DNA of 24,122 nt, taken from assembly GCA_012086945.1 (NCBI GenBank), contig GCA_012086945.1_3922.1; one strand, given 5' to 3'. This document shows, piece by piece, positions 1-24,122 of the stretch. How positions within the stretch are numbered: position 1 is the first letter of the stretch; each line of letters begins with the position of its first letter. A model generated the notes under the pieces. It did not search any database. It saw only the letters and a program-made list of their open reading frames with translations, and was not told the DNA's origin. Both the position numbers and the translations under genes were made by a program. The DNA comes from a phage.

Positions 1-146
1 AGCTCTAAGTCATTTTTATCTGGTTTATGAAAACAGTTTGCTCCGCAGTGGCAACGAAATGGCTTTCCACCAACTGTAAGGATGAAGGATTGAACCTTTC
101 CATCAGGAGTTCGTACAGCATTTTTATGTTTATCTTCTTTGTTCAT
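1..146 (-). CDS. small Cys4 zinc-ribbon protein, 3' end truncated by window edge; paralogue of 471..674
   Basis: Minus-strand ATG at 146..144; translation MNKEDKHKNAVRTPDGKVQSFILTVGGKPFRCHCGANCFHKPDKNDLE... aligns with the 471..674 product (shared FRC-x-CG-x-NCFHKPD). Absent from the ORF track because it is short and truncated. Confidence 0.45.
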   Translation of the reverse strand, partial: MNKEDKHKNAVRTPDGKVQSFILTVGGKPFRCHCGANCFHKPDKNDLE

Positions 147-219
147 TTTATCTCTTGCCTCACAAGCTATGCAACCTTTTGAGTAGAAGTAGTGCCAAGC
201 ACAACCATCTAAGCTCTCT

Positions 220-474
220 TTAGTGATTAATTGAATTTACTAATTCCATGTGTTTTTCGTAGAAACATAAACATTTTTTATCTTGCTCATTTATGTAGCT
301 CTCATAAAATTCTGGTGATTCTGGTCTTTCACCAAATGAAATAACCTTTAGGTAGTACTTCCCATATGTGGAGCTATCTAACCAAGAGTCAAATAGTAAT
401 TTCTTAGTATTAGTCTTTGGAGAGATTACCAAACTTTTCTCATACAATTCCTTCATTTCTTGAGTTATCTTCAT
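220..474 (-). CDS. hypothetical protein (84 aa)
   Basis: Track ORF; stop overlaps the upstream gene start (ATGA), tight packing with neighbours; no recognisable motif. Confidence 0.45.
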   Translation of the reverse strand: MKITQEMKELYEKSLVISPKTNTKKLLFDSWLDSSTYGKYYLKVISFGERPESPEFYESYINEQDKKCLCFYEKHMELVNSINH

Positions 475-674
475 TGCATATCCTTAATCTTACCTAATAA
501 CCTTACCCCACAGTTATTACACTCGTATATGTCTAACTTTGTGTTATCAGGTTTGTGAAAACAGTTTGACCCACAACGACACCGGAATAGTTTACCATCA
601 ACACGAAGAATAAACGTCTCAAGCTCACCCTCTTCTGTAAGAACTGCGTTCTTCAATTTATCTCCTACAGTCAT
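471..674 (-). CDS. small Cys4 zinc-ribbon protein (67 aa)
   Basis: CRCGSNCFHK ... YECNNCGV gives a C-x-C ... C-x2-C arrangement; paralogous to the partial ORF at 1..146. Confidence 0.5.
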   Translation of the reverse strand: MTVGDKLKNAVLTEEGELETFILRVDGKLFRCRCGSNCFHKPDNTKLDIYECNNCGVRLLGKIKDMQ

Positions 675-877
675 TTTCTTTTACCACCAATCTCTACGTC
701 GATAACTTGAACATCACCAGCAACATCAAACTTATGAATGATACTTTCCACAGTGTAAGTCCAACCATCGATTCTAACCAACTCACCTTCCCGTGGGACG
801 ATTGGGTTACGTTGAGCTACCGTTGTAGTGGAGTGAACAACATCATAACAGTAGATATAGTTTACTAGGACTTCCAT
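671..877 (-). CDS. hypothetical protein (about 68 aa; track ORF 671..976 shortened to an internal ATG)
   Basis: ATG at 877 is preceded by GAGGT (TTGAGTGAGGTTTTCACG-ATG) and begins just after the stop of the 888..1145 gene; the longer track ORF would overlap that gene by about 90 nt. Confidence 0.4.
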   Translation of the reverse strand: MEVLVNYIYCYDVVHSTTTVAQRNPIVPREGELVRIDGWTYTVESIIHKFDVAGDVQVIDVEIGGKRK

Positions 878-887
878 CGTGAAAACC

Positions 888-1145
888 TCACTCAATAACC
901 GTAGTATGTGATTGACCATTTTTGCCATAGCTATAAGATGTTGTTGTTTGAGAGTTTGGACATCTGACAACAACAATATCTCTGCTTACAGTATCACCAT
1001 ATAACTCATAGACTATGCAATCTTGCATCTCTGGTGGGAGGCTGTAAGAAGCATTTTTATCTTCATAAGAGGGGTTGCAGCCAGATAGAAAAATTACTCC
1101 AAGTGCAACCATTGCTTTCACACAACTCTTAACCTTATTGTTCAC
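888..1145 (-). CDS. putative phage lipoprotein (85 aa), GTG start
   Basis: N-terminus MNNKVKSCVKAMVALGVIFLSG-C has a basic n-region, hydrophobic core and lipobox L-S-G-C (signal peptidase II type). Confidence 0.5.
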   Translation of the reverse strand: MNNKVKSCVKAMVALGVIFLSGCNPSYEDKNASYSLPPEMQDCIVYELYGDTVSRDIVVVRCPNSQTTTSYSYGKNGQSHTTVIE

Positions 1146-1281
1146 GATAGTCTACCTCTCTGTATGTTTTTAAATAGTGAGTGATGAGTTCTGGTAATTC
1201 ACTACGTTTAACGTTTGAACGAAGAAGCGTCCAGTCAAAACCTTTACCAACCCTTCCCCAGAGACTGTACATTTTCTTCAT
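1135..1281 (-). CDS. possible small ORF (about 48 aa, MKKMYSLWGRVGKGFDWTLLRSNVKRSELPELITHYLKTYREVDYREQ)
   Basis: Fills the gap between neighbours; its ATG overlaps the stop of the 1278..1511 gene as ATGA. Below the ORF-track length cut-off; hand translated. Confidence 0.25.
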   Translation of the reverse strand: MKKMYSLWGRVGKGFDWTLLRSNVKRSELPELITHYLKTYREVDYREQ

Positions 1282-1511
1282 AGCAACTCCAGAATATCAA
1301 TACGTTCACCTTTAAGTACTCCAGTACGGTCTTTTGCAATCTTACCGTCAACGATAAGGATGTGTGTAGACCTTAAAGCGTCGTTGTTAAAGGTTTTTAC
1401 GAACTTGCTAGGCATGACTACAATGGACATCTCCTGAATTAACTCTGGAGTGTAGCAGTTATCATGAAGTTGCTGAATAACGTCTGCAAGTGTCATTTTT
1501 GATGTCTCCAA
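1278..1511 (-). CDS. hypothetical protein (77 aa)
   Basis: Track ORF, co-oriented and tightly packed with neighbours; no recognised motif. Confidence 0.45.
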   Translation of the reverse strand: METSKMTLADVIQQLHDNCYTPELIQEMSIVVMPSKFVKTFNNDALRSTHILIVDGKIAKDRTGVLKGERIDILELL

Positions 1512-1702
1512 TATTCAATATCTACAAGTTCTTGTGCAATGCTTTTCAGATTACCTTTCAAGAAAACCTTCTCAGAACCTGAAAGAGATGAATTGTCAAT
1601 TAACCTGTTCATTCTCTCAAACAACTTCTGCTTACGATTTTTGATAGTTTCCTTTGAAGCACCTTTCATCATTGCTGCATGGGTTCTTCCACGGTGGCTC
1701 AT
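1493..1702 (-). CDS. hypothetical protein (69 aa)
   Basis: Strong Shine-Dalgarno AGGAGGG a few nt upstream of the ATG at 1702; immediately downstream of the polymerase gene. Confidence 0.5.
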   Translation of the reverse strand: MSHRGRTHAAMMKGASKETIKNRKQKLFERMNRLIDNSSLSGSEKVFLKGNLKSIAQELVDIEYWRHQK

Positions 1703-1730
1703 AAGCCCTCCTATATAAGATATTGTATAA

Positions 1731-1750
1731 GGTACTCTTCCATGAGTACC
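1731..1750 (-). other. perfect 7-bp stem / 6-nt loop hairpin (GGTACTC-TTCCAT-GAGTACC) between polymerase gene and next gene, no clear T-tract
   Basis: Inverted repeat read directly from sequence. Confidence 0.35.
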
Positions 1751-1763
1751 TTGTCAATACTAA

Positions 1764-4463
1764 TTAGTGCACTTCAAGCCAGCTTTTACCAACCTTACCA
1801 GTACCTGTTACAAGTGTTTCTTTCTTAAGACCTAAATTCTTAGAAGCTTGTCCATAATACCAGTCAGTAACTGCTTTCACTTCTGCCGTCATACTTTCTG
1901 GACATTCCCAGCTTGTTTCATCGTGATATGCGCAGAGCAAACGAGCACCAATAGCTGGTTTACGACCATTTAACTTCATCAAACCTTCGTCAATCATACG
2001 ACGACAAGCAAGGTTAATTGCCTCATTTTGAATCTGAGCCTCTGAACCCATCAAAAGATAGTTCAACAGTTTGTGTGGAGATTTACACCACAACCAAGCT
2101 CCAGCAACCTTTACAAATCCCCCTTTAGAGATTGCAGCGGTCTTACCAAAAACCTCTTCAAGTGCCTTTTTAGTCGCTTTGTAGTCAGCTTCCAAGTCAT
2201 CTAGCAACTTCTTAATTTTAGGCAAACGAATAAAGTAAGTCTGTTTAGTCAGTGCACCTTCCTGAGTAGTTGCAGCTTTAATTGTCTTAGCAAACTTCTC
2301 ATCACCTGCACCGAACAGCAGTGCATAGATACCATTCTTAGCTTTTTTACGACCCTTACTAATCTCATGGAGAAGATTCTCATCCTGAGTGGCTCGACAA
2401 GTCAAGATATCCTGCTCATCATTCAAGCTAAAGTAAATACTGTTCAGTGTGTGTGCATCAGTCCCTGAATAGACAACGTACAGGTCATTCTCAGAGTCAT
2501 AGCGGAGGTACTTATCAATCTCTGGGTTGAGGTACTCATCAAAGTGTTTGCAGTAATAGCGTCCATCTTCTTGACGAATAAACTCAATCTCTTCTTTACC
2601 TTGCGTTACCGCTTTGGTGAAGTCTTTGTCACCCATAAAGTTACAAAGAAGAACTAGCTGGGCTGAGTTCATGTCTACAGAGACAACGTTAGTACCTTCT
2701 TCACAAATCCATACTGCCCTCATTGGTTCCCCATAGACAGCAGCACCAGACGGTACGTTTACAATACCATATTGTGTCATACGTCCAGTTGAAGTACCAA
2801 ATACCATTGCACCAGCACTAAGGCGACCATCTGGACGAATCTGGTTTAGCCAACCTTTTTCATCATCCTTTGAGTTCTCAATGGTTCTGCGTCGGTGCAT
2901 CAAAGTATAGTATTTAGCAATCTTCTGTCCAAGCTCACCTTCAATCGTATCATAAGAAGATTCAGTAAGTTTTGGTGAAGTACGGATTAAGCAAGGTTCA
3001 AGCAAATCCGTGTACTTCTTCACAGACCAGTTATGTTCGATGTACTGGACACCTTCGTGTTCAACATAACTCAACCCACACCGTTCAACCATCTCCTGCC
3101 ACTTAGGATGCTTTGTAATCATCTTTTTGTTGTCTTTGAAACGACAAACTTTGACAGGGCGACCGTCTGAATCTTTCTTGTAGTTCCAGTCATCTGGAAT
3201 CCAACCAACTGATTTCAAGTAGTCTTTAACAACTGCTACCTGAGTCATACGAGAAACTTCAAACTCAATTGGTGTATATGGTGCATCAATCAATCCTGTG
3301 TAGCGACTTGACTCAAGCTCAAAGTGGTTAACAACATGACTGTTATAGTACTTCACAGTTTTAACTGTTTTTACTGGCTTCCAGTCTTTGCATTTCTTAC
3401 CAATCTTTGCATTCAACTCATTGCAAATTGCACGAGCATCCTTCATTGCTACAAAACCCTCCTTGTACTCTTCACCAGTTACAGAGTTGGTTGGTGTATA
3501 GCAATTTCTCTTTTCAATGTTAAAAATCTTTGTAGTTGGCTTACCAAATGGCTTGATTTCATATGTCTGCATCTCACCGTTACGTACCTGCTGACGATAC
3601 TTCGTCTTAGGGTACTTGGTAATTCTCTTCAGTCCATCTGCGTGACCAAATGCTTCAACATACTCATTCCAAGCTTTTGCAAACTCTTCTCCAGTGACTT
3701 TACCTTTGGTCTTAATAGTTGGAGGAAGATGTGGTTCAACTTCTGAAGCAAGCTCATTAGTCAACTTGTCAAGTTCCTTTACATGGAACTCCATAAGCTC
3801 TTTATCAGCTTTCCAACCATTGATAGCTTGTTGACTCATCCAGAAAGATGTTTCTTTAGCTCGCATATAGGTTTCATAAGTGTCTATGCCACACTTCTTT
3901 AGCTTGAGATACTCATTATCCAGTGCGCGTTTAGTTTTGGCGTTAATACGGATATCTTCCACAACACGAGTGAAGATTTCTGCATTCCACACACCCCAAT
4001 GTTCAATCTCTGGTTTACGGACACCAACACGAGCACCCCATGCAGCCAAGCCATGAGCACCTTTATAGCCTTTTGGAGTTGGTCTATCCATCCACTGAAC
4101 ACGAGACTGGATAAGAGAATCCTGAAAGAAATTACTCCACGGCTTACACTTTGGATTATCAAAGTTCCATAAATCAGGTGCAATGTGATTGAAAACCCAC
4201 CAGTCATAACCCAGACCATTATGGATGCAAAGTCGTTTTGCCTTTAACGCAAACTCAACACCTTCACGTAAACCACCCTTAATGTACTTAGTGTACTTGT
4301 GACCGAGGATAGGCTCATCTGTAAAGACCCATACAGGTGGCTCTTCATCGTCAGATTTATAATCTGCGAAAGCCATTACGTGAACTTTAGTGAACTCAAG
4401 GAGTAAACCATCAGTTTCTGTATCACCAACTAAATGTAAGTTTTTAAAATCTACGTTTTCCAT
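1764..4463 (-). CDS. DNA polymerase, family A (T7 gp5-like) with N-terminal 3'-5' exonuclease domain
   Basis: Exo I motif VGDTETDG; motif A VVSVDMNSAQLVLL; motif B RKKAKNGIYALLFGAGDEKFA; motif C AYHDE; recalled similarity to T7 gp5 (e.g. YTPIEFEV vs YTPVEHVV). Start set at ATG 4463 (MENVDF...), preceded by AGAGGGAG; the track start at 4493 lacks an SD. Confidence 0.9.
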   Translation of the reverse strand: MENVDFKNLHLVGDTETDGLLLEFTKVHVMAFADYKSDDEEPPVWVFTDEPILGHKYTKYIKGGLREGVEFALKAKRLCIHNGLGYDWWVFNHIAPDLWNFDNPKCKPWSNFFQDSLIQSRVQWMDRPTPKGYKGAHGLAAWGARVGVRKPEIEHWGVWNAEIFTRVVEDIRINAKTKRALDNEYLKLKKCGIDTYETYMRAKETSFWMSQQAINGWKADKELMEFHVKELDKLTNELASEVEPHLPPTIKTKGKVTGEEFAKAWNEYVEAFGHADGLKRITKYPKTKYRQQVRNGEMQTYEIKPFGKPTTKIFNIEKRNCYTPTNSVTGEEYKEGFVAMKDARAICNELNAKIGKKCKDWKPVKTVKTVKYYNSHVVNHFELESSRYTGLIDAPYTPIEFEVSRMTQVAVVKDYLKSVGWIPDDWNYKKDSDGRPVKVCRFKDNKKMITKHPKWQEMVERCGLSYVEHEGVQYIEHNWSVKKYTDLLEPCLIRTSPKLTESSYDTIEGELGQKIAKYYTLMHRRRTIENSKDDEKGWLNQIRPDGRLSAGAMVFGTSTGRMTQYGIVNVPSGAAVYGEPMRAVWICEEGTNVVSVDMNSAQLVLLCNFMGDKDFTKAVTQGKEEIEFIRQEDGRYYCKHFDEYLNPEIDKYLRYDSENDLYVVYSGTDAHTLNSIYFSLNDEQDILTCRATQDENLLHEISKGRKKAKNGIYALLFGAGDEKFAKTIKAATTQEGALTKQTYFIRLPKIKKLLDDLEADYKATKKALEEVFGKTAAISKGGFVKVAGAWLWCKSPHKLLNYLLMGSEAQIQNEAINLACRRMIDEGLMKLNGRKPAIGARLLCAYHDETSWECPESMTAEVKAVTDWYYGQASKNLGLKKETLVTGTGKVGKSWLEVH

Positions 4464-4493
4464 TTTTACTCCCTCTAAAATCATTAACCTCAT

Positions 4494-4719
4494 ACATTAC
4501 TGCAAAAAATTATAAAAAGCAAGTTGACAATGTACTTGACAAGGTGTTAATCTTTGCGAAGTGGGTTTTACTTAAAAGGTTACTTAACAGTTTAACTATA
4601 CAGATACTTTAAAACTCTTAAAAGATTATTTAATAGCTTTTAAAAAGCTTTAAAGTATAACGTATAGAATACGTTAAGATAAAAGATTAAAACTTAATAG
4701 TTACTTAAAAGAGGCTTAC
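4494..4719. promoter_or_regulatory. AT-rich divergent intergenic control region
   Basis: Lies between the minus-strand polymerase and the plus-strand gene array. Contains direct repeats TTGACAA (4524..4530, 4536..4542), a minus-strand TATAAT (4509..4514), and an inverted repeat TAACGTAT-aga-ATACGTTA (4658..4676). Confidence 0.45.
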
Positions 4720-5142
4720 ATGCAGAAAATGTTTGTTCACCCAGACATAGCTGACTTTGTTAGAGCTTTGCAGAAGTTGGAAGAACTTGACATTGCTGCT
4801 CAACGGGAATATGCTCACCATCACAGGAGAATGGTTGATATACAACATGAAATAGAGTTATCAGAAGACTATGAAGATGACTTAAAATGCTCTGTGTTCG
4901 AGCATATGAAAGACGTTGCTATAGCTAGACGTAAAGCTAAAGACACAGTTGCTTTACTAGATTCTCTTAAAAAGAGGTTGCAAAGTGGTACAGACCTGTG
5001 TAATCTAGCGTCACTGATTAACGATGTTGAAACTTCTTGGGATAGGCACTATTATCCACGTTCTGAAAAGACACTTGACTTTTCTTCATCCGAAAACTTA
5101 AAATGTTCTAGGAAGAAACTTAACCAACTGAGAGAGAAATAA
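4720..5142 (+). CDS. hypothetical early protein (140 aa)
   Basis: ATG preceded by AAAAGAGG; first gene after the control region; no recognised motif. Confidence 0.55.
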   Translation: MQKMFVHPDIADFVRALQKLEELDIAAQREYAHHHRRMVDIQHEIELSEDYEDDLKCSVFEHMKDVAIARRKAKDTVALLDSLKKRLQSGTDLCNLASLINDVETSWDRHYYPRSEKTLDFSSSENLKCSRKKLNQLREK

Positions 5143-5143
5143 T

Positions 5144-5944
5144 ATGAATATCGATGTAGAAAAGATGCTTGAAGAAAAAGGTATTGACGAAGCATTTTTA
5201 ATCAATGCCGTAGAAAGCATGGCTATGATTCTTCGTGGTAACAACTATACAGAACAGTTTATGCCTGCAAGCTACAATCTGCCTAAAGACAAGTCTGATA
5301 ACGATGCTTTTGCAGAACAGGTTAACATGATGCTTTGCGACAAAACACTTGCTCTGGCATCTATTGCGGTTGGTGTTGATGCTCTTGCAGAGTTCATTTT
5401 TTATGAGATGCAGAGAAATGACTATATCAGGATGTCAGACGAAGATAAGGAGCTGTTGCTGACTAAGGACACTGATTTCATTATTGATACGCTTATCTCA
5501 TCAACAAGTGCTGTTATGGCTGTTCTTGAGAAGCGTATGGAAGAGAAACTTTCACGATATGAAAAACTTGATTGGGGCGTAGAAGAATTAAGCCCACGAA
5601 TCAAAGAAATTATCCAGCAAACTAAAGAGTCTTTGGAAGAAGCTATTGAAAATGACTCTGTAGCTGATATAGAACCTCTTCAGGTGAAAGTTGCACTGAT
5701 GATTCCAGCTATCTCTACGATGATGAATATCGTTGCACTAATACAACTTTCACAGATGATGGGTGTGAGTATTGAGTTCATTGAAGAGATGACTGGTGGC
5801 GTCAGTATGCAAGCAATCAATGATGTTTTGGTGAACATTGGTGCTTCCATCATTGAAGAGAAACTACGCATTAACTTCGGTGATGATTTTGTGAAGCAAA
5901 TCTCAGCTATGGCTGAAAAAGAGTCTGCTGAGCAACTGCACTAA
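5144..5944 (+). CDS. hypothetical strongly acidic protein (266 aa)
   Basis: Start 2 nt after the upstream stop; hand count gives roughly 50 Asp+Glu against about 23 Lys+Arg; followed by a terminator. Confidence 0.55.
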   Translation: MNIDVEKMLEEKGIDEAFLINAVESMAMILRGNNYTEQFMPASYNLPKDKSDNDAFAEQVNMMLCDKTLALASIAVGVDALAEFIFYEMQRNDYIRMSDEDKELLLTKDTDFIIDTLISSTSAVMAVLEKRMEEKLSRYEKLDWGVEELSPRIKEIIQQTKESLEEAIENDSVADIEPLQVKVALMIPAISTMMNIVALIQLSQMMGVSIEFIEEMTGGVSMQAINDVLVNIGASIIEEKLRINFGDDFVKQISAMAEKESAEQLH

Positions 5945-5961
5945 GTCTTTATAAATCTTAC

Positions 5962-5986
5962 AAGCCTCCTTAGTTGGGGGCTTTTT
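5962..5986 (+). terminator. rho-independent terminator candidate
   Basis: AAGCCTCC-ttagtt-GGGGGCTT stem-loop followed by a T-run, directly after the 5144..5944 gene. Confidence 0.5.
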
Positions 5987-6005
5987 AGTAATTAAGGGAG
6001 ATAAA

Positions 6006-6749
6006 ATGAGTAATATTATCGCATTTACTGGAAAGGCACGTTCTGGAAAAGACACCTCATGTTCTATTGTGAAGAACATCTTAGAGGATGAGTACGGCTA
6101 CAATGTTGCTGTAATGGCCTTTGCAGACAACCTTAAACTGTCTGCATCAAAGATATTTGACCTGACTTGGAATGACCTGTATGGTGAAACTAAAGAGACT
6201 CCGCAAGTATTTGACTTATCATATCCTGAACTGATGTTTAAAGTTACGGAAGCTATGGAGTTCACCTTCAGAGATGAACGCTACCATATGGACTTCAAGC
6301 TTATGTCAGAGTTAACCGGACGATTAATCATGGAGCTTAAGAAGGTTGCTAAACCTACCCTATTAACACGTCTGGGATTTAGTAAAAAGTATAAATTCTC
6401 ATCAAGACAAATTCAACAGATTTGGGGTACTGAAGTTGTCCGTAAAGTAATGGGCGACAAGTTCTGGTCTAAAGACCTTGAAAAAAGAATGGTTAGATTC
6501 CATGAAATGTGCTCACTTAGAAATCAATATGGTTTTGTCTTAATCAGTGATTTAAGATTTGACTCTGAAGCTGAATGGCTGAGTAGATTTGCACACCAAA
6601 CTATTGAAGTAAAAAGAGACAATGTGGACAAGGTTTCATCACATGTTTCAGAAAATGGGATTTCTACAAAATATGAGCGTGACATTATTCATAATAATGG
6701 TACTCTTGCAGACCTTGAGAACAAGCTAAGAGCCATCATTAAAGTTTAA
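6006..6749 (+). CDS. deoxynucleoside monophosphate kinase (T4 gp1-like P-loop kinase)
   Basis: N-terminal Walker A FTGKARSGKDTS matches the recalled T4 gp1 start (LSGVKRSGKDTT); similar length; strong SD AAGGGAG. Confidence 0.65.
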   Translation: MSNIIAFTGKARSGKDTSCSIVKNILEDEYGYNVAVMAFADNLKLSASKIFDLTWNDLYGETKETPQVFDLSYPELMFKVTEAMEFTFRDERYHMDFKLMSELTGRLIMELKKVAKPTLLTRLGFSKKYKFSSRQIQQIWGTEVVRKVMGDKFWSKDLEKRMVRFHEMCSLRNQYGFVLISDLRFDSEAEWLSRFAHQTIEVKRDNVDKVSSHVSENGISTKYERDIIHNNGTLADLENKLRAIIKV

Positions 6750-6757
6750 AAGAGATA

Positions 6758-6958
6758 ATGAAGATGAGAGTAAAAGACAATTTTAAAGTTATTGACCACC
6801 GTTTAGTGGAACTCTCATCTCTTTCCAATGAGGTAATGATTGAACGTCTTAAGAGAGTTGAATCACGAAGGAAAGAGATTGCAGATGAAATTCATGAACT
6901 GGACAAGATTGAAAATGGATTGAAGGCAGAACTACAACGAAGAGGTGCTAATGTCTAA
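6758..6958 (+). CDS. small hypothetical protein (66 aa), probable coiled coil
   Basis: Charged heptad-like sequence; stop overlaps the start of the primase-helicase gene. Confidence 0.45.
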   Translation: MKMRVKDNFKVIDHRLVELSSLSNEVMIERLKRVESRRKEIADEIHELDKIENGLKAELQRRGANV

Positions 6959-8936
6959 AGGTCGTAAATTGAAAGAGGCTGGTCAGTTTGTTGGTCATTG
7001 TGCATGTCCACGTTGTGGTTCATCAGATGCTGGTTCAATCTATCATCATGACGATGATTCTTATTCAATGACTTGCTTTAGTTGTAAAAAAGGTTTCCCA
7101 GAGTGGGATTTTGATAAAGGACAAATCGTGAGCACTTATTCTACTGGTTCAGACAATAAAAACCGCACTTTCCGTGGAATGGATTTAGACGATGTAAAAG
7201 AAAACCTAGAAGCAATGGACTTGAAAGATAGGAAGATTCCTGCAAAAGTCCTTGAACGCTTAGGTATCAAGGTTGACATTGACAGTGACGGTGAAATTGA
7301 TGCGCACTTCTATCCAACTTACAAACGTAATGAAGATGGTAAGTTAGAGCACGTTGGTTACCGTGTACGTCACCGTTACCCAGAAGACCATCCAAAAGAG
7401 CACCTACGTGGTAAGCTAAAAGACTTTTCAGGTGGTGTTGGAGACATTAAAGGTGAACTGGCAATGTTCGGTTCATGGATTGCTCCAGAAGGTGGTAACC
7501 GTCTATTCATCTGGGAAGGTGAGATGGAATGTGCGACAGCAATCTATATGACCTCTCTTGCGATTAAAGACAAGTCTCGTCGTAAGAATTACTGTCATGT
7601 ATCTGTTCCGTCAGGTGCAAACATCAAGTCTATCAAAGATAACTATCAGTACATCACATCATTTGATGAGATTTACTTGTGCTTTGATAACGATGAAGCA
7701 GGTGCTAAAGCTACCAAAGAGGCTGCTGGTATCTTACCTATTGAGAAGGTTCGTTTATTCCAGTATCCAGAAGGTGTAAAAGACCTTAATGAATGGTGGA
7801 CAAAGTTCTATAAAGAGAAAGACACAGTGCTTGAAGGGTTTAAGCAGCGTATCTACAATGCACCTCGTTATTGCCCTGCTGGTATCAAGAACTTTGCAGA
7901 TGGTTTTGAGGCAATGAAGAATCGTGGTCAGATTCCATTGATTCCTTTCCCAGAGTCTTTCGGGGATTTGAACAGACTGACTTATGGTGGTTATGGTTTA
8001 GGTGAGATTACGACTATTGCAGCACCATCTTCAGTAGGTAAGTCAGCTTACACTCGTGAGATGATTTATTCAGCTTGGAAAGAAACTGATTATAATATTG
8101 GTGTAATTCCTGTAGAAGATACTTACGAAGAACTTATGGAAATGCTCTGTGCAATCCACCTAAGTAAGCAGATTTCTGAGATTCCTTATGACGAACGTGA
8201 TTGGGATGAATTAAAAGGAGCACACGCAGAACTTTCAAAAGGTCGTCGTATCCACATTGTGGACCATCAAGGGGCTATTGACCAAGATAACCTGCTGGAA
8301 TTTGTTGACTATCTTGTTAACAGTTTAGATTGCAAGATTATCATTCTTGACCCTATTACGTTGGCTCTGTCACGTTCAGATACGGATGAAGAGGAAGTTC
8401 TGTCTGAATTATTGCGTCGTTGCAAACGCTACCAGTATGCACAGGTGAACGTCTGTCACGTTCGTAAGAGCGCAGGTGGTCAGAAAGCTAACTCTGAAGG
8501 TGGAGACATCTCTGAAGAGGATATTAAAGGTTCTGGTGCGTATTTCCAGATTTCTATGAACAACATTCTGTTAATGCGTAACAAGGTTGACCCAGACCCT
8601 GTTAAGAAAAACTTGACAAAAATCAAGTTAACTAAATGTCGTCGTCACGGTAAGTCAACGGGTATTGCTGGTCATACTTGGTACAATCCAGATACAGGAC
8701 GCCTCATCAAAGCATCTGGTTGTGGGGTTGACATTGATGGTGCAGCAGAAAATATTCGCCAACAGTTTGGTATTGGCGAAGCTGAAGACCATTACGATGA
8801 CTCTTTGCCACATTATGAGGATGAAGTGTTTGACCGTGAGACTGGTGAAGTCTATACTGAAGAGCAGCGTCAAAGCTCAACGATTCCACCTGTATTAAGT
8901 GAGGATGCAGATGACTGCCCATTCGAAACTGAGTGA
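6951..8936 (+). CDS. bifunctional DNA primase-helicase (T7 gp4-like)
   Basis: N-terminal zinc ribbon CPRCGSS...CFSCKK; TOPRIM motifs WEGEMECATAI and FDNDEAGAKATKEAAGILP; Walker A APSSVGKSAY; Walker B IIILDP; C-terminal KLTKCRRHGKSTGIAGHTW and acidic tail, all parallel to recalled T7 gp4. Start moved to ATG 6951 with GAGG upstream; the track start at 6945 is GTG. Confidence 0.9.
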   Translation: MSKGRKLKEAGQFVGHCACPRCGSSDAGSIYHHDDDSYSMTCFSCKKGFPEWDFDKGQIVSTYSTGSDNKNRTFRGMDLDDVKENLEAMDLKDRKIPAKVLERLGIKVDIDSDGEIDAHFYPTYKRNEDGKLEHVGYRVRHRYPEDHPKEHLRGKLKDFSGGVGDIKGELAMFGSWIAPEGGNRLFIWEGEMECATAIYMTSLAIKDKSRRKNYCHVSVPSGANIKSIKDNYQYITSFDEIYLCFDNDEAGAKATKEAAGILPIEKVRLFQYPEGVKDLNEWWTKFYKEKDTVLEGFKQRIYNAPRYCPAGIKNFADGFEAMKNRGQIPLIPFPESFGDLNRLTYGGYGLGEITTIAAPSSVGKSAYTREMIYSAWKETDYNIGVIPVEDTYEELMEMLCAIHLSKQISEIPYDERDWDELKGAHAELSKGRRIHIVDHQGAIDQDNLLEFVDYLVNSLDCKIIILDPITLALSRSDTDEEEVLSELLRRCKRYQYAQVNVCHVRKSAGGQKANSEGGDISEEDIKGSGAYFQISMNNILLMRNKVDPDPVKKNLTKIKLTKCRRHGKSTGIAGHTWYNPDTGRLIKASGCGVDIDGAAENIRQQFGIGEAEDHYDDSLPHYEDEVFDRETGEVYTEEQRQSSTIPPVLSEDADDCPFETE

Positions 8937-9192
8937 TAGTTACAAAAGAGAGGGGTTCACACCCTTCTTTGAAGAAAAAAGTTTGAATCAATTTCAAGCA
9001 GAGTGTTTGACAAAGATTGATAGGTTCTATATAATGCTCTACATGAAATGCGATGGAGAAGTTGAAATAGAAGAGCAGTTCCATCAAAGCATAATTACAG
9101 TCACCGTTACTCTACCTGAGCATAATATTGGTTGGCTATTTATAATTAAAGAAAATGTGTTTGAATATCAAGTATATCGGAGAATATTATGA
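8899..9192 (+). CDS. hypothetical protein, start uncertain (candidate ATGs at 8899, 8911, 9043)
   Basis: Overlaps the primase-helicase 3' end in another frame; its stop overlaps the next ATG as ATGA. Contains the consensus promoter at 9007..9035, so the real product may begin at ATG 9043. Confidence 0.35.
   Translation: MRMQMTAHSKLSDSYKREGFTPFFEEKSLNQFQAECLTKIDRFYIMLYMKCDGEVEIEEQFHQSIITVTVTLPEHNIGWLFIIKENVFEYQVYRRIL
9007..9035 (+). promoter_or_regulatory. sigma70-type promoter, perfect consensus (TTGACA-N17-TATAAT)
   Basis: TTGACA 9007..9012, 17-nt spacer, TATAAT 9030..9035, read directly from sequence. Confidence 0.6.
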
Positions 9193-9338
9193 AACACTCT
9201 AAAGCATTTGAAAAAGTTTTTGGGGATTCCTTAAAAGCCACTGCTGGAAAACCAGCAAAATACTATGAAGAGAAGCGTGTAAGAACTGGAAAAACTGCAC
9301 GTAAAGCAGCTTCTAAAGATAAGCACAACTTCCAGTAA
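9189..9338 (+). CDS. small basic protein (49 aa, MKHSKAFEKVFGDSLKATAGKPAKYYEEKRVRTGKTARKAASKDKHNFQ)
   Basis: ATG overlaps the upstream stop; GGAGA upstream; hand translated, below the track threshold. Confidence 0.35.
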   Translation: MKHSKAFEKVFGDSLKATAGKPAKYYEEKRVRTGKTARKAASKDKHNFQ

Positions 9339-9345
9339 TTAATGT

Positions 9346-9374
9346 TTGACAATAGAGTATCAACAAACTAGAAT
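9346..9374 (+). promoter_or_regulatory. sigma70-type promoter (TTGACA-N17-TAGAAT) upstream of the SSB gene
   Basis: TTGACA 9346..9351, 17-nt spacer, TAGAAT 9369..9374; about 37 nt upstream of ATG 9411. Confidence 0.5.
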
Positions 9375-9410
9375 TGGTACTCTTCATAAATTGAGATAGA
9401 GGTTTAAATA

Positions 9411-10268
9411 ATGTCTAAAGTTGTTAAAATGAAAGCTCCGGTAGAGAAATACAATGGCACTGAACGCCAAACTCTGCGATACCTGCTGAAAGATGTCTGG
9501 TTTTATTACCTGAACACTTCACCACGTCCGGGAAAAGGTAAGTCTATTGATAAGAAATTCCCAGGCAAAGACTGTAACTACAGCGTATCAATTCTGGCAG
9601 AAGACGGTAACAAACTGTTTAAAGAGTTTACTAAGTCTAAGAAAAATCCAGAAGGTTGGGATAAAGTCACTACTGAAGCAGTTGATGCAGACGACTTCGA
9701 AGAGAAGTTTGGTTGTAAACCACCTTTTGAAGCAGACACTTACTACATCTTGAAAGTAAGTCGTGCAGCAGCTTATAAAGATGGTGCTGTATGGACAGCT
9801 AAACAGTCATTCCCTGTTATGCTTATTGAAGAAGTAAATGGTAAGCGTGTAGCTGTTAAGCAGCCGATGAAGAAAATCAAAGCTCAAGCATCTGATAAAC
9901 ATGAAGATGATAAGAACTATGATGTAATTCATCCAGATATTGCAGTTGGTAACGGTTCTTTTGGTAGTGTGATTCTTTCTACTCACTTCTACACTTTTGA
10001 GAACAATGTTCTGACAAAACCTATTCAGGAACAGTTTATCATTGATACTCTTGTACCTTACACTGGTGGTAACGGTGCTAACGGTGAACCTGAACTGGAT
10101 GAAGACGAACTGGCTATGCTTGGTCTTGATGGTGTCGAAGATAACGGTGAAATCACTGAAGAAGACGCAACAGACCATAAATCTTCGAATGAGTTTGATG
10201 ATGGTGATGATGAAGATTTGCCAGACCCAGATGACGAAGAAGATGAAGACTTCGATACAGAAGACTAG
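9411..10268 (+). CDS. putative single-stranded DNA-binding protein (T7 gp2.5-like) with acidic C-terminal tail
   Basis: C-terminus DDGDDEDLPDPDDEEDEDFDTED; internal stretch IAVGNGSFGSV...LVPYTGGNG resembles recalled gp2.5 IIGGGSKLKV...LATFGGG; flanked by its own promoter and terminator. Confidence 0.5.
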   Translation: MSKVVKMKAPVEKYNGTERQTLRYLLKDVWFYYLNTSPRPGKGKSIDKKFPGKDCNYSVSILAEDGNKLFKEFTKSKKNPEGWDKVTTEAVDADDFEEKFGCKPPFEADTYYILKVSRAAAYKDGAVWTAKQSFPVMLIEEVNGKRVAVKQPMKKIKAQASDKHEDDKNYDVIHPDIAVGNGSFGSVILSTHFYTFENNVLTKPIQEQFIIDTLVPYTGGNGANGEPELDEDELAMLGLDGVEDNGEITEEDATDHKSSNEFDDGDDEDLPDPDDEEDEDFDTED

Positions 10269-10286
10269 TCTCTAAAAGTTACTTTA

Positions 10287-10314
10287 AAGCCCTGTACTTA
10301 GTATGGGGCTTTTT
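10287..10314 (+). terminator. rho-independent terminator candidate
   Basis: AAGCCCT...GGGGCTT stem followed by TTTTT, directly after the SSB gene. Confidence 0.5.
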
Positions 10315-10330
10315 CATATGGAGAGCCATA

Positions 10331-11377
10331 ATGGAGAAGTACACATTAACAAAGCTTCCCGATTCAGTTACACATGTTTTTATTGACTCTGACAGTATTG
10401 CCTATAAAGGTGCTTGTGTAGTTGAGAAAGCAAAATATAAATACGTCAATAAACTCACAGCAGAAGAGTCTGAGCCATTTGATAATGCGAAAGATGCTGC
10501 AAGATGGTTAGCAGACCAGAGAATCCTTGTGGAAGAGCTTGGCCTGACATTTGATGAAGATGAATGGGAAAGACAAACTTGGAAAGAAGCTAAGAGTGAA
10601 AAAGAAGCTATCATGGCTACTCAGCAGGTTCTTCAGGAATGGCTTAAGGTTGTTGGTAAAGAAAGAACTTGGGTAGGTTACTTAACAGAGAAGGGTGTAC
10701 ATAAACATAAAGACATTAAAGGTCTTGAGCACCAATATCAAGGTAACCGTAAAGATGCTGTCACACCAACACATTTAGTCGCTTGTCGTGAATACCTTCT
10801 GTCAAGACCAGAGTTCAAATTGATTCTTGATGGATTTGAAGCTGACTCTATCGTTATTGCTAAAGCTGAAAAGATGGGTAAAAAGGCTGCCTTAATGAGT
10901 ATTGATAAAGACCTTCGACAAGCTGAAGGTACTTACTGCATTGATATGACCTATGAAAAATCACCTTTAATTTTTATTGCTGATAACAACGTTGGTGAAA
11001 TTTGGGATTGCCCAATAAAATCAACACCAAAAGCTAAGAAGACAGTTGGGGTAGGTTTTAAATTTCTTTGTTATCAAGCTGTGGCTGGTGATAATGCAGA
11101 TAACTATTTTGGTTTAAAGGGCGTTGGTAAGGTTGCTGTAATGAAAGCCCTTGAAGGTAAAACTACTTACAAAGAGTGTCTTGATGCAATCTATGAACTT
11201 TATGCTAAGAAAGAGTCCTACACTTATGTCTCGTGGGATGGTCAAACAATTACCAGAACACCTTTAGAACTAATGCAGCAACACTTCTTCTTAGCTTATC
11301 AGGAAAGAAATAAGAAAGACGATTTTACTTTTGATAAGTATGGGTGGACACCAAATGTTAACTCAACAAACTCTTAA
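10331..11377 (+). CDS. 5'-3' exonuclease / flap endonuclease (T7 gp6-like)
   Basis: N-terminal acidic VFIDSDSIAYKG; helix-3-turn-helix-like AVAGDNADNYFGLKGVGKVAVMKAL; SIDKD motif as in recalled gp6 (ISCDKD). Confidence 0.7.
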   Translation: MEKYTLTKLPDSVTHVFIDSDSIAYKGACVVEKAKYKYVNKLTAEESEPFDNAKDAARWLADQRILVEELGLTFDEDEWERQTWKEAKSEKEAIMATQQVLQEWLKVVGKERTWVGYLTEKGVHKHKDIKGLEHQYQGNRKDAVTPTHLVACREYLLSRPEFKLILDGFEADSIVIAKAEKMGKKAALMSIDKDLRQAEGTYCIDMTYEKSPLIFIADNNVGEIWDCPIKSTPKAKKTVGVGFKFLCYQAVAGDNADNYFGLKGVGKVAVMKALEGKTTYKECLDAIYELYAKKESYTYVSWDGQTITRTPLELMQQHFFLAYQERNKKDDFTFDKYGWTPNVNSTNS

Positions 11378-11846
11378 AGAGTACCTACATTATGACCCCG
11401 AAACAGGGGTCTTTACTTGGATTAAGAAATCTGCTAGACACACAAAAATTGGCTCTGTTGCAGGTACAAACTTAAGAGGGTATACCAGAATTTATTTGTT
11501 TGGTAAGGGCTATTATGCACATACCCTAGCCGTTCTGTATATGGATGGATACCTACCTGAGTGTGTTGACCATAAAAATCATGTAACACTAGACAATCGC
11601 TGGGTAAATCTTAGGGCATGTACGTTATCAGAGAACCAATGCAATAGGTTGCTCAATAAGAACAATAAATCAGGTGTTAAAGGTGTGTACTACAAAAAAC
11701 AGTATGGTAAGTGGTCTACACAGATAACTTTTAAGAAGAGGGTCTACTTCTTCGGCAACTATGACACTATTGATGAAGCAGCAGAGGTTGTAAATAGGGA
11801 ACGTCAACGTTTACACAAAGAGTTTGCTAATAAAGGTGATGAATGA
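11331..11846 (+). CDS. HNH homing endonuclease with AP2-like DNA-binding domain (true start possibly ATG 11355)
   Basis: YDPETGVFTW...GYTRIYLFGKGYYAHTLAVLYMDGYLPECVDHKNHVTLDNRWVNLRACTLSENQCN...SGVKGVYY...GKWSTQITFKKRVYFFGNYDTIDEA fits the classic free-standing phage HNH plus AP2 pattern; overlaps the exonuclease 3' end. Confidence 0.75.
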   Translation: MISMGGHQMLTQQTLKEYLHYDPETGVFTWIKKSARHTKIGSVAGTNLRGYTRIYLFGKGYYAHTLAVLYMDGYLPECVDHKNHVTLDNRWVNLRACTLSENQCNRLLNKNNKSGVKGVYYKKQYGKWSTQITFKKRVYFFGNYDTIDEAAEVVNRERQRLHKEFANKGDE

Positions 11847-12343
11847 GAAAAATAAAAGGTTTTGGCAATTGCCCTGAATATGGACATTGGGTTTCACTAT
11901 GTGGTGAAGTTGACCCAGCAAAGCACTTTGGTTTTGTCTACCTAGTGTACTGCAAAAAGACTGGACAGTACTATTTGGGTAAGAAACAGCTTAATAGTGT
12001 GACTAAAAGAAAAGTTGCTGGCAAGACTCGGAAGAAGGTAGTCACTAAGGAGAGTGATTGGATGACTTATGAAACTTCTTCTGAGTATATTAAAAAAGAT
12101 ATTGAGAGCTTTGGAAAAGAATTTTTTGACTTTTACATTATTCAGACCTACTACACGAAAGGTGGCCTAGTCTATGGTGAAGCAAACCTTCAACATAAAT
12201 TCGATGTAATGACAAAAAGGATTGACTCTAAGCTCAGACTCTTCTACAATGCCAATATTGCAGCAATTAAGTTTATTACTAAAGAAACTTATGAAGATGC
12301 TGAAAAAAGAATCCATAAGGTAATGAAAGCAAACTGTGCTTGA
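11843..12343 (+). CDS. hypothetical protein (166 aa); weak GIY-YIG-like motif
   Basis: ATG overlaps the upstream stop as ATGA; FVYLVYCKKTGQYYLGKK has GIY-x10-YIG-like spacing, but downstream catalytic residues were not confirmed. Confidence 0.45.
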   Translation: MRKIKGFGNCPEYGHWVSLCGEVDPAKHFGFVYLVYCKKTGQYYLGKKQLNSVTKRKVAGKTRKKVVTKESDWMTYETSSEYIKKDIESFGKEFFDFYIIQTYYTKGGLVYGEANLQHKFDVMTKRIDSKLRLFYNANIAAIKFITKETYEDAEKRIHKVMKANCA

Positions 12344-12364
12344 TAACTATTGAGAGAGAATAAA

Positions 12365-12613
12365 ATGTTTAATAAAAGCAAAGCTGTGAGTCATGTAGCA
12401 AAAGTTGACAGTAAGATTGAAGAACTTGAGCGCATTCTTGCAAATGCCAGAGAGTCAATAATTAAAGAGGTTGAAGCTGTTGAATCTCAAATGCAGCACC
12501 TAATGCTTAAACGTCAAGAGCTACGTGAGCATCTGGAATATATTGAAACACGAGAGCTAAAGGTTAACAGATATTTTAAGGAGTCCAAATGTTTAACTCA
12601 AGAGAATCAGTAA
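12365..12613 (+). CDS. small hypothetical protein, probable coiled coil (track 12350..12613 shortened to ATG 12365)
   Basis: GAGAGAG 6 nt upstream of ATG 12365; the track start at 12350 is TTG. Confidence 0.4.
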   Translation: MFNKSKAVSHVAKVDSKIEELERILANARESIIKEVEAVESQMQHLMLKRQELREHLEYIETRELKVNRYFKESKCLTQENQ

Positions 12614-13344
12614 AAAACTGGAATCTTCGTTGTGGAAACACTCAAAAGCAACCTTACAGTGATGAGTATTGGGAGTCTTTGAAATCTCAATCTCTATGTA
12701 TGCTTGAAGAAGCAAAAGAGCTTGTAAAAGCAATTGAAGAGAAAGACCCCATTGAGACACTGGATGCTCAGGCAGATTTGCAATATGTTCTTGACGGTCT
12801 GATTTATCTGTCACAACATGACCATAACGGTGCTATGAAAGCTGTTTGCCATAATAATGACCTGAAGTACACAGACGACTATGAAGAAGCTTTAAAACGT
12901 CTTGCAGATATTGAGAAGCGTACTGGTCAAGAGTGTATCATCAGAATGTCAGTAGTTGATGGTAAAGAATGGTATGCAATTGTTCGTGCAGCCGATGGGA
13001 AGATTATGAAGCAATCTAATCTCCCTAAAGTTCAGCTTGGTGAATACATTGTAGAACTTGAAAGCCAAGAACTTTTTGTGGTAGTATCTGACACATGCGT
13101 TATCTGCAAAGGTATTGTATGTAGCTTAAAGGATTTGGGTGTAGATGGTTTTGTAGAAGTTAATCCAATTACCTCTAAAGCAGATAAAGATTTCTGTAAA
13201 GAGAATGGACTATGGATTGCAGATATTGTCTACTATGATGGTGAGCAGTTCCATGTAACCTCATACCCGAAACTGAATTATGATGCTAATAACCTGAAGT
13301 GCTGGTTAAAAGGGGTTGGTTATAATGGATTCACAGAACATTAA
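12589..13344 (+). CDS. hypothetical protein (251 aa); N-terminal region weakly MazG-like
   Basis: Strong SD AAGGAG; LEEAKELVKAIEEKD...DAQADLQYVLDGLIYL loosely resembles the E-x2-EE / D-x-L helix pair of MazG-type pyrophosphohydrolases. Confidence 0.4.
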   Translation: MFNSRESVKNWNLRCGNTQKQPYSDEYWESLKSQSLCMLEEAKELVKAIEEKDPIETLDAQADLQYVLDGLIYLSQHDHNGAMKAVCHNNDLKYTDDYEEALKRLADIEKRTGQECIIRMSVVDGKEWYAIVRAADGKIMKQSNLPKVQLGEYIVELESQELFVVVSDTCVICKGIVCSLKDLGVDGFVEVNPITSKADKDFCKENGLWIADIVYYDGEQFHVTSYPKLNYDANNLKCWLKGVGYNGFTEH

Positions 13345-13648
13345 TAAAGAAGGTGTGGCTCAGAAGAGCCACTTCTCAAACTACAATATTTCTATGACGG
13401 TGTTTATGAATGACCCGTTACTTGAGAAGTATGGTGAGACTCCAGATACACTTCTGGATAATGAACAAGTTTTAAAAGCAGTCCTGTACAAATACGGGAT
13501 TGATATTGAGAAAGAGTATTCTTTTGAAATCTGTCAACACAGGAATACTTTTGGTAAAGTTGTAATGGCTCCACTCTTCATGGGTGTAGAAAGAACTGAC
13601 TATGGTTGGTTATATCTAAAAAGAAACTTGGAGAAATACCGTGTCTAA
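13325..13648 (+). CDS. hypothetical protein (track 13316..13648 shortened to ATG 13325)
   Basis: Track start is TTG; first ATG at 13325; tightly packed with neighbours. Confidence 0.4.
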   Translation: MDSQNINKEGVAQKSHFSNYNISMTVFMNDPLLEKYGETPDTLLDNEQVLKAVLYKYGIDIEKEYSFEICQHRNTFGKVVMAPLFMGVERTDYGWLYLKRNLEKYRV

Positions 13649-13976
13649 AGCAAAAAAGTTATCTTATGATGACATTATCTCAGGTGCTAAATTAGGTGTT
13701 GACAGTATCGGACAAGACGTTAAGCACGGTGACACAGTTATGTACTGTGACGACCGAAGAGGCAGAAGTGCAATCTTGTTTGGAAGAATTGTTTGCAAAA
13801 TGCGAGGCAATTACATTGTTGCAGACATGGATGTGAATGTCACACAAAAACTTGAAACAATTATGGATGCTAGTACACCATCATGGTTCCTGAATTGTAT
13901 GCACACCTCTTCAGTCACAAAGGTAAGTGATAAGTTTTACGATATGTGGCAGAATGAGCAAATTTTCAAGATTTAA
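13641..13976 (+). CDS. hypothetical protein (111 aa), GTG start
   Basis: GGAGA 6 nt upstream of GTG 13641; followed by a terminator. Confidence 0.4.
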   Translation: MSKAKKLSYDDIISGAKLGVDSIGQDVKHGDTVMYCDDRRGRSAILFGRIVCKMRGNYIVADMDVNVTQKLETIMDASTPSWFLNCMHTSSVTKVSDKFYDMWQNEQIFKI

Positions 13977-13982
13977 ACTAGG

Positions 13983-14004
13983 GAGCCTCTTCGGAGGCTC
14001 TTTT
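13983..14004 (+). terminator. rho-independent terminator with UUCG tetraloop
   Basis: GAGCCTC-TTCG-GAGGCTC perfect 7-bp stem followed by TTTT. Confidence 0.7.
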
Positions 14005-14022
14005 CATCTGTAGGATTTAAAA

Positions 14023-16257
14023 ATGATTAAGACAATTAAAAAATCAAATGGTACAGTAGTAAACTTTGACCCAGAAAGACTGAATAAGTGGGCATCATGG
14101 GCAGATAAGCGTGGTATTATCTGGTCAGAAGTCACTATGGAAGCCATGAAACGTGTCTATGAAGGTTGCACTACAAAAGAGATGCACCAAGCCATGATTG
14201 ATGTTTGTGTTGATAAACAAACTCAAGAGTACTCAGATATGGCTGGACGGCTACTTCTAGGAATTATCTACAAAGAAGCCTTTGGAGGCTTTACTAAGGT
14301 TCCTACGCTGGTTACCTTCGTTAAAAATATGGAGAGAGCAGGACTTTGGGAGAAGATGGACTATTCTCAGGAAGAGCTTGAATATCTGCAAGGTTACATT
14401 GTGCACTCAAAAGATATCTCTTACGGTTATGCAGTCCTGAAACAGTTCAGAGACAAGTATGGTATCCGTGATATTAAGACGGGAAGACTTTTTGAGTCAC
14501 CACAATTTATGTTTATGGGTATGGCTATGAAAGCCTTTGAGAAGCAACCAAAGCACCGTAGACTGCAAGATGTTATCAAGCTGTACACTTACCTATCTGA
14601 CCTAAAGATTAACGCTCCTACGCCCTATTTAAACGGTTTAAGAGCAACTAAATCGGGCTATGCGTCATGCTGTTTGATTAAGGCAAATGATACTGCCGAA
14701 TCTCTCGGTATTGCTGCAAAGGTTGCTTATGACATGACCACAAAGCAAGCTGGCATTGGGATGCTGATGGAGACTCGTACTATTGGTGATGGTATCCGTC
14801 AAAATACTATTGAGCACATGGGTAAACTGCCTTATTACAAGCTTGTACGTTCATCTGTAGAGGCAAACAAACAGAAGAGCCGTGGTGGTTCAGCTAACAA
14901 CTTCTACACTGCTCTAGACCCGCAGATTGAAGATTTACTACGTTTGAAGCACCCTACAACGGTTCCTTCTAAACGTATTAATGAGATGGACTACTCATTC
15001 GGAACAAACGATTACTTCTGGCAGTGTGTTCAGTATGATACAGATTGGTTGCTATTCTCTTACAAAGATGCACCAAAACTCTATGACATGTTCTACACAG
15101 CATCTGCTGATGAGTTTGCTATGGCAGTTGGTCACGCAGTACATTCAGGAGTTAAGCACAGACGAGTCAAGGCTCGTGAAATTGCTAAGCTGTTTATTCA
15201 ACAGCGTTATGCTACAGGTCGTGTGTATCCATTCTTCACTAACAATGCAAACACACATACACCATTTAAAGAACCATTGAAGATGTCAAATCTTTGTATG
15301 GAAATTGTATTGCCAGTGTATGGTTTTGAGAAAGAGACAGACCTTTACAGAGACGATGCTGTGAAAGAGGATGGTGAGGTGGCTCTTTGCTTCCTAGCTA
15401 GTTTGGTTGCAGGGAGAATTTCAGAAGATGAATACGCTGACGTTGCTTATTATGCTCTTGCAATGGTTGACTCCGTTATTGACCTTATGGATTATCCGTA
15501 TCCGTCGATGCGTAACCATGTTCAGAAGCGTCGTTCTGTTGGGATTGGCCTTACAAATGTGGCTCACTACCTTGCGAAGAACTACGTGAACTACTCTTCA
15601 CGAGCAGGTAAAACGAAACTTCATGAACTTGCTGAAATGCACTCTTACTATCTGCATGAAGCCTCTCTGAGACTTGCTAAAGAGCGTGGTGTTCCAGAAT
15701 ACATGAAGTTCACTAAGTATCCTGAAGGCTGGGTTCCTCCAAAGACAGCTAACAAGAAGATTGATGAAAAGCATGATGCAAAACTACGATATGATTGGGA
15801 TGACTTAGCACAACGTATCAAAGAAAATGGTGGAATCCGAAACTCTGTATTAGAAGCTTACATGCCTAATGAGAGTTCTTCACTAGCAACTAATACGACA
15901 AATGGCTTGTATCCAATTCGTGACTTTATTTTAACTAAAAAGTCTGCAACTGGTAACGTACTGTTTATTGTTCCAGATTATGAAGAGTTGAAGTATGTCT
16001 ATGAAATTGCTTGGGATATTGACACCTTTGACCTGATTGATTGTTATGCAATTGTTCAAAAGTTCACTGGTCAAGCTATCTCTTCAGATTTCTATGTTGA
16101 CTACGCAAAAGCTAAGAAGGTATCATTGGCTCAAGCTCTGAAGTACATGATTTATGCCAACTCGGTAGGTATGAAAACCATGTACTACCTTAACAGTCGC
16201 ATTGGTGTAGGTAAATCTGCACTGCAAGATGCTTATTGCGAGGGTTGTGGTGTTTAG
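14023..16257 (+). CDS. nrdA: ribonucleotide reductase class Ia large subunit
   Basis: PQFMFMGMAMKA, INAPTPYLNGLRATKSGYASCCLIKA, NLCMEIVLP and C-terminal CEGCGV tail; parallels recalled T4 NrdA; 744 aa. Confidence 0.9.
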   Translation: MIKTIKKSNGTVVNFDPERLNKWASWADKRGIIWSEVTMEAMKRVYEGCTTKEMHQAMIDVCVDKQTQEYSDMAGRLLLGIIYKEAFGGFTKVPTLVTFVKNMERAGLWEKMDYSQEELEYLQGYIVHSKDISYGYAVLKQFRDKYGIRDIKTGRLFESPQFMFMGMAMKAFEKQPKHRRLQDVIKLYTYLSDLKINAPTPYLNGLRATKSGYASCCLIKANDTAESLGIAAKVAYDMTTKQAGIGMLMETRTIGDGIRQNTIEHMGKLPYYKLVRSSVEANKQKSRGGSANNFYTALDPQIEDLLRLKHPTTVPSKRINEMDYSFGTNDYFWQCVQYDTDWLLFSYKDAPKLYDMFYTASADEFAMAVGHAVHSGVKHRRVKAREIAKLFIQQRYATGRVYPFFTNNANTHTPFKEPLKMSNLCMEIVLPVYGFEKETDLYRDDAVKEDGEVALCFLASLVAGRISEDEYADVAYYALAMVDSVIDLMDYPYPSMRNHVQKRRSVGIGLTNVAHYLAKNYVNYSSRAGKTKLHELAEMHSYYLHEASLRLAKERGVPEYMKFTKYPEGWVPPKTANKKIDEKHDAKLRYDWDDLAQRIKENGGIRNSVLEAYMPNESSSLATNTTNGLYPIRDFILTKKSATGNVLFIVPDYEELKYVYEIAWDIDTFDLIDCYAIVQKFTGQAISSDFYVDYAKAKKVSLAQALKYMIYANSVGMKTMYYLNSRIGVGKSALQDAYCEGCGV

Positions 16258-16270
16258 TTTTAACAACTAT

Positions 16271-16290
16271 GAGGGTCGTAAAAGACCCTC
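16271..16290 (+). other. perfect hairpin GAGGGTC-gtaaaa-GACCCTC without T-tract in the nrdA-nrdB spacer
   Basis: Inverted repeat read from sequence; followed by A-rich rather than T-rich sequence. Confidence 0.4.
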
Positions 16291-16311
16291 TAAAAATAAC
16301 TTTGGAGAGAC

Positions 16312-16570
16312 CATGAAAGATTTAATAGAAAAACATGAGCGACCAATATACTTGCTCTACAAACCCCGCAAAACATTGTACTATGTGAGTAGCACAGGTA
16401 TCATGATAAAGCAGAATGATGACTTATGGGTCACTGGAGCCTCTTACATCTCTACAGCAGATGGTAAAATCTACGCAAGACCTTATGAGATGTTTAACAA
16501 AGAAAATTGGGAAGTTTTAGACAGAAAACAAGCCTTAGAAATGATAAAGAAAGGAGAAATCACACTATGA
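16312..16570 (+). CDS. small hypothetical protein between nrdA and nrdB (about 85 aa, MKDLIEKHERP...)
   Basis: Track ORF 16229..16570 shortened: GGAGAG precedes ATG 16312, and the longer form would run through the hairpin; stop overlaps the nrdB start. Confidence 0.4.
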
Positions 16571-17640
16571 TTAACCAGCACCCAATCTTTTTAGGTGGTG
16601 AGAGAAAAACTTTTGACTCACTTAATAAGCACTACCCAAAAATCTTTGAACTTTATAAACAACAAAAAGCACAAGACTGGTCAGAAGATGAGTTCCCTTT
16701 TGAACAATCACGTCTTGATTTTGAGAGTGTCCCAGCATCAATGTCAGGTGTAATGCTTGAGATTCTTAAGTGGCAATGGGAAGCAGATACTCAAGTTGCT
16801 AAGAGCTTGGCATTTGCCTTTGCACCCTTTATCTCTGATGACATCTACGCAACTGCAATTATGAAGCAGTCTGAGATTGAGAACCTTCATGCTTTGACTT
16901 ACTCAGAGATTGTAAGGCAATGTATTAAAAACCCTGAAACAATCTTAGATGAGATTAACCAGAATGTTGCTGTGCAAGACCGATTAAAAACTGTGAATCG
17001 TGTTCTTGAAGAATTACTGGATGAAGGTATAAACTATCGTCTGAGTTATGTGCGTGATTCACTTCTGGACAAAGACCCTTTGCACTTCCATAAAGTGATT
17101 CTGAAAGGACTGTTTGCAGTGACTGCACTTGAAGGTATATCTTTTATGGCATCCTTTGCATGTACTTTTGCACTTGATGCTCAAGATAAATTTCAGGGTA
17201 TTGCTCAAGCTGTCCAGAAAATTATGCTTGACGAAATCCTTCACACTAAAATTGATATTGAAGTTTTAAAAGAAACTTTAAGAGATGACGAGTGGCAGAA
17301 AGCTTTTCAACAAATTCTTCCAGAGATTAAAGTAATCTTAGATGAAGTAGTTGAAAGTGAAGAGAAATGGTCGTATTATATCTTCTCTGAAGGACGTGCT
17401 GTAGTTGGGTTAAATACAAAACTTCTTCATGAGTGGGTTTACTATAATGCTGCCCCACTGTATGATATGTTTGGCATTCCCAGAGATTTTGTAGCTCCTA
17501 AAGAACCACCTTTGAAGTACATGATTAAGAAGATGGAAATTGATAAAGAGCAGAATGCTAATCAGGAGCAACAGAACGGTGCGTACCTATTGAATACTGT
17601 TGTAGATGATTTGAATAGTGGATTTTTAGAGGTTCCTTAA
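16567..17640 (+). CDS. nrdB: ribonucleotide reductase class Ia small subunit
   Basis: Ferritin-like di-iron/radical region (ALEGISFMASFACTFAL, DEILHT); start at ATG 16567 (MINQHPIF...) preceded by AAAGGAGA; the track N-terminal extension is not supported. Confidence 0.88.
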   Translation: MINQHPIFLGGERKTFDSLNKHYPKIFELYKQQKAQDWSEDEFPFEQSRLDFESVPASMSGVMLEILKWQWEADTQVAKSLAFAFAPFISDDIYATAIMKQSEIENLHALTYSEIVRQCIKNPETILDEINQNVAVQDRLKTVNRVLEELLDEGINYRLSYVRDSLLDKDPLHFHKVILKGLFAVTALEGISFMASFACTFALDAQDKFQGIAQAVQKIMLDEILHTKIDIEVLKETLRDDEWQKAFQQILPEIKVILDEVVESEEKWSYYIFSEGRAVVGLNTKLLHEWVYYNAAPLYDMFGIPRDFVAPKEPPLKYMIKKMEIDKEQNANQEQQNGAYLLNTVVDDLNSGFLEVP

Positions 17641-17882
17641 TGACTTATGTAATTTACTCCAAAACTGGATGCCCTCAGTGTGAGACCGCAAAGAATTTTG
17701 CAAAAGCTCGTGGTATTGACCATGTTGTGAGAATGTTAGGGCATGACTATGAGCTATCAGACCTGATGGATATTGCACAGATGCCAGTTCGTCAGATGCC
17801 ATTCATCATGAAAACTGATGGACAAAACCTAAAACCTGTTGGAACGCTACAGAATTTTATGGCAGAGGTGAATAATGCTTAA
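17640..17882 (+). CDS. glutaredoxin / NrdH-like small redoxin
   Basis: 80 aa, CPQC active site near the N-terminus (SKTGCPQCETAK), adjacent to nrdAB; start overlaps the nrdB stop (TAATG). Confidence 0.7.
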   Translation: MTYVIYSKTGCPQCETAKNFAKARGIDHVVRMLGHDYELSDLMDIAQMPVRQMPFIMKTDGQNLKPVGTLQNFMAEVNNA

Positions 17883-18081
17883 ACGACTTTGGGAAGGTTT
17901 GGTTGTTGATGCACCAGCCATTGTGATTGGTATGCTTGTTGTTAACCTATTTACTGATTTTGAACAAGGTTCATTGTTTGGGGCCATGTTACTATGGGTT
18001 ATCTTTGAAATATTAGAGATACAGCTAGGCATCACTGAAAAACTGAGAAAACTCGTTTCTAAGTTTTCTAAAAAGATTTAA
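17875..18081 (+). CDS. possible small membrane protein (68 aa)
   Basis: Two hydrophobic stretches (AIVIGMLVVNLF, GAMLLWVIFEIL); overlaps the glutaredoxin stop; followed by a terminator. Confidence 0.35.
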   Translation: MLKRLWEGLVVDAPAIVIGMLVVNLFTDFEQGSLFGAMLLWVIFEILEIQLGITEKLRKLVSKFSKKI

Positions 18082-18086
18082 AATGA

Positions 18087-18110
18087 AAGGGTCTCTTCGG
18101 AGACCTTTTT
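18087..18110 (+). terminator. rho-independent terminator with UUCG tetraloop
   Basis: GGTCTC-TTCG-GAGACC stem-loop followed by TTTTT. Confidence 0.7.
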
Positions 18111-18129
18111 AGCATGTAAAGGGGCAATA

Positions 18130-20274
18130 ATGAACAAAGTACAGATTATTAAAAAGAATGGCTCACTTGAAGAACCTGATATCAAAAAAGTTTTAGCGGC
18201 AGTAACAAAGTCAGCTAACAGGGTTGGATATAAAGAACTGCCACCAGATGTTACCCAAGCTCTTGAGTCAGCATTCATGAGGATTTTGGTAAAGTCCACT
18301 AAGCAGAATAATTTGCTTATCTCGGTAAATGATATTCACAGTATTGTTGAGGGTGCTTTGGCAGAAGTCAATCACGAGATTTATGAGTCTTACTCAACAT
18401 ATAGAAATTACCGTAAAGAGGTTGCTCAAAATTGGGATGAACTCTACCAGAAGACCAAAGATACACTCTTCTTAGGAGACCGAGAAAACGCTAATTTTGA
18501 CAGCAGTTTAATTTCTACAAAAGGCTCAATTATTCGTGGTTACCTGACTAAAGAAATCTTTAAACAGTATCATCTAACACCAGAGGAACTTGAAGCCATT
18601 GAGAAAGGCTTTATCTATATCCACGATTTGAGAGACCTGATTTTTGGTGGTATTAACTGTTGCCTGTTTGACATTGGTAAAGTACTAAAAGGTGGCTTTG
18701 AAATGTCCGGCATTGAGTACTGTGAACCTAAATCTGTACTGTCAGCGTTGCAGGTTATTGGTGACGTAGTACTTTCAGCAACTGCACAGCAATTTGGTGG
18801 TTTTACTTTAGCAGAGATTGATAAGGTACTTGTACCGTATGCTAAGAAGTCTCTATGCTATCATGCTGAGAAAGCATCATCTTATGGTATTCCTAAAGAG
18901 CATTACCACAATTATGTAATGGAGCAGTTACAAATTGAACTGACTCAGGGTTTTCAGTCACTTGAGATGAAACTAAATACCGTACCTTGTAGCCGTGGTG
19001 ATTTTGCATTCACAACTTTAACATTTGGTTTACTTGACTCAGATATGTCTAATGAGGATAATCGACTCCAATACATGATTGCAAGTACTCTCCTAGATGT
19101 TCGTATGAATGGACAAGGCAAGAGCAAAAAACCTGTTGTATTCCCTAAACTGGTTTATATTTATGACCAGAAGAGACATGATGAAAATATCTGTCAAGGT
19201 CACCTGTACAGTAAAGCCATCGAGTGTTGCTCTAAAGCAATGTACCCAGATTTCTTAAGTGTGTCTGGTCATGGTGCTGTAGTAGAGGCTTTTGAGCGTT
19301 CTGGTAAGGTAATTTCACCGATGGGTTGCAGAGCCTTTTTATCTCCATATCTTAATGAGGGTGGAGAAGAGTTCTACGTTGGTCGTGCTAACATTGGTGC
19401 TGTATCTTTGAACTTACCAATGATTTACCAGTATTCTAAAGAGAATGGTTTAGATTTCTGGAAAGAGCTTGATAAGCACCTAGAGATGATTCGCAACTTC
19501 CACAAGAAACGCTACGAAATGATTGCTAATATGCCAGCAAGTTCTAACCCTCTTGCATTCACACAAGGTGGTCTGTACAAAGGAACTAAGAAACCTACTG
19601 ACAAGGTTGGTTGGGATATTGTGAAGTCCTTCACAGCTTCTTTTGGTGTTACTGCGCTTGATGAGTTGTCTGTTCTTGCTGAAGGTAAACGACTTCATGA
19701 AGTTGGAAGCTATAGTTTTGCATATGATGTTCTGGCATACATCAACATGAAAATCGAAGAGTTTAAAAATGAAGATGGCTTCTTATATGCCGTCTATGGT
19801 ACTCCAGCAGAATCACTATGTGGGACTCAGCTAAAACAGTTCAGAGATATGTTTGGCGTTATCAAAGGTGTTTCTGACAAGGAATACTTTACAAACAGTT
19901 TCCATATGAATGTTGCAGCAGACATCTCACCATTTGAGAAGCAGGACTTAGAAGAACCATTCTTCCATATCTGTAGAGGCGGTAGAATCCAGTATGTAAG
20001 AGTAGCTAACCCAGAAAACTTATCAGCACTTAAAAGTTGTATTACAAGAGGGATGTTGAAAGGTTTCTATCAGGGACTTAACTTTGACTTAGCAATCTGT
20101 GAGCATTGTGGTAACAGACCAAAATCAGATGTTGAAGAGTGTGAAGTTTGTCACTCACATGATATCTCTGTGATTAACAGGGTGTGTGGGTATCTTGGAT
20201 GGACTAAGATTAAAGGTGAATCCCGAATGAACGATGCAAAAATCGCTGAGATTCGTGACAGAGTTTCTATGTAA
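18130..20274 (+). CDS. nrdD: anaerobic ribonucleoside-triphosphate reductase (class III)
   Basis: C-terminal zinc ribbon CEHCGN...CEVCHSHD and glycyl-radical motif RVCGYLG; 714 aa. Confidence 0.9.
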   Translation: MNKVQIIKKNGSLEEPDIKKVLAAVTKSANRVGYKELPPDVTQALESAFMRILVKSTKQNNLLISVNDIHSIVEGALAEVNHEIYESYSTYRNYRKEVAQNWDELYQKTKDTLFLGDRENANFDSSLISTKGSIIRGYLTKEIFKQYHLTPEELEAIEKGFIYIHDLRDLIFGGINCCLFDIGKVLKGGFEMSGIEYCEPKSVLSALQVIGDVVLSATAQQFGGFTLAEIDKVLVPYAKKSLCYHAEKASSYGIPKEHYHNYVMEQLQIELTQGFQSLEMKLNTVPCSRGDFAFTTLTFGLLDSDMSNEDNRLQYMIASTLLDVRMNGQGKSKKPVVFPKLVYIYDQKRHDENICQGHLYSKAIECCSKAMYPDFLSVSGHGAVVEAFERSGKVISPMGCRAFLSPYLNEGGEEFYVGRANIGAVSLNLPMIYQYSKENGLDFWKELDKHLEMIRNFHKKRYEMIANMPASSNPLAFTQGGLYKGTKKPTDKVGWDIVKSFTASFGVTALDELSVLAEGKRLHEVGSYSFAYDVLAYINMKIEEFKNEDGFLYAVYGTPAESLCGTQLKQFRDMFGVIKGVSDKEYFTNSFHMNVAADISPFEKQDLEEPFFHICRGGRIQYVRVANPENLSALKSCITRGMLKGFYQGLNFDLAICEHCGNRPKSDVEECEVCHSHDISVINRVCGYLGWTKIKGESRMNDAKIAEIRDRVSM

Positions 20275-20284
20275 AACTTGACAT

Positions 20285-20322
20285 GGTGGTGTGAGTCTTG
20301 ATAGGCTTACATCACCTTTTTT
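20285..20322 (+). terminator. rho-independent terminator candidate after nrdD
   Basis: GGTGGTGTGAG ... CTTACATCACC stem (with G-U pairs) followed by TTTTTT. Confidence 0.5.
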
Positions 20323-20336
20323 ATTGGATGTTAGAT

Positions 20337-20453
20337 ATGGCAGAGAGTATTATTGGGTTGTTCATAGGTTCTGTCTTACTAGGGTTCTTTTTAGGACTCT
20401 CTTATTGTGAATTAAGAGGCAAGTTAAAATGTTTAAAATATCAAAAGCGTTGA
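20337..20453 (+). CDS. possible small hydrophobic peptide (38 aa, MAESIIGLFIGSVLLGFFLGLSYCELRGKLKCLKYQKR)
   Basis: Hand translated; one predicted transmembrane helix; weak SD. Confidence 0.25.
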   Translation: MAESIIGLFIGSVLLGFFLGLSYCELRGKLKCLKYQKR

Positions 20454-20629
20454 TATACATTCTCCACATTCTAATCTTCTTCTTTGGGGTTAGTGTTATG
20501 GTATGGGGTTTTTCAGACCCACAATGGAGTTTCGCATATCAGGGTCAGATGGATTTATGGTCATGCTTCAAACCATTTTTAGGGTTAGTCATAGCATTCA
20601 GTGCATTGCCAACTAAGGTGAAATTATGA
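20429..20629 (+). CDS. small membrane protein (66 aa)
   Basis: Two hydrophobic segments (ALIYILHILIFFFGVSVMVWGF, FLGLVIAFSAL); stop overlaps the next start. Confidence 0.4.
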   Translation: MFKISKALIYILHILIFFFGVSVMVWGFSDPQWSFAYQGQMDLWSCFKPFLGLVIAFSALPTKVKL

Positions 20630-21021
20630 TTAAGTTGAACAAAAAACAGTTAGAGTGGATTAAAGATTATGCCTCAGAGTGTGGCTCTTGCGAAAAGAAT
20701 CACGTAAGATATTCAACATTCCATACGACCTTCACATTGTACATCAGCGACAACGTTCTAAGTGATTCCGTAGAAGATGGTGTAGCGTTACCTAATGAAT
20801 TGCTTGACAAATTAGCTGTAGTCTCTGGAACTTGGTCTGAAGAAGACGGTCATGAATTATCTAACGATGTTGTCTTCTACACTCTTGAAAATATTATGAA
20901 TCCAGAGTACATTATGCTAATGACTTGTGCACAAGATTGTGTGCCATTACAAAACTTCATTAAAGAACACTGCGAAGAATTTATTACTAAACAGGTTCCT
21001 TGTCAGGTGGTGTTTGAATGA
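20626..21021 (+). CDS. hypothetical Cys-containing protein (131 aa)
   Basis: Track ORF; start and stop both overlap neighbours (translational coupling); no recognised motif. Confidence 0.5.
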   Translation: MIKLNKKQLEWIKDYASECGSCEKNHVRYSTFHTTFTLYISDNVLSDSVEDGVALPNELLDKLAVVSGTWSEEDGHELSNDVVFYTLENIMNPEYIMLMTCAQDCVPLQNFIKEHCEEFITKQVPCQVVFE

Positions 21022-21317
21022 GTAAAACAATTCGAAGAAAAGGTTTAAAGAACGTTCATGGACTCTATGAGTGGAGAAATGAGGTACGTAACAGAGAAAA
21101 TGCTTCAGATGTCTACTTCCATTCTGATATGATGTCCAGAAAAGGTGGCTCTTACGACTTCACAAGCCAGCCTTGTAGAGAGATTAAGAAGGCCACTAAA
21201 CGTCTTACAAGAACACAAATAAGGCAGCTTTCTAAGACATCCTTCTTAGATGAAGATTTTGATATTGATAGCAAGTCTCCAAAGAAAGCCGCTAAGAACA
21301 CTTATATGTATTGGTGA
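21018..21317 (+). CDS. hypothetical basic protein (99 aa)
   Basis: Track ORF coupled to the upstream gene; directly precedes nrdG. Confidence 0.5.
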   Translation: MSKTIRRKGLKNVHGLYEWRNEVRNRENASDVYFHSDMMSRKGGSYDFTSQPCREIKKATKRLTRTQIRQLSKTSFLDEDFDIDSKSPKKAAKNTYMYW

Positions 21318-21326
21318 GGTAACTAG

Positions 21327-21812
21327 ATGAATTACATGGAGATTCGACCATTTGACACAGCTAATGGTGAAGGGGTTCGTGTAAGCCTCTTCGTAGCTGG
21401 TTGTAAGCATCACTGTGAAGGTTGCTTTAATAAGGAATCTTGGAAGTTTAATGCTGGTAAAGAGTTCACTTATGCAAACCTTTATGGCATCATTAAGTTA
21501 ATGAATGATAATGCCATCAGTGGGCTGTCAATACTTGGTGGAGAACCTCTGGATGATAGAAACATTCAAGAGGTTACCAACATATGCAAACGTATTAAAA
21601 CCGTTTACCCAGAAAAATCTATCTGGCTCTGGACAGGTTTTCAGTTACACGAAAAAATTCACCTAGATGTGATGAAATATATTGACGTGGTGATTGATGG
21701 TAAGTATGATTCATCTAAACCAACAGTTAAACCATATCGTGGTTCTGATAACCAAAACCTCTGGAGAAAAGAGTATGGGTGGCAAGGTGATTGTCAGTGG
21801 CGAGCCGAGTAA
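21327..21812 (+). CDS. nrdG: anaerobic RNR activating enzyme (radical SAM)
   Basis: GVRVSLFVAGCKHHCEGCFN carries the CxxxCxxC radical-SAM cluster motif typical of NrdG; GAGG upstream. Confidence 0.88.
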   Translation: MNYMEIRPFDTANGEGVRVSLFVAGCKHHCEGCFNKESWKFNAGKEFTYANLYGIIKLMNDNAISGLSILGGEPLDDRNIQEVTNICKRIKTVYPEKSIWLWTGFQLHEKIHLDVMKYIDVVIDGKYDSSKPTVKPYRGSDNQNLWRKEYGWQGDCQWRAE

Positions 21813-21935
21813 GTCTCGTCGTAAAGTAGGTTATCGGTAAAGGCCACTTTACAATGTTCTACAGAACAAACTTAACCGTTTGGTGTCACTGAAGAGCAAC
21901 TTAAAACCTTTTGTGAAAAGATTGAGAGATATGAA

Positions 21936-22193
21936 ATGGGACTCTGGAATAGTTTTAAATTAAAAGTAAAAGCAGCACTAGCTTCATTAGGTATGCTCAC
22001 TGGTGTTGATGTGACTCATCTTATGCAGAATTTTAAGATGGATGAGAGGCTGGCTAATGAGATTATGGAAAGTATCTATGTAGGCCGTGGCAAAGGTGGT
22101 AAGAAACAAGCCCACCGCCAATCCGGTGCAGCAGCTATTAAACGAGCAGCTAAGAAAGCTCGTAACCGTAAACGTAACAAGAAGGTTAAATAA
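21936..22193 (+). CDS. hypothetical protein with strongly basic C-terminal tail (85 aa)
   Basis: C-terminus GKKQAHRQSGAAAIKRAAKKARNRKRNKKVK. Confidence 0.45.
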   Translation: MGLWNSFKLKVKAALASLGMLTGVDVTHLMQNFKMDERLANEIMESIYVGRGKGGKKQAHRQSGAAAIKRAAKKARNRKRNKKVK

Positions 22194-22195
22194 CC

Positions 22196-22516
22196 ATGAG
22201 CAAAGTTTATAACACTCGTAAATTACAGATTTTCGTACTGTGCCAGTTTATGGCTAAAGAATACAACTTCTACTATTGTGGTACAGGTTTTATTAGTGAT
22301 GATGATGGCTCATACCTCCCATTCAAAGAGGCTGTAAAACTCTTCAATGAAGAGAAAAGCTCTAAGAAAGATATTGAAAAGGTTAAGCTAACCTACAGCA
22401 AGAGAGATAAGAAGATTATCTGCCTAGATAACTTTGTGAAAGTTACTGGAGAAGCAAAAGAGTTTATGGATGAGAGTGAGATTTCATTCACAAGCATCTT
22501 GAAAGTAGCTCAGTAA
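22196..22516 (+). CDS. hypothetical protein (106 aa)
   Basis: Starts 2 nt after the previous stop; followed by a terminator. Confidence 0.45.
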   Translation: MSKVYNTRKLQIFVLCQFMAKEYNFYYCGTGFISDDDGSYLPFKEAVKLFNEEKSSKKDIEKVKLTYSKRDKKIICLDNFVKVTGEAKEFMDESEISFTSILKVAQ

Positions 22517-22527
22517 ACAGATACTAT

Positions 22528-22553
22528 AAGGGGACTGTAAAGGTTCCCTTTTT
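22528..22553 (+). terminator. rho-independent terminator candidate
   Basis: AAGGGGA ... TTCCCTT stem followed by TTTTT. Confidence 0.5.
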
Positions 22554-22567
22554 ATTTTGGAGATAAC

Positions 22568-23083
22568 ATGTATCTGTCAAATCTGAAACGTTCGGCTGCA
22601 ATGTCAGTTCTAAGACTCAGCTTTGAGGAACGTCAAGAGTTCATTGACTCCCACCAATACGACCCTTCTAACTCAAATCACATGATTCTCTGGAATCGTG
22701 AGAGCACTCGTGAAAGAGCACTATTCCGCTATTACCCACACTACACTATAGATAATTTGTATGAATGTTTTGTTGTGAAGAACACCATTACAGTTCTCAA
22801 TAAACTTTGCAGATACACAGATAGTCAATCCTTCACATTAGGTCACCACAAGCCTGTTACAAAAGGTGGTGAACATCACTGTGCAAACTGGTTTATTCAG
22901 ACTAAAGCTGATAATCAAAAGCAAGGAGATAGCCTTCTAAGCACTCCCAAGATGACCTATGAAGAGCAAGAGAAATATATCAAAAATAATATGCCAGATG
23001 TGCTTGACAACAACTATACAGATTTGGCAATATCTCTCCTGTTGAAGTTCGAGACAGTTTATAGGGCAACTTACAATGGCTAA
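22568..23083 (+). CDS. putative HNH-family nuclease (171 aa)
   Basis: LGHHKPVTKGGEHHCANWFIQTKADNQKQGD fits the HH-x-P-x3-GG ... N ... N-x-K HNH core. Confidence 0.5.
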   Translation: MYLSNLKRSAAMSVLRLSFEERQEFIDSHQYDPSNSNHMILWNRESTRERALFRYYPHYTIDNLYECFVVKNTITVLNKLCRYTDSQSFTLGHHKPVTKGGEHHCANWFIQTKADNQKQGDSLLSTPKMTYEEQEKYIKNNMPDVLDNNYTDLAISLLLKFETVYRATYNG

Positions 23084-23354
23084 AGAAAAGTGGGAGATTT
23101 TACCACTAGTCAGTGAGGGTGGTAATGGTTGTGAAATGTACATGATACGTGGTCATGTCCCAGAACCAATTGCACTTGAGATGGTAAACAATTTTACAGA
23201 TGGCTCTTACAAAGACTTGGGAGAACCAACTGTCAAGCAACAATGGGTTAAACCTGTACCAGACAGCACAGGTAACTGTAGTGTACTTTATCACGTTGTA
23301 GACCCTGCAAAATGCAAATCTGCAATGGCAGTAACAAACGTAACTTTTGATTGA
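23076..23354 (+). CDS. hypothetical protein (92 aa)
   Basis: ATG overlaps the upstream stop; weak SD. Confidence 0.4.
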   Translation: MAKEKWEILPLVSEGGNGCEMYMIRGHVPEPIALEMVNNFTDGSYKDLGEPTVKQQWVKPVPDSTGNCSVLYHVVDPAKCKSAMAVTNVTFD

Positions 23355-23366
23355 GAGAGAGAGAGA
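23353..23366 (+). repeat. (GA)7 dinucleotide microsatellite directly upstream of ATG 23372
   Basis: gagagagagagaga read directly from sequence. Confidence 0.9.
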
Positions 23367-23371
23367 AAACT

Positions 23372-23836
23372 ATGATTTTTTGCAATTCCCAGAAGCATGT
23401 AATAGAGATTCTATATAAGGAGTTTGGTACAGAGAACACCTTTGACTCAAATGAAGCAATTGATGTACTAAGAGAAAAAAGCCTCTTTATAAGAGGTCAA
23501 TCAATTAACAATGCTCGTGGCTACCTAACAGTGCTAAGGCAATCCGGTGTACTGATAACTGTAGGCCAAATAAAAAGTAAGGGGAGACTAAGCATCAACC
23601 AGATTAACCGAGCTTTTATGGAGAAACACCCACAACTATCACGAATGTTAGATGATGGACATGGGGAGGTAAAGAGCCTTCAAAAAACAACCTCGACCGA
23701 TGTTAATTCAGTTGACATACAACCAGATGTTAGGTATTTTATTGAGGATGTGATGTTTAAAACAATGGATGAAGCAGTTGAACACTGTAAAAAACATCTG
23801 ATTAAAGTTAAACGTGCAAAGATTGTTTGGGAATAA
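23372..23836 (+). CDS. hypothetical protein, first copy of a tandem paralogue pair (track 23351..23836 shortened to ATG 23372)
   Basis: The track start is TTG inside the GA repeat; ATG 23372 gives MIFCNSQKHVIEILYKEFGTENTFDSNEAIDVLRE..., paralogous to the next ORF. Confidence 0.55.
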   Translation: MIFCNSQKHVIEILYKEFGTENTFDSNEAIDVLREKSLFIRGQSINNARGYLTVLRQSGVLITVGQIKSKGRLSINQINRAFMEKHPQLSRMLDDGHGEVKSLQKTTSTDVNSVDIQPDVRYFIEDVMFKTMDEAVEHCKKHLIKVKRAKIVWE

Positions 23837-23869
23837 TACTTCAAAAACTTCTATTGAGAGAAAAAGAAC

Positions 23870-24122
23870 ATGTTAAGTTCATTTTACATAGCACTGACTG
23901 AGATTCTATATAAAGAATTTGGTACAGATACCATCTTTGACTCTAATGAGGCTATAAAAGCTCTCAGAAGTGGAAGTGACTGCCTAAGTAAAAGCCCTAT
24001 AGCAAACATTCGGTATTACTTGACCACAATGCGTAAAATGGGGCTACTGATGGCTGTAAGTCAGGGAACAAAAGACTGTGCTTCTCTATACCTAAACCAA
24101 CTAAATAAAATGATGATAGAGA
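23870..24122 (+). CDS. hypothetical protein, second copy of the tandem paralogue pair, 3' end truncated by window edge
   Basis: Hand translation MLSSFYIALTEILYKEFGTDTIFDSNEAIKALRSGSD...YYLTTMRKMGLLMAVSQ aligns with the 23372..23836 product; the nucleotide sequences are also similar. Confidence 0.5.
   Translation, partial: MLSSFYIALTEILYKEFGTDTIFDSNEAIKALRSGSDCLSKSPIANIRYYLTTMRKMGLLMAVSQGTKDCASLYLNQLNKMMIE

Follow-up and report, generated by a model that had tools for sequence, protein, structure and literature searches.

The two small zinc-ribbon genes at the left end of this phage DNA, referred to here as zr1 and zr2, are true paralogues, as an earlier note had proposed in calling them duplicated; however, the copies are old and diverged, the state in which both are present is rare, and zr2 travels together with an unrelated gene, orf84, as a cassette. 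The slot in which they lie is hypervariable, and in related phages the two paralogues have, on the evidence of diagnostic sites, recombined into single in-frame hybrid genes.

The zr locus and the relationship between its two zinc-ribbon genes

The window, that is, the whole stretch of DNA that was analysed, is 24,122 nucleotides long. By sequence similarity its source is a Felixounavirus: a megablast search with positions 1–5000 returned 262 phage records, nearly all of them Felix O1-like myoviruses whose hosts are Escherichia, Salmonella or Shigella, with identities of 90–98%. With gene order taken from the annotated relative DE17 (genus Felixounavirus; record L001), the minus strand carries the gene for DNA polymerase (window 1764..4493), then a run of small genes, and then the gene for an ATP-dependent DNA ligase, which sits just past the left edge of the window. 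The last three genes of the small-gene run in this leftward DNA-metabolism operon are zr2, orf84 and zr1, and the pair therefore does lie near replication genes, as had been stated, between those for DNA polymerase and DNA ligase. The features of the locus are as follows.

1..146, minus strand: zr1, 5′ 146 nt (48 codons) of the gene, cut by the window edge; the full gene encodes 63 aa in DE17; translation MNKEDKHKNAVRTPDGKVQSFILTVGGKPFRCHCGANCFHKPDKNDLE
28..40, minus strand: 13-nt run CAAACTGTTTTCA in zr1, codons A/S-N-C-F-H, identical in zr2; crossover interval of the Felix O1-type hybrid
147..219, minus strand: 73-nt spacer separating zr1 from orf84; a GAGG motif resembling a Shine-Dalgarno sequence precedes the zr1 ATG
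220..474, minus strand: orf84, 84 aa, PHROG 32421 (no assigned function), forming a two-gene cassette with zr2
471..674, minus strand: zr2, the complete 67-aa zinc-ribbon paralogue, with an ATGA overlap with each of its neighbours
556..568, minus strand: 13-nt run CAAACTGTTTTCA in zr2, the same letters as 28..40 in zr1
671..877, minus strand: PHROG 4427 gene, conserved, 68 aa, upstream of zr2; left border of the variable slot

The mechanically called ORF at 671..976 begins too early, in that PHROG 4427 matches only residues 34–101 of its 101 aa and the corresponding DE17 coding sequence is 207 nt long. The zr1 reading frame (1..146, minus strand) runs through 48 residues without stops, and its 146 nt are identical to DE17 (L001:3955-4146), in which TAA-A-ATG links the end of zr1 to the start of the ligase gene, leaving 1 nt between zr1 and the ligase ATG. 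ATGA overlaps such as those of zr2 are the usual arrangement for translational coupling. A promoter and terminator scan gave no signal above chance at the locus or between the zr and orf84 genes and the polymerase gene, and because no such signal separates them, zr2, orf84, zr1 and the polymerase gene probably share one leftward transcript. Scans of the locus for Rfam families, tRNAs and tandem repeats found nothing.

Two neighbouring genes deserve brief mention. The ORF at 888..1145 (minus strand; 85 aa; PHROG 902, no assigned function) has a signal-peptide-like N-terminus with a lipobox-like L-S-G-C end (MVALGVIFLSGCNPS), which makes its product a candidate small phage lipoprotein; the homologue of this product in record L023 carries PF16225 (DUF4884) in public gene calls. 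The DNA polymerase gene at 1764..4493 (minus strand) is a single intact 909-aa ORF in the window. An HNH homing endonuclease gene adjoins the polymerase gene in several relatives (pSJ21, ASO1B and SeKF_63 were compared), and the pSJ21 record contains two polymerase coding sequences plus the HNH gene.

Both of the related zinc-ribbon ORFs that had been reported, at 1..146 and 471..674, are present on the minus strand, and the FRC-x-CG-x-NCFHKPD motif described for them is found in each, as are five cysteines. They had been placed about 300 bp apart around an unrelated gene; the gap is 324 bp, and orf84 belongs to PHROG 32421, as compared with PHROG 5768 for both zr genes. By BLASTP, the 48 residues of zr1 in the window are identical to zr2 at 28 positions (58%) in an ungapped alignment (E 9e-21). 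When the full first copy is taken from DE17 (63 aa) and aligned with zr2, the similarity spans 55–59 residues (E 8e-20), a length that rules out the concern that it might be confined to a short low-complexity stretch. A tblastn search of the window found no third copy, the next match having an E value of 0.21.

The divergence of the two genes is informative with regard to their age. Specifically, zr1 and zr2 share 64% nucleotide identity, with dN of 0.25–0.28 and saturated dS, and their longest identical run is the 13 nt of CAAACTGTTTTCA, nt 107–119 of each gene. Both also have the derived Cys38 state, which is found in 13% of the family. Saturated dS, 64% identity and this common derived cysteine fit an old duplication within the Felixounavirus lineage rather than recent tandem copying. 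Between orthologues, dN/dS is 0.24 for zr2 (window versus DE17) and 0.04 for zr1 (DE17 versus ASO1B), both calculated from small numbers of sites, and the ratios point to purifying selection acting on the orthologues of each gene. It is worth considering whether one of the two copies has lost its function and is decaying, as might be supposed from the rarity of the two-copy state and from the atypical leucine of zr2 at position 59, which is Y or F elsewhere. We regard this as very improbable: both ORFs are intact and retain all four cysteines, zr2 has the orthologue dN/dS just given and overlaps both neighbours through ATGA, and the corresponding copy in L023 (zr2b) keeps the motif at 61% identity.

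Gene turnover and hybrid genes in the slot upstream of the ligase gene

The borders of the slot were fixed as the PHROG 4427 gene and the ligase gene (the part in the window being 147..877), and the slot was compared in records L001, L002, L005, L014, L020–L032 and L061–L064. At least seven arrangements exist among close relatives, in which the flanks are 90–99% identical. Each is given below from the PHROG 4427 gene (4427) to the ligase gene.

4427, ligase, without zr: VpaE1, Sf18
4427, zr1, ligase: L026, L030
4427, orf52, zr1, ligase: wV8, ASO1B
4427, zr2, orf84, zr1, ligase: window, DE17, pSJ21, EC6, BPS17W1, others
4427, zr2b, orf84b, zr1, ligase: L023
4427, orf84-like, ligase: L27, A126
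4427, hybrid, ligase: Felix O1, many others

The slot is hence a hypervariable hotspot of small-gene turnover. When L023 is compared with the window, the upstream copy (zr2b) is 61% identical and orf84 68% identical, between flanks that are 98–99% identical. Genomes with both copies are rare: two places matching zr occur in 10 of the 226 records with a match, the whole of a 1-kb query is covered in 9 of 255 related records, and orf84 itself is found in 12 phage records, 9 of which are at least 90% identical. The combination of zr2 and orf84 is a two-gene cassette, seldom found, that has been inserted ahead of the resident copy, zr1, which adjoins the ligase gene.

Some phages have the slot but no zr gene. 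In VpaE1, Sf18 and L27, the three cases checked directly, zr is absent and the ligase gene is kept, and the PHROG 4427 gene directly abuts the ligase gene in phages without zr; a rough estimate from host-name counts is that about 75 of the 255 related records lack a zr gene. Because these relatives share the slot borders and the ligase gene, the zr gene is most likely dispensable and the ligase most likely works without it. This matters for the possibility that zr assists the phage ATP-dependent ligase as an accessory subunit or a cofactor, providing in trans a DNA-binding or clamp-like zinc module comparable to the fingers fused within LigA and Lig III. The spacing of the genes would suit such a role, in that zr1 stops 1 nt before the ligase ATG, the hybrid gene of Felix O1 overlaps the ligase start, and a zr homologue on an unrelated contig (L055) lies 370 bp upstream of an ATP-dependent ligase gene. 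However, VpaE1, Sf18 and L27 have the ligase without zr, the homologue is not beside a ligase gene in Erwinia, Klebsiella or Pseudomonas phages, and a ligase gene lies within 4 kb at only 1 of 35 loci outside the Ounavirinae. Given that zr-less relatives keep the ligase and that other lineages do not have the adjacency, we rejected a ligase cofactor as the main reading and consider it decidedly improbable.

A further argument against a ligase-related role is that the name “DNA ligase,” when attached to the small protein, is a propagated error. Many GenBank records give this name to zr proteins of 60–72 aa (for example DE17 WAX24963.1, GSP193 and Fifi44 gp41), and in Erwinia phage Fifi44 gp41 (61 aa) is so named with no ligase nearby. 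The true ligase is the next gene, whose 367-aa product contains PF01068 and PF14743; zr differs in lacking both domains, and no PF01068 nucleotidyltransferase or OB domain was found in zr1 or zr2 (63–72-aa family proteins). What zr and the ATP-dependent DNA ligase have in common is only position, with zr directly upstream or overlapping. Judged by domain content, the label is an annotation error; it probably spread from records in which the true ligase gene shares sequence with the small one, and it has reached unrelated phages.

The hybrid arrangement is best understood from Felix O1. The DNA of its single zr gene, ORF210 (72 aa), aligns with zr2 in the 5′ part and with zr1 in the 3′ part, and the stretch that intervenes between the paralogues is deleted. 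At sites diagnostic between zr2 and zr1 of DE17, 37 of 37 are zr2-type up to nt 106 and 16 of 16 are zr1-type from nt 120, placing the crossover in CAAACTGTTTTCA, the longest identical run of the paralogues. The gene is thus a clean chimera of a zr2 5′ part and a zr1 3′ part, and hybrids of this type are present in roughly 50–75 deposited genomes, as counted by identity bands. The zr1-type stop codon has been lost in Felix O1 (L005 2441..2659, ORF210) through the change of GAATAAAATG to GTTAAAAATG, with the effect that the hybrid is 9 codons longer and runs 26 nt into the start of the ligase gene.

A second hybrid is found in L064 (protein P0008; a public sequencing-run assembly). Here, 36 of 36 diagnostic sites are zr2b-type up to nt 99 and 33 of 33 are zr1-type from nt 119, and the crossover lies within a 19-nt identical run encoding F-H-K-P-D-K. 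Because its 5′ parent is the diverged zr2b, this hybrid represents an independent event. In both hybrids the frame is maintained and the four cysteines are intact. Hence, by the pattern of diagnostic sites, recombination between the paralogues has happened at least twice. We propose that paralogues lying as direct repeats would recombine in their most conserved codons (N-C-F-H-K-P-D), and that such recombination would remove orf84 and leave an in-frame hybrid gene. Parsimony favors deletion from a two-copy ancestor as the direction of change, since insertion would require a donor already carrying both copies. The hybrids are a compact and datable case, in virulent phages, of cassette loss and chimeric gene formation driven by paralogues that lie as direct repeats.

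The PHROG 5768 family and its possible role

Both proteins belong to PHROG 5768, with zr2 matching over residues 1–65 of 67 (E 7.2e-33), full-length zr1 over residues 1–63 of 63 (E 1.6e-40), and the two covering the whole 66-position profile. The PHROG 5768 entry has no functional or structural description. Scans of zr1 and zr2 against Pfam and NCBIfam gave no match above threshold, and PADLOC anti-phage defence profiles matched neither protein; one family relative (P0175) reached E 0.03 against the ECs_2282 zinc-binding family of NCBIfam, far under the cutoff. A literature search on PHROG 5768, its motif, or zinc proteins of Felix O1 and Felixounavirus found no relevant paper.

When 1.84 billion representatives were searched exhaustively with the family profile, with clusters defined at 50% identity, 458 clusters matched at E≤1e-3 and, at the stricter E≤1e-10, 106. 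The phage-borne domain of this family is about 55 residues long and has the consensus PV..DG.L..F.L.V.GK.FRC.CGCNVFHKPD...L.LY.CN.C...Y. Among 150 aligned representatives (zr2 numbering), C32 and C52 are conserved at 100% and C34 and C55 at 99%; N37, F39, P42 and N53 exceed 90%, and H40 is at 88%. Most members carry the fifth cysteine at position 36 and the Felixounavirus proteins carry it at position 38, whereas 23 of the 150 lack it. Because the four cysteines are so uniformly conserved while the fifth is missing from these members, the pattern supports a Cys4 site, and zr1 and zr2 are probably metal-binding proteins of this putative type. The fifth cysteine and H40 were also considered as obligatory ligands and rejected, in view of those 23 members and of the 88% conservation of H40. 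Also, 72 of the 150 representatives have N-terminal extensions of at least 35 residues (35–150), almost all mutually unrelated and followed by the same C-terminal domain. Single extensions match Lar, NUDIX, a MazG-like dATP/dGTP pyrophosphohydrolase, RyR and a Tad2-like domain, and some of the extensions may be gene-calling artefacts. The domain has a median net charge of 0, and 63% of members have a pI below 7.

The family occurs in about 236 of 50,697 cultured phage records, among which no informative annotation of its proteins was found. Within the Ounavirinae it is present in Felixounavirus, in Erwinia phages classified as Kolesnikvirus, and in SUSP1 and SUSP2; within the Chaseviridae it is present in Erwinia phage Fifi44 and similar Erwinia phages, alongside which an Aeromonas phage is listed without classification. 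Other carriers are Klebsiella phages of the Stephanstirmvirinae and phages of Microbacterium and Arthrobacter. In bacterial genomes the family is rare, with 5 loci when one genome was taken for each of 185,579 species. Lambdoid prophages of Pseudomonas aeruginosa carry the homologue in their early-left operon, with the repressor gene on one side and the recombination genes on the other, and in large phage contigs it lies within long runs of small unknown genes. One homologue, with a long N-terminal extension, is on an unrelated 43-kb viral contig (L055 3626..5407; IMG/VR contig 3300002700_000043), where an ATP-dependent DNA ligase gene is 370 bp downstream and a PD-(D/E)XK nuclease gene is further on.

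We clustered all ORFs within 4 kb of the homologue at 35 distinct non-Ounavirinae loci. No conserved adjacent partner was found across them, and the clustering picked out only regional early-operon genes: SSB at 7 loci, and recombinases and repressors at a few. The contig just described (L055) is the single locus with a ligase gene within 4 kb. An apparent “family” of antisense ORFs over the zr gene (18 loci, for example L003 3895..4107) was rejected as an artefact of the all-against-all BLAST comparison, arising from the strong conservation of the sense gene.

It is informative to weigh the possible functions of zr in light of these features. We favor, at about even confidence, the interpretation that zr is a small, dispensable, probably metal-stabilised accessory module that binds protein; any particular target we rate lower. 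Such a module would be made along with the replication genes and would bind a host or phage protein partner, and the two copies would then be two variants of one binding module. This fits a protein that is small, neutral, conserved and dispensable and that has no fixed neighbour. It also fits a domain that stands alone or C-terminal to unrelated segments and that virulent and temperate phages alike encode in their early or DNA-metabolism operons. Indeed, other small zinc ribbons and CSL fingers act as protein-binding modules.

The suggestion, made in the earlier note, that the pair might be regulatory or nucleic-acid-binding did not find support. Such a protein might control transcription or translation of the replication operon, or bind DNA ends or single-stranded DNA, and the conserved basic and aromatic residues that adjoin the first knuckle would be in keeping with this. 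However, the domain is approximately neutral, none of the DNA- or RNA-binding families matches it significantly, no neighbour resembling a target is conserved, and it is missing from the close relatives checked, which have the same operon; we therefore consider this role unlikely. An enzymatic role and sequence-specific binding of nucleic acid are both improbable for zr. Returning to protein binding, one can imagine a more specific version in which phages use the PHROG-5768 domain as a portable module, stabilised by metal, that docks onto one conserved host or phage DNA-metabolism protein, acting alone as an inhibitor or modulator or fused to unrelated N-terminal effectors. We think it quite unlikely that this is correct; if it were, the two diverged copies would cover two variants of the target, and the repeated formation of in-frame hybrids would mean that one half of the module can be exchanged for its counterpart.

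The gene pair is in itself ordinary, since phage early regions often encode small zinc-ribbon “hypothetical proteins,” and its family was already catalogued as PHROG 5768. What is added here is a definition of the family, its recurrent history of paralogues becoming hybrids, and an annotation error. The family is large, sharply conserved and not in Pfam, making it a clean target for domain definition and for a first functional test.

Predicted fold and comparison with known zinc ribbons

The likeness of zr1 and zr2 to Cys4 zinc ribbons, as first described from their motifs, is upheld by the invariant CxC...CxxC pattern and by a confident AlphaFold2 model, although the metal site itself is predicted. 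Specifically, the model of zr2 built from a 120-sequence alignment has a pLDDT of 90.4 and a pTM of 0.76; one built from a 10-sequence alignment (pLDDT 63.7) was too poor for use. The only fold neighbours of the model are zinc ribbons and CSL fingers, all of them with scores below significance. Likewise, when PDB sequences were searched with the family profile, no significant relative emerged, only spurious matches to C2H2 linkers.

The model resembles generic zinc ribbons and, weakly, the CSL proteins (Kti11/DPH3/Dph4, zf-CSL); Kti11 and the zr family have in common a hairpin-aromatic-x-CxCG...CxxC pattern. Alignment of the family profile with Kti11 and DPH3 by hhalign places both knuckles in register, at a probability of 3.6%, and the fold comparison gives a TM score of 0.38, which is not significant. 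The zf-CSL profile matches neither zr1 nor zr2 at E≤1, nor any of 150 members at E≤0.01. On the basis of the hhalign probability and the absence of a zf-CSL match, we do not count the zr proteins among the CSL fingers and treat the resemblance to Kti11 as a lead on topology. This outcome also weighs against a rubredoxin-like or Kti11-like redox protein, in which the CxC...CxxC pattern would bind iron and pass electrons to a partner enzyme, and we give that idea very little credence.

The zr family also departs from the CSL proteins in ways that are its own. The N-V/C-F-H-K-P-D loop and the C-N-x-C knuckle are features of the zr family that are absent from CSL, and the zr proteins occur in phages, outside the diphthamide or Elongator context of the CSL proteins. 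The generic C4 ribbons (the C-terminal ribbon of TFIIS/RpoM/TFS4, RpoP/RPC12, eL43 and Elf1) gave no significant score, and they too can be told apart from the zr family, whose first knuckle reads CxC where theirs reads CxxC and which has an extra hairpin at the N-terminus.

Follow-up and report, generated by a model that had tools for sequence, protein, structure and literature searches.

The stretch of DNA that was analysed here, referred to as the window (24,122 nucleotides), carries on its minus strand at positions 888..1145 a small lipoprotein gene of the DUF4884/phrog_902 family. The reading frame starts with a GTG codon at position 1145, ends with the stop codon at 888-890 and encodes a product of 85 aa, which consists of MNNKVKSCVKAMVALGVIFLSGC followed by NPSYEDKNASYSLPPEMQDCIVYELYGDTVSRDIVVVRCPNSQTTTSYSYGKNGQSHTTVIE. 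A Shine-Dalgarno-like GAGAGG is present on the same strand at 1155..1160, 9 nt upstream of the GTG and within the 3' end of the preceding 48-aa gene. Residues 1-23 (1077..1145, minus strand) form a signal peptide that ends with the lipobox L-S-G-C, the codon of Cys23 being located at 1077-1079, and residues 24-85 (891..1076, minus strand) form the predicted mature periplasmic domain. An alternative in-frame GTG at 1119..1121 on the minus strand would yield a product of 77 aa (888..1121) with the N-terminus MKAMVALGVIFLSGC; in an alignment, this codon falls roughly at the ATG with which the 78-aa orthologs of REP5, Moogle and Michonne begin. The preliminary description of the locus had placed a phage-encoded lipoprotein with an L-S-G-C lipobox at 888-1145. 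Both the coordinates and the lipobox are correct, and the phage origin is borne out by a DNA identity of 94-96% between the first 6 kb of the window and many Escherichia, Salmonella and Shigella phages of the genus Felixounavirus. By this sequence identity, the source phage is a Felix O1-like Felixounavirus. In Felix O1 itself the ortholog is ORF213 (Felix01p170), with the product given as 'unknown', and in Moogle it is gp40. Every annotated record lists the orthologs as hypothetical, and some records, among them KhF1, leave the gene unannotated. The gene is genuine, and its sequence entered the databases with the original Felix O1 record.

The lipoprotein gene is part of a string of genes headed by the DNA polymerase gene (1764..4493, minus strand), which is followed by three small genes, the lipoprotein gene, more small genes and finally the ligase gene past the left end of the window. 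In annotated relatives a terminator follows the ligase gene. Within this polymerase-to-ligase string, start and stop codons overlap or stand close to each other. The upstream 48-aa gene (1135..1281, minus strand, phrog_2381) shares 11 nt with the start of 888..1145 and encodes a soluble protein lacking a membrane segment, and the downstream 68-aa gene (671..877, minus strand, phrog_4427) starts 10 nt past the stop codon of the lipoprotein gene and encodes a soluble protein that is not an i-spanin; the listed 101-aa ORF at 671..976 is an over-extension of this 68-aa gene. All six neighbour products within the window (84, 67, 68, 48, 72 and 69 aa) are soluble, no hydrophobic segment being found in them, and all fall in PHROGs of unknown function. 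In other clades, homologs of the lipoprotein gene are likewise part of small-gene arrays that adjoin genes of replication or nucleotide metabolism. An all-against-all BLASTP comparison of the neighbours of ten family members yielded nothing in common beyond two closely related Vequintavirinae. As no neighbour is common to the clades, the DUF4884 protein probably needs no phage-encoded partner.

The N-terminus of the product shows the typical organization of a lipoprotein signal. A positively charged n-region (K4, K6, K10) is followed by a hydrophobic core of 9-10 residues and by the lipobox L20-S21-G22-C23, and the mature protein continues with NPS after the cysteine, so that the residue at position +2 is Asn. 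Initiation at either GTG (1145 or 1121) yields a charged n-region, a hydrophobic core and the L-S-G-C lipobox. A PROSITE-type lipobox rule ([LVI][ASTVI][GAS]C, with the cysteine at position 15-35, a charged n-region and a hydrophobic h-region) was run on the six frames of the window, in which 558 start candidates reach 40 aa or more, and the two starts of the ORF 888..1145 were the only ones that passed it. Judged by the same rule, the lipobox cysteine is retained in 93 of 95 relatives, and its column is invariant in an alignment of 150 sequences. Moreover, 30 of the 150 relatives gave weak matches to LPAM_1 in a hmmscan against Pfam-A. It is thus well supported by signal peptide, lipobox and their conservation across a very large family that the product is a predicted lipid-anchored envelope protein, as the preliminary description had proposed. 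Its view of the mature part as short is likewise appropriate (63 aa), and calling it Ser/Thr-rich is moderately true but mildly overstated, with 14 of 63 residues (22%) being serine or threonine.

The family to which the gene belongs is catalogued and unstudied, and 888..1145 is an ordinary member of it. The product matches the profile of phrog_902, a PHROG of unknown function, over residues 2-83 (E=4.9e-16). In precomputed domain tables PF16225:DUF4884 is given for all close and distant relatives without a mark for a weak or faint match. A local hmmscan against Pfam-A, run with the protein and 150 relatives, did not return DUF4884 for any of them and found weak lipid-attachment-site matches and nothing else meaningful; the DUF4884 label therefore derives from the precomputed tables alone, since the local copy of Pfam-A did not reproduce it. 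In NCBIfam the single match was a sub-threshold one to GDCCVxC, and the product matched none of the PADLOC-related families. An exhaustive profile search identified 1280 clusters of DUF4884/phrog_902 proteins at 50% identity with E<=1e-3 and 763 with E<=1e-10; among the best 150 of the 1280 clusters, members are 71-154 aa long, mostly 75-130 aa. A literature search returned no functional study of the DUF4884 family and no mention of a role.

By tblastn, homologs were found in 545-600 records of phages that infect Vibrio, Escherichia, Salmonella, Shigella, Acinetobacter, Aeromonas, Pectobacterium, Klebsiella, Erwinia, Cronobacter and Pseudomonas. They occur in Ounavirinae, in Vequintavirinae-like phages (phiTE, CR9, F4M1E, POP15), in jumbo coliphages of Asteriusvirus, in jumbo Erwinia and Yersinia phages (Eneladusvirus), in T4-like Aeromonas phages, in Acinetobacter Saclayvirus and in a large set of 114-kb Vibrio phages. 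A 'DUF4884 domain-containing protein' is also encoded by a 50-kb coliphage (PMC12210894). Outside of phage genomes the family is sparse. The gene is absent at the DNA level from 5,426 complete E. coli genomes; plasmids gave two matches only, both partial and both in Acinetobacter plasmid records of about 113-115 kb; and one chromosomal copy, in Paraburkholderia, adjoins phage-type recombination genes encoding an exonuclease and RdgC, for which reason it is probably located in a prophage. Furthermore, a scan of 185,579 species genomes with a degenerate DNA pattern for VVRCPNSQT, which covers the strict motif only, returned seven matches and no family member, the seven being RCPNCQT zinc-ribbon-like sequences or a Cys-rich repeat protein. 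The DUF4884/phrog_902 family is mostly confined to phage genomes.

Besides the lipobox cysteine, Cys43 and Cys62 are invariant in the 150-sequence alignment, and P37, D42, V59, P63, S65 and K75 are conserved in at least 90% of the sequences. The resulting family signature reads Y-x-L-P ... D-C-K-I-Y ... V-V-R-C-P-N-S-x-T ... G-K and is complete in the product of 888..1145, in which it comprises Y34-x-L-P37, D42-C43-x-x-Y46, V59-V-R-C-P-N-S65-x-T67 and G74-K75. Within the subfamily, substitutions affect the signal peptide and the stretch of residues 44-56, which lies between the conserved cysteines, and the segment VVVRCPNSQTTTSY does not change at all. Comparison with nine Ounavirinae orthologs resulted in dN/dS values of 0.10-0.47, showing that the reading frame is under purifying selection, which is somewhat more relaxed than that on the polymerase and some small neighbours (dN/dS 0.01-0.2). 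It might be argued from the GTG start, from the 11-nt overlap with the upstream gene and from the lack of annotation in records such as KhF1 that 888..1145 is a spurious ORF or a non-functional remnant. In view of the purifying selection, of the hundreds of phages that have the gene, of the roughly 1280 protein clusters and the invariant residues, and of the Shine-Dalgarno sequence, the chance of this is negligible, and a spurious ORF was rejected.

Structure prediction for the mature domain by AF2 with 150 aligned sequences resulted in a model of five beta strands with a mean pLDDT of 71.7 and a pTM of 0.50, a confidence that is only moderate. Local confidence is about 80 in the first 40 residues and poor in the C-terminal hairpin (pLDDT 50-59); with the signal peptide included the pLDDT was 61.8. 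In the model, C43 is positioned directly before strand 2 and C62 directly after strand 3. In this prediction the two cysteines flank one beta hairpin, and they probably form a disulfide; if strands 2 and 3 form a hairpin, this topology would have the C43-C62 disulfide staple its open end. Residues 44-56, the part that varies among the Felix O1-like phages, lie at the tip of this hairpin. A search of BFVD matched family members alone, as an example a protein of Yersinia phage fHe-Yen9-03 for which the same fold is predicted (TM 0.88), and also a 'lipoprotein' of Aeromonas phage Aeh1. Fold searches of the PDB with the model returned no match, and a search of the PDB sequences with the family profile returned signal-peptide matches only (BamD, FlgP, Llp).

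The residue following the lipidated cysteine varies within the family. In Enterobacterales, the Lol rule states that Asp at +2 leads to retention in the inner membrane and that most other residues lead to transport to the outer membrane. In the Felix O1 clade this residue is Asn (C-N-P-S), and Lol transport to the outer membrane is therefore predicted for the product of 888..1145. Among the 93 family members that pass the lipobox rule, 24 have Asp at this position, including those of the E. coli jumbo phage CRJP21 (C-D-A), Klebsiella phage KP2025, Pectobacterium phage phiTE, Enterobacter phage F4M1E, Erwinia and Yersinia jumbo phages and Aeromonas phage Ah1. If the Lol rule applies to them, homologs in one host species may sit in different membranes. 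In that case, the variation between Asn and Asp would speak for a target accessible from either side of the periplasm more than for one particular outer-membrane protein. The variation constrains the models, and any model with a single target must account for it.

Among phage lipoproteins with such signals, the preliminary description had named superinfection-exclusion and receptor-masking factors, for example T5 Llp, and spanin components. Neither a spanin function nor receptor masking of the Llp type is favored by the data. As an o-spanin or lysis component, the product would cooperate with a partner in the inner membrane and, at lysis, fuse the outer membrane or disrupt it. With lambda Rz1 and the Moogle o-spanin gp121 it has in common the small size, the lipobox signal and a +2 residue compatible with sorting to the outer membrane, and three of the 150 relatives gave a weak LysC/Rz1-like Pfam match (E about 0.09) restricted to the signal peptide. 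In contrast to these o-spanins, its gene is not accompanied by an embedded, overlapping or adjacent i-spanin gene. Inspection of the adjacent genes for an i-spanin or lysis partner, which had been proposed as a check, showed that none of them encodes a membrane protein. Its position in the replication string points to expression together with replication genes and not with lysis genes. Moreover, the mature part is predicted to fold into a beta structure of five strands and is not rich in proline (4 Pro in 63 residues), and the product has no spanin match in PHROG, Pfam or NCBIfam. The genome of Moogle contains both an i-spanin and an o-spanin, its lysis genes being scattered (PMC4319497). The overlapping pair, gp122/gp121, adjoins rIIB at a distance of about 56 kb from the DUF4884 homolog gp40, and the Moogle-type o-spanin is conserved in 307 phage records, including Felixounavirus LF82P3 and UAB_69, which also carry the DUF4884 gene. 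As Felix O1-like phages thus have a dedicated overlapping i-/o-spanin pair elsewhere, an o-spanin function of 888..1145 was rejected and is highly improbable. Receptor masking of the T5 Llp/Cor type would mean that the lipoprotein binds the phage's own outer-membrane receptor from the periplasm, blocking adsorption and sparing progeny from being lost to debris. In favor of it, Llp of T5 and Cor of T1, phi80 and N15 are also small phage-encoded lipoproteins; Llp is an early protein of a virulent phage and works on the periplasmic face of the envelope, and 888..1145 is apparently made with replication genes; Asn at +2 predicts sorting to the outer membrane; and the variable hairpin of residues 44-56 could be a specificity loop. 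However, the match between T5 Llp (8a60_B) and the family profile covers the signal peptide only (E=8.2), and no fold match was found in the PDB, so that a homolog of Llp or Cor was rejected. The genes llp and cor adjoin receptor-binding or tail genes and their products are specific for FhuA, whereas 888..1145 is located between DNA polymerase and ligase and has no receptor-binding protein gene next to it; in Moogle, about 8 kb separate gp40 from the tail fibre gene, which belongs to another module. In addition, receptors differ among the phages in which the family is found (those of Vibrio, Acinetobacter, Aeromonas, Erwinia and E. coli), and many members have Asp at +2, predicting retention in the inner membrane. 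The adsorption site of Felix O1 is the LPS outer core in the outer leaflet, which a lipoprotein facing the periplasm cannot reach or cover. Receptor masking by the product is unlikely, since the family spans hosts and receptors and the sorting residue differs among its members.

By analogy with Imm and Sp of T4, Llp of T5 and Ltp of Streptococcus phage TP-J34, we put first the possibility that the product of 888..1145 protects or remodels the envelope of the infected cell, for example by a block to superinfection after adsorption. We give this tentative reading a probability of roughly 0.35. Superinfection exclusion in this broader, post-adsorption sense is possible for the product. The likeness to T4 Spackle (gp61.3), Imm and Ltp is an analogy of function and nothing more. 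All three are envelope proteins of small size, produced prior to lysis or from a prophage, and they keep the DNA of a superinfecting phage from entering once the phage has adsorbed; PDB profile and fold searches showed no sequence or fold relationship between them and the product of 888..1145. Ltp, too, belongs to the lipoproteins, whereas Spackle is soluble and helical and Imm is integral to the membrane. In the literature search, no exclusion phenotype was found for the DUF4884 family. Ranked close second, and not separable from the first on present data, is that the lipoprotein takes over or inhibits a host envelope function by blocking or redirecting a conserved periplasmic component. Candidate targets include peptidoglycan hydrolases or their activators, periplasmic proteases or nucleases, sensors of envelope stress and trans-envelope machines, and the possible effect is that the envelope is kept intact and productive during replication or that the timing of lysis is tuned. 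A conserved host target would agree with the strong conservation of the core motif among phages whose hosts are distant Proteobacteria, no phage partner gene is present, the gene is found among small genes of the host-takeover type, and a periplasmic target that can be reached from either membrane would tolerate the Asn/Asp variation at +2. Against inhibition of a host function speaks that the product shows no similarity to lipoprotein lysozyme inhibitors, to other inhibitor folds or to anything in the PDB, and that no candidate target is singled out. Finally, the lipoprotein could counter an envelope-associated host defence or a sensor of abortive infection, as might be suggested by the small accessory-type genes around it, by selection somewhat more relaxed than on some neighbours and by the variable loop. 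We consider this improbable, given that PADLOC-related families gave no match and that the family is conserved unusually broadly for an anti-defence gene; moreover, we know of no such periplasmic target.

For the preferred reading, protection or remodelling of the envelope, the following sequence of events can be proposed. Transcription and translational coupling within the polymerase-to-ligase string would result in production of the lipoprotein together with the replication genes and long before lysis, as judged from the gene arrangement alone. The precursor would be exported and processed by the Lgt/LspA/Lnt pathway, i.e., Cys23 would be modified with diacylglyceryl, signal peptidase II would cleave in front of it and the new N-terminus would be acylated. 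The Lol system would then carry the lipoprotein with its Asn at +2 to the inner leaflet of the outer membrane, where the 62 residues following Cys23 would fold into a five-stranded, disulfide-stapled beta domain in the periplasm. As no conserved phage-encoded partner was found, the lipoprotein probably acts alone in the periplasm, and its target may be a component conserved across the Proteobacteria or a conserved part of the machinery of incoming phages. A candidate mechanism is a block to superinfecting phages after adsorption, similar to that of T4 Sp and Imm or of Ltp, receptor-specific masking being less likely. In a bolder and rather doubtful extension, DUF4884 proteins would constitute a pan-proteobacterial phage 'envelope lock', in which the disulfide-stapled beta domain, anchored in either membrane, blocks genome entry of many unrelated phages. 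Such a lock might bind a periplasmic structure that is conserved universally, or else the tip or ejection machinery, likewise conserved, of the incoming tails.

The function of the protein, if found, would annotate a gene of hundreds of sequenced therapeutic and biocontrol phages, including Felix O1-like, rV5-like, jumbo, T4-like, Vibrio and Acinetobacter phages, and in addition of about 1280 metagenome protein clusters. If the protein is an exclusion or envelope-remodelling factor, it would be relevant to the design of phage cocktails, because co-infecting phages could block each other, and it might point to a conserved weak spot of the Gram-negative envelope. The 'envelope lock', if true, would represent post-adsorption exclusion of a new class, very widespread and distinct from Llp, Cor, Imm, Sp and Ltp. 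The breadth of the family makes DUF4884 a reasonable candidate for functional work, even if nothing in the present description will surprise a specialist. A point against the preferred reading is that exclusion benefits a virulent phage, which kills its host within an hour, less than it benefits a prophage; T4 and T5, though virulent, do encode exclusion factors.

In the Felix O1 clade, the residue directly following the lipid-modified cysteine is an asparagine, and this holds for the protein encoded in the window, in which the codon of Cys23 at 1077-1079 is followed by that of the asparagine. Aspartate at this +2 position is the canonical signal for retention in the inner membrane. It is found in the homologs of an E. 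coli jumbo phage and of Klebsiella, Pectobacterium and Aeromonas phages (homologous loci compared: L030:2459-2704, L031:362-592, L029:2947-3213 and L028:3959-4285) and, across the DUF4884 family, in 24/93 members. Since family members differ in carrying asparagine or aspartate at +2, their sequences suggest that different members may be located in different membranes.

The DUF4884 label depends on the source used. The precomputed tables give PF16225 (DUF4884) for every relative, whereas a local hmmscan against Pfam-A returned a DUF4884 match for 0/150 members, even at E<=1. Either this Pfam-A copy may lack the DUF4884 model, or the model may have been altered.

On a 193-kb metagenomic phage contig, the gene that immediately follows the DUF4884 gene codes for another lipoprotein, divergent in sequence (locus L012:6294-6620; the arrangement at L013 is identical). 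Its own motifs, L-V-G-G-C, Y-x-V-P, G-C, V-V-Q-C, N-Q-T-T and G-K, are laid out as in the DUF4884 protein, and it looks like a tandem paralog of the adjoining gene; in BLASTP it showed no link to the remaining neighbor proteins tested. Some longer family members (P0030, P0041) end in a conserved tail, ...LKKLTPE(E/D)RKALG(L/I), within their last 25-40 residues. Periplasmic Spy/CpxP-like proteins have LTxxQ-type motifs that this tail resembles; it is absent from the protein encoded in the window. In Salmonella phage GE_vB_B3 (MG969406, a 109-kb record marked UNVERIFIED; L003:3001-3252) the ortholog is interrupted mid-gene by frameshifts or stop codons while both ends are conserved, probably reflecting a sequencing error or a pseudogene.

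The single chromosomal bacterial copy examined, on a chromosome contig of Paraburkholderia sp. EG287A (L009:2990-7917), adjoins a phage-type exonuclease, RdgC-like recombination genes and a Band_7 protein. This copy, again located in an early or recombination region, probably lies within a prophage or prophage remnant.

The gene boundary downstream of the window lipoprotein gene has to be corrected. A listed 101-aa ORF with a TTG start (671-976, minus strand) shares sequence with the 3' end of the lipoprotein gene but is read in a different frame. Its match to phrog_4427 is confined to residues 34-101 and extends over the full length of the profile, so the real downstream gene is 671..877 on the minus strand, with its start 10 nt past the stop codon of the lipoprotein gene. 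In the old Felix O1 record, the long form and the short one are both present.

Elsewhere in the window, the 266-aa protein encoded at 5144-5944 (plus strand) is labeled 'minor tail protein' in relatives and by phrog_4251. Its gene has the promoter region of the DNA polymerase gene on one side and the genes for dNMP kinase and primase/helicase on the other, an odd location for a tail gene, and the name may therefore have been passed on from one annotation to the next. At 12589-13344 (plus strand), flanked by homing-endonuclease-sized ORFs and ribonucleotide reductase genes, the window encodes a MazG-like nucleotide pyrophosphatase of 251 aa (phrog_2144, E=5e-102).

What the first reader, a model, noticed from the sequence alone, without database searches (positions are those of the whole stretch)
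4494..4719. AT-rich divergent control region with direct and inverted repeats; candidate operator cluster or replication origin
The 226-bp spacer between the polymerase gene (minus) and the early plus-strand genes contains two TTGACAA copies 12 bp apart (4524..4530, 4536..4542), a minus-strand TATAAT (4509..4514) without a properly spaced -35, a near-palindrome AGCTTTTAAAAAGCT, and an 8-bp inverted repeat TAACGTAT-aga-ATACGTTA (4658..4676) just upstream of the first gene. The same TTGACAA motif forms the -35 of both downstream promoters.
Basis: seen in the sequence. Interest (0 to 1): 0.55.

Follow-up and report, generated by a model that had tools for sequence, protein, structure and literature searches.

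The report
Felix O1-type phage divergent promoter region
This is the strongly conserved control region between the DNA polymerase gene and the replication-gene operon of a Felix O1-like phage: it most likely holds two back-to-back host-type promoters followed by a very AT-rich, hairpin-forming untranslated leader, so it is an expected kind of element, with a few unexplained details.

Summary
The window is a Felixounavirus, 99.3% identical to Escherichia phage wV8. The finding is the spacer between Felix O1 genes 96 (DNA polymerase) and 97. The literature assumes divergent promoters there but never identified them.

The spacer is probably 256 bp, because the polymerase most likely starts at 4463.

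The region is under selection. It is 80-85% identical across three genera, against 49-66% at third codon positions.

Conservation footprints indicate two sigma-70 promoters with -35 boxes 1 bp apart:
- P_R: TTGACA 4524-4529, 18-nt spacer, TGn, TAATCT 4548-4553.
- P_L for the polymerase: TTGCTT 4522..4517, 17-nt spacer, TAATGT 4499..4494.

The minus-strand TATAAT is not conserved.

New observations:
- The tandem TTGACAA module occurs exactly twice per genome, once at each divergent intergenic region. Its second hexamer lies inside the P_R spacer and is unexplained.
- The ~160-nt leader is the most AT-rich and least stable 150 bp of the genome in two genera.
- The leader carries a ~95-nt dyad with two coordinated compensatory changes.

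Best reading: divergent promoters plus a structured AU-rich 5' leader. A transcription-activated origin or an operator role is not excluded. No transcription start or origin data exist. Interest is moderate.

The parts
4461..4478 (-). Most likely true start of the DNA polymerase gene (ATG 4463..4461) with its ribosome-binding site GAGGGAG (4476..4470).
   Evidence: Sequence. This is the start annotated in SUSP2, Moogle and Sf17. The region is invariant in the alignment.
4494..4522 (-). Candidate polymerase promoter P_L1: -35 TTGCTT (4522..4517), 17-nt spacer, -10 TAATGT (4499..4494). The predicted start is about 4487, giving a leader of about 23 nt.
   Evidence: the -35 is invariant; the spacer is always 17 nt but has 6 different sequences; the -10 is TAATGT, TAAGGT, TAGTGT or TAGGGT, so T-12, A-11 and T-7 are invariant. 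The match to consensus is weak.
4514..4547 (+). Conserved module AAAAAGCAAG-TTGACAA-tgtac-TTGACAAGGTGT. It has one paralogue, at the genome's other divergent intergenic region.
   Evidence: exactly two copies in wV8 (66281 and 23802); both hexamers are invariant in three genera at both loci, while the bases between them vary.
4524..4553 (+). Candidate rightward promoter P_R: -35 TTGACA (4524-4529), 18-nt spacer, TG at 4545-4546, -10 TAATCT (4548-4553). The predicted start is about 4559-4561.
   Evidence: It is the best plus-strand promoter score in every genus. The -10 is TAATCT or TAGTCT and the spacer is 18 nt in all sequences. phiEa104 has TTGACA N18 TACATT at the equivalent place. The GenBank record MZ726792 annotates a predicted promoter at the same -35.
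4536..4542 (+). Second TTGACAA. It lies inside the P_R spacer, has no properly spaced -10, and is invariant. Its function is unknown.
   Evidence: It aligns with the -35 of the wV8 early-region repeat promoters (AAGTACTTTACAAGG).
4557..4581 (+). Invariant block CGAAGTGGGTTTT (4557-4569), around the predicted P_R start, followed by ACTTAAAAGGTT (4570-4581), which is shared with the paralogous leader.
   Evidence: CGAAGTGGGTTTT is unique in the genome.
4595..4622 (-). Alternative or additional leftward promoter candidate P_L2: TTTAAG (4622..4617), 16-nt spacer, TATAGT (4600..4595).
   Evidence: It is annotated as a predicted promoter in MZ726792 and scores 6.3-6.7 in every genus. Its boxes also form part of helices 2 and 4 of the dyad, so their conservation is ambiguous.
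4559..4708 (.). Extremely AT-rich untranslated leader, 79% A+T over 150 bp.
   Evidence: It is the most AT-rich 100- and 150-bp stretch of the window and of the whole 88.5-kb wV8 genome, and the least stable 150 bp by nearest-neighbour energy. The same holds for the diverged orthologous region of phiEa104. It contains no ORF.
4583..4678 (+). Imperfect dyad or hairpin of about 95 nt, with four helices: 4583-4588/4673-4678, 4596-4601/4662-4667, 4607-4613/4649-4655 and 4618-4624/4637-4643.
   Evidence: MFE z-score -2.9. RNAalifold consensus. 98.6% of cells are paired, and the outer helix has 2 pairs changed on both sides. The arms were checked to be complementary.
4658..4676 (+). 8-bp inverted repeat TAACGTAT-aga-ATACGTTA. 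It is mutually exclusive with helices 1 and 2 of the large dyad. Its centre is TAGAAT, a -10-like hexamer (4665-4670).
   Evidence: pair I23; two compensatory pairs; the right arm covaries with both the proximal and the distal left arm. The site is unique in the genome.
4706..4722 (+). Ribosome-binding site (AAGAGG, 4708-4713) and ATG (4720) of the first rightward gene. This is a 140-aa protein of unknown function, the homologue of Felix O1 gp97.
   Evidence: phrog_4039 of unknown function; no Pfam or PDB match.

Best explanation
The region is the divergent transcription-control region of the replication gene cluster of a Felix O1-like phage.

Host sigma-70 RNA polymerase is proposed to use two back-to-back promoters whose -35 boxes are 1 bp apart.
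- P_L: TTGCTT, 17-nt spacer, TAATGT. It drives the DNA polymerase gene leftward through a short leader.
- P_R: TTGACA, 18-nt spacer, TGn, TAATCT. It drives the rightward operon: gp97 homologue, gp98, dNMP kinase, primase/helicase.

P_R belongs to a module of about 35 nt whose only other copy heads the genome's second rightward transcription unit. The two units are therefore probably switched on or off together. The invariant second TTGACAA inside the spacer is the best candidate for the shared regulatory contact.

P_R then transcribes a leader of about 160 nt and 79% A+T. The leader folds into a long hairpin (4583-4678) or, alternatively, a short one (4658-4676). It most likely acts at the RNA level on stability, processing or translation of the operon mRNA.

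What is shown: the sequence features, their conservation, the paralogy of the module, the covariation and the AT extreme.
What is inferred: that these are the promoters actually used, the start sites, and that the hairpin acts as RNA.
For: Identity and literature:
- The window is 99.3% identical to wV8, and the region equals the Felix O1 gene 96/97 spacer.
- Whichard et al. 2010 (PMC3185647) assumed divergent early promoters here but found none.

Selection:
- The spacer is 80-85% identical between Felixounavirus and Suspvirus or Mooglevirus. Third codon positions are 62-65% (polymerase) and 49-66% (gp97) identical.
- The downstream protein is only 61-75% identical.

Promoter footprints:
- P_R is the top-scoring plus-strand candidate in every genus. 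It has an invariant -35, a constant 18-nt spacer, a conserved TG, and a -10 of TAATCT or TAGTCT.
- The distant Kolesnikvirus keeps TTGACA N18 TACATT.
- P_L has an invariant -35, a 17-nt spacer with six different sequences, and a -10 of TA[AG][TG]GT.
- The phage clearly uses sigma-70 consensus promoters elsewhere: 9007, 9346 and 20278.

Module:
- It has exactly two copies per genome, one at each divergent region.
- Both hexamers are invariant at both loci in three genera.

Leader:
- It has no ORF.
- The hairpin z-score is -2.9.
- Two independent lineage events each changed three mutually complementary positions together. In one lineage this was 3 of only 5 substitutions.
- The paralogous leader also forms a long hairpin (z-score -3.2). 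Its pairs are kept as C-G, U-A or U.G, and as G.U or A-U. That works only for plus-strand RNA.
Against: - There are no experimental transcription start data for any Felix O1-like phage.
- Both -10 boxes match consensus at only 3 of 6 positions, and P_L's -35 also at 3 of 6. The tool's promoter scan did not call them.
- The P_R score (10.2) is within the range of the best scores in shuffled AT-rich sequence: median 9.2, 95th percentile 11.8.
- A second leftward candidate exists (TTTAAG N16 TATAGT, 4622..4595).
- The second TTGACAA is not explained by a simple promoter model.
- The hairpin does not cover the ribosome-binding site, so no regulatory logic is evident.
- Loops and unpaired stretches are as invariant as the stems. 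That suggests constraints beyond RNA pairing.
- Only two covariation events exist, and both strands fold about equally well.
- The wobble evidence comes from the paralogue, not from this locus.
- The Kolesnikvirus leaders show no significant overall fold.
Confidence: 0.62

Rival explanations
1. Transcription-activated replication origin. The P_R transcript invades or persists in the genome's most easily melted DNA (4559-4708) and primes leading-strand synthesis by the T7-like polymerase. The gp4-like primase/helicase then loads on the displaced strand. This is the arrangement of the T7 primary origin (tandem promoters phi1.1A and phi1.1B plus an AT-rich region) and of T4 oriF and oriG (promoter plus DNA unwinding element). 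It does not exclude the promoter reading.
For: - The leader is the most AT-rich and thermodynamically least stable 150-bp stretch of the 88.5-kb wV8 genome and of the window.
- The orthologous but diverged region of phiEa104 is again rank 1 in its 84.6-kb genome.
- It lies directly downstream of a promoter, between the family-A polymerase gene and the operon that includes the primase/helicase gene.
- The other divergent region, which carries the same module, is also among the least stable: rank 5 in wV8 and rank 2 in phiEa104 at 100 bp.
- The leader's sequence blocks are single-copy, unlike a general promoter class.
- The comparison with T7 and T4 origins rests on my own knowledge of those systems.
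Against: - No origin data exist.
- There are no iterons or DnaA boxes.
- The GC-skew minimum at 4500 follows gene orientation and is not independent evidence.
- An unwinding element needs composition, not sequence, yet the leader has 92% mean column identity and compensatory changes.
- An AU-rich 5' leader would by itself produce the same AT extreme.
Confidence: 0.3
2. Operator cluster. A phage-encoded (or host) DNA-binding protein recognises two sets of sites. One is the palindrome TAACGTAT-N3-ATACGTTA, which overlaps a -10-like TAGAAT, plus a related half-site CTTAAC at 4583-4588. The other is the direct repeats TTGACAA-N5-TTGACAA, which overlap P_R. Binding would give timed repression or activation of the replication operon.
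For: - The palindrome is kept through compensatory changes in both arms.
- The same base changes occur in a third, distal copy of the motif (CTT[AAC], then [TAC], then [TAT]). This is what co-evolution of sites with a protein's specificity would give.
- The palindrome is centred on TAGAAT or TAACAT, with T-12, A-11 and T-7 kept.
- The second TTGACAA is invariant although it lies in a promoter spacer, at both paralogous loci.
- Unpaired positions of the leader are as conserved as paired ones.
Against: - No regulator has been identified.
- The palindrome occurs only once in the genome.
- No usable -35 lies upstream of TAGAAT.
- The paralogous leader has a hairpin of unrelated sequence whose pairs include G.U. 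That points to RNA rather than a DNA site.
- A Pho-box-like reading of the direct repeats fails: the period is 12 rather than 11, and the match is 5 of 7.
Confidence: 0.25
3. There is no specific element. The spacer is simply AT-rich DNA in which hexamers and short palindromes arise by chance.
For: - TTGACAA is not enriched in the window.
- The promoter scan finds no more sites than shuffles do.
- High-scoring promoter-like pairs are common in shuffled AT-rich sequence.
Against: - The spacer is conserved far above synonymous sites across three genera.
- The module is duplicated at the second divergent locus, with the same invariant positions.
- Coordinated triple substitutions occurred twice.
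- The AT extreme is conserved in a diverged genus.
Confidence: 0.03

Closest known systems
Felix O1 gene 96/97 intergenic region (Whichard et al. 2010, PMC3185647) and the predicted promoters annotated in Escherichia phage vB_EcoM_ASO1B (MZ726792)
   Same: It is the same locus, with near-identical sequence in Felix O1. The paper assumes that early transcription starts from divergent promoters here. ASO1B annotates a plus-strand promoter at the same -35 (window 4524-4551) and a minus-strand one at 4622..4596.
   Different: The paper reports that no sigma-70-like sequence was found in this spacer. The following are not described there: the cross-genus footprint, the P_L1 candidate, the two-copy module, the dyad with covariation and the genome-wide AT extreme. 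All promoter calls remain predictions.
T7 primary replication origin (promoters phi1.1A and phi1.1B plus an AT-rich region, next to the R1.1 RNase III hairpin) and T4 oriF and oriG (middle promoter plus DNA unwinding element); from my own knowledge
   Same: A promoter signal (here with a tandem -35) is followed directly by the most easily melted DNA. The element lies in the replication-gene neighbourhood of a phage with a T7-like polymerase and a gp4-like primase/helicase.
   Different: The promoters here are host sigma-70 type, and only one of the two hexamers has a -10. The AT-rich part is about 150 bp and strongly sequence-conserved. Origin activity is untested.
PeSL promoter-early stem-loop cassettes of T4-type phages (Arbiol 2010, PMC2839356; Comeau 2014, PMC4122927)
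   Same: The -35 core with its flanks (AAGTACTTkACAAGG) is shared with a dispersed family of promoter-plus-stem-loop repeats in the wV8 early region (DR_1, DR_7 and DR_9). These look like PeSLs.
   Different: The module at this locus has no G+C-rich stem-loop in its spacer, has only two copies, and sits at the two divergent junctions rather than flanking small variable ORFs.
Structured 5' leaders and processing hairpins of phage early mRNAs, for example T7 RNase III sites and the AU-rich T4 gene 32 translational operator; from my own knowledge
   Same: A long, irregular, AU-rich hairpin sits between the promoter and the first ribosome-binding site. The paralogous leader has one too, with wobble-compatible substitutions.
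   Different: No Rfam family matches. The helices are short (6-7 bp) and interrupted. The ribosome-binding site is not sequestered. No processing or binding data exist.

Membership tests
Sigma-70 (housekeeping) bacterial promoter | -35 hexamer close to TTGACA | tested here: met
   P_R is TTGACA (6 of 6) and invariant. P_L1 is TTGCTT (3 of 6, with TTG kept) and invariant.
Sigma-70 (housekeeping) bacterial promoter | -10 hexamer TAnnnT placed 16-18 bp from the -35 | tested here: met
   P_R: 18-nt spacer, TAATCT or TAGTCT, with an upstream TGn. P_L1: 17-nt spacer, TA[AG][TG]GT. T-12, A-11 and T-7 are invariant in all genera. Only 3 of 6 positions match consensus, so the tool's stricter scan did not list them.
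Sigma-70 (housekeeping) bacterial promoter | A mapped transcription start, or RNA polymerase binding | not testable with these tools
   No transcription-start or RNA-seq study of Felix O1-like phages was found. RT-PCR shows only that ORFs 96 and 97 are transcribed.
Transcription-activated phage origin (T7 phi1.1 or T4 oriF type) | A promoter immediately upstream of an easily unwound AT-rich stretch | tested here: met
   The P_R candidate is followed by the least stable 150 bp of the genome in wV8 and in phiEa104.
Transcription-activated phage origin (T7 phi1.1 or T4 oriF type) | Initiation of DNA synthesis at the site | not testable with these tools
   No replication data are available. GC skew is confounded by gene orientation.
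Iteron-type origin (lambda or plasmid-like) | An array of at least 3 direct repeats of about 17-22 bp, next to an AT-rich region | tested here: not met
   Only two-copy direct repeats of 83% identity or less were found, apart from the 7-10-nt hexamer pair. Leader blocks are single-copy.
Palindromic operator bound by a dimeric repressor | An inverted repeat overlapping a promoter element, with symmetry maintained in evolution | tested here: inconclusive
   The 8-bp arms are kept by compensatory changes and are centred on a -10-like TAGAAT. That hexamer has no usable -35, and the same data fit an RNA hairpin.
Palindromic operator bound by a dimeric repressor | A cognate DNA-binding protein | not tested
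   wV8 encodes an annotated 'transcriptional regulator' (gp092). No link to this site was examined.
Conserved structured RNA element (5' leader) | A consensus secondary structure supported by covariation | tested here: inconclusive
   There are 26 pairs with 98.6% of cells paired, and 2 pairs show changes on both sides. These come from only 2 evolutionary events. The paralogue shows G.U-compatible changes. The two strands fold about equally well.
Conserved structured RNA element (5' leader) | Membership of a described RNA family | tested here: not met
   No Rfam family reaches its gathering score anywhere in the window. In 4400-4800 only chance-level hits appear (E-value at least 1.4).
PeSL (promoter-early stem-loop) cassette | A sigma-70-like promoter fused to a terminator-like stem-loop, in many dispersed copies flanking variable small ORFs | tested here: not met
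   The module here has no stem-loop in or after the spacer and has only two copies. The related wV8 DR repeats do fit.
PhoB-type pho box (direct 7-bp repeats replacing a -35) | CTGTCAT repeats with an 11-bp period, about 10 bp upstream of a -10 | tested here: not met
   On the minus strand the repeats read TTGTCAA (5 of 7) with a 12-bp period. The TATAAT 9 nt downstream is absent outside Felixounavirus.

The most novel reading that the evidence does not exclude
The leader (4559-4708) would be the primary replication origin of Felix O1-like phages, activated by transcription. The transcript from the tandem-hexamer promoter module would prime DNA synthesis in the genome's most easily melted DNA. 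The same module at the other divergent junction would mark a second origin. The invariant second TTGACAA and the switchable hairpins would then be the parts that couple transcription to initiation. This would be the first origin defined for the Ounavirinae, and a host-polymerase version of the T7 and T4 scheme.
Probability: 0.25. Interest if true: 0.6.

Novelty: new member of a known kind. Interest (0 to 1): 0.4.

Why it matters
Felix O1-like phages are widely used for Salmonella and E. coli typing and biocontrol. Even so, their transcription programme and replication origin are unmapped. The genome paper explicitly could not find promoters in this spacer.

The comparative footprint gives precise, testable coordinates for the two promoters that head the replication genes.

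It also yields three further observations:
- A regulatory module is shared by the two major rightward transcription units.
- An invariant extra -35-like hexamer has no obvious role.
- One 150-bp stretch is both the most meltable DNA of the genome and a conserved hairpin.

If the promoters are confirmed, they become parts for engineering these phages. If the origin reading is right, it locates replication initiation for a whole subfamily.

Tried and rejected
1. A second promoter using the second TTGACAA. No TAnnnT lies 15-19 nt downstream at this locus or at the paralogue in any genus. Rejected.
2. The minus-strand TATAAT as the polymerase -10. It has no -35 at 15-19 nt, and the hexamer is lost in Suspvirus and Mooglevirus. 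Rejected.
3. A pho-box or response-regulator reading of the direct repeats. The period and the sequence are both wrong. Rejected.
4. Sigma-32 or other alternative sigma motifs around GTGGGTTTT. No match by eye. Dropped.
5. A small ORF as the cause of the conservation. The only ORF wholly inside the spacer is a 22-aa GTG-start ORF (4544-4612), and single-base indels occur between genera. Rejected.
6. Pairing of the invariant GUGGGUUUU with the ribosome-binding site, as seen in the MFE fold. It is not kept in other genera, and RNAalifold does not retain it. Rejected.
7. Rfam families. None match.
8. GC skew as origin evidence. The minima and maxima coincide with every switch of gene orientation. 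Uninformative.
9. The tandem-hexamer module as a cassette shared with unrelated phages.
   - Two unrelated contig groups in IMG/VR and metagenomes carry AAAAAA..TG-TTGACAAAGnnCTTGACAAGGTG-TAnnnT. One group is T4-like and the other resembles Clostridium phages. One contig is identical to wV8 over 35 nt.
   - They share no proteins with wV8 apart from one weak dNMP-kinase-like tblastn hit (E 5e-6) in contig L091.
   - The pattern is absent from 185,579 bacterial genomes and from other GenBank phages.
   - Given the size of the collections and selection for TTGACA promoters, two extra families are within expectation. I give this low weight.
10. The function of the first downstream genes. The gp97 and gp98 homologues have no informative Pfam, PHROG or PDB match.
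11. More Suspvirus and Mooglevirus genomes, to gain covariation events. They added none.
Full report
**What the window is**

The 600 bp around the finding are 99.3% identical to Escherichia phage wV8 and 95-99% identical to more than 200 Felixounavirus genomes. In wV8 the flanking genes are the family-A DNA polymerase (leftward) and a 140-aa hypothetical protein. That protein heads a rightward operon containing 'minor tail protein' gp98, dNMP kinase and the primase/helicase.

The finding is therefore the Felix O1 gene 96/97 intergenic region, and the Felix O1 sequence is almost the same. Whichard et al. 2010 (PMC3185647) assumed that transcription starts from divergent promoters here. They stated that no sigma-70-like sequence was found in this spacer or in the 40/41 spacer apart from P41. 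I found no transcription-start or RNA-seq study of these phages. One GenBank record, MZ726792, carries purely predicted promoters at window 4524-4551 (+) and 4622..4596 (-).

**Check of the observation**

Two corrections apply.

- The polymerase most likely starts at ATG 4463. That start has the ribosome-binding site GAGGGAG and is the one annotated in SUSP2, Moogle and Sf17. The spacer is then 256 bp, not 226.
- The small palindromes are parts of a larger imperfect dyad, 4583-4678 (pair I1).

Taken alone the motifs are not statistically striking. TTGACAA occurs 10 times against 8.95 expected. A same-strand pair within 20 nt arises in about 2% of random windows. The consensus scan finds no excess of promoters. 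The evidence that they matter is comparative.

**Conservation**

I collected the orthologous spacer from Felixounavirus, Suspvirus, Mooglevirus and Kolesnikvirus.

- Between the window and Suspvirus or Mooglevirus, the spacer is 80-85% identical.
- The adjacent polymerase coding sequence is 84% identical overall but only 62-65% at third codon positions. The figure for gp97 third positions is 49-66%.
- The gp97 protein is only 61-75% identical.

The non-coding DNA is thus under purifying selection along most of its length. It contains no plausible ORF.

**Promoters**

A position-weight scan of both strands in each genus picks the same top plus-strand candidate everywhere. It is TTGACA (4524-4529), an 18-nt spacer, TG at -15/-14, and TAATCT (4548-4553), which reads TAGTCT in some genomes. 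In Kolesnikvirus the equivalent is TTGACA N18 TACATT.

On the minus strand the candidate is TTGCTT (4522..4517), 17 nt, TAATGT (4499..4494). Its conservation pattern is the textbook promoter footprint:

- the -35 is invariant;
- the spacer is always 17 nt but has six different sequences;
- the -10 is TAATGT, TAAGGT, TAGTGT or TAGGGT, so T-12, A-11 and T-7 are fixed.

This candidate places the start about 23 nt upstream of ATG 4463, which supports that start codon. A second leftward candidate (TTTAAG N16 TATAGT, 4622..4595) is also invariant, but its boxes are part of the dyad.

The two -35 boxes are 1 bp apart, so this is a back-to-back divergent pair. Both -10 boxes are weak by consensus. In addition, the P_R score is within the range of shuffled AT-rich sequence. 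The assignment therefore rests on conservation, not on score.

**The tandem hexamer module**

A k-mer comparison of the spacer with the whole wV8 genome showed that TTGACAAnGTACTTGACAAGGTGT, together with ACTTAAAAGGTT about 35 nt downstream, occurs at one other place only. That place is the genome's other divergent junction, wV8 genes 45/46, which corresponds to Felix O1 40/41.

There the first hexamer again has a properly spaced -10 (TTGACA N17 TAGGCT). Across three genera both hexamers are invariant while the bases between and after them vary. The second hexamer never has a usable -10.

It aligns with the -35 of a dispersed family of promoter-plus-stem-loop repeats in the wV8 early region (AAGTACTTTACAAGG...). 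These resemble the PeSL cassettes of T4-type phages.

So the two TTGACAA copies are not two promoters. They form one promoter with a conserved -35-like element embedded in its spacer, and the two major rightward transcription units share it. What the second hexamer does is unexplained.

**The leader**

From the predicted start (about 4560) to the ribosome-binding site (4708-4713) lie about 150 nt of 79% A+T.

- This is the most AT-rich 100- and 150-bp stretch of the window.
- It is the most AT-rich and least stable 150 bp of the entire 88.5-kb wV8 genome.
- The orthologous region of phiEa104 is much diverged (polymerase 63% identical, genome 44% G+C). It is nevertheless again rank 1 for 150-bp instability in its 84.6-kb genome.

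The leader folds into a hairpin of about 95 nt with four helices (z-score -2.9). RNAalifold recovers this hairpin from 16 distinct sequences, and 98.6% of cells are paired.

The two structures therefore exclude each other.

In two separate lineages three mutually complementary positions changed together:

- A, A, T became T, T, A between Felixounavirus and Suspvirus plus Mooglevirus.
- C, C, G became T, T, A in a Mooglevirus subclade, where these are 3 of only 5 substitutions in 175 columns.

This is real signal, but it amounts to only two events. It fits base pairing and equally fits three co-evolving copies of a protein-binding motif.

The paralogous leader at the other junction has an unrelated sequence but also forms a long hairpin (z-score -3.2). 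There one pair is C-G, U-A or U.G, and another alternates G.U and A-U. That pattern is tolerated only in plus-strand RNA, so it tips the balance towards an RNA-level hairpin.

Several points count against a purely RNA role:

- loops are as conserved as stems;
- the ribosome-binding site is not sequestered;
- both strands fold about equally well;
- the Kolesnikvirus leaders show no significant global fold.

No Rfam family matches. The leader's blocks are unique in the genome.

**Weighing the readings**

Promoters must exist here, because two transcription units diverge from this spacer. The footprints say where. I give 0.62 to the combined model of back-to-back sigma-70 promoters, a shared module and a structured AU-rich leader.

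- A transcription-activated origin (T7 phi1.1 or T4 oriF style) is compatible with that model. It is supported by the conserved genome-wide stability minimum downstream of a promoter in the replication module. There is no direct evidence, and GC skew is uninformative. I give it 0.3.
- An operator role for the palindrome or the direct repeats is also compatible. I give it 0.25.
- Pure chance is excluded by the comparative data.

**Side results and dead ends**

- The tandem-hexamer pattern also occurs, with matching flanks, in two unrelated groups of uncultivated phage contigs. It is absent from 185,579 bacterial genomes and from other GenBank phages. Given the size of the databases, I treat this as probably coincidental.
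- The first two downstream proteins have no informative homologues.

**Verdict**

The 'divergent control region' reading is supported. The 'operator cluster' and 'origin' readings remain open. The element is an uncharacterised member of a familiar kind, with three features worth an experiment: the spacer-embedded second hexamer, the paralogous module, and the leader that is both hairpin and stability minimum.

Noticed in passing
window 4461-4493: Three in-frame ATGs (4493, 4484, 4463) could start the DNA polymerase. wV8 and Felix O1 records use 4484, ORF lists give 4493, and SUSP2, Moogle and Sf17 use 4463. Only 4463 has a Shine-Dalgarno sequence. The candidate promoter P_L1 would place the transcription start downstream of the other two ATGs.
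   Followed up: partly
window 20278-20330: This is a composite promoter and terminator. TTGACA N18 TAGGCT is embedded in a hairpin (GGTGGTGT...ACATCACC) followed by a T-run, and wV8 annotates a terminator here. It resembles the PeSL cassettes of T4-type phages, as do the wV8 early-region repeats DR_1, DR_7 and DR_9 (AAGTACTTTACAAGGGGCTTA-N12-TAAGCCCC), which lie outside this window.
   Followed up: partly
window 9007-9035 and 9346-9374: Two near-perfect sigma-70 promoters: TTGACA N17 TATAAT, inside ORF 8899-9192, and TTGACA N17 TAGAAT, in the gap upstream of gene 9411. They show that the phage relies on host-type promoters.
   Followed up: no
window 1715-1757, minus strand: Just after the polymerase stop there is a third TTGACAAGGT, followed by a hairpin (AAGGTACTC-atggaa-GAGTACCTT) and TATACA 22 nt downstream of the hexamer. 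It may be another -35 plus stem-loop unit serving the small genes downstream of the polymerase.
   Followed up: no
loci L091, L107, L108, L117, L119, L146, L164 (T4-like contigs) and L071, L086, L093, L114, L130, L136, L158 and others (Clostridium-phage-like contigs): Two unrelated groups of uncultivated phages carry AAAAAA..TG-TTGACAAAGnnCTTGACAAGGTG-TAnnnT. L146 is identical to the wV8 45/46 module over 35 nt. In the T4-like group the motif sits in the 70-nt gap upstream of a gp55-like late sigma gene, but on the opposite strand to all neighbouring genes.
   Followed up: partly
wV8 23703-23951 (locus L006); equals the Felix O1 gene 40/41 spacer: The second divergent junction is even more conserved across genera than this one. 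It carries the same tandem hexamer module, a leftward TTGACT N17 TACCAT promoter candidate, and a 33-pair leader hairpin. That hairpin encloses an SD-like AAGAGG paired to CCUCU, just upstream of the real ribosome-binding site.
   Followed up: partly
polymerase gene in related phages (one search hits H96, H99, H101, H103; loci L008, L009): In several relatives the polymerase gene is split in two with an endonuclease between the parts (JLBYU32, BPS15S6, phiWec177, DE7). HNH endonuclease genes sit directly next to the polymerase in Felix O1 (downstream) and in phiEa104 (between the polymerase and the control region). This suggests that homing elements target this gene.
   Followed up: no
wV8 59380-59600 and 60780-60990 (outside the window): Two copies of repeat DR_4 lie in odd C/A-rich stretches (CCCTACC and ACCAGACC runs) and contain CTTTTAAAAAG, as in the leader's central palindrome. 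Their nature is unknown.
   Followed up: no

Follow-up and report, generated by a model that had tools for sequence, protein, structure and literature searches.

A candidate internal sigma70 promoter of full consensus sequence within a small gene of a Felix O1-like phage

The stretch of phage DNA analysed here (contig GCA_012086945.1_3922.1, 24,122 nucleotides; hereafter the window) carries a primase/helicase gene followed on the same strand by three genes, 109, 110 and 111 in the numbering of phage wV8, and by a rho-independent terminator (Table 1). Over positions 8000 to 10500, upwards of 250 myophages of the Felix O1/wV8 type (Ounavirinae, Felixounavirus) match it at 94–97% identity, and members of Suspvirus and Mooglevirus at ~75%. 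Judged by these matches, the window belongs to a Felixounavirus, a Felix O1/wV8-like coliphage, and subtracting 61758 from a wV8 coordinate gives the corresponding window coordinate. Felix O1-like phages are widely used in the typing and biocontrol of Salmonella and E. coli. The next gene in the local order after the terminator is a T7-like exonuclease gene. A minus-strand ORF present in the old Felix O1 record (8707..9087) was set aside, as stops break its frame in nearly all relatives.

Table 1. Genes, promoter elements and other features of the locus, in window coordinates.
Feature	Coordinates	Strand	Remarks
Primase/helicase gene	6945/6951..8936	+	3' end overlapped by gene 109 in another frame
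Promoter-like site upstream of P1 and in tandem with it (Felix O1 'P102')	8824..8858	+	AAGTGT-TTGACC-N17-TATACT; inside the 3' end of the primase/helicase gene; PMC3185647
Gene 109 (wV8 numbering)	8911..9192	+	93 aa; phrog_4982; hosts P1
P1 extended -35	9001..9012	+	GAGTGT + TTGACA (hexamer 9007-9012); matches family motif RAGTKKTTGAC
P1 -10 hexamer	9030..9035	+	TATAAT; separated from the -35 by 17 nt
Hypervariable stretch of gene 109	9036..9130	+	Starts directly after the -10; nucleotide diversity 0.12-0.21 against ~0.03 around it
Predicted transcription start	9041..9043	+	A9043 most likely, A9041 alternative; start-site rules of PMC5730371 applied to GCTCTAC-A
ATG, Met45 codon of gene 109	9043..9045	+	Proposed leaderless start; in frame; 49 codons to the stop
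gp110 (gene 110)	9189..9338	+	49-aa basic protein; phrog_4424; first complete gene 3' of P1
P2	9341..9374	+	AATGT-TTGACA-N17-TAGAAT; intergenic, before gp111
gp111 (gene 111)	9411..10268	+	285 aa; ends in an acidic tail; single-stranded-DNA-binding protein by prediction, T7 gp2.5-like
Rho-independent terminator (t104 of Felix O1)	10289..10314	+	GCCCTGTACTTAGTATGGGGCTTTTT; annotated in wV8, XTG1 and Tribble; listed in PMC3185647

Gene 109 hosts the candidate promoter that is the subject of this work, which we call P1. An initial annotation of this DNA had placed the promoter within an ORF overlapping the 3' end of the primase/helicase gene, and both the location and the overlap, in a different frame, are confirmed. 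It had given that ORF as 8899..9192; the frame stands, but the start is most likely ATG 8911 and not GTG 8899. The sequence GAGGA lies 5–6 nt ahead of ATG 8911, and the same start is annotated in wV8, Tribble, Moogle and Sf14. This frame is the only one that is open in all relatives and lineages, with no stops against 7–15 in the other frames, and its dN/dS of 0.35 is the lowest of the three (0.62 and 1.10 for the others). Interrupted copies are nonetheless found (L014, L024, L025 and P0067–P0070), and the 93-residue product splits into 70 clusters at 90% identity. From this pattern of substitution we regard gene 109 as a real but weakly constrained gene.

Within gp109, the N-terminal half, encoded upstream of P1, is the best-conserved half, and codons 45–80 form the most variable stretch of the whole region (pS 0.32, dN/dS 0.26). 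The AlphaFold (AF2) model is that of a single compact alpha/beta domain (pLDDT 84, pTM 0.74), with a strand at residues 17–20, a helix at 25–46 and four strands between residues 52 and 90; Met45 stands at the end of the single helix. Pfam, NCBIfam and the PHROG functional labels suggested no function for gp109, and no fold match was found in the PDB.

The two genes that follow are under much stronger constraint by the same measure, with a dN/dS of 0.025 for gp110 and 0.006 for gp111, both values indicating very strong purifying selection. The TGA of gene 109 (9190–9192) overlaps the ATG of gp110 as ATGA, and the overlap is conserved; gp110 also has its own Shine-Dalgarno sequence, GGAG, 6 nt upstream. 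Searches for gp111 against Pfam, NCBIfam and PDB sequences were negative. Its AF2 model (pLDDT 80) combines a beta-rich core with a tail that is disordered and acidic and ends in EDFDTED, and when this model was compared with the PDB using Foldseek, the best 9 matches were all gp2.5-family or uncharacterised phage-related proteins. Matches to 4klk, 1je5, 5odj, 5odk, 5odl and 4jg2 have E-values of 9e-5 to 1e-2 and probabilities of 0.96–1.00, at modest TM-scores of 0.37–0.56 on the target. The model therefore predicts that gp111 is a T7 gp2.5-like single-stranded-DNA-binding protein (SSB). Similar to the T7 gene 2.5 family (1je5; Enc34 SSB, 5odj; DUF2815, 4klk) in predicted fold, gp111 also resembles it in having an acidic C-terminal tail with an aromatic residue, ending ...DDEEDEDFDTED, and in its placement among T7-like primase/helicase and exonuclease genes. 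It differs from that family in being larger, at 285 aa, and in lacking detectable sequence similarity.

P1 reads TTGACA-N17-TATAAT at 9007..9035, a full match to the sigma70 consensus as first annotated; direct reading of the sequence, a consensus scan and a pattern search all agree on this. It is the sole 12/12 match in the window. From base composition, perfect matches with a 17-nt spacer are expected 0.013 times per 24-kb window, counting both strands, and 0.048 times per 88-kb genome. When one mismatch is allowed, the window holds two sites against 0.30 expected, the second being the intergenic site at 9346–9374, and eight sites of at least 11/12 are seen per genome where ~4 are expected by chance. 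Among natural promoters that have been characterised, a 12/12 consensus is known rarely or not at all. P1 is on the same strand as gp110 and gp111 and lies ~146 nt ahead of the gp110 start. Another promoter-like sequence at 9161–9190 (TTGAAT-N18-TATTAT) was rejected: its predicted start falls within gp110 and its -10 is lost in Mooglevirus.

The hexamers of P1 are preceded by a sequence that recurs elsewhere in these phages. We defined a Felixounavirus family with an extended -35 as RAGTKKTTGAC followed by TAnnnT 15–18 nt after the -35, co-oriented with the genes. In the wV8 genome RAGTKKTTGAC occurs 7 times where 0.85 occurrences are expected (the maximum in 300 simulations was 4), and all seven are followed by TAnnnT at 15–18 nt, against 0.10 expected. 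Four of the seven sites lie between genes, and each of the seven points the same way as the genes around it. P1 is one of the seven, and the intergenic ones include a site before rIIB, one in the divergent 45/46 region (Felix O1 'P41'), one in the tRNA cluster ('P45') and one before gene 95. P1 itself reads GAGTGTTTGAC-A-N17-TATAAT and falls within the family as defined. The same GAGTGTTTGAC is found in the 8824 site (AAGTGTTTGAC) and is nearly matched by P2 at 9341 (AATGTTTGAC), so that three direct copies of the 10-mer, at 8825, 9002 and 9341, lie within 520 nt on the coding strand. Besides this 10-mer, there are no notable repeats or iterons at this locus. A 14-nt complementarity between 9000–9013 and 9187–9200 is at chance level and shows no co-variation in Mooglevirus.

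The three tandem sites differ in how widely they are kept. P2 is present in every member of the Ounavirinae examined, including Pectobacterium phage Wc4, Hafnia phage Zyzzx and Erwinia phage phiEa104, and in most Felixounaviruses the hexamers and spacing of P1 are identical to those of this universally conserved neighbour (TTGACA-17-TAGAAT). In Mooglevirus the -10 of the 'P102' site reads TACACA and so lacks T-7, which makes this site less secure than P1. Both small genes have homologues in Wc4, which has no P1, so that P1 is dispensable for the module; Zyzzx and phiEa104 lack both small genes and keep P2 alone. As P1 is absent from these three phages, it is an addition within the clade of Felixounavirus, Suspvirus and Mooglevirus.

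Could P1 simply be a by-product of coding? On this explanation the hexamers would follow from the gp109 helix E-C-L-T-K-I-D-R-F-Y-R/I-M-L and would have been perfected by a neutral substitution, with polymerase binding incidental or occluded by elongating polymerases. Several observations are in keeping with it. The conserved bases of P1 fall in the best-conserved helix of gp109 (ECLTKIDRF), so that part of their conservation can be explained by protein constraint together with a preference for T-ending codons. Compared across genera, 9 of the 12 hexamer positions agree, which does not exceed the ~75% average of the region, and the sister-genus site, TTGACT-17-TAAAGT, scores 9/12, a level that is frequent by chance. 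The ~4 near-consensus sites expected per genome and the lack of the site in Wc4 point in the same direction, and a neutral change is plausible given the dN/dS of gene 109 and its broken copies.

Against this, we compared 32 ORF109 sequences from Felixounavirus, Suspvirus and Mooglevirus over 223 registers. Although gene 109 is poorly conserved, with only 31% of its columns invariant in this set, the register at 9007 is the only one of the 223 in which TTGAC, T-12, A-11 and T-7 are all invariant across the three genera. The three -10 bases outlast replacements at all three codons that contain them: codon 40 encodes Y, G, C or A, codon 41 R, I or K (and S in one more protein cluster, known at the protein level only) and codon 42 M or V. 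Leu33 is constantly TTG, a codon that serves only 15% of leucines. A by-product of coding would also leave aside the 8-fold enrichment of the extended motif with a -10 at seven of seven sites, and the tandem repetition of the 10-mer on the coding strand. From established promoter biochemistry, a site of 11–12/12 with a 17-nt spacer would be expected for physical reasons to be bound by the sigma70 holoenzyme and to fire, however it arose. We therefore consider an origin as a mere coding by-product unlikely, and read P1 as probably a promoter and a member of a recognisable phage promoter family, a reading that rests on the family motif, on register-specific conservation and on the site lying on the correct strand.

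The perfection of the -10, on the other hand, is not a trait of the group. An 81-nt query containing the 12/12 form of P1 is matched at 100% in only one of 122 GenBank relatives, MET-P1-301, which is nearly identical to the window, and the TATAAT copy was found in no IMG/VR contig. A pattern scan of IMG/VR yielded no contigs beyond those already included. Every Felixounavirus among the 29 other distinct relatives first examined from GenBank and IMG/VR has TTGACA-17-TAGAAT, and Suspvirus and Mooglevirus have TTGAC(T/G)-17-TAAAGT; relatives thus score 9–11/12, with the spacing unchanged. TATAAT arises by a G-to-T change that turns AGA into ATA, the rarest isoleucine codon, and Arg41 into Ile (R41I), while a sister allele in public read assemblies carries an ATC codon and hence TATCAT. 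The claim of a perfect consensus accordingly holds for the window and fails for the group, since it depends on one private substitution that only MET-P1-301 shares. On comparison of these alleles the perfect TATAAT appears to be a recent one-base up-variant of the usual TAGAAT. The third position of the -10 is the least conserved base of the hexamer, and for this reason the up-variant is probably a modest one, of a promoter that was already strong. As a natural single-base promoter variant, it lends itself to direct comparison with the alleles TAGAAT and TATCAT. The CDS annotated in MET-P1-301, which covers only the C-terminal part of gp109, is artefactual: that record has three single-base deletions in A-runs. 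It is therefore not evidence for a 49-residue product.

Where would transcripts from P1 begin? In E. coli the modal start lies 7 bp after the -10, a purine following a pyrimidine on the non-template strand is preferred, and pyrimidine-rich discriminators move the start downstream (PMC5730371). In P1 the disfavoured C9042 occupies position 7, and the favoured A9043, with a C before it, occupies position 8; the discriminator, GCT, is rich in pyrimidines. All P1 variants retain an A at position 8 with a pyrimidine before it. The initial annotation had predicted a start coinciding with ATG 9043, and these rules do favour A9043, so the transcript could begin with AUG. That ATG is in frame with the 8899/8911..9192 ORF, also as annotated, and translation from it up to 9189 would give 49 residues (MKCDGEVEIEEQ...). 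The lambda cI mRNA is a known case of a leaderless message.

The fuller proposal of that annotation, in which transcription starts exactly at A9043, a leaderless mRNA yields a 49-residue C-terminal isoform of gp109 and the ATGA overlap feeds ribosomes into gp110, seems to us improbable. It draws some strength, beyond the favoured start and the conserved overlap, from codons 45–49 (MKCDG), which are nearly invariant within the genus though they open the hypervariable stretch, and from the dN/dS of codons 45–80, which indicates that the frame is translated. Moreover, in E. coli a 5'-terminal AUG ahead of a leadered gene is often translated (PMC4965119). However, Met45, conserved within Felixounavirus apart from an M45I replacement in cluster P0003, gives way to Asn (AAC) in Suspvirus and Mooglevirus, two genera in which the promoter and its C-A start context persist. 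Translation of the frame is explained equally well by full-length gp109, whose conserved N-terminal half cannot be made from P1 transcripts. In the AF2 model residues 45–93 amount to a bare four-stranded sheet that has lost the helix and the first strand of what is predicted to be a single compact domain. Were transcription to begin at 9041 or 9042, the mRNA would gain a leader of 1–2 nt, and an in-frame Met codon at the start site has a chance of ~2–3% per intragenic promoter, which is not extreme. The leaderless 49-residue product thus has poor support, though some leaderless translation may take place. As for translational coupling to the 9189..9338 ORF, the ATGA overlap is real, but gp110 has no need of coupling because it has its own GGAG.

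A more elaborate version would treat the locus as a nested gene: dual-mode mRNAs from A9043 would give a 49-residue beta-sheet isoform corresponding to the hypervariable half, ribosomes terminating on it would tune translation of the highly conserved gp110, and TATAAT would be an adaptive up-mutation in this lineage. We give this version little credence. The nearest parallel comes from E. coli mRNAs in which a 5'-terminal AUG precedes a Shine-Dalgarno-led gene (5'-uAUG/5'-uORF mRNAs); such mRNAs can be translated in both modes, and translation from the AUG can affect the downstream cistron (Beck, Fleming and Janssen 2016, PMC4965119). If the start is A9043, the P1 transcript would share with these a 5'-terminal AUG and a 49-codon frame followed by Shine-Dalgarno-led gp110. 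It would differ in having the tail of a larger gene as its 5' ORF and not a free-standing uORF, in that its start site is a prediction, and in that the AUG is absent from the sister genera.

P1 might instead prime an RNA that is not a message. This could be a small regulatory RNA, or a transcript that forms an R-loop or serves a replication origin next to the replication genes, like those at the origins of T7 and T4. Its position between the primase/helicase and SSB genes would suit such a role, as would the fall in G+C to 0.32–0.33 over 9025 to 9470. Yet origin-like composition signals are missing around P1, with no GC-skew inflection at this locus, and the promoter 10-mer is the only repeat of note. 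Downstream of P1 there is neither a stable structure (the fold of 9043–9215 has z = -0.73, not significant) nor any terminator between 9043 and 10289, the first being that at 10289–10314, and the sequence there is an open reading frame under purifying selection. We therefore regard a non-mRNA role as highly improbable.

The account that we prefer, to which we assign a probability of about 0.72, is that P1 is a functional internal sigma70 promoter in gene 109, one of three in tandem, for gp110 and gp111. Host sigma70 RNA polymerase would read P1 inside this small, weakly constrained gene. Three tandem promoters (~8830, 9007 and 9346) bearing the signature AGTGTTTGAC would then stand at the end of the primase/helicase gene, with P1 adding transcripts of gp110, P1 and P2 together adding transcripts of gp111, and both ending at the 10289–10314 terminator. 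Transcription from P1 would start most likely at A9043 or A9041, and the ~146 nt to the gp110 ribosome-binding site would serve mainly as a leader that happens to coincide with the 3' half of gene 109. Full-length gp109 would come from longer transcripts initiated upstream, with translation from ATG 8911. The activity of P1, its start site and the genes that benefit from it are thus predictions from sequence and context, and on these P1 is most likely an internal booster promoter for gp110 and the gp2.5-like SSB. A gp2.5-type SSB is a protein needed in bulk, and it makes coherent sense for its gene to follow strong promoters in tandem. The contribution of P1 may nonetheless be small, because P2 already stands directly before gp111.

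What would such a promoter mean for the biology of these phages? The family with the extended -35, to which P1 and P2 belong, offers a concrete and testable map of entry points for the host polymerase, and the locus indicates that the SSB gene has dedicated tandem promoters within the replication operon. It also holds a warning for annotators, namely that strong promoters may lie within small 'hypothetical' genes.

Previous work on Felix O1 provides the closest setting for P1. The Felix O1 genome has no gene for an RNA polymerase or for a known sigma modifier, and the authors of its genome paper proposed host-type promoters, listed only five candidates and stated that the timing of transcription was not understood (PMC3185647). 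In the Felix O1 RT-PCR series gene 104 (gp111) appears at 25 min, and genes 102 and 103 were outside the series. Related phages have been reported to depend on TTGACA-type promoters (PMC3185647; PMC5587285). A search of the accessible literature yielded no mapped 5' ends, RNA-seq or reporter measurements from any Felixounavirus, the promoter table of UAB_Phi87 has no entry at the P1 locus, and among the GenBank matches listed none has a promoter annotated at its position. P41, P45 and P102, three of the promoters predicted for Felix O1 (Whichard et al. 2010, PMC3185647), belong to the same genus and carry the same RAGTKKTTGAC signature as P1, and P102 is the neighbour of P1 at window position 8830–8858. 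In contrast to our analysis, the Felix O1 list considered only intergenic sites, and P1 and P2 are not in it (PMC3185647). The P1 instance is therefore new to the Felix O1 literature and the GenBank annotations inspected, while the kind of element is familiar.

Virulent coliphages such as T4 (early genes), T5 and T7 (A1–A3) have promoters that depend on host sigma70, some of which lie inside upstream coding sequence in their compact genomes. P1 resembles these host promoters in its near-consensus hexamers, its 17-nt spacer and its presumed use of the unmodified host polymerase, and also in its phage-specific extension upstream of the -35 and its tandem arrangement, co-oriented with the genes. 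It differs from them in lying wholly within a translated gene, in reaching 12/12 in one lineage, and in that its activity is, for now, a prediction.

The promoter inside gene 109, P1 (TTGACA-N17-TATAAT), belongs to a family that shares the extended −35 signature RAGTKKTTGAC, whose sites in the wV8 genome (sequences L040 and L041) are listed in the table. The intergenic copies in wV8 are often preceded by an A-tract, and the Felix O1 and wV8 papers hold no description of this promoter family. The extension may act as a proximal UP-like element or define a phage-specific promoter class.

At the intergenic promoter P2, upstream of gp111, the −10 box and the start site are flanked by an inverted repeat, which we compared with the equivalent sites in the relatives L006 and L005. 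Its arms read AGAGTA...TACTCT in Felixounavirus and GGAGTAC...GTACTCC in the sister genera Mooglevirus and Suspvirus, such that the two arms covary between these groups. Because its first arm precedes the P2 start site, the repeat looks less like an RNA hairpin than like a putative operator, acting as DNA, to which a dimeric regulator would bind.

Coordinates of the features discussed (window positions unless stated otherwise)
Feature	Position	Strand	Remark
RAGTKKTTGAC sites	wV8 genome: 2292, 8706, 23796, 27328, 61030(-), 70582, 70759		Extended −35 family
Minus-strand ORF	8707-9087	-	126 aa; the original Felix O1 record lists a counterpart
Primase/helicase C-terminus	8900-8936		...EDADDCPFETE
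A-run deletions in MET-P1-301	8944, 8975, 9233		Single-base
Hypervariable stretch	9036-9130		Nucleotide diversity 0.12-0.21
gp110	9189-9338		49 aa, lysine-rich
P2 inverted repeat	9355-9384		
gp111	9411-10268		
gp111 C-terminus	10230-10268		...EEDEDFDTED

Against a genus-wide background of ~96% identity, part of gene 109 is hypervariable; nucleotide diversity elsewhere is ~0.03. For this stretch pS is 0.32 and dN/dS is 0.26, a few old haplotypes occur (GGVEVEEKFHH..., GEVEIKEDFHQ..., GEVAIKEDSYQ...), and clustering of the 93-aa gp109 at 90% identity yields 70 clusters. The pattern may reflect balancing selection, or selection from host interaction, acting on the half of gp109 that forms the beta-sheet. 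Purifying selection on the neighboring gp110 is very strong (dN/dS 0.025), and the conserved core of this protein, SKAF..VFG.S..AT.GK.A.....KR.RTGKTAR, also occurs in the Pectobacterium phage Wc4.

Several records of this region call for caution. The closest GenBank relative, MET-P1-301 (PV700625.1), has, relative to the window, three single-base A-run deletions, probably sequencing errors, that disrupt genes 109 and 110 in this record; as a consequence, its gene-caller annotation at gene 109 shows just a 52-codon CDS starting at the ATG within the −10 box. The minus-strand ORF is spurious, as stops interrupt it in almost all relatives. The Felix O1-like region also occurs in two records labelled "Campylobacter" and in "Staphylococcus phage SA1" (GU169904.1), with protein identities of 84% for gp109 and 98% for gp111, suggesting that these records are chimeric or mislabelled.

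Records label gp111 "hypothetical" throughout, and "methyltransferase" in one Yersinia phage record; modeling predicts a T7 gp2.5-like single-stranded-DNA-binding protein. Its tail and that of the primase/helicase share acidic character and an F-x-T-E motif, which is retained in gp111 of Wc4 (GFQTE) and the Erwinia phage phiEa104 (PFKTE). In T7, the tails of gp4 and gp2.5 dock on the DNA polymerase, and the acidic F-x-T-E tails of the primase/helicase and gp111 are, by analogy, reminiscent of this pair.

Follow-up and report, generated by a model that had tools for sequence, protein, structure and literature searches.

Gene 32 of phage T4, which encodes an SSB (a protein that binds single-stranded DNA), has promoters of its own and a terminator downstream and is also read from upstream, and this stoichiometric protein is over-produced relative to the neighbouring enzymes. 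The T4 protein belongs to an unrelated SSB family, has a zinc-binding motif and autoregulates its translation via the mRNA leader. In phage T7 the SSB is the product of gene 2.5 (PDB 1JE5; SBB_T7, PF21265), and a dedicated promoter, phi2.5, lies 51 nt ahead of that gene. The locus analysed here lies in a window of 24,122 nt of phage DNA (GenBank assembly GCA_012086945.1). It follows the same logic as T4 gene 32, an SSB gene of a large myovirus that would be over-produced, although autoregulation is not indicated by the present data. It resembles T7 in having a dedicated promoter, but phi2.5 is a promoter for the phage RNA polymerase whereas the one found here is of the host sigma-70 type, and Felix-type phages are myoviruses of about 87 kb, unlike T7. 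An earlier note on this DNA had described the gene as a putative SSB gene forming a stand-alone unit with its own strong promoter and terminator; its SSB call rested on the acidic tail of the protein and the gene neighbourhood. We consider it probable that the gene encodes a gp2.5-type SSB and that a boost promoter and a partial terminator frame it within a longer operon.

The replication module and the ORF104 protein

When positions 9000..10500 of the window were compared with phage records, 256 matched, 187 of them (~190) at 95–99% identity. Phages of Escherichia, Salmonella or Shigella predominate among the 256 and those records that were inspected belong to Felixounavirus or sister genera within Ounavirinae. 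The window is a Felixounavirus replication module, and the gene of interest is homologous to ORF104 of Felix O1 (NP_944970.1). In Felix O1 the order is ORF101 (primase/helicase, gene '4A'), the small ORF102 and ORF103, ORF104 and then ORF105 (exodeoxyribonuclease, gene '6'), and the succession of primase/helicase, ORF104 homologue and exonuclease is kept in all Ounavirinae lineages compared. T7-type replisome genes occur together in the window, namely those for a primase/helicase with Toprim and DnaB_C domains, a 5'-3' exonuclease and a DNA_pol_A polymerase (Table 1); HNH and GIY-YIG endonuclease genes come after the exonuclease gene and ribonucleotide reductase genes lie further right.

Table 1. 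Features of the window (positions counted from its first letter) and the promoter hexamers of the lineages compared
Feature	Position	Strand	Details
Family-A DNA polymerase gene (DNA_pol_A)	1764..4493	-	Replisome partner
Primase/helicase gene, T7 gp4-type	6945..8936	+	Toprim and DnaB_C domain matches; replisome partner
Promoter-like site	8830..8858	+	TTGACC-N17-TATACT; 3' end of primase/helicase gene; equals Felix O1 P102 (PMC3185647)
Promoter-like site	9007..9035	+	TTGACA-N17-TATAAT, perfect 12/12; inside ORF102
P104, predicted sigma-70-type promoter	9346..9374	+	TTGACA 9346..9351, 17-nt spacer, TAGAAT 9369..9374
Inverted repeat	9354..9383	+	AGAGTATCAA (9354..9363) / TTGGTACTCT (9374..9383); over spacer, -10 and predicted start
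Shine-Dalgarno sequence	9398..9402	+	AGAGG, 8 nt ahead of ATG at 9411
gp2.5-like SSB gene, putative	9411..10268	+	285 aa; OB-fold core ~1-217; acidic disordered tail 221-285
t104, predicted intrinsic terminator	10286..10314	+	12-bp stem, TTA loop, T-run 10310..10314
5'-3' exonuclease gene, T7 gene 6 analogue	10331..11377	+	Starts 17 nt past terminator
Promoter, Felixounavirus			-35 TTGACA; -10 TAGAAT
Promoter, Suspvirus and Mooglevirus			-35 TTGACA; -10 TAAGAT (variants TAATAT, TAACAT)
Promoter, Hafnia phage			-35 TTGACT; -10 TAAAGT
Promoter, Pectobacterium phage			-35 TTGACA; -10 TAACAT
Promoter, Kolesnikvirus			-35 TTGCAA; -10 TAAGAT preceded by TGn (extended -10)

Taken alone, the ORF104 protein is assigned to no family by Pfam (E of 0.01 or less) or NCBIfam, its only match among the PDB sequences is a chance one (E 0.96) and among the PHROGs it falls in PHROG 3877, 'unknown function'. 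A profile built from 12 homologues and run against 1.84 billion proteins recovered 64 cluster representatives, most of 200–245 aa, and among 62 aligned family sequences seven match SBB_T7 and five match Enc34_ssDNA-bd (PF10991). The 62-sequence profile found T7 gp2.5 (1je5, E 2.6e-8) and 4klk (E 3e-3) in an hmmsearch of the PDB sequences, and hhalign of the family profile with T7 gp2.5 gave a probability of 94.5% (E 7.5e-8) over 84 columns. In this alignment the invariant Y194 is paired with Y158 of T7, which we take to be the aromatic residue in the DNA-binding groove, and the invariant F196 with W160. An AlphaFold model from the 12 sequences already had a usable core; with 62 sequences the mean pLDDT was 83.8 and the means of 10-residue blocks were 83–97 up to residue 220, whereas an insert around residues 130–160 is modelled at lower confidence and the tail is mostly of low confidence in both models (block means 38–78). 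In Foldseek searches the gp2.5 family takes the first eight places, albeit with modest E-values, and the only strong structural neighbours are three SSBs of that family. The matches to the SSB of Enterobacter phage Enc34 (PDB 5ODK/5ODL) and to DUF2815 (PDB 4KLK; PF10991) are to shorter solved chains (166–173 residues, that of Enc34 being C-terminally truncated), and the window protein has no direct Pfam match of this kind. With about 15% identity to T7 gp2.5, and 285 aa with inserts compared with 232 aa, the ORF104 protein is a divergent member whose homology is visible only via intermediate sequences and predicted structure.

The tail is more strongly acidic than that of T7 gp2.5, with 32 D/E and one K/R in 65 residues against 22 acidic and three basic in 47. 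Near its end the motif F-(D/E/K)-T-(E/D) contains the invariant residues F281 (checked across 12 homologues) and T283; F281 sits four residues short of the C-terminus (position -5), while in T7 gp2.5 the aromatic residue is at the very C-terminus. The SSB call of the earlier note thus gains support from the family profile, from the hhalign and hmmsearch matches to T7 gp2.5 and from the predicted structure, and we conclude that the ORF104 protein is very probably the phage's gp2.5-type SSB, with ssDNA binding predicted from homology and model. That an OB-fold protein of this kind should have some other role, for example as an inhibitor of a host function or in RNA binding, is highly improbable: no curated family names the protein and it has about 50 more residues than T7 gp2.5, the less confident insert included, but its strong structural neighbours are SSBs only, its profile links to SBB_T7, the aromatic residue at the T7 Y158 position is conserved and the place between primase/helicase and exonuclease is kept throughout the subfamily.

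The same relationship raises the question of recombination, as the gp2.5 family has been grouped with the phage recombinases and annealing in vivo has been seen with members of it (PMC2896510). The ORF104 protein may, by analogy with T7, double as an annealing protein. A stronger form of this idea, in which the protein is chiefly a single-strand annealing recombinase and the host SSB serves replication, would also fit the adjoining 5'-3' exonuclease gene, a typical exonuclease/annealase pairing, but we regard it as unlikely. The two activities are not exclusive, one protein doing both jobs in T7; the neighbours are a primase/helicase and a polymerase of the T7 type; an acidic tail that carries an aromatic residue is a feature for docking on the replisome; and over 1-50000 and 55000-86155 the Felix O1 RefSeq record carries no annotation for another SSB. 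In the reading that we prefer the gene supplies the SSB of a T7-like replisome with a family-A polymerase, a gp4-type primase/helicase and a gp6-type exonuclease. The gp2.5-type core would coat the ssDNA of the lagging strand and the long acidic tail with its invariant Phe probably docks on the polymerase and the helicase, as it does in T7.

Tblastn gave 302 positive phage records, and in 60 rows sampled from these the homologue is labelled 'hypothetical protein' in nearly all, the exceptions being unannotated records and one 'gp066'; the SunLIRen record calls it 'putative DNA primase/helicase'. Literature searches for an earlier SSB or gp2.5 assignment returned none, although Felix O1 may be entered among the gp2.5-like genes that Lopes et al. 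(2010) list phage by phage in their supplement. With the SSB assignment the T7-like replisome of the phage is, on paper, complete, in a group that includes Felix O1, the Salmonella typing phage, and many isolates for therapy and biocontrol.

Predicted promoter P104 and its conservation

The hexamers of P104 match the sigma-70 consensus at 11 of 12 positions, both in a consensus scan and by direct reading. They lie in an intergenic gap of 72 nt with 36 nt between the -10 and the ATG (the earlier note had about 37), and transcription is predicted to start at ~9379-9382. A match of this quality is in itself little guide. Two sites in the window reach 11/12 or better compared with 1.05 +/- 1.03 per shuffle (300 dinucleotide shuffles, 29% of which had two or more), and the number reaching 9/12 or better is at shuffle level; as the window is not enriched, counts of promoter-like sites were dropped as evidence for P104. 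By simple arithmetic from the shuffle density, about 0.002 sites of at least 11/12 would be expected on the sense strand of this 72-nt gap.

Comparison across the subfamily was more informative. The set consisted of Suspvirus (CHB7, SUSP2), Mooglevirus (SFPB, Michonne, Sf17), an unclassified Hafnia phage, a Pectobacterium phage, Kolesnikvirus (SunLIRen, phi63_307) and 31 IMG/VR loci. Identity of the ORF104 protein drops to 44–51% in the Hafnia phage, the Pectobacterium phage and Kolesnikvirus. Nevertheless a -35, a spacer of exactly 17 nt and a -10 are present in the upstream gap in 14 distinct sequences from six lineages (Table 1), and the -10 reads TAnnnT in all six, these being the positions most important to sigma-70. 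Lineages differ in their spacers and flanks and in how far the -10 is from the ATG (36 to 58 nt); GAGAnAGAGG, in the Shine-Dalgarno region, is shared by Felixounavirus, Suspvirus and Mooglevirus. In the Hafnia phage and Kolesnikvirus, which are without ORFs 102 and 103, the promoter stands alone in a gap of 102–116 nt and is preceded by A/T-rich tracts resembling UP elements. It should also be noted that neighbouring ORFs in the cluster mostly abut or overlap, and that each of the few intergenic gaps of more than 40 nt holds a signal (a terminator in 5945..6005, the promoter in 9339..9410, t104 in 10269..10330 and a terminator in 13977..14022). It is because the signals keep the same gap across lineages, and not because of their number, that P104 appears to be more than a chance match, and we take it as functional on the strength of this selective conservation of hexamers and spacing, its activity and strength being predicted on the same basis. 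The promoter that the earlier note had proposed is in this sense borne out.

P104 is absent from the promoters listed for Felix O1, which include P102 (Whichard et al., 2010, PMC3185647), but a promoter is annotated here in NC_028825 and MZ726791 as 'similar to TTGACA(N15-18)TATAAT with 1bp mismatch'. Literature searches for a transcription start or RNA-seq map in the Felixounavirus group found none. RT-PCR of Felix O1 detected ORF105 transcripts, which were highest at 5 min, those of ORF104 being highest at 25 min (PMC3185647). Such a later peak is not the simple expectation for a constitutive host-type promoter and leaves room for some regulation. The omission from the Felix O1 list, this late maximum and the shuffle-level counts would all suit a fortuitous match, or one inactive in infection, with gene 104 read only from upstream promoters. 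We hold this to be very unlikely, given that TTGACA or a near variant, the 17 nt and TAnnnT are kept in six lineages with divergent spacers and flanks, that the site is alone in its gap where ORFs 102 and 103 are missing and that long gaps in the cluster are rare and all signal-bearing. With P104 as a working promoter, the rightward cluster would be transcribed by unmodified host sigma-70 RNA polymerase; use of the host enzyme had been proposed in the earlier note and agrees with the Felix O1 paper, which found neither a phage RNA polymerase nor T4-like specificity factors and describes the temporal control as not understood (PMC3185647).

Terminator t104 and probable read-through into the exonuclease gene

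The SSB stop codon (10266..10268) is followed by the hairpin AAAGCCCTGTAC-TTA-GTATGGGGCTTT (10286..10312), with a folding energy of -15.2 kcal/mol; the 62-nt intergenic RNA as a whole gives -18.7 kcal/mol (z = -2.9 against shuffles). A terminator scan passed over it, the stem having been taken to include some of the T-run. In every lineage examined the downstream gap is of 62–68 nt with a hairpin and T-run inside. The stem is constant in Felixounavirus, Suspvirus and Mooglevirus while the loop varies (TTA, TCA, TCC, TAT, AGAC, AGAAC), in Kolesnikvirus the arms are swapped (GGGGTATGGGG-tttt-CCCTGTACCC) and the stems of the Hafnia phage (GGCACTC/GGGTGCC) and the Pectobacterium phage (AAAGGCTGCTC/GAGTGGCCTTT) are unrelated. 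Position and shape that are held while the sequence turns over are the signature of a working terminator, and the claim of a terminator at 10287..10314 in the earlier note stands, with one further base at its left end. In Felix O1 t104 is listed in Table 2 of the genome paper at 69298..69323 with the same 26 bases and -12.2 kcal/mol (PMC3185647), and at least four GenBank records carry it as a feature (OX016465, NC_028825, MZ726791, NC_028247). Both signals, with the same sequences at homologous positions, had thus been predicted by others (t104 by Whichard et al., 2010, PMC3185647, and features in NC_028825/MZ726791), and by comparative criteria they are real; in those sources the enclosed gene was left as a 'hypothetical protein' and read-through was not discussed. 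The only increment of the present work is the function assigned to this conserved 'hypothetical' Ounavirinae gene.

Whether the unit stands alone depends on what enters it from upstream and what leaves it downstream. Two promoter-like sites, at 8830 and 9007, lie 350–580 nt upstream on the same strand. Suspvirus and Mooglevirus keep the -35 of the 9007 site, but it lies within a run of E-C-L-T codons that is likewise conserved, and its conservation is therefore ambiguous. A relaxed terminator scan from 5982 to 10311 gave no convincing intergenic terminator. With both sites open towards the SSB gene and no terminator before it, 'stand-alone' can be only partly right. On the other side, the 17 nt between the t104 T-run and the exonuclease ATG contain only the Shine-Dalgarno sequence of that gene, no promoter was seen by eye in this interval or across t104, and further downstream a good promoter-like site is first met at 12222..12250. 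As the gap has no room for a promoter in any lineage, t104 must leak if the exonuclease gene is to be read, and the detection of ORF105 transcripts by RT-PCR together with the lack of a downstream promoter points the same way. We infer that t104 is a leaky, or partial, terminator and that expression of the exonuclease depends on read-through. The layout is common in the window, where, of six intergenic terminators on the + strand, five lie 19–24 nt ahead of the next start codon (the others at ~5982, 14001, 18107 and 22549). Terminators that adjoin a start codon in this way would act as dimmers and not as stops, which corrects a simple transcription map and is relevant to the engineering of these phages or the reuse of their parts.

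The unit that the earlier note had called stand-alone therefore does have its own promoter and terminator, but it sits in a co-directional cluster with open sites upstream and a downstream gene that would need read-through, and it is best described as a boost cassette inside a long operon. P104 in its 72-nt gap would add initiations just ahead of the SSB gene and t104 in its 62-nt gap would halt a fraction of the polymerases, giving an SSB message of about 930 nt if it runs from ~9381 to 10314. Because P104 would add initiations and t104 remove a fraction, SSB mRNA would be in excess over that of the neighbouring enzyme genes; the high-level expression that the earlier note had suggested is likewise an expectation from the sequence.

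The inverted repeat across the promoter

The arms of the repeat that spans P104 form 10 pairs in the window, including one T:G, and the Felix O1 version is a perfect 10-bp palindrome. A repeat is found at the promoter in every lineage examined and a hairpin is predicted in all, although register and loop length vary. The outer pairs covary, the sixth being A-T, G-C or T-A and the seventh G-T, G-C or A-T; the pairs were tabulated by a script anchored on the common GTA...TAC core, an ungapped alignment having lost the arm register across genera. The predicted fold has -5.6 kcal/mol as DNA and about -12 kcal/mol as RNA (flanks included). Per lineage, + strand RNA segments of 57 nt fold better than shuffles (p = 0.022, 0.036, 0.031, 0.002 and 0.069; Fisher combination ~3e-5), although it should be noted that the segments were picked after the repeat had been noticed. 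The asymmetry between + and - strand folding is inconsistent among lineages and so does not decide between a role at the RNA and at the DNA level. Within the window alone GAGTA-N10-30-TACTC has no significance, with one occurrence here and at least one in 42% of shuffles.

It follows from the position of the repeat that transcripts started at P104 would be without its 5' arm while read-through transcripts would carry the full hairpin. The repeat may work as an operator or as a signal for processing or pausing, or it may do nothing. That it is a conserved regulatory device, either an operator or a hairpin specific to read-through, is a tentative idea, suggested by the sequence comparison, which we put forward as doubtful. 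In the operator form it would time SSB synthesis or give feedback on it, and in the hairpin form only upstream-derived transcripts would be marked for processing or pausing, so that the promoter in a hairpin would serve as an insulator.

Carried further, this would make the unit monocistronic and insulated, with the repeat stopping or processing upstream transcripts, an efficient t104 and an exonuclease gene expressed by other means. The overlap of the repeat with the -10 in every lineage and the folding of its + strand RNA (p 0.002-0.07) are in favour of such a design, as is the finding that several promoter-like sites in Felix O1 adjoin or overlap terminator hairpins, so that upstream RNAs could end where new ones start. 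We nevertheless judge it quite unlikely, as the repeat is weak and in most lineages is not followed by a T-run, as the exonuclease gene has no space for a promoter of its own after t104 and as ORF105 is transcribed in Felix O1. The nested cassette with a partial terminator remains our preferred description. An insulator built in this way would echo the promoter–terminator overlaps found elsewhere in Felix O1. A claim that GAGTA/TACTC is a shared promoter motif was dropped, there being no enrichment around the Felix O1 promoter-like sites (five seen against three expected for each), but in its paired form the repeat occurs three times in Felix O1, always at a promoter-like site, in what is a post hoc observation on small numbers.

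Promoter-like sites around the probable SSB gene

Features of the window and of Felix O1 considered here
Feature	Position	Strand	Remarks
Divergent region	window 4494..4719		between minus-strand polymerase gene and rightward cluster
Intergenic terminators	window 5982, 10311, 14001, 18107, 22549	+	
Sixth terminator	window 20317	+	inside listed small ORF 20298..20453
Promoter-like site	window 9007..9035		perfect consensus TTGACA-N17-TATAAT; within ORF102 CDS (8911..9192)
Inverted repeat	window 9354..9383		overlaps spacer, −10 and start site of predicted SSB promoter
HNH endonuclease gene	window 11331..11846		after exonuclease gene
SegE-like GIY-YIG nuclease gene	window 11843..12343		next after HNH gene; Pfam
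Promoter-like sites overlapping or abutting hairpins or published terminators	Felix O1 2298, 16645, 18713, 23552, 85488	16645 and 18713, −	

The inverted repeat at the predicted SSB promoter is present in all Ounavirinae lineages examined (homologous sites in the compared loci L006, L007, L009, L011, L012 and L014), where it shows compensatory changes (A-T, G-C and T-A) as well as G:T wobbles, and the Felix O1 version is a perfect 10-bp palindrome. The SSB gene would also be transcribed from the promoter-like site within ORF102, the −35 of which is kept in Suspvirus and Mooglevirus but overlaps conserved codons (E-C-L-T). The divergent region beside the polymerase gene contains two overlapping TTGACA boxes, at 4524 and 4536, with no good −10 for either, and no clear promoters are found in the Felix O1 96-97 gap either (Felix O1 genome paper, PMC3185647).

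Terminators and the SSB–exonuclease gap

Each of the five intergenic terminators lies 19–24 nt ahead of the next start codon, so that there is no space for a promoter between terminator and start codon, and partial terminators seem to be the design basis of the rightward cluster. In the minimum-energy fold of the SSB–exonuclease gap, UCUCUA just 3′ of the SSB stop (10269..10274) pairs, outside the terminator hairpin, with UGGAGA of the exonuclease Shine–Dalgarno region (10319..10326). Similar pairing is predicted for the Suspvirus and Hafnia phage gaps and is not predicted in that of Mooglevirus; on read-through RNA such pairing could damp exonuclease translation. Promoter/terminator overlap may be a recurring design in Felix O1: the spacer of the site at 2298 is filled by one hairpin, and at three other sites the −10 is followed immediately by t29, t35 or a GGCTCC...GGGAGCC-T6 hairpin.

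Endonuclease genes and annotation of relatives

The HNH gene is found in the window phage, Felix O1 and ASO1A and is missing from AYO145A and Tribble, a presence/absence polymorphism that is typical of a homing endonuclease. The label ‘NAD synthetase’ carried by the GIY-YIG nuclease gene in PHROGs and several records is probably a misannotation. Among the SSB homologues, that of Erwinia phage SunLIRen (L009 2261..3124) is annotated ‘putative DNA primase/helicase’, and that of Shigella phage SFPB (L005 820..1679) is present as two CDS (820..1227 and 1227..1679), suggesting a frameshift or sequencing error.

Follow-up and report, generated by a model that had tools for sequence, protein, structure and literature searches.

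The window, that is, the whole stretch of 24,122 nucleotides analysed here, derives from a Felix O1-like phage (Felixounavirus) and covers a replication and nucleotide-metabolism region. Three of its reading frames, designated ORF-A, ORF-B, and ORF-C, had been predicted from the sequence to be endonuclease genes of selfish mobile elements marking insertion hotspots between conserved genes, and all three are present where the original prediction placed them. The features of the exonuclease locus are as follows.

10331..11377, plus strand: gene of a 5'-3' exonuclease (T7 gp6/FEN-like; phrog_107 at 4.2e-66)
11331..11846, plus strand: ORF-A, free-standing homing endonuclease gene with HNH_3 and AP2 domains (assigned by Pfam, phrog_99, invariant residues, and dN/dS)
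11354..11838, plus strand: inserted HNH cassette, approximate extent, net +485 bp (from the junction alignment with empty and occupied relatives)
11394..11411, plus strand: GC-rich hairpin GACCCC-GAAACA-GGGGTC within the YDPETGVF-coding stretch of ORF-A (terminator-like scan match)
11843..12343, plus strand: ORF-B, domain-only GIY-YIG nuclease of the SegE type (PF19835), normally overlapping the exonuclease gene

The expected HNH-AP2 reading frame overlapping the 3' end of the exonuclease gene was confirmed. ORF-A has a length of 171 aa when counted from the TTG at 11331 and contains in-frame ATGs at 11340 and 11355. Judging by the junction, the likely start is the ATG at 11355, with an SD-like GGGTGGA at 11342..11348. 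The HNH_3 domain was detected at 1.2e-11 (44.4 bits against the Pfam cut-off of 24.8), and the protein matches phrog_99 (“HNH endonuclease”) at 7e-69. The AP2 match of this copy (4.3e-4, 20.9 bits) is below the Pfam cut-off of 33.3; all four alleles tested match AP2, the best of them at 3.1e-7. Residues D80, H81, N93, and N102 are invariant over three alleles with protein identity of 57–59%, and dN/dS is 0.015. ORF-A lies outside any intron or intein; it is a reading frame of its own between the exonuclease stop region and the GIY-YIG start, and it overlaps both ends.

Strong purifying selection acts on all three ORFs (dN/dS 0.015–0.14), and the neighbouring exonuclease, nrdG, and MazG genes show values in the same range; thus, these are real genes and not chance ORFs. 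No further homing endonuclease genes were found among the window ORFs scanned against family libraries, and searches of PDB sequences with the three proteins gave no match, the Protein A hits of ORF-C being discarded as repeat-inflated noise. A scan for sigma-70 promoters gave no more matches at the exonuclease locus than in shuffled sequence; in the region 20300..24122, 20 matches were obtained versus a shuffle mean of 11.1, and no site was taken as evidence.

The junction was aligned with the empty alleles of the humlepung and Pr103Blw phages and with the occupied alleles of pinkbiff, FelixO1, and wV8. In the ancestral arrangement, the stop of the exonuclease gene overlaps the GIY-YIG start, and a GGGAG ribosome-binding site lies within the last exonuclease codons; the empty allele reads ...TGGGAGCC/GTGT/ATGAATGAAGATTAAAGG. 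The cassette of about 485 bp follows the GGGAG site and precedes the GIY-YIG start codon, giving the exonuclease a new tail and ending in an ATGA overlap, in which, as predicted, the TGA stop of ORF-A overlaps the ATG of ORF-B. In genomes with the HNH gene, the last ~15 codons of the exonuclease gene (11333..11377) are recoded, so that the protein ends in DKYGWTPNVNSTNS before the stop in the window versus KKYNWEPCMNED before the stop in the empty-site phages. The right junction TATGAATGAAGATTAAAGG is kept in several occupied alleles.

When evenly sampled Felixounavirus-like records were compared, the site was found to be occupied in 19 of 52 and empty in 33, as called by record span (1435–1453 when occupied versus 944–959 when empty). 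There are at least three alleles, with protein identity of 57–59%, all inserted at one identical position, after the exonuclease gene and before its downstream neighbour. The outgroups (Kolesnikvirus, DSS3_VP1, and contig L020) are empty at this site, and their exonuclease gene directly overlaps the GIY-YIG gene. In IMG/VR, the recoded left junction (11 contigs) and the empty-site sequence (10 contigs) are mutually exclusive. Ten of the 11 recoded contigs contain an HNH reading frame, one of them truncated where the retrieved sequence ends; the eleventh contains a frameshifted copy. The HNH copy of the Si3 phage is frameshifted. As far as sequences can tell, the presence or absence of ORF-A, the empty sites, the recoded exonuclease tail, and the frameshifted copy make up the picture expected of a free-standing homing endonuclease gene.

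The mechanism we propose starts from the insertion of ORF-A into the short overlap of the exonuclease and GIY-YIG genes, after which the ATGA overlap would re-couple GIY-YIG translation to the cassette. During co-infection, the ORF-A enzyme would bind DNA via its AP2 domain and cut the empty allele near ...AAGAAATATAATTGGGAGCCGTGTATGAATGAAG..., a target placed only by where the alleles differ. The candidate target in the empty junction of humlepung (MN850564) and Pr103Blw (MW481326) is ...TTTAAGAAATATAATTGGGAGCCGTGTATGAATGAAGATTAAAGG.... Repair of the break from the occupied genome would copy the HNH gene together with the nearby flank; the insertion, together with the recoding of the flank, would shield the occupied allele.

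The flanks of the site can be read in more than one way. Identity to Pr103Blw and wV8 drops from ~97% to 75% over ~600 bp toward the site and recovers within ~200 bp beyond it; Pr103Blw, the record that best matches the window as a whole, is empty here. Flank haplotype and occupancy correspond imperfectly, since humlepung is empty with the left flank of the window and wV8 is occupied with the flank of Pr103Blw; therefore, the divergence gradient could reflect general recombination in the region. The HNH allele shared by the window and pinkbiff has a dS of 0.18 versus 0.21–0.26 in the flanks, which indicates a long-term resident and not a recent invader. Both observations would fit a gene that has lost its homing activity and is kept as an AP2 DNA-binding regulator or a competition (marker-exclusion) factor, its presence and absence being due to ordinary recombination and deletion. 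The hairpin at 11394..11411 points the same way: it is conserved, and together with an SD and a start codon that may be sequestered it suggests tight control of expression. It lies inside a 26-nt block whose exact 26-mer was found at 14 IMG/VR loci, among which four HNH lineages are represented, and the RNA fold of 11340..11430 has an energy of -23.2 kcal/mol (z = -2.3). However, the catalytic D-H...N...N residues are invariant in the three diverged alleles, three lineages occupy exactly one site with a recoded junction, and the frameshifted copy fits the cycle of gain, decay, and loss of a homing gene. We consider such a loss of homing activity improbable and prefer to regard ORF-A as a homing endonuclease gene.

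The original prediction had described the GIY-YIG motif of ORF-B as weak. It is in fact strong: Pfam family PF19835 (SegE_GIY-YIG) is matched at 8.9e-27, with 94 bits against a cut-off of 25, and there is no variation at the GIY, YIG, Glu, and Asn residues. In a confident structure model, the protein consists of the nuclease core, N-terminal strands, one C-terminal helix, and nothing else; the nearest solved fold is the catalytic domain of the I-TevI homing endonuclease (PDB 1ln0). Neither a DNA-binding domain (NUMOD3, HTH, or zinc finger) nor a second Pfam domain was found in its 166 aa, and longer relatives, such as P0030, do carry NUMOD3. The family corresponds to PHROG 447, many records of which bear the erroneous and misleading label “NAD synthetase”.

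ORF-B is present in all 298 matching records, Erwinia phages included, and its dN/dS is 0.02–0.12. Kolesnikvirus and a Naomviridae phage likewise have it directly behind the exonuclease gene; since this position is retained even in other phage families, ORF-B is a resident gene and not an insertion. Among 12 sampled contexts of the family, seven place it immediately 3' of an exonuclease gene of the FEN or Cas4 type. In our reading, ORF-B belongs to the replication module as a domain-only GIY-YIG nuclease passed on by vertical inheritance. A two-part enzyme composed of ORF-A and ORF-B was ruled out because ORF-B occurs without ORF-A in about two-thirds of the relatives.

As for its role, gene order suggests, with low confidence, that ORF-B may be an endonuclease partner of the adjacent exonuclease, acting in branched-DNA processing or in DNA breakdown for nucleotide supply. 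Against such a partnership, the cyanophage copies do not adjoin an exonuclease gene, and some short homologues are isolated on the opposite strand. No junction resolvase is annotated in the full annotation of pinkbiff; this is weak evidence, since most genes there are “hypothetical”. It is possible, and we suggest it tentatively, that the short domain-only PHROG 447 proteins are an unrecognised core part of phage PolA-type replication modules, working with a FEN- or Cas4-type exonuclease. If this is true, ORF-B would be a domesticated relative of homing endonucleases in the role of T7 endonuclease I.

The same gene could also descend from an ancient Seg-type homing endonuclease that was fixed and lost its DNA-binding domain. 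What is left would be a neutral relic, or else a nuclease that was domesticated for a task not linked to the exonuclease; its position would reflect an old insertion preference. The Pfam family is named for T4 SegE and includes longer members with NUMOD3 DNA-binding motifs, and among solved folds the catalytic domain of a homing endonuclease comes closest, as would be expected of such a descent. A relic, however, would hardly show strong purifying selection and invariant catalytic residues, and sequence-specific homing can hardly explain a gene that follows two unrelated types of exonuclease (FEN-like and Cas4-like). The short forms are, moreover, kept in hundreds of cyanomyovirus records. This origin of ORF-B seems doubtful to us. 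The repeated side-by-side occurrence of exonuclease genes and domain-only GIY-YIG nucleases is a modest hint of an uncharacterised function in replication or recombination.

The third gene lies further downstream, in the following neighbourhood.

22196..22516, plus strand: 106-aa ORF with DUF7390 (Pfam, 2.1e-16; phrog_4462, “unknown function”)
22528..22550, plus strand: terminator-like hairpin (9 bp stem and T-run) just upstream of ORF-C
22568..23083, plus strand: ORF-C, 171-aa phrog_3500 protein (1.1e-91) whose helical scaffold carries an HNH-like H93...N107...N116 motif
23076..23354, plus strand: 92-aa ORF overlapping the end of ORF-C

ORF-C starts 756 nt after nrdG (21327..21812), from which it is separated by two small ORFs and the hairpin. 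The HNH-type ORF predicted after nrdG is therefore in place; its domain assignment is less certain, as the motif is conserved but sub-threshold. No Pfam nuclease domain was found at threshold in the window copy, which has weak matches to HNH PHROGs (5.8e-4 and 4.4e-3); three of 14 family members match PF01844, with a best E-value of 0.0085. The family profile matches the true HNH domain of P0047 at an E-value of 2.6e-4, and the HNH comparison by hhalign gave an E-value of 0.0016 and a probability of 16%. In 14 sequences with identity down to 22%, H93, G100, G101, and N107 are invariant and N116 is nearly so; the model has strands at 89–93 and 108–112, followed by a helix at 113–121. In the public records of Felix O1, wV8, and pinkbiff, the label “putative HNH endonuclease” sits not on ORF-C but on the DUF7390 ORF, for which Pfam and PHROG searches gave no HNH signal, and that candidate was rejected.

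ORF-C was found in 241 of 254 relatives, occurs just once per genome across 429 phage records, and is syntenic in Kolesnikvirus (Erwinia phages) at 44–52% identity; its dN/dS is 0.05–0.14. A few phages lack ORF-C together with the 92-aa ORF, and in the isolated phage vB_Si_35FD this is a block deletion that left 41 nt of the gene start, so there is no alternative empty allele. The 92-aa ORF shows no similarity to the downstream ORFs of phiEa21-4 or phi92, and the idea of a conserved two-gene module was abandoned for this reason. In our reading, ORF-C encodes an HNH-like (beta-beta-alpha-metal) protein that is both conserved and dispensable; its small family is common to several enterobacterial myovirus groups.

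Small, conserved, single-copy HNH-like proteins also include accessory nucleases of the DNA packaging machine, such as those located by the terminases in HK97-like phages; they are widespread, as is mentioned in a passage of PMC10448857 that cites Kala et al. 2014. A packaging role of ORF-C is nevertheless extremely unlikely: the gene is part of the block for nucleotide metabolism, with nrdG on one side and prs/nadV on the other, ~35 kb from the terminase in pinkbiff, and it was lost without loss of viability in vB_Si_35FD.

Taken together, the window very probably contains one true mobile element, ORF-A, and two resident nuclease genes. ORF-A and ORF-B are already annotated as endonucleases in public records. 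Domain searches found HNH_3 in ORF-A and GIY-YIG in ORF-B; for ORF-C there are weak PHROG matches and the conserved H..N..N motif. Could each of the three still be a selfish free-standing homing endonuclease gene at a hotspot between conserved genes? All have nuclease-type motifs, ORF-B is named “GIY-YIG homing endonuclease” in public records, some of its short homologues elsewhere look like lone insertions in the opposite orientation, and ORF-C with the following ORF is missing from a few phages. The distribution data, however, contradict this reading, which we regard as very unlikely: ORF-B is universal, syntenic across genera and families, and devoid of a DNA-binding domain, while ORF-C is nearly ubiquitous, single-copy, and syntenic, its absences being deletions with a remnant. 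ORF-B and ORF-C are thus conserved at the same position in relatives and ORF-A is not; ORF-A alone of the three behaves as a selfish homing endonuclease gene. The original interpretation is partly supported, since only ORF-A is mobile. Its insertion hotspot is real at the exonuclease/GIY-YIG junction, and ORF-A is the only one of the three genes inserted there.

The label “homing endonuclease” for every ORF with a nuclease domain is misleading in the annotation of therapeutic Salmonella and E. coli phages. The exonuclease/GIY-YIG junction is prone to recombination and should be masked in phylogenetic trees. The ORF-A locus also offers empty sites, three alleles that have diverged, and one copy in decay, and is thereby a clean natural series in which intron-less homing can be studied in a phage other than T4.

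The combination of HNH and AP2 is a described homing endonuclease family (Magnani et al. 2004, as cited in PMC10448857). Free-standing phage enzymes of this type include the products of the IPA-HNH genes of ICP1 phages (PMC10448857). ORF-A resembles them in its N-terminal HNH_3 catalytic domain, which is followed by a C-terminal AP2 match, sub-threshold in this copy; it also stands alone between conserved replication genes, is sporadic at a fixed site, and has flanks that diverge at the insertion. Unlike these systems, ORF-A lies where two genes overlap and are probably coupled in translation, and it replaces the C-terminus of the exonuclease encoded before it. The T4 Mob genes are what we take to be its functional analogue.

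In contrast to the T4 Seg endonucleases and I-TevI, ORF-B is the nuclease domain alone, and unlike the Seg genes it is universal and syntenic instead of sporadic. T7 endonuclease I (gene 3) and exonuclease (gene 6) provide a functional analogy for ORF-B and its neighbour, although ORF-B and gene 3 have no sequence relationship. T4 endonuclease II (DenA; PDB 2wsh), a stand-alone GIY-YIG enzyme, is presumably another functional analogue; the predicted structure of ORF-B matches it more weakly than I-TevI. The counterpart of ORF-C is gp200 of the phi92 phage (PHROG 3500), which is of equal length, has 41% identity, and was annotated by the phi92 authors as having a “predicted HNH endonuclease-like fold”; whereas ORF-C lies between nrdG and prs, gp200 adjoins a UvrD-like helicase gene.

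The window matches the Felix O1-like phages (Felixounavirus, Ounavirinae) with 92–96% identity over most of the 24 kb, and its gene block serves replication and nucleotide metabolism. Pr103Blw is the best-matching record across the whole window, and it is empty at the junction of the exonuclease (exo) and GIY-YIG genes, that is, it has no HNH gene there; genomes with this gene are called occupied. All three predicted ORFs were found at their positions:

1764..4493, minus strand, DNA polymerase
10331..11377, 5'-3' exonuclease (exo)
11331..11846, ORF-A, HNH_3 and AP2 gene, opening with TTG 11331, in-frame ATGs at 11340 and 11355
11843..12343, ORF-B, SegE-type GIY-YIG gene
22568..23083, ORF-C, gene with an HNH-like motif, 171 aa
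other genes of the block: dNMP kinase, primase/helicase, MazG-like protein, nrdA, nrdB, nrdD, nrdG

The dN/dS values of ORF-A, ORF-B, and ORF-C relative to related phages are 0.015–0.14, with exo, nrdG, and MazG in the same range; thus, these are functional genes and not chance ORFs. The original prediction regarded all three as mobile endonuclease genes, which holds for ORF-A but not for ORF-B and ORF-C.

The exonuclease stop codon (11375..11377) falls inside ORF-A, and the TGA of ORF-A overlaps the ATG of ORF-B in the sequence ATGA, as had been proposed. The start of ORF-A was inferred to be ATG 11355, preceded by GGGTGGA. Of the predicted HNH-AP2 architecture, the Pfam HNH_3 match (1.2e-11) is above the cut-off, and AP2, which is below it in the window copy (4.3e-4), is matched by all four alleles examined (best 3.1e-7). 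ORF-A also matches PHROG 99 “HNH endonuclease” (7e-69). The combination of HNH and AP2 characterizes a described family of free-standing homing endonuclease genes (PMC10448857).

A query comprising the exo end, ORF-A, and ORF-B had matches in 298 phage records. Sixty of these were sampled evenly, with the state judged by the record span; 52 of the 60 were Felixounavirus-like, 19 of them occupied (1435–1453 bp) and 33 empty (923–959 bp). The ORF-A allele of the window is present in about 21 records, and two further alleles, those of Felix O1 and wV8, occupy exactly the same site, each with 57–59% protein identity to that of the window; D80, H81, N93, and N102 are invariant across the three. The exo gene directly overlaps the GIY-YIG gene in the sister genus Kolesnikvirus, in the unrelated roseophage DSS3_VP1, and in the metagenomic contig L020, which indicates that the empty state is ancestral.

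In the empty allele (...TTT AAG AAA TAT AAT TGG GAG CCG TGT ATG AAT GAA GAT TAA AGG...), the GIY-YIG gene starts with ATGAAGATT, and its ribosome-binding site GGGAG falls among the final codons of exo. Occupied genomes carry a recoded version of the corresponding stretch (GAT AAG TAT GGG TGG ACA CCA A|ATG TTA ...), and the C-terminus of the exonuclease becomes DKYGWTPNVNSTNS instead of KKYNWEPCMNED. The right end in several occupied alleles, ...TATGAATGAAGATTAAAGG, is identical to the empty site. Taken together, the two ends place the insert, with a net length of +485 bp in the window, after the ribosome-binding site and before the ORF-B start codon. In the 600 bp upstream of the site, identity to Pr103Blw drops from ~97% to 75%; downstream, it is 78–87% for 200 bp and then at least 96%. 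The flank haplotype is partly uncoupled from occupancy, as the humlepung phage is empty, yet has the left flank of the window. The dS of the ORF-A allele is 0.18 versus 0.21–0.26 for the flanks, and the allele is as old as they are.

Among IMG/VR contigs, the exact empty site was found in 10 and the recoded junction in 11, with both together in none. An HNH reading frame, in one case truncated where the fetched stretch ends, is present in 10 of the 11 recoded contigs. In the eleventh (L052, 84,419 bp), which matches phage Si3, the HNH gene is frameshifted around 2525..2620, within the conserved hairpin region (MLTQQTLKEYLHYDPKQGSLLG*), which suggests a copy in decay.

A free-standing homing gene would be expected to leave the combination seen here: unoccupied sites alongside several intact alleles, one copy in decay, a recoded junction, and diverged flanks. 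As judged by sequence comparison, ORF-A is probably a mobile free-standing homing endonuclease gene, and its proposed insertion is supported by variable presence at one site among relatives, empty outgroups, and a recoded flank. Heavy homing endonuclease “infestation” has been described for larger E. coli phage genomes (bioRxiv 10.1101/2021.03.08.434280), and six copies of homing-endonuclease-associated sequences have been reported for Felix O1 (PMC8300805).

A 26-nt block within ORF-A (TATGACCCCGAAACAGGGGTCTTTAC, 11388..11413) encodes YDPETGVF and is identical at all synonymous positions in four HNH-AP2 lineages that are otherwise no more than ~60% identical and include a paralogue at another genomic position. 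The block forms a GC-rich hairpin (11394..11411); pairing is likewise predicted for the SD and start codon of ORF-A, upstream of it. These features point to either selection at the nucleic acid level (expression control) or gene conversion between paralogues.

Other variable spots were noted. In the occupied phage pinkbiff, homing endonuclease genes split nrdD, follow the DNA polymerase gene, and lie between prs and nadV; FSL SP-010 has both split polymerase and split nrdD annotated. In the window, nrdD (18130..20274) is unbroken and no endonuclease gene lies downstream of the polymerase gene (below 1764), so at least two of these other hotspots are empty in it; the prs/nadV junction is beyond its end. 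At 21812..21936, relatives such as pinkbiff and Pr103Blw have ~180 extra bases and a 125-aa ORF overlapping the nrdG end, both missing from the window. The segment 23351..24122 contains a 161-aa ORF (phrog_29478, unknown function), which lies after a 92-aa ORF and before the gene for ribose-phosphate pyrophosphokinase; judging from Pr103Blw, another ORF comes next after the 161-aa one. Among the relatives listed, only Pr103Blw shares this segment and most pass straight to prs, which makes it a variable accessory segment.

For ORF-C, the claimed HNH-like motif stood, while the claimed mobility did not. No Pfam nuclease domain was matched in the window copy, which belongs to PHROG 3500 (unknown function, 1.1e-91) and matches HNH PHROGs weakly. 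With 18 representative clusters among 1.84 billion proteins, the family is small; it follows the pattern GH-x-x-P-x-x-x-GG-x-H-x-x-x-N-W-x-x-Q-x-x-x-x-N, in which H93, G100, G101, and N107 do not vary, and N116 hardly does, even at 22% identity. Its profile matches one protein (P0047) at 2.6e-4, exactly over a bona fide HNH domain (HNH_5, 8e-13). Three of 14 family members have a weak Pfam HNH match, and hhalign gave E 0.0016, though the probability was just 16%. The AlphaFold model, of mediocre quality (pLDDT 71), places two strands and one helix at the motif; Foldseek returned no significant match for it, with HNH domains in ~24 of 50 sub-threshold rows. The phi92 homologue, gp200, is annotated as “predicted HNH endonuclease-like fold”.

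ORF-C is present in 241 of 254 Felixounavirus records and occurs once per genome in 429 records, among them those of Kolesnikvirus, phAPEC8-like, and phi92-like phages; in phiEa21-4, a homologue sits at the corresponding position, ahead of prs and nadV. A block deletion of ORF-C and the next 92-aa ORF in vB_Si_35FD indicates that it is dispensable. ORF-C, with its HNH-like motif, is thus probably a resident gene, distributed unlike a mobile homing gene. No HNH signal was found in the adjoining 106-aa DUF7390 ORF, though public records label it “putative HNH endonuclease”. Between these ORFs lies a strong terminator-like hairpin (22528..22550, a 9-bp stem, then a T-run), given which ORF-C may start a separate transcription unit.

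The GIY-YIG motif of ORF-B, originally considered weak, matches SegE_GIY-YIG (PF19835) at 8.9e-27. W16, G30, F31, and Y33 (GIY), Y44, G46, K47, and K48 (YIG), E113, and N136 are invariant in a 52-sequence alignment, and AlphaFold models the protein with confidence (pLDDT 94.1). A DNA-binding domain is absent from ORF-B; NUMOD3 occurs in longer proteins of its Pfam family. Many GenBank/RefSeq records and PHROG 447 name ORF-B and its homologues “NAD synthetase”, a name that nothing found supports. A tblastn search returned 813 phage records, ~400 of them cyanomyovirus. The suggestion that ORF-B is a selfish insertion is contradicted by its presence in each of the 298 records, whether or not they have ORF-A, and by its overlap with exo in Kolesnikvirus and DSS3_VP1; it appears to be a resident gene.

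GenBank records of near-identical phages already list ORF-A and ORF-B as endonucleases, and the finding is therefore known biology. Modestly new are the exact insertion-site anatomy, a natural allele series, and the reclassification of ORF-B and ORF-C, previously taken for “selfish insertions”, as putative conserved resident nucleases.

Twelve contexts of the ORF-B family were sampled, including its own genus. In seven, the gene directly follows an exonuclease gene, mostly overlapping it: an exonuclease of the FEN type (PHROG 107) in Felixounavirus, Kolesnikvirus, DSS3_VP1, and L020, and of the Cas4 type (PHROG 1990) in three (L015/L016, L024, L025); in a fourth Cas4-type contig (L018/L019), a single ORF lies between the two. 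All exonuclease-linked contexts are within a PolA...MazG...RNR module; the others are lone opposite-strand genes (L017, L021, L023) or cyanophage-type settings (L007, L022). Since the exonucleases that the gene follows belong to two unrelated types, a functional link accounts for its position better than sequence-specific homing does, and on this basis we tentatively propose that ORF-B might be an endonuclease working coupled to the exonuclease. The annotation of the complete pinkbiff genome lists no junction resolvase, which speaks weakly for this role. Gene 3 and gene 6 of phage T7 would be an analogue of such a pairing.

Follow-up and report, generated by a model that had tools for sequence, protein, structure and literature searches.

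The spacer between nrdD and nrdG, the genes for the catalytic subunit of the class III (anaerobic) ribonucleotide reductase (RNR) and its activase, in Felix O1-like phages is probably a hypervariable accessory-gene locus rather than a part of the anaerobic RNR: its flanks are conserved, and the small ORFs between them vary from phage to phage, having been gained, lost and replaced independently. The sequence analysed here, a stretch of 24,122 nucleotides from GenBank assembly GCA_012086945.1 (hereafter, the window), represents a wV8-like Felixounavirus (98% identity) of the Felix O1-like subfamily Ounavirinae and carries the fullest version of the cassette, with two putative membrane proteins (ORF1 and ORF2), a predicted acidic alpha/beta protein (ORF3) and a basic, probably disordered protein (ORF4). 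The locus evolves through microhomology deletions, module replacement and insertion of homing endonucleases at the nrdD stop codon. Participation of ORF1–4 in radical generation or nucleotide reduction is not likely, and a role in host interaction seems more likely than one in dNTP chemistry. The case corrects the plausible but wrong inference that genes flanked by those for an enzyme and its activase necessarily assist the enzyme, and leaves the understanding of class III RNR unchanged.

Organization of the nrdD–nrdG spacer

The earlier note on this DNA had described a gap of approximately 1 kb with small genes between nrdD and nrdG, a terminator 3' of nrdD and coupling of ORF3 to ORF4, all of which are borne out: the two genes are 1052 bp apart, and the spacer accommodates a strong hairpin terminator and four overlapping or abutting ORFs on the same strand (Table 1). 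The accompanying premise, that nrdD and nrdG are usually adjacent, fails in phages: in T4, the homing endonuclease gene mobC lies between them (Table 1 of PMC2988022). The nrdD gene of the window is intron-less and 98% identical to that of wV8. ORF2 overlaps ORF1 by 25 nt, ATGA overlaps join ORF2 to ORF3 and ORF3 to ORF4, and the ORF4 stop codon lies 9 nt before the nrdG ATG, which is preceded by a Shine–Dalgarno sequence, GAGG, at 21316–21319. Because their start and stop codons overlap or lie close together all the way to nrdG, the small genes are probably carried on the nrdG transcript and read by the same ribosomes, and would be co-translated with nrdG.

Table 1. Features of the nrdD–nrdG region in the window.
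Feature	Coordinates	Strand	Evidence or remarks
nrdD, class III (anaerobic) ribonucleotide reductase catalytic subunit	18130..20274	+	Pfam NRDD 4.1e-114, ATP-cone 7e-12, Gly_radical
Candidate sigma-70 promoter, extended -10 type	20278..20307	+	TTGACA 20278-83, N15, TGn 20299-301, TAGGCT 20302-07; inside the terminator hairpin
Predicted intrinsic terminator	20285..20322	+	14-pair hairpin 20285-20316, then T6 20317-20322
TATTGG direct repeat, left copy bounding the cassette	20322..20327	+	Alignment with cassette-less SP2 SHa-2019 and Mushroom
ORF1, predicted 38-aa single-pass membrane peptide, basic C-tail (MAESIIGLFIGSVLLGFFLGLSYCELRGKLKCLKYQKR)	20337..20453	+	phrog_20082 'membrane protein', 6e-37
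ORF2, predicted 66-aa membrane protein, N-terminal TM helix and second, shorter hydrophobic stretch	20429..20629	+	phrog_11929 'membrane protein', 1e-46
ORF3, predicted 131-aa acidic (net -13) soluble alpha/beta protein	20626..21021	+	Locus resident conserved across Ounavirinae
ORF4, 99-aa basic (net +10) protein, predicted mostly disordered	21018..21317	+	Same PHROG (1774) as T4 gp55.5
TATTGG direct repeat, right copy	21309..21314	+	Within the last ORF4 codons
nrdG, radical-SAM activase of NrdD	21327..21812	+	Pfam Fer4_12 8e-44, Radical_SAM 3.6e-7

All four ORFs are real genes, because they are under purifying selection in frame (pN/pS 0.10–0.31 versus approximately 0.6–5.5 off frame, with nrdG and nrdD providing baselines of 0.062 and 0.065, respectively) and their reading frames, intact wherever checked, contain no stop codons in 13–24 related loci. 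For ORF3 and ORF4, the in-frame values are 0.28 and 0.10. The two small hydrophobic ORFs, ORF1 and ORF2, are very short, and one or both are omitted from the annotations of ASO1A, KhF3 and XTG1, as could be expected of chance frames in a long ORF3–nrdG mRNA leader, but that they are such frames is highly improbable: pN/pS is 0.13 in frame versus 0.62–2.8 off frame for ORF1 and 0.31 versus 0.87–0.90 for ORF2, neither stops nor frameshifts occur in the 22 and 24 loci, respectively, in which they are intact, the codon changes between the ORF1 alleles of the window and SUSP2 in the alignment are mostly synonymous (six versus two non-synonymous), and ORF1-type peptides are conserved in Suspvirus, with an unannotated 33-aa homologue in SUSP1. 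The same four genes, with 96%–100% protein identity, are labelled 'membrane protein' or 'hypothetical protein' in wV8 (gp126–gp129), and the published annotation of Felix O1 lists them as ORF118–120 (Felix01p220–222), with ORF4 lacking and only 59 bp between ORF120 and nrdG; the public records assign no function to these genes and pass over the variability of the locus.

Terminator and candidate promoter downstream of nrdD

The element that follows nrdD has the hallmarks of an intrinsic terminator. Its hairpin is predicted to fold with a dG of -23.9 kcal/mol (z = -5.2; 200 shuffled sequences all fold less stably), it ends in a U-run, and the pairing is preserved by a compensatory change (G-C to A-U) in L043/ESh21 and by a G-U to A-U change in Felix O1/VpaE1. 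A terminator is also annotated in the wV8, ASO1A and Michonne records. An Rfam search of positions 20150–21450 found no RNA family. The element, approximately 50 nt in length, is conserved in Felixounavirus, Mooglevirus and Suspvirus, always directly upstream of the next gene, whichever that is.

The terminator would overlap a TTGACA/extended -10 promoter. The candidate combines a perfect -35 hexamer, the TGn motif and 18-nt spacing with a weak -10 hexamer that matches the consensus at three of six positions (T1, A2 and T6), which is why a simple consensus promoter scan did not list it, the score falling below threshold; the window contains two instances of TTGACA-N14-16-TGnTAnnnT, versus 0.10 expected from shuffles. 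Promoter function is suggested by a consensus match, and transcripts initiated at this site would begin within the 3' arm of the hairpin, hence escaping termination. The terminator with its embedded promoter-like sequence represents a testable regulatory module.

Gain, loss and replacement of the small genes

The nrdD–nrdG region was found in 258–260 records, ORF3 in 232, ORF2 in 188, ORF1 in 148 and ORF4 in only 95. In Salmonella phage SP2 SHa-2019, a natural Felixounavirus, nrdD, the terminator and nrdG follow one another within 64 bp; the NrdD C-terminus and NrdG are intact (95%–96% identical), and no homologue of ORF1–4 was detected in the whole genome of 85.7 kb (tblastn E > 0.05), so the cassette appears dispensable and unlinked to RNR. 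The cassette is also missing from the nrdD–nrdG gap of Mushroom, VSe11 and FM4b. Each of the four ORFs is individually dispensable, although all are under purifying selection.

The cassette-less junction, in which TTTTTATTGG is joined directly to TGAGGTAACTAGATG, corresponds to deletion of the whole cassette between the TATTGG repeats, with retention of the ORF4 stop codon and the nrdG Shine–Dalgarno sequence. ORF4 has been deleted independently at least twice, leaving the in-frame remnant MSKTIRRKGLKNVYMYW before the stop codon in one case and MSKTIK before the stop codon in another, and remnants of its 5' and 3' ends persist in ORF4-less genomes. Given the survival of these remnants, and of the terminal ORF4 bases at the cassette-less junction, the complete cassette seems to be the ancestral state in felixounaviruses and to be undergoing loss by deletion. 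The view of the spacer as inserted cargo, raised in the earlier note, accordingly holds insofar as the locus is variable, modular and dispensable, but not with regard to the direction of change.

Replacement is apparent as well. In Alf5-type phages, a 111-aa membrane protein (phrog_8826) takes the place of ORF1, and the same protein is encoded in the nrdD–nrdG gap of Mooglevirus and Arno18. The latter phage is an extreme case, in which nrdD and nrdG are separated by approximately 4 kb with 11 small ORFs; one of these is an ORF4 homologue, whereas ORF1–3 are absent near this region. The locus resembles moron and other accessory insertion sites in that small genes of unrelated function are lodged between core genes together with a strong terminator and possibly a promoter of their own, and vary in presence; it differs in that the phage is virulent, the genes are chained translationally into a core gene, nrdG, rather than being autonomous, and the full state appears ancestral in Felixounavirus, with loss by deletion. 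The full cassette, two ORF4-deletion alleles and the state with no cassette form a natural deletion series that offers isogenic-like comparisons for the functions of the small genes and could guide genome minimization of Felix O1-like therapeutic or typing phages.

None of the four products resembles a component of a class III RNR, whether by a catalytic or cofactor signature or by obligate co-occurrence with nrdD and nrdG. Scans of ORF1–4 against Pfam, NCBIfam and PADLOC yielded nothing significant, the sole hit being a sub-threshold match of ORF4 to DUF5499, and no glycyl-radical RVxG[FWY], radical-SAM CxxxCxxC, flavodoxin or thioredoxin signatures were found. The suggestion that these ORFs could be accessory factors for anaerobic dNTP synthesis is therefore unsupported, given the lack of such signatures, the intact nrdD and nrdG of SP2 SHa-2019, the absence of ORF3 from approximately 28 of the approximately 260 records and the location of ORF4 homologues away from nrdDG in other phages.

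ORF1 and ORF2: small predicted membrane proteins

The proposal that the cassette encodes membrane-active proteins remains a prediction and finds support solely in ORF1 and ORF2, each of which has at least one strong hydrophobic helix (KD 2.16 and 2.55, respectively, with TM segments called from a simple hydropathy window) and belongs to a PHROG 'membrane protein' family. ORF1 of SUSP2 is 89% identical to that of the window at the amino acid level, with neighbouring genes at 40%–78%. ORF2 is found only in Felixounavirus; its first eight codons (MFKISKAL) are the same as the start of the ORF3 homologue of SUSP2. ORF1 could also start at position 20328 or, as annotated, at a TTG at 20298, but the resulting 51-aa version of the latter is unlikely, because this start sits within the terminator hairpin and the sequence is conserved even in front of a different gene. 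No similarity was found between T4 gp55.8 and ORF1, ORF2 or gp124.

According to two published reports (PMC3185647; PMC4837284), Felix O1-like genomes have no recognizable holin beside the lysin, and the size, TM content and charged C-termini of ORF1 and ORF2 are typical of small holins and antiholins, so that the two could be taken for the missing holin/antiholin or another lysis-timing pair. This assignment is very unlikely to be correct. Such a pair would be present in all lytic relatives and linked to lysis or late genes, but SP2, Mushroom, Mooglevirus and SUSP1, which are lytic, lack ORF2, Alf5-type phages lack ORF1, and both genes are located in a nucleotide-metabolism (nrd) operon, not among the late genes. 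The natural deletion variants make it likely already that lysis timing is normal without ORF1 and ORF2.

ORF3, a protein specific to Ounavirinae

Modelling confidently predicts a fold for ORF3 that appears to be lineage-specific, without a solved structural relative: comparison of fold and sequence gave no match to flavodoxin, thioredoxin, GrcA or any RNR-related structure, and word-indexed protein searches with ORF3, as with ORF4, returned only close Ounavirinae relatives. Apart from 232 records, ORF3 was detected in 28 metagenomic viral contigs, always confined to the nrdD–nrdG gap; one distant relative, P0105, is encoded on a contig of 3.4 kb that carries no nrd genes, and nothing in the phage collection matches P0105. 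Within the gap, what directly follows ORF3 is always nrdG or else ORF4 or its remnant, and ORF3 overlaps or abuts the nrdG start in three genera, with the ORF3 stop codon overlapping the nrdG start in Mooglevirus and Suspvirus. Among its residues, the polar H26, S30, T69 and W70 are invariant, and H115, C116 and E118 nearly so. ORF3 as a GrcA-like spare-part glycyl-radical protein was rejected, as the invariant 'SGTW' is not RVxG[FWY], lies in a strand rather than in a finger loop and is accompanied by no Gly_radical match; so was a redox or zinc protein based on CxxC, a motif of the window copy that is not conserved.

The position abutting nrdG, which is typical of functionally linked genes, argues against the accessory-locus interpretation, and the occurrence of the ORF4 family near nrd genes in T4, Serratia phage 4S and Arno18 means that some linkage to nrd exists. 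ORF3, possibly together with ORF4, might accordingly be a dedicated accessory factor or regulator of the phage class III RNR, which would account for its co-translation with NrdG. Possible tasks include delivering electrons to NrdG as an adaptor, shielding the oxygen-sensitive glycyl radical and modulating the stoichiometry of the activase. The restriction of ORF3 to the nrdD–nrdG gap, its stop–start overlaps with nrdG, the invariant polar residues, which could form a site, and the proximity of gp55.5 to nrdG and nrdH in T4 and of its relative in 4S are consistent with such a role. We nevertheless consider it unlikely. Intact, conserved nrdD and nrdG persist without ORF3 and ORF4 genome-wide in SP2 SHa-2019 and in the gap of Mushroom-type phages, and Arno18 has both genes but not ORF3. 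Furthermore, ORF3 diverges far faster than NrdG (40%–55% versus 78%–93% identity between genera), and the two divergences do not track each other; its CxxC is not conserved; and it shows neither a Pfam or NCBIfam match nor an RNR-related fold. Finally, the transcript of the Felix O1 homologue, ORF120, reached its maximum at 25 min, whereas nrdD and nrdG peaked at 60 min (RT-PCR; Table 3 of PMC3185647); a literature search on Felixounavirus transcriptomics found nothing specific beyond this.

An anaerobic role of the cassette may instead be conditional, because the cassette-less phages have been propagated aerobically in the laboratory, where nrdDG itself is not needed. Under certain conditions, ORF3 would then partner either the anaerobic RNR activase or a glycyl-radical system of the host; it could, for example, adjust or safeguard radical activation in the gut, or inhibit the activases of host PFL or NrdDG. 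Compatibly, the 50-nt element would serve as a portable landing pad for accessory genes, composed of terminator and promoter. We regard this proposal as improbable too, but if it were true, the cassette-less phages would have lost a function specific to anaerobiosis and would represent laboratory or ecological variants.

ORF4, a distant homologue of T4 gp55.5

ORF4, formerly an orphan, can now be assigned to the T4 gp55.5/DUF5499 family: profile comparison shows remote homology to T4 gp55.5 along the entire protein. The ORF4-family profile matches gp55.5 with an E-value of 1.2e-11 in hmmsearch and aligns to it in hhalign over 91 columns (97.3% probability, E 2.3e-11). The two proteins are of similar size (99 versus 97 aa) and share an N-terminal M-x-K-T-x-R-R-K motif, a central H-[SK]-D-M, an acidic D/E-D-F-D patch and an aromatic C-terminus, but are only approximately 28%–30% identical. 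Against the Pfam model of DUF5499 (PF17603), ORF4 scores 21.9 bits, below the gathering threshold of 27 bits (gp55.5 scores 217 bits), and eight of 12 members of the ORF4 family match the model, none better than E 1.7e-5. An exhaustive phmmer search with ORF4 recovered only nine representative clusters, sequence-profile searches of the PDB were empty, and a literature search on DUF5499 and gp55.5 found no mention of them. The AF2 model of ORF4 has a pLDDT of 53 and appears disordered. Homologues are encoded among small ORFs in Straboviridae and in PJNS034, in some cases at a distance from nrdDG.

The parallel with T4 extends to the setting. The T4 'hyperplastic' regions (55.1–55.8) contain small ORFs next to nrdG and nrdH and in the same direction, including the predicted membrane protein 55.8 and gp55.5; however, the gp55.5 homologue is upstream of nrdG in the window and gp55.5 itself is downstream of nrdH in T4, and no counterparts of ORF1–3 were found in the 13 kb of T4 examined. 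The most likely role of the cassette would be host interaction or takeover, as carried in the T4 regions. For ORF1 and ORF2, the site of action would be the inner membrane; ORF3 would serve as an inhibitor or as a factor that binds proteins, and the target of ORF4 would be either nucleic acid or a partner protein.

Homing endonucleases at the nrdD stop codon

NUMOD3/HNH-like endonuclease genes are inserted between the nrdD stop codon and the terminator element in four lineages (VpaE1, Mushroom, SUSP1 and L031), and introns and homing endonuclease genes (HEG) also occur inside nrdD. In the window, by contrast, a domain scan of ORF1–4 detected no HNH or GIY-YIG nuclease with a NUMOD module. The T4 arrangement, nrdD–mobC–nrdG, is similar in that DNA unrelated to RNR parts reductase from activase and the junction is an insertion site for homing endonucleases; it differs in that the gap in the window holds four small genes and no endonuclease.

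The content and patchiness of the cassette might be mainly a by-product of homing at the 3' end of nrdD, whereby double-strand-break repair with co-conversion copies, homogenizes or deletes the flanking small genes between co-infecting phages and the genes are in part hitch-hikers. T4 mobC and segH act in this manner at the same junction (PMC2988022), and the exact placement of the NUMOD3/HNH genes and the HEG and introns within nrdD are in keeping with it, as is the segment comprising the terminator and ORF1, which is approximately 90% identical at the nucleotide level between Felixounavirus and SUSP2, as expected from recent gene conversion, whereas the flanking proteins are only 40%–78% identical. 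We consider this explanation unlikely, since the cassette of the window contains no endonuclease gene, all four ORFs are kept for the sake of their products, as shown by purifying selection, and HEG presence is uncorrelated with cassette content, VpaE1 having an HEG and the full cassette and SP2 having neither. The endonucleases of all four lineages match NUMOD3 above the cut-off and a colicin/HNH DNase domain below threshold.

Gene layout and coding potential of the nrdD–nrdG region

Megablast with positions 18000-22000 retrieved 260 phage records, all from Felix O1-like myoviruses of the subfamily Ounavirinae, the best match being Escherichia typing phage 1 (98% identity; wV8, 97.9%). The region lies in an operon for nucleotide metabolism, ordered nrdA, nrdB, glutaredoxin, 68-aa membrane protein, nrdD, a cassette of four small ORFs and nrdG. 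The terminator and four ORFs that the earlier note had placed between nrdD and nrdG are borne out by domain content, hairpin energy (dG -23.9 kcal/mol, z -5.2) and ORF coordinates (Table). A 25-nt stretch is shared by ORF1 and ORF2, ATGA overlaps occur at both ORF2/ORF3 and ORF3/ORF4, and the nrdG ATG starts 9 nt past the ORF4 stop. The genes are already known, being carried by hundreds of public genomes and annotated as hypothetical; in wV8, they are gp126-129, two labelled 'membrane protein' and two 'hypothetical protein'.

Features of the window and of related loci (L-numbers), with pN/pS values; ORF1–ORF4 share one strand
Feature	Locus	Coordinates	Length	pN/pS in frame	pN/pS, other two frames	Remarks
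Promoter-like pattern	window	4524-4553				two overlapping TTGACA boxes
68-aa protein gene	window	17875-18081	68 aa			
Terminator	window	18090-18105				short hairpin
nrdD	window	18130-20274				identified by domain content
nrdD C-terminus	window			0.065		baseline
Terminator hairpin	window	20285-20316				14 pairs, T6 run; after nrdD stop
ORF1	window	20337-20453	38 aa	0.13	2.8, 0.62	
ORF2	window	20429-20629	66 aa	0.31	0.87, 0.90	
ORF3	window	20626-21021		0.28	0.98, 1.4	
ORF4	window	21018-21317	99 aa	0.10	5.5, 1.0	
nrdG Shine-Dalgarno	window	21316-21319				GAGG
nrdG	window	21327-21812		0.062		identified by domain content; baseline
106-aa protein gene	window	22196-22516	106 aa			
Terminator	window	22528-22550				9 pairs, T-run
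Group I intron in nrdD	L004 (SP2 SHa-2019)	1694-2075				RF00028
Intervening nrdD segment	L005 (Mushroom)	1245-2066				
Intervening nrdD segment	L006 (UAB_Phi87)	1-721				
ORF1-like peptide	L007 (phiSUSP1)	2210-2311	33 aa			
phrog_8826 member	L020	2466-2801				Alf5-type
phrog_8826 member	L031	2466-2801				Alf5-type
phrog_8826 member	L008	2819-3082				
phrog_8826 member	L012	1149-1406				
phrog_8826 member	L009	4773-5012				

All four cassette ORFs are genes under selection, and a non-coding reading is unlikely: among 13-24 felixounavirus loci from the annotated collection and IMG/VR, no internal stops were found in ORF1-4, and comparison of pN/pS with the nrdG and nrdD C-terminus baselines, computed on the same genomes, indicates that they are selected, with looser constraint on ORF2 and ORF3 than on the reductase. 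ORF1 has a single, strongly hydrophobic helix with a basic tail, and ORF2 an N-terminal transmembrane helix and a shorter hydrophobic stretch, in agreement with the earlier description of hydrophobic peptides; both belong to PHROGs labelled 'membrane protein', and a lysis role for these two is unlikely. The 68-aa protein (phrog_4532; wV8 gp124, Felix O1 ORF116), with two predicted transmembrane helices, lies between the glutaredoxin gene and nrdD, so that small membrane proteins occur on both sides of nrdD; the terminator after its gene is identical to Felix O1 't116'.

Variability of the gap

Synteny comparison revealed that the gap contents vary widely among related phages. Coverage of 20200-21400 in blastn forms a graded series across 258 records, and tblastn detected ORF3 in 232 records, ORF2 in 188, ORF1 in 148 and ORF4 in 95. 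In Salmonella phage SP2 SHa-2019, the nrdD stop, terminator and nrdG start all lie inside 64 bp, and no ORF1-4 homologues were found in its whole 85.7-kb genome (tblastn, best E 0.056), yet NrdG and the NrdD C-terminus are 96% and 95% identical to those of the window and both are intact, which weakens the suggestion that the cassette is an accessory of anaerobic dNTP synthesis. Mushroom carries a homing endonuclease gene, the terminator and nrdG, with no cassette, and VSe11 and FM4b resemble it, judged by coverage. The gap reads terminator, two small ORFs, ORF3 homologue and nrdG in Michonne; terminator, ORF1 homologue, ORF3 homologue and nrdG in SUSP2; and homing endonuclease gene, terminator, an unannotated 33-aa ORF1-like peptide, ORF3 homologue and nrdG in SUSP1. 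Over 20 residues, this peptide (MIKTFLLVTLVGSVLLGFLLGLLYNTLKGKKDD) shares 70% identity with ORF1, and it has a phrog_20082 match at 2e-4; its ORF follows the terminator element and precedes the ORF3 homologue. Arno18 has 11 small ORFs across ~4 kb, with an ORF4 homologue and no ORF3. In Alf5-type genomes, a 111-aa membrane protein (phrog_8826) stands in for ORF1; it has an N-terminal transmembrane helix followed by a ~55-aa two-cysteine C-terminal domain (motifs GNTT-LVPQ and EYLY-CDN), and its homologues also sit between nrdD and nrdG in Mooglevirus (Michonne gp014, ESh21) and Pectobacterium phage Arno18.

The cassette-less junction, TTTTTATTGG joined to TGAGGTAACTAGATG, arose by loss of the DNA between two TATTGG copies, one at 20322-27 and the other at 21309-14. 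Both the stop codon of ORF4 and the Shine-Dalgarno of nrdG survive at the junction, which marks the empty state as derived. The view of the cassette as inserted cargo agrees with its variability and dispensability but not with an empty state produced by deletion. ORF4 was deleted twice, with two different remnants: UAB_Phi87-type genomes, to which Felix O1 appears to belong by its 59-bp gap, retain 17 in-frame codons (MSKTIRRKGLKNVYMYW, then a stop), and a second group retains ATGAGTAAAACAATTAAATAA, read as MSKTIK and a stop. Since the SUSP2 ORF3 homologue and the window ORF2 both begin with MFKISKAL, ORF2 appears, from sequence comparison, to have been spliced into the 5' end of an ancestral ORF3.

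Homing endonuclease genes are inserted between the nrdD stop and the terminator element, and in all four gap endonucleases examined NUMOD3 scores above threshold and an HNH-type DNase domain below it. A group I intron interrupts nrdD in several relatives, including SP2 SHa-2019 (54.8 bits); the window nrdD is uninterrupted. The intervening segment in Mushroom and UAB_Phi87 also encodes an HNH homing endonuclease. Shuffling driven by such endonucleases probably contributes to the patchwork, but leaves the purifying selection on the cassette genes unexplained.

Foreign DNA between nrdD and nrdG is well known from T4. The gap fits a hypervariable accessory locus, akin to the T4 hyperplastic regions as variable small-gene loci, in which small genes with a probable role in host interaction would rely on coupling to a core gene to be expressed, and are gained, swapped and lost with no effect on core function. 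That ORF3 instead serves the activase NrdG is improbable, with a small probability left for anaerobic conditions: its position alone counts for this, whereas natural phages without ORF3 keep intact nrdDG, its divergence is rapid and uncorrelated, it contains no relevant motif or fold, and RT-PCR timing differs, with Felix O1 ORF120 (the ORF3 homologue) at its maximum at 25 min and nrdD (ORF117) and nrdG (ORF121) peaking at 60 min (PMC3185647 Table 3; ORF numbering checked). Modest novelty lies in the deletion series and junctions, a confidently predicted orphan fold of ORF3, the link of ORF4 to T4 gp55.5 and the conserved terminator element with its promoter-like sequence.

This Felixounavirus segment also occurs, at ~90-96% identity, in records attributed to Staphylococcus (GU169904 'Staphylococcus phage SA1'), Campylobacter (MG065664/MG065668 'Campylobacter phage A132/A126') and a methanogen (protein-search record P0087, 'Methanobrevibacter gottschalkii'), likely reflecting contamination or misattributed assemblies rather than true host range.

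Relationship of ORF4 to T4 gp55.5

ORF4 (net charge +10; predicted mostly disordered, pLDDT 53) scores 21.9 bits against Pfam DUF5499, below the 27-bit cut-off, the archetype T4 gp55.5 scoring 217 bits. The ORF4-family profile matches gp55.5 at 1.2e-11 (hhalign probability 97.3%), and both belong to phrog_1774. The T4 order is nrdD, mobC, nrdG, 55.8 (membrane), nrdH, 55.6, 55.5. In Serratia phage 4S, an ORF4 homologue is found in the interval from nrdH to gene 55; Yersinia phage JC221 has one in the 57A–nudE interval, and in phage PJNS034 one occurs close to the DNA polymerase gene. No mention of DUF5499 or gp55.5 was found in the literature searched.

A conserved terminator element

The element TTGACA-(A/T)GGTGGTGT(A/G)GGTCTTGATAGGCTTACATCACC-T5-7-ATTGG is almost invariant in Felixounavirus, Mooglevirus and Suspvirus, between which NrdD protein identity is just 75-79%, and its stem displays compensatory changes (G-C to A-U in L043 and ESh21; G-U to A-U in Felix O1 and VpaE1). 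In every case, it lies directly upstream of the next gene, whichever that is (nrdG itself in SP2 and Mushroom). The terminator-plus-ORF1 segment is ~90% identical in nucleotide sequence between the window and SUSP2, the flanking proteins being 40-78% identical, which is consistent with strong constraint or recent gene conversion, perhaps endonuclease-promoted.

Within the element lies an extended -10-like candidate promoter, TTGACA-N15-TGn-TAGGCT. The pattern TTGACA-N14-16-TGnTAnnnT has two matches across the window where 0.10 would be expected, and the only match besides this candidate may be a real promoter. A simple promoter scan did not list the candidate because its -10 hexamer matches at only 3/6 positions. 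If active, it would start transcripts within the 3' arm of the hairpin, allowing them to escape termination; how transcription gets past the many terminators of Felix O1 was explicitly left open (PMC3185647, section 2.5).

The 106-aa protein annotated as 'putative HNH endonuclease' in wV8 and Felix O1 falls instead into phrog_4462 (unknown function) and hits DUF7390 of Pfam at 2e-16; it yielded no HNH domain match. Its gene is followed by a second strong hairpin terminator, equivalent to Felix O1 't124', and the nrdG-containing unit therefore seems to begin with the element at 20278 and end at this second terminator.

Follow-up and report, generated by a model that had tools for sequence, protein, structure and literature searches.

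Bacterial SSR contingency loci show phase or rheostat variation by slippage of short repeats located in promoters, in ribosome-site regions or within open reading frames (ORFs). In phages, repeats that border exchangeable genes include the PeSL (promoter-early stem-loop) cassettes of T4-type phages, which bound optional ORFs and mediate their shuffling (PMC2839356; PMC4122927). Repeated intergenic sequences, some of them promoter-like, have also been reported between small early ORFs of Felix O1 (PMC3185647). Here we describe a locus from the same phage group in which repeats again lie between small ORFs. The Felix O1 repeats differ from those described below in being promoter or terminator-like elements of 39–57 bp at other loci, and neither the Felix O1 genome paper (PMC3185647) nor a Felixounavirus comparative paper mentions this locus or its GA runs. 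The reading that we favor, with moderate confidence, is that a slippage-prone GA ribosome-site junction bounds an optional duplicated gene cassette at the start of prsA, and that changes in the length of the GA run are near-neutral or mild in effect.

The window, by which we mean the whole analyzed stretch of 24,122 nucleotides (contig GCA_012086945.1_3922.1 of assembly GCA_012086945.1), belongs to a Felixounavirus (Felix O1-like myovirus) of the Ounavirinae. A megablast search with positions 22500–24122 matched 219 Ounavirinae records, mostly Felixounaviruses of Escherichia and Salmonella. The best match was Escherichia phage vB_EcoM-Pr103Blw (Pr103Blw below), with 96.5% identity over the full query. 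The window and its relatives carry the Felix O1 replication and nucleotide-metabolism gene set, comprising DNA polymerase, dNMP kinase, primase/helicase, nrdA/B, glutaredoxin, nrdD and nrdG. The end of this region forms an operon in the order 171-aa gene, 92-aa gene, prsA and nadV, the last two being placed just past the window end on the basis of relatives. The 92-aa gene (23076..23354, plus strand; phrog_4726, function unknown) is kept in all relatives irrespective of whether the cassette is present or absent. Its TGA stop codon (23352..23354) consists of a T and the first GA of a GA repeat.

Two ORFs follow the 92-aa gene on the plus strand. Paralogue A spans 23372..23836 and encodes 154 aa from an ATG start. 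Paralogue B also starts with ATG, at 23870, and is cut at 24122 by the window end such that 84 of its 150 aa are visible; the full-length protein is known from Pr103Blw (L001:5367-5819) and as P0008. The start given for ORF A in the ORF list, a TTG at 23351, was rejected, as it comes without a Shine-Dalgarno (SD) site, overlaps the upstream stop and shares the frame of the ATG only at some GA counts. The ATG, which does have an SD site, is conserved and is also the annotated start. The initial annotation had taken a shared N-terminal block and similar DNA as signs of a duplication, and pairwise alignment bore this out at both levels. By BLASTP, 36 of 76 residues are identical (47%, E = 3e-21) in a region that spans EILYKEFGT-x3-FDSNEAI, while at the DNA level a 69-nt block at 23405–23473 is 80% identical to 23900–23968, with a spacing of 495. 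Both ORFs match phrog_29478 (E of 6e-70 and 4e-59) and fall, together with the two to four tandem copies of relatives, into this one narrow family. Adjacent co-oriented ORFs are thus similar to each other and the flanking non-coding DNA is repeated in the register of the ORFs, as in a tandem duplication. A and B are true paralogues. A fortuitous similarity, which forms one part of an artefact explanation considered again below, is contradicted by the BLASTP E value and by the match of both ORFs to a single PHROG at E ≤ 1e-59.

The start of A is preceded by a segment that we term junction R (23330..23374, plus strand), composed of the last codons of the 92-aa gene, the stop codon, a GA run, an AAACT spacer and the ATG. 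Its GA run is a (GA)7 microsatellite (23353..23366, plus strand) that fills the intercistronic gap and provides an SD-like GAGA at −9..−6. The initial annotation had rendered this motif as ATTGAGA(GA)7AAAACT, equivalent to nine units. That count was too high: the sequence has ATT(GA)7AAACT-ATG with seven units, and the junction as a whole reads TTTGATT(GA)7AAACT-ATG at 23350–23374. The motif proposed for the second copy, ATTGAGAGAAAAAGAAC-ATG, was exact as given. It lies in the inter-paralogue spacer, or junction R-prime (23846..23869, plus strand; AACTTCTATTGAGAGAAAAAGAAC), a degenerate copy of R that carries (GA)3 at 23856..23861 and reads CTATT(GA)3AAAAGAAC-ATG at 23851–23872.

Several comparisons link the two junctions. 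The upstream motif pair ATTGAGAGAGAGAGA / ATTGAGAGAAAAAGA is spaced by 503, and the upstream regions are similar over AACTT[T/C]T[G/-]ATTGAGAGA (shuffle p about 0.001). The spacer that precedes paralogue B keeps AACTTCT-ATTGAGAGA as against AACTTTTGATTGAGAGA in the window and in Pr103Blw alike, again with a shuffle p of about 0.001. In the same two genomes the spacing between the R and R-prime repeats (499–503) is in register with that between the ORF repeats (495–498). Motif counts across the window point in the same direction: GAGAGAGA occurs six times versus 1.2 expected, a number reached in 0 of 100 shuffles, and the 9-mer ATTGAGAGA occurs four times versus 0.42 expected, always on the coding strand and 7–14 nt before an ATG. 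Overall, the observation is real and beyond chance. Judged by these alignments and spacings, the ribosome-site junction was duplicated together with the genes, which accounts for the presence of the same motif before both ORFs. A survey of ribosome sites in the window, based on crude gene calling, found GGAG or GAGG-type sites for most genes and a GA run ending 6–8 nt before the ATG for five genes, with starts at 5144, 12365, 21936, 23372 and 23870. GA-run ribosome sites were also found for prsA and nadV of relatives.

We then considered the distribution of the two genes among relatives, which were sampled in part (about 45 junction sequences out of more than 219 known genomes). Relatives carry 0, 2 or 4 paralogues between the 92-aa gene and prsA. 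In the no-gene state, represented by SUT_S720, SME50 and most IMG/VR relatives, prsA starts directly at the GA run with AAACTATG. Two paralogues are present in the window, in Pr103Blw and in the Moogleviruses Mordin, Henu11 and KMM2, and four in Seyj1-1, fBSPA4, finno, JN01, ESCO49/50, CECAV_041, SP3 and RPN213. A tblastn search of 50,697 phage records with ORF A identified 16 that carry the family, all of them Ounavirinae and each with two or four places, never one. All copies match phrog_29478, and the family is small: it accounts for 7 clusters in a set of 5.8 billion proteins and, by exhaustive HMM search, for 4 representatives in a set of 1.84 billion. A metagenome scan used the 15-nt anchor ATGGCAGTAACAAAC, which is too short, and the loci that it listed are nearly all due to chance, L109 being the sole true relative. 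The cassette contains phrog_29478 genes only. It is presumably read within an operon that starts after a terminator-like hairpin and a promoter-like site upstream of the 171-aa gene; promoter-like and terminator-like sites within the cassette do not exceed shuffle expectation, and none are found at the junctions. Taken together with the sequences of empty sites, the GA site before the cassette is really the ribosome site of prsA, a relation that the initial annotation had missed, as it had the optional nature of the inserted pair and the recurrence of GA-run sites at several other genes.

The boundaries of the cassette are sharp. For most relatives, alignment to the window extends no further than 23360–23377, which is at the ATG or still within the GA run. 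Perfect direct repeats border the cassette in the Moogleviruses Mordin (36 nt) and Henu11 (38 nt), and each repeat consists of the last codons of the 92-aa gene, the stop codon, TGAGAGAAATATT and the ATG; junction R is the counterpart of this 36–38 bp repeat in the window. An empty site constructed in silico from the Henu11 left flank, one repeat copy and prsA aligned without interruption from end to end with over 23 genomes of Moogleviruses and Suspviruses, and a single junction copy is found in Henu12, Sf14, Michonne and phiSUSP1. The presence of one junction copy at empty sites therefore indicates a precise insertion of a unit made of paralogue 1, paralogue 2 and one junction copy. In Felixounaviruses the downstream junction copy has shrunk to the GA run and (A)AACTATG, and the cassette of Pr103Blw is flanked by GAGAGAGAAAACTATGA and GAGAGAGAGAACTATGA, located 986 nt apart. 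The window itself stops before this downstream junction, and its right-hand GA run is deduced from near-identical genomes. In Seyj1-1, which has a four-copy array, a 126-nt repeat that takes in the junction together with the ORF start is found again 877 nt further on, and the four-copy array is therefore a duplication of the unit junction, long copy and short copy. In such arrays the short copy is joined to the long one by start-stop coupling. As regards insertion by a homing endonuclease or transposase, no nuclease, transposase or integrase gene was found inside or abutting the inserted segment, and the flanking repeat of 36–38 bp includes coding sequence and is far longer than typical target-site duplications.

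For this architecture, PeSL cassettes are the closest analogue. As in the PeSL case, a lytic myovirus carries optional, functionally unassigned ORFs between direct repeats of a short expression signal, their presence or absence differs between close relatives, and empty sites are precise. On the other hand, the PeSL repeat is a sigma70 promoter with a terminator hairpin, neither of which is enriched in the cassette or present at its junctions, whereas the element repeated here is a translation-initiation junction of 17–38 bp. We therefore regard the cassette as an analogue of PeSL rather than a member.

The same boundaries invite a different explanation, in which the GA sites provide short stretches of homology, or homopurine mirror repeats prone to recombination, at which modules are gained, lost and exchanged, and in which the differences in run length come largely from out-of-register recombination between the runs on either side of the cassette. 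Besides the loss of homology with most relatives in the run or at the ATG, this is suggested by the alternative modules that begin right past the junction, namely the cassette, two types of prsA (type 1 and type 2) and, in L013, a different gene. Two further genes are preceded by GA runs: the 85/88-aa gene, whose two alleles are divergent, and nadV, a site of HNH gene insertion. Furthermore, Mordin and Henu11 each carry two identical flanking repeats, but the repeats of the two phages differ at 4 positions, and KMM2 has one repeat of each type. T4-type phages, with cassettes bounded by repeated regulatory sequences, provide a precedent (PMC2839356). Ribosome sites, however, are conserved for function and would mark the ends of homology anyway. 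The lengths of the GA runs bear on this explanation as well and are described below.

At junction R, we found 3, 4 (the mode), 5, 6 or 7 units in 25 relatives along with a few point-interrupted forms, the (GA)7 of the window being the longest allele at this site. The corresponding gaps between stop codon and ATG are 9, 11, 13, 15 and 17 nt, i.e. in 2-nt steps, with one TAA variant at 10 nt. The run before prsA in cassette-bearing phages (R'') has 3, 4, 4, 5, 5, 6, 7 and 9 units in addition to two interrupted forms. Comparison across isolates, as called for in the initial annotation, thus yielded length variation in support of slippage, with 3–7 units at R and 3–9 before prsA. The number of units does not track the presence of the cassette, as cassette-bearing genomes have 3–7 units and empty sites 3–6.

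The variation extends to nearly identical genomes. An exact-protein look-up returned ten independent assemblies with an ORF A identical to that of the window, resulting in a near-identical set of 11 sequences including the window. DNA identity of these ten assemblies to the window is at least 99.8% in ORF A and at least 98.8% in the ORF B part, and their R run has 4 units once, 5 units five times and 6 units four times, compared with 7 in the window. Over 718 nt of ORF flanks, L179, L183, L184 and L185 show 100% identity to the window, yet have 6, 6, 6 and 5 units at R. The unit number at R therefore evolves more quickly than point substitutions build up. In contrast, the (GA)3 of R-prime is identical in 11 of 11 near-identical sequences, and so only the run of the first copy is mutable. 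The earlier suggestion that the differing GA counts reflect repeat slippage is supported for the first copy, where (GA)4–7 are found with an ORF A at least 99.8% identical, and is weakened by the invariant (GA)3 of the second.

Stability depends on run length. All 7 of the near-identical genomes compared at R'' have the same (GA)4 there, whereas their R runs, of 5–7 units, vary. (GA)4 runs are also found at 5130 and 12352 of the window; these are invariant in 11–12 and 7 relatives, and also in 7 of 7 genomes of an approximately 24-kb alignment, and we therefore rejected the idea that every GA-run ribosome site is hypervariable. Other GA-run sites vary somewhat, with 3–6 units before the 85/88-aa gene and 6 units in one nadV run, and Moogleviruses have a stable (GA)3 at the same site as R. 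The runs that flank the cassette are the most variable GA runs found in about 24 kb of 7 genomes. Overall, instability is a property of runs with at least 5 units, those of 3–4 units being mostly stable. This fits the expected signature of length-dependent replication slippage, which we infer to be the mechanism of length change from the sequence comparisons above. Length dependence is maybe not the whole story, and recombination between the two flanking runs could contribute.

As the major source of the length differences, however, recombination fares less well in the near-identical genomes, in which R changes while R'' stays (GA)4. Simple unequal exchange between the two flanking runs was rejected, as no reciprocal lengths are seen in these genomes. 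Moreover, cassette-less genomes with a single run vary too, from 4 to 6 units. We thus consider it rather improbable that the GA sites are maintained as homology for module swapping and owe their lengths largely to recombination. A more trivial explanation would attribute the GA lengths to errors in sequencing or assembly, given that the records come from many laboratories and platforms and that repeats are open to miscalling. Yet runs of 6–18 nt are far shorter than reads and assembly k-mers, the alleles form clean 2-nt steps and are common to independent assemblies, and other GA runs of the same assemblies are invariant. Together with the significance of the ORF alignment, this effectively refutes an artefact or chance origin.

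Having found slippage at the junction to be the more plausible source of the alleles, we turned to their likely effect on translation. The run is located outside both ORFs, and its 3' edge, GA-AAACT-ATG, is fixed in all alleles. This edge places GAG at −9..−7, a normal SD spacing. With a fixed 3' edge, the SD-to-AUG spacing is therefore constant and only the stop-to-start distance changes, from 9 to 23 nt. In a crude thermodynamic model, the anti-SD duplex has a predicted energy of −2.9 kcal/mol at n ≤ 3 and −5.5 kcal/mol at n ≥ 4, and is flat thereafter. The same crude model predicts that SD accessibility increases gradually with n, from 0.14 (n = 3) to 0.56 (n = 7). An RNA structure that sequesters the ribosome site was rejected, as the predicted fold of 23273–23436 is not better than that of shuffled sequences (z = −0.88). 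The initial annotation had proposed that the differing GA counts could tune translation of the duplicated genes. As the spacing is invariant and the predicted pairing is at a plateau from 4 units onward, such tuning is probably modest; on these model estimates, a mild quantitative effect is possible and a large effect unlikely.

Compared with bacterial SSR contingency loci, the junction shares a short tandem repeat within an expression signal and a unit number that differs among close, nearly identical genomes. It differs in residing in a lytic phage and in that unit number changes neither the SD-AUG spacing, nor the −35/−10 spacing, nor the reading frame. As neither spacing nor frame is altered, no switch is evident, and the tract is a real but fairly ordinary mutable repeat. 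One may nonetheless envision a contingency rheostat, in which selection keeps the GA tract long and mutable in order to tune translation of the cassette and of prsA-nadV (PRPP and NAD+ salvage) to different hosts. The runs are positioned exactly between the stop codon and the SD-AUG, in an operon leading toward prsA and nadV, and are the most polymorphic GA runs in the 24-kb, 7-genome comparison. Their lengths differ among genomes that are otherwise identical locally, and in the model SD pairing improves between 3 and 4 units and accessibility grows with n. Against this stand the invariant SD-to-AUG spacing, the flat predicted pairing at n ≥ 4, where most of the variation occurs, the lower stability of longer runs, which is expected without selection, and the stable (GA)3 that Moogleviruses hold at the same site. 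We regard selection for such a rheostat as unlikely. A combined reading, in which the GA sites of Ounavirinae are dual-purpose, being both module joints (for the cassette, prsA alleles and HNH genes) and, once expanded, hypermutable rheostats of coupled translation of the cassette and prsA-nadV, is a speculative one that we consider doubtful.

The proteins themselves belong to a small, Ounavirinae-restricted family with a predicted winged-helix fold and a family-specific C-terminal domain. AlphaFold with the family alignment modelled an N-terminal winged helix at about residues 5–78 (pLDDT 77–90), a disordered linker at residues 97–120 and a small C-terminal domain consisting of a beta-hairpin and a helix. 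The predicted N-terminal structure shows the winged-helix order H1-b1-H2-H3-b2-b3. No match was found in Pfam, where none reached the cut-off, or in PADLOC, and names of the NCBIfam type are also absent. BFVD matches were limited to family members and generic HTH proteins. With respect to function, searches of Pfam, PADLOC, PDB and BFVD returned a generic winged-helix fold and no named family. Fold-search matches to winged-helix regulators (Fur/PerR, MecI/BlaI, MarR, PadR; ORC/Cdc6 WH) are only 6–20% identical, and the proteins could not be placed in a curated winged-helix family such as MarR, PadR or Fur. The most conserved part is C-terminal, F-x5-F-x-[TS]-x3-A-[VI]-E-[HY]-C-K-x3-I-x2-K-x3-[IV]-[IV]-W-E, and this module had no structural match. 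The motif is also the only part shared with a distant relative, P0010, found at another locus of another Ounavirinae-like contig (L159) and flanked there by repeated promoter-leader-RBS units of about 70 nt. The predicted fold makes nucleic-acid binding by these proteins plausible, and the occurrence of copies always in pairs, together with start-stop coupling, suggests that the copies may work together.

In the scenario that we favor, the region is the left edge of an optional two-gene cassette located exactly at the translation-initiation junction of prsA. The junction, which combines the 92-aa gene's stop codon with a GA run acting as SD sequence, an A-rich spacer and the ATG, was duplicated with the genes, leaving one copy before A, a decayed copy before B and another before prsA past the window end. 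Above about 4 units the GA run would slip during replication, the (GA)7 before A representing such an allele, while the (GA)3 before B would be too short for slippage and hence stable. New units would push the tract away from the fixed GA-AAACT-ATG edge, such that the spacing between ribosome site and start stays optimal. Length changes would then be near-neutral, or would at most modulate the level of coupled translation mildly, and would not constitute an on/off switch.

If the tract only drifts, the locus offers a clean example of how a lytic phage gains, duplicates and loses accessory genes via a copied translation-initiation junction, accompanied by a dinucleotide microsatellite that mutates faster than its surroundings. 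The latter could therefore be used as a fine-scale strain marker for Felixounaviruses, a group used in biocontrol of Salmonella and E. coli. If instead run length affects coupled translation, this would be a rare example of a virulent phage whose expression varies through a repeat, here upstream of genes for NAD+ and PRPP metabolism. Were the dual-purpose reading true, a strictly lytic phage would gain a heritable and rapidly reversible adjustment of expression to its hosts. The paralogue family itself, a narrow and uncharacterized winged-helix family whose members are always paired, presents a tractable target for the discovery of function.

The 9-mer ATTGAGAGA was found in four copies in the window against 0.42 expected (12349-12357, 21921-21929, 23350-23358 and 23853-23861). 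All four lie on the coding strand, with an ATG start 7-14 nt downstream of the end of the motif, and the 9-mer may represent either a favoured initiation context or the trace of a junction that was copied repeatedly. One of these copies lies in the GA run at 21921-21935, which provides the ribosome site of a gene encoding an 85-aa basic protein (21936..22193). This run is also polymorphic in length (3-6 units), and two highly diverged alleles of the gene (MGLWNSFKLK... vs MGILGNMKAGF...) start at it. The run therefore marks a further mosaic joint at a GA-run site.

Repeats flanking the phrog_29478 cassette were compared among Moogleviruses (loci L024, L027 and L165). The two repeats of Mordin are identical to each other, as are those of Henu11, and the Mordin and Henu11 types differ at 4 positions (ATTT vs AAAC), while KMM2 carries one repeat of each type. 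The pattern suggests gene conversion or recombination among junction copies, or a cassette transferred together with its flanks. Direct repeats of approximately 70 nt also bracket P0010, a distant member of the same protein family encoded by another Ounavirinae-like phage (L159, 5915-6002 and 6380-6450). Every repeat unit combines a sigma70-like promoter (TTGACG-N17-TATAAT) with a leader and the ribosome site TAACTA(A)GAGAAAA, and in this respect the repeats resemble the promoter-early stem-loop (PeSL) cassettes that bound optional open reading frames in T4-type phages.

The operon containing the cassette probably starts at approximately 22528-22560, where a promoter-like site adjoins a terminator-like hairpin (AAGGGAAC...GTTCCCTT) with a T-run after it; RPN213 shows a 1-nt difference in this T-run. 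Downstream of these elements, the second gene ahead of the cassette site encodes a conserved 171-aa protein (22568..23083, phrog_3500) and is found with or without the cassette. The protein carries an HNH-like motif, GHHKPVTKGGEHHCANWFIQTKADNQKQG, and weakly matched HNH endonuclease PHROGs (E=6e-4).

Relatives also vary elsewhere. Both nrdD (18130..20274) and the DNA polymerase gene (1764..4493, minus strand) are unbroken in the window; inserted genes for HNH or other endonucleases interrupt the former in SME50, SUT_S720 and RPN213 and the latter in RPN213 and Seyj1-1. Separately, an in-frame CAT trinucleotide repeat (His codon) at approximately 13875-13890 differs in unit number among seven relatives. 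Within the four-copy paralogue array of RPN213, the third paralogue (L164, 4343-4807) is annotated as a shorter open reading frame, 4502-4807, possibly as the result of a disrupting mutation. Such a mutation would be consistent with the genes of the cassette being dispensable.
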